Positions 1 through 526 of a DNA stretch of 526 nucleotides are shown here, one piece after another; the stretch's first letter is position 1, and every line of letters starts with the position of its first letter. Both the position numbers and the translations under genes were made by a program. The stretch is from a phage. Where the stretch lies: sequence record AF039870.1; one strand, given 5' to 3'. A model generated the notes under the pieces. The model made no database searches, was not told the origin of the DNA, and saw nothing but the letters and a program-made list of their open reading frames with translations.

Positions 1-306
1 GTAAAGCGATGTGCCATCCCAATAGATGTATGCACAACCTTCAAAAAGTAGGTCAGTGACTACAAGTCTACGGAATGTGCTTATATCCATGAATGGATTA
101 GGTCGTACATTTAAGAGAGTGTCTAGAGTCTTTGTTTTGACGCCATTAGCGTACGTAACAATATTATATTTATCTCCGACAGTATAAGAACACTCCGCCG
201 CACTATCTATAACCATATTAGCAGTTCTATTGAGAATCTCAATTTTACTGTAGGCTTGTCCAGTGGTAAAAGGCTTACGGTTAGTGCGATGACTAACTGG
301 TTCCAT
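1..306 (-). CDS. Phage portal protein, HK97-family-like, N-terminal fragment (102 codons; start ATG at 306..304, 3' end runs off the window at position 1)
   Basis: Seen in sequence: the reverse complement of 1-306 is an uninterrupted frame that translates to MEPVSHRTNRKPFTTGQAYSKIEILNRTANMVIDSAAECSYTVGDKYNIVTYANGVKTKTLDTLLNVRPNPFMDISTFRRLVVTDLLFEGCAYIYWDGTSLY. Third codon positions are A/T-biased, as expected for a low-GC genome. Established knowledge (from memory, not a search): the block LLNVRPNPFMDISTFRRLVVTDLLFEGCAYIYWDG matches the conserved N-terminal motif of HK97-family portal proteins (L..RPNP.M..F.F+......LL..GNAY), and its position about 65-85 residues from the N-terminus is typical. 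The first in-frame ATG after the upstream in-frame TAA (367-369) is at 304-306. The start assignment is less certain than the identity (see findings). Confidence 0.78.
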   Translation of the reverse strand, partial: MEPVSHRTNRKPFTTGQAYSKIEILNRTANMVIDSAAECSYTVGDKYNIVTYANGVKTKTLDTLLNVRPNPFMDISTFRRLVVTDLLFEGCAYIYWDGTSLY

Positions 307-356
307 GTCTCTTANAATACGTTGACCCGGATTTAGCTTTTCAAGTAATCCATCTT

Positions 357-526
357 TTAAAACCCATTATAAGAACCTTGCGAATCCTGATTTTGTTTCA
401 GTCTTGACTTGTGTTCNTTTCTTGAGGATTCTGTATTTTGTCTTTCTGCTTTTGAACCCATGCTTTCTGTTTATTNGCAGNNAATNGTGGGCGGTTCTTT
501 CGGGGTAAAACTTATGTAGAAATTGG
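357..526 (-). CDS. 3' end of upstream ORF, reading frame unresolved; possibly the terminase large subunit C-terminus by conserved gene order (terL then portal)
   Basis: Seen in sequence: all three minus-strand frames show coding-like stretches here. One frame is open from the window edge to TAA at 367-369 (QFLHKFYPERTAHxxLxINRKHGFKSRKTKYRILKKxTQVKTETKSGFARFL*), unless the N at 417 is A on the + strand, giving TGA. A second ends at TAA 357-359 (...TESMGSKAERQNTESSRxEHKSRLKQNQDSQGSYNGF*) and has strongly A/T-biased third positions. A third ends at TGA 398-400 (...ANKQKAWVQKQKDKIQNPQE...). Five of the six Ns fall in this span, so indels are likely. Inference: in tailed-phage head modules the gene directly upstream of portal is usually the terminase large subunit; no terminase motif is visible in this short, basic C-terminal tail. 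Confidence 0.3.
376..379 (-). promoter_or_regulatory. Candidate Shine-Dalgarno (AAGG on the minus strand) 8 nt upstream of an alternative ATG at 367..365
   Basis: Seen in sequence: the minus strand reads caAGGttcttataATGggttttaaaagatgg. The AAGG with an 8-nt spacer is a better ribosome-binding context than anything in front of the ATG at 306..304. It is a short match and only meaningful if the alternative start is real. Confidence 0.25.

Follow-up and report, generated by a model that had tools for sequence, protein, structure and literature searches.

The window analysed here, a 526-nucleotide stretch of phage DNA (AF039870.1), contains parts of two genes, both on the minus strand. Most of it is taken up by the beginning of a portal gene corresponding to T5.152 of bacteriophage T5, which codes for the portal protein pb7, and the remainder matches the end of the gene immediately upstream, T5.153. 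A first-pass annotation had placed the N-terminal region of an HK97-family-like portal protein at 1-306 and had quoted a peptide block from it; the block is present on the minus strand as described. The features are as follows.

1..367, minus strand: 5' part of the portal gene T5.152 (pb7), codons 1-122 of 403, running off the window at base 1 (alignment to T5 and its annotation)
1..306, minus strand: the in-frame stretch annotated in the first pass, pb7 residues 21-122, all wing domain (identity to PDB 9ilp_A and 8hqo_D)
117..13, minus strand: the quoted block LLNVRPNPFMDISTFRRLVVTDLLFEGCAYIYWDG (translation of the reverse complement)
28..39, minus strand: G-C-A-Y, pb7 residues 110-113, with the Cys111 codon at 36..34 (alignment of 14 portals)
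94..105, minus strand: RPNP, pb7 residues 88-91 (the same alignment)
136..138, minus strand: codon of Lys77 (position read from the sequence; DNA contact from PMC11313276)
343, no strand: extra base relative to T5 (A on the plus strand), carried by 0 of 20 T5-like IMG/VR contigs
343, 414, 489 and 502: one-base insertions relative to T5 (base-by-base comparison)
315-526: apparent poor-quality tail of the read (comparison with T5 and with T5-like contigs)
367..526, minus strand: 3' end of T5.153, a nicking endonuclease with HNH-like motifs, last ~51 codons (T5 annotation and translation)

Other elements were also looked for. An Rfam scan of both strands with E values up to 1 gave no match, and no terminator was found in the window. 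The promoter scan returned 6 sigma-70-like sites against 1.4 expected from shuffled sequences, located at 137-318 on both strands and within the portal coding sequence. They were not accepted as functional because they sit in A+T-rich coding sequence, and their excess probably reflects this composition. Four plus-strand open reading frames (26-187, 256-336, 404-508, and 409-519) were dismissed as short and antisense to firmly identified genes.

Source and quality of the sequence

The top megablast match of the whole window was T5, with 96.8% identity over 526 bases. In the base-by-base comparison, positions 1-314 were 100% identical to positions 104981-105294 of the T5 genome (NC_005859), and every difference fell within 315-526, where there are 6 Ns, 4 one-base insertions, and 7 substitutions, increasing in density toward the end of the read. 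The changes at 343, 353, 414, 492, 504, 510, 519, and 520 were private to the window when it was compared with 18-20 T5-like contigs from IMG/VR. Changes that are private, clustered with the Ns, denser at the end, and absent from 1-314 argue for read errors, and by this pattern the window is a single-pass sequencing read whose quality decays past about position 314. Open reading frames called within 315-526 are unreliable.

These differences could also be real, in which case the window would represent a T5 variant with a +1 frameshift in the portal gene after codon 8 and a disrupted nickase gene as well. Taken literally, the sequence does have one base too many at 343, and at 353 G is replaced by T (Ser5Arg); if both changes were real, pb7 would have to start at Met21 or need a ribosomal frameshift. 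However, we consider such a variant very improbable. Its differences would be confined to the very part of the read that holds all 6 Ns, denser toward the end and with 1-314 clean, and the eight changes listed above occurred in 0 of the 18-20 T5-like contigs. The three further insertions (414, 489, and 502) would break the frame of the nickase gene. Moreover, the only IMG/VR contigs with the 18-mer spanning the insertion at 343 were three that are not T5-like, a number close to that expected by chance for a sequence of 18 bases.

Thus, the window is almost certainly DNA of bacteriophage T5, or of a Tequintavirus with the same sequence in this region, read in a single pass with decaying quality and carrying the end of T5.153 and the start of the pb7 gene, as judged from the sequence comparisons. 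The source cannot be assigned to strain T5 itself because other T5-like genomes match equally well; for example, the IMG/VR contig L036 equals T5 in closeness over bases 1-405. None of the evidence contradicts the assignment to T5, and the caveats are three minor ones: the strain, the Pfam score of the fragment, and the margin of pb7 in TIGR01537 (the latter two are given below). For practical use, the window can be labelled T5 (Tequintavirus) DNA.

The portal gene and its start

Downstream of a stop codon, the reverse complement of 1-525 encodes WVLKDGLLEKLNPGQRIXRD-MEPVSHRTNRKPFTTGQAYSKIEILNRTANMVIDSAAECSYTVGDKYNIVTYANGVKTKTLDTLLNVRPNPFMDISTFRRLVVTDLLFEGCAYIYWDGTSLY, a frame that stays open through base 1. 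In the T5 annotation, the portal CDS (T5.152, 403 residues) opens with MGFKSWITEKLNPGQRIIRD-MEPVSH..., and the DNA alignment to NC_005859 places its start, locus position 3366, at position 367 of the window. The portal ATG is therefore at 367..365, and the methionine at 306..304, from which the in-frame stretch seemed to begin, is Met21. As read, the window has MGFKRWIT* and LEKLNPGQRIXRDMEPVSH... in different frames, because the extra base at 343 puts portal codons 1-8 out of frame. The same base masks the real start, so that the reading frame seemingly begins at 306. By comparison with T5, the false start at 306 is put down to a read error at 343. The substitution at 353, which taken literally replaces Ser5 by Arg, is the other change that disturbs codons 1-8, and the window otherwise differs from the T5 pb7 gene solely by error-like changes in 315-526. 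The earlier assignment of 1-306 to the N-terminal region was thus correct as to the region, but its first methionine is not the start and the first 20 residues were missing from it. In the virion, pb7 does include residues before Met21, as its cryo-EM model starts at residue 11 (PMC11313276).

The identity of the protein follows from direct matches. A tblastn search of 50,697 phage records (2.3 Gb) showed that the 102 in-frame residues are 100% identical to pb7 residues 21-122 in many T5-like genomes (E = 5e-65 to 5e-66), in which the matched genes are annotated as portal protein. This was the search proposed in the first pass for checking the portal assignment, and all 102 of the 102 residues agreed with portal proteins. 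Consistent with this, phmmer against the PDB retrieved the pb7 structures 9ilp, 9imv, and 8hqo, with residues 21-122 again 100% identical (E = 5.9e-66). All in-frame residues are thus the same in the window, in T5 pb7 (YP_006980.1; PDB 9ilp and 9imv), and in its DT57C homologue (8hqo). The window also shares with the T5 pb7 gene its upstream neighbour and a TAATG stop/start overlap.

That the window instead comes from the portal gene of a prophage, or of another HK97-like phage outside the T5 group, is the least probable reading and barely worth entertaining: the first pass had spoken of a tailed phage or prophage, and the Pfam family does include many prophage portals, but all 439 records matched by megablast were T5-like phages with T5 the best, and protein matches of at least 60% identity were restricted to Demerecviridae, the next phages (Staphylococcus, Mycobacterium, Clostridium, and HK97) reaching 20-28%. 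Of the two origins named in the first pass, the phage stands and the prophage does not, T5 being virulent.

All of this has been published, from the gene and the protein to the atomic structure and the neighbouring genes, and nothing here is new in that respect. What the analysis adds is the exact identity of the sequence, the move of the start to 367, the recognition of the poor tail of the read, and a tested basis for the remark on Cys and Asn discussed below.

Two unannotated records, OR847562.1 and OR848653.1 ("Listeria phage LM 4-11-1" and "LM 4-14-1"; 2.4 and 4.4 kb), contain a stretch 100% identical to T5 pb7. They look like mislabelled or contaminated records, since a Listeria phage would hardly be expected to carry a portal of the T5 type.

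Family membership and the RPNP...GxAY block

The 102-residue fragment matched the Pfam family PF04860 (Phage_portal) with E = 5.6e-9, its residues 27-97 aligning to profile positions 5-73. Its score of 36.1 bits is 3 bits under the gathering score of 39.1 bits, which is to be expected of a fragment covering a quarter of the domain. Full-length pb7 scored 172.2 bits over profile positions 6-321 of 321, so that the profile search, which had likewise been proposed as a check, gave a clear answer for the whole protein. The fragment also matched PHROG 12 "portal protein" (E = 1e-14), as did full-length pb7 (E = 7.5e-72). Against the NCBIfam model TIGR01537 (portal_HK97, an equivalog), the fragment scored 17.4 bits and full-length pb7 112.1 bits. 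The cut-off of this model is 112.05 bits, and the margin of 0.05 bits puts T5 at the edge of this narrower family. Slightly more divergent portals of the T5 group probably fail TIGR01537 and pass PF04860 easily. By profile, T5 pb7 thus belongs to the family of HK97 gp3, PF04860, and TIGR01537. These matches, together with the identity to pb7, bear out the earlier naming of the protein as an HK97-family-like portal.

However, pb7 is distant from HK97 gp3, with only 22% identity over 312 residues in BLASTP (E = 8e-8). The alignment between them begins at the block quoted in the first pass, LDTLLNVRPNPFMD...FEGCAYIYWD in pb7 versus LARLLRYSPNQYMT...FYGNAYALVD in HK97 gp3. Similarly, tblastn alignments to distant portals from Staphylococcus, Mycobacterium, Clostridium, Moraxella, Bacteroides, and Streptococcus phages start at pb7 residues 76-88. 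In an alignment of 14 portals (six of the T5 group, HK97 gp3, and seven distant ones), Pro89 was invariant in all 14, and Asn90, Leu85, and Ala112 were at least 90% conserved. The (R/S)-P-N-x ... aromatic ... G-x-A-Y block of HK97-type portals is therefore present in pb7 and shared with them in its main features, with Pro89 invariant, Asn90 and Ala112 nearly so, and an aromatic residue after Ala112. The first pass had recognised it as a conserved motif, and rightly so. The RPNP...GxAY block is the most N-terminal stretch that is still recognisable across HK97-type portals.

The first pass had also pointed out GCAY in place of the more usual GNAY, and the alignment agrees: the x of GxAY is Asn in HK97 and in 5 of the 7 other distant portals (6 of 8 outside the T5 group), whereas pb7 has Cys. 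Within the T5 group, GCAY occurs in T5 and in a Klebsiella T5-like phage, GTAF in a Providencia phage, and GWAF in three Vibrio phages. By this distribution, the Cys is a feature of the T5 lineage and not an anomaly, at a position that is relaxed in Demerecviridae.

Two records seen among the portals deserve mention. In Gordonia phage DalanDe (ON755184.1), the annotated portal CDS has 2772 bases and codes for about 923 residues instead of the usual 400-430 or so; here, an HK97-type portal part is presumably fused to another part. In Aeromonas phage Akh-2 (MK318083.1, 105249-108503), the region matching portals is annotated as tiny hypothetical ORFs on both strands without a portal gene, which points to a frameshift in the assembly or to faulty gene calling.

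Role of the portal and its gene neighbourhood

The analysis itself established the identity of the sequence, its family, and its gene context, whereas the dodecamer, the domains, and the DNA contact are taken from published cryo-EM work. The pb7 dodecamer takes the place of one capsid penton (PMC11313276; PMC10713586), and its subunit consists of wing (residues 11-175 and 278-336), stem, clip, and crown domains (PMC11313276). The DT57C homologue (98% identity with pb7) has been the subject of its own cryo-EM study (PMC10713586). The dodecameric adaptor p144 and the hexameric terminator p142 lie under the portal (PMC11313276; PMC10713586), and Lys77 of the wing contacts the packaged DNA (PMC11313276). 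The 12 copies of pb7 form a ring-shaped channel through which the DNA enters the head and later leaves, with p144, p142, and the tail beneath it. The wing is the broad periphery of this ring on the capsid interior, and its initial portion, including both Lys77 and the RPNP...GxAY block, is made up of the residues encoded in the window.

In T5, the genes for the terminase small subunit, terminase large subunit, an endonuclease, T5.153, the portal, a decoration protein, the protease, and the major head protein follow one another on one strand. The module thus has the terminase (T5.156/155), the portal (T5.152), the protease (T5.150), and the major head protein (T5.149), with extra genes interspersed. 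This order supports the earlier placement of the sequence in a head-morphogenesis and packaging module. As in T5, the protease and major head protein genes of HK97 are located downstream of the portal gene. However, T5 differs from HK97 in having two nuclease genes between the terminase and the portal and a decoration protein gene between the portal and the protease. The terminase genes T5.155/T5.156 lie three genes upstream of the portal gene. In tailed phages, the portal is the docking site of the terminase during packaging, and by analogy we infer that the T5 portal would dock the T5.155/T5.156 terminase.

The upstream 160 bases of the window, 367-526, correspond to the last part of T5.153, which encodes the T5 nicking endonuclease, but three insertions (414, 489, and 502) and several Ns break its frame as read. 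The T5 RefSeq record lists T5.153 as "hypothetical", but annotations in several relatives name its counterpart as a nicking (site-specific) endonuclease, sciA. Its protein matches PDB 9qgv and 9qgx ("Nicking endonuclease") with E of about 1e-95, the sole differences being a single His changed to Gln or Ala. It contains the HNH-like motifs CxxC...HH...CxxHH and matches PHROG 8048, HNH endonuclease (E = 2.5e-7); a Pfam search of T5.153 returned no family. A relationship to HK97 gp74, a packaging-associated HNH protein, was considered and rejected, as the match was confined to LCxxHH and was not significant (E = 0.55). On sciA/sciB, the literature yielded a second-hand statement that ascribes T5 nicking to two genes of the late region (PMC3517423). 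The last base of the T5.153 stop codon (TAA, 369..367) is also the first base of the portal ATG (TAATG), and this overlap suggests that T5.153 and the portal gene are translated as a coupled pair.

Follow-up and report, generated by a model that had tools for sequence, protein, structure and literature searches.

Gene content of the analysed DNA

The window, i.e. the whole 526-base stretch of DNA analysed here, was compared by megablast with 50,697 phage records, among which a total of 439 T5-like records matched it. Escherichia phage T5 aligned over the full length of the window at 96.8%, and the whole window was collinear with the T5 genome, for which three independent depositions (AY543070/NC_005859, AY587007 and AY692264) were used as references. 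On the basis of this alignment, the minus strand is phage T5 DNA carrying the 3’-end of T5.153 followed by the 5’ part of the gene for the portal protein pb7 (T5.152). The annotated gene order in T5 is terminase, endonuclease genes, portal, decoration protein, protease and major head protein, and the junction between T5.153 and the portal gene is contained in the window.

The portal part occupies positions 1..367 of the minus strand, as assigned by megablast and alignment to T5, and covers codons 1 to ~122 of the 403 codons of the T5 gene, broken by a 1-base insertion. T5 pb7 (T5.152 or T5p148; YP_006980.1, AAU05287.1) is an HK97-type portal of 403 aa and is the protein of PDB entry 9ilp. The window spans only residues 1-122 of it, and the profile search was performed with the full-length T5 orthologue, which matched the Phage_portal family (PF04860, Pfam) over residues 48-363 with 172.2 bits, the cut-off being 39.1. 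As read, the portal frame in the window is open from 366 on in the minus strand, beginning WVLKDGLLEKLNPGQRIXRDMEPVSH..., and its translation corresponds to pb7 residues 9-122 save for one X.

The 3’-end of T5.153 lies at 370..526, also on the minus strand. T5.153 encodes a 145-aa protein, of which the last ~52 codons are found in the matched stretch, and its homologues in DT57C, Gostya9 and other records are labelled nicking site-specific endonuclease, sciA. In the window, single extra bases at 415, 492 and 505 disrupt the frame of this gene, which also carries Ns at 417, 476, 481, 482 and 486, and its C-terminus is split over two reading frames. The T5.153 protein of T5 contains a CxxC...HH...CxxHH-like pattern, and it had no match in Pfam at E<=0.01.

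The open reading frames on the plus strand are at most 53 aa long, run antisense to the portal gene and are without support. A terminator scan of the window found none. Positions 137-318 contain, counting both strands, six sigma-70-like hexamer pairs where 1.4 were expected from shuffled sequences; all of them are weak (9/12), lie inside AT-rich coding sequence and come without evidence of function.

The two candidate portal starts

An earlier note, made from the letters of this DNA, had described an ambiguous portal start with two candidate ATGs, and each landmark it listed was found at the position given: the ATGs at 306..304 and 367..365, the TAA and its TAATG overlap with the second ATG, the AAGG with an 8-nt spacer, and the TGA at 343..341. 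The ATG at 367..365 (minus strand) is the annotated portal start in the T5 records, encoding Met1 of MGFKSWITEK..., and the T5 portal CDS begins at exactly this point, its first base doubling as the final base of the T5.153 stop. That stop, the TAA at 369..367, overlaps the ATG as TAATG; T5.153 ends in ...KSGFARFL in T5, and the corresponding frame of the window ends in ...TQVKTETKSGFARFL. The AAGG at 376..379 of the minus strand, 8 nt upstream of the ATG, was read from the sequence as a Shine-Dalgarno element and is identical in T5 and its relatives; the equivalent AAGG in Klebsiella phage Spivey is annotated as a ribosome_binding_site. This element would serve the portal start at 367..365, and the TAATG layout, which is typical of translational coupling, may on general grounds couple translation of the portal gene to that of the upstream endonuclease gene.

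In T5 the portal frame from this ATG is uninterrupted, reading MGFKSWITEKLNPGQRIIRDMEPVSH (MGFKSWITEKLNPGQRIIRDMEPVSHRTNRKPF...). In the window as read, the frame from Met1 is not intact on account of the extra T at 344/343: the open reading frame from 367..365 gives MGFKRWIT and then meets TGA at 343..341. The second candidate, the ATG at 306..304 (minus strand), aligns with the codon of internal Met21 of T5 pb7. It is preceded by aagaga plus 1 nt, and a TAA in its frame (369..367) lies 60 nt upstream. That two ATGs of different frame lie at a distance of 60 nt could easily be coincidence; comparison with the reference, however, shows the break of the frame to be real.

Differences between the window and T5

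Base-by-base comparison over the matched stretch (526 bases in the window, 522 in T5) disclosed 17 differences, all of them within 315-526. They comprise six Ns (315, 417, 476, 481, 482 and 486), seven substitutions (353, 487, 491, 503, 510, 519 and 520) and four one-base insertions (344, 415, 492 and 505), every indel being an insertion in the window. Over positions 1-314, identity is 100% with T5 as well as with no fewer than 24 further records. The contrast of 0 differences in 314 positions with 17 in the remaining 212 gives p = 1.3e-7 by Fisher’s test and corresponds to a difference rate of 8% in 315-526, which constitutes a low-quality read tail. Errors are thus concentrated in the last 40% of the read, and the six Ns already suggest a raw read.

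A divergent T5-like strain was considered as the source of the differences in 371-526 and rejected. The best match to this segment is T5 itself, at only 91.0%, and all 12 of the listed relatives span 153 nt against the 156 nt of the query, the insertions of the window being seen in none of them; therefore, the differences are not polymorphisms of another T5-like strain. Four frameshifts over two adjacent genes and six Ns in 212 bases, beside 314 perfect ones, point to a decaying read and not to a viable phage.

Only one of the four insertions, the second T at 344/343, falls between the two candidate ATGs. Here the window has ACTTGA where T5 has ACTGA, and the alignment and the list of differences both mark this base as breaking the portal frame. 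The TGA at 343..341 is made by the extra T only, the T5 codons at this place being ACT GAA. The three T5 genomes concur in ACTGA and in an uninterrupted frame. The extra T puts the downstream portal codons in the frame of the T5.153 stop, hence the in-frame TAA that the earlier note had seen ahead of the ATG at 306..304. The other change close by is C-to-A at 353 (minus strand), which turns AGC (Ser5) into AGA (Arg); all 21 T5-like loci compared have C at this position, and the change is probably a miscall as well.

The earlier note had considered a read error, and this option stood in so far as a one-base error does part the true start from the portal frame, whereas the site is not the T/A run at 354-362 to which it had been ascribed. 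The window and T5 do not differ in the length of the TTTTAAAA run (355-362), and the extra base is at 344/343. The reconstruction MGFKDGLLEK... offered there is consequently wrong at residues 5-8, given as DGLL: T5 has SWIT, and the window with one T removed has RWIT and reads MGFKRWITEKLNPGQRIXRDMEPVSH.

The window segment 316-380 had no exact match in any of 441 phage records, the best identity being 96.9%, that is one mismatch and one gap. Likewise, the 24-mer spanning the insertion, TGGATTACTTGAAAAGCTAAATCC, had no exact match in IMG/VR, in the GTDB genomes (185,579 species genomes) or in the JGI metagenome contigs; the T5 version of the same 24-mer gave 20 matches in IMG/VR.

Conservation and processing of the pb7 N-terminus

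TAATG followed by MG[FL]KSWITEKLNPGQRIIRDMEPVSH in a single continuous frame was found in all 21 T5-like loci inspected. With pb7 residues 1-164 as the query, tblastn retrieved 902 records, and in the relatives the alignments start at query residues 1-4, with identities of 73% for Klebsiella, 50% and 45% for Vibrio, 48% for Proteus and 35% for Aeromonas phages. The portal N-termini read are MAIRDWLVTKLNRGQRIIRDLEDVSH in Klebsiella phage Spivey, MGFFDWIKEKINPAQPQIQRREPSSS in Vibrio phage PG07, MGFRDWLVTKLNPAQELIAREDPSST in Vibrio phage Skimmer and MGFKDLFITKKNPVQSDIKDRDSEAQ in Aeromonas phage Akh-2. Among these more distant Demerecviridae, the Klebsiella, Vibrio and Aeromonas phages have portals beginning MGF.., or MAI.. 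in Spivey, with the subsequent WxxxK[LI]NPxQ stretch mostly retained; Proteus phage M4H10_20 retains ...PGQRIIR only. As judged from these alignments, the N-terminal 20 residues of pb7 appear to be largely conserved coding sequence, out to the Vibrio and Aeromonas relatives. The position of T5 Met21 is occupied by L, R, V, E or D in the Klebsiella, Vibrio, Proteus and Aeromonas relatives.

The N-terminal cleavage of pb7 is probably carried out by the prohead protease pb11, and the sequencing of the pb7 N-terminus is reportedly that of Zivanovic et al. 2014 (J Virol). In AY692264 pb7 is annotated as ‘identified by N-Terminal sequencing; processed by proteolytic cleavage after K10’, and the cryo-EM model of T5 pb7 from 2024 spans residues 11-377 (PMC11313276). 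From the record and the literature, the first 10 residues are removed in head maturation and the virion portal starts at Leu11 (LNPGQRIIRD...). Residues 11-20, upstream of Met21, are in the virion portal and are therefore translated, so that the ATG at 306..304 cannot be the start.

Portal loci in related records

Inspection of the related records disclosed further irregularities at the portal locus. In Salmonella phage GSW6 (NC_111398; locus 601-1693) the portal is annotated as two overlapping CDS, with an indel at locus position 1018 (A7, compared with A6 in T5; portal nt ~417) that is most simply a homopolymer assembly error. The annotated portal starts of Vibrio phage PG07 (NC_048041, 601-724) and Proteus phage M4H10_20 (MT740245, ~574-730) lie ~41-43 codons past the beginning of the conserved N-terminus, which reads MGFFDWIKEKINPAQ... 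in PG07 and MGILTDVKAG...PGQRIIRS in M4H10_20; both annotated starts look mis-called.

The portal region of Aeromonas phage Akh-2 (MK318083, 529-1548) is annotated as several small hypothetical CDS, and the frame homologous to the portal has two in-frame stops after ~44 codons; erroneous stops or shifts of frame seem to be present in this record, unless its portal gene is truly disrupted. In Escherichia phage SUT_E420 (OQ990039, 102227-102925) the match to the window falls into two pieces within 699 nt, whose scores add up to more than the T5 score, suggesting that the endonuclease/portal junction of this record carries a local duplication or an insertion.

Origin of the frame break

Since every other sequence has the portal frame intact, its break in the window is put down to an error of the read. 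The apparent portal frameshift is almost certainly an artefact of reading, produced by one spurious base, with the ATG at 367..365 as the true start. Alternatively, the extra T could be a genuine frameshift mutation in a T5 isolate, i.e. a portal pseudogene or a defective mutant, in which translation from Met1 would stop after 8 codons at TGA 343..341 and portal would arise by re-initiation at Met21. The frameshift is indeed present in the sequence as read, and the split portal gene of GSW6, at a different site and in the RefSeq genome of a relative, illustrates that such genes do occur in databases. The GSW6 split, however, is itself the A7/A6 homopolymer difference described above, and the insertion in the window is common to no other sequence found among the 441 phage records, IMG/VR, GTDB and the JGI contigs. 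Moreover, the portal gene is structural, essential and present in a single copy, and the model of the virion portal includes residues 11-20. The location of the frameshift argues in the same direction: the stretch around it differs by 8%, with six Ns and three frame-breaking insertions in the neighbouring gene, next to a perfect run of 314 bases. A genuine mutation of this kind is very unlikely. The more specific case of a real T5 variant with a +1 insertion after codon 8, which would make its portal via low-level frameshifting or Met21 re-initiation, is extremely improbable; if it were true, the portal from Met21 re-initiation would lack residues 1-20.

A programmed +1 ribosomal frameshift at ACU-UGA, fusing MGFKRWIT to EKLNPGQ... 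in the manner of prfB, would account for the same reading, and the layout superficially agrees with it, with a sense codon, an in-frame UGA and a continuation in the +1 frame. Conservation would be expected of a programmed shift, yet the site is present in no homologue, where the gene is one continuous frame. At the site itself, AUU ACU UGA, the tRNA-Thr on ACU would need to pair with CUU, which allows no +1 re-pairing, and inspection of the sequence revealed no GGAGG-like or other Shine-Dalgarno-like element 3-6 nt upstream of ACU-UGA. With conservation absent and the codon context wrong, this candidate was rejected and is given next to no credence. Neither a genuine nor a programmed frameshift, both entertained in the earlier note, is supported, the frameshift being found in no relative.

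The same note had also allowed that the portal truly begins at the downstream ATG, 306..304 (MEPVSH...), with the ATG at 367..365 occurring by chance. As read, the long open frame has no ATG ahead of the downstream one, and shortened portals are annotated in a few distant relatives, namely PG07 and M4H10_20. In both of these, however, the annotated start is preceded by an open stretch of the conserved frame, whose first residues are MGF.. or MGI.., and in the window the ribosome-binding context of 306..304 is poor, aagaga being just 1 nt away. Met21 is replaced in the relatives and is not conserved as a start, whereas the 20 residues upstream of it are conserved and the tblastn alignments begin at residues 1-4. 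The mature N-terminus after K10 (AY692264 note) and the cryo-EM model from residue 11 (PMC11313276) place residues 11-20 in the virion portal. A start at 306..304 is scarcely credible. Alignment of the two candidate N-termini to portal homologues, as the note had proposed, found the upstream start conserved and the MEPVSH-equivalent start not, and its choice of MGFK as a typical portal N-terminus was borne out by T5 and by the distant relatives.

Discussion

A read artefact at 344/343, as favoured above, has consequences for quality control only: no truncated or frameshifted portal should be annotated from the window, and the N-terminus to be used is that already known for T5 pb7, with nothing new on portal biology. 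The case illustrates that single reads with Ns yield spurious ‘frameshift’ findings, and that a guess of the error site based on homopolymers can miss by ~10 bases.

Compared with the T5 pb7 gene start, the window has the same ATG, the same TAATG overlap with T5.153 and the same AAGG Shine-Dalgarno sequence. Three differences, namely the second T at 344/343, C-to-A at 353 and N at 315, lie in the first 53 nt of the gene. The pattern of differences fits that of late-read base-calling errors in single-pass reads, where insertions, miscalls and Ns rise toward the 3’-end; as in such errors, insertions in the window are within or beside repeated bases, namely TT (344/343), AA (415) and a C run (505). 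The likeness to prfB is of another order. In prfB, the peptidyl-tRNA re-pairs one base further on, with UUU instead of CUU, and a Shine-Dalgarno sequence within the gene lies ~3 nt upstream, whereas the window lacks the re-pairing codon, the upstream stimulator and the conservation, and would be a look-alike of prfB in layout only.
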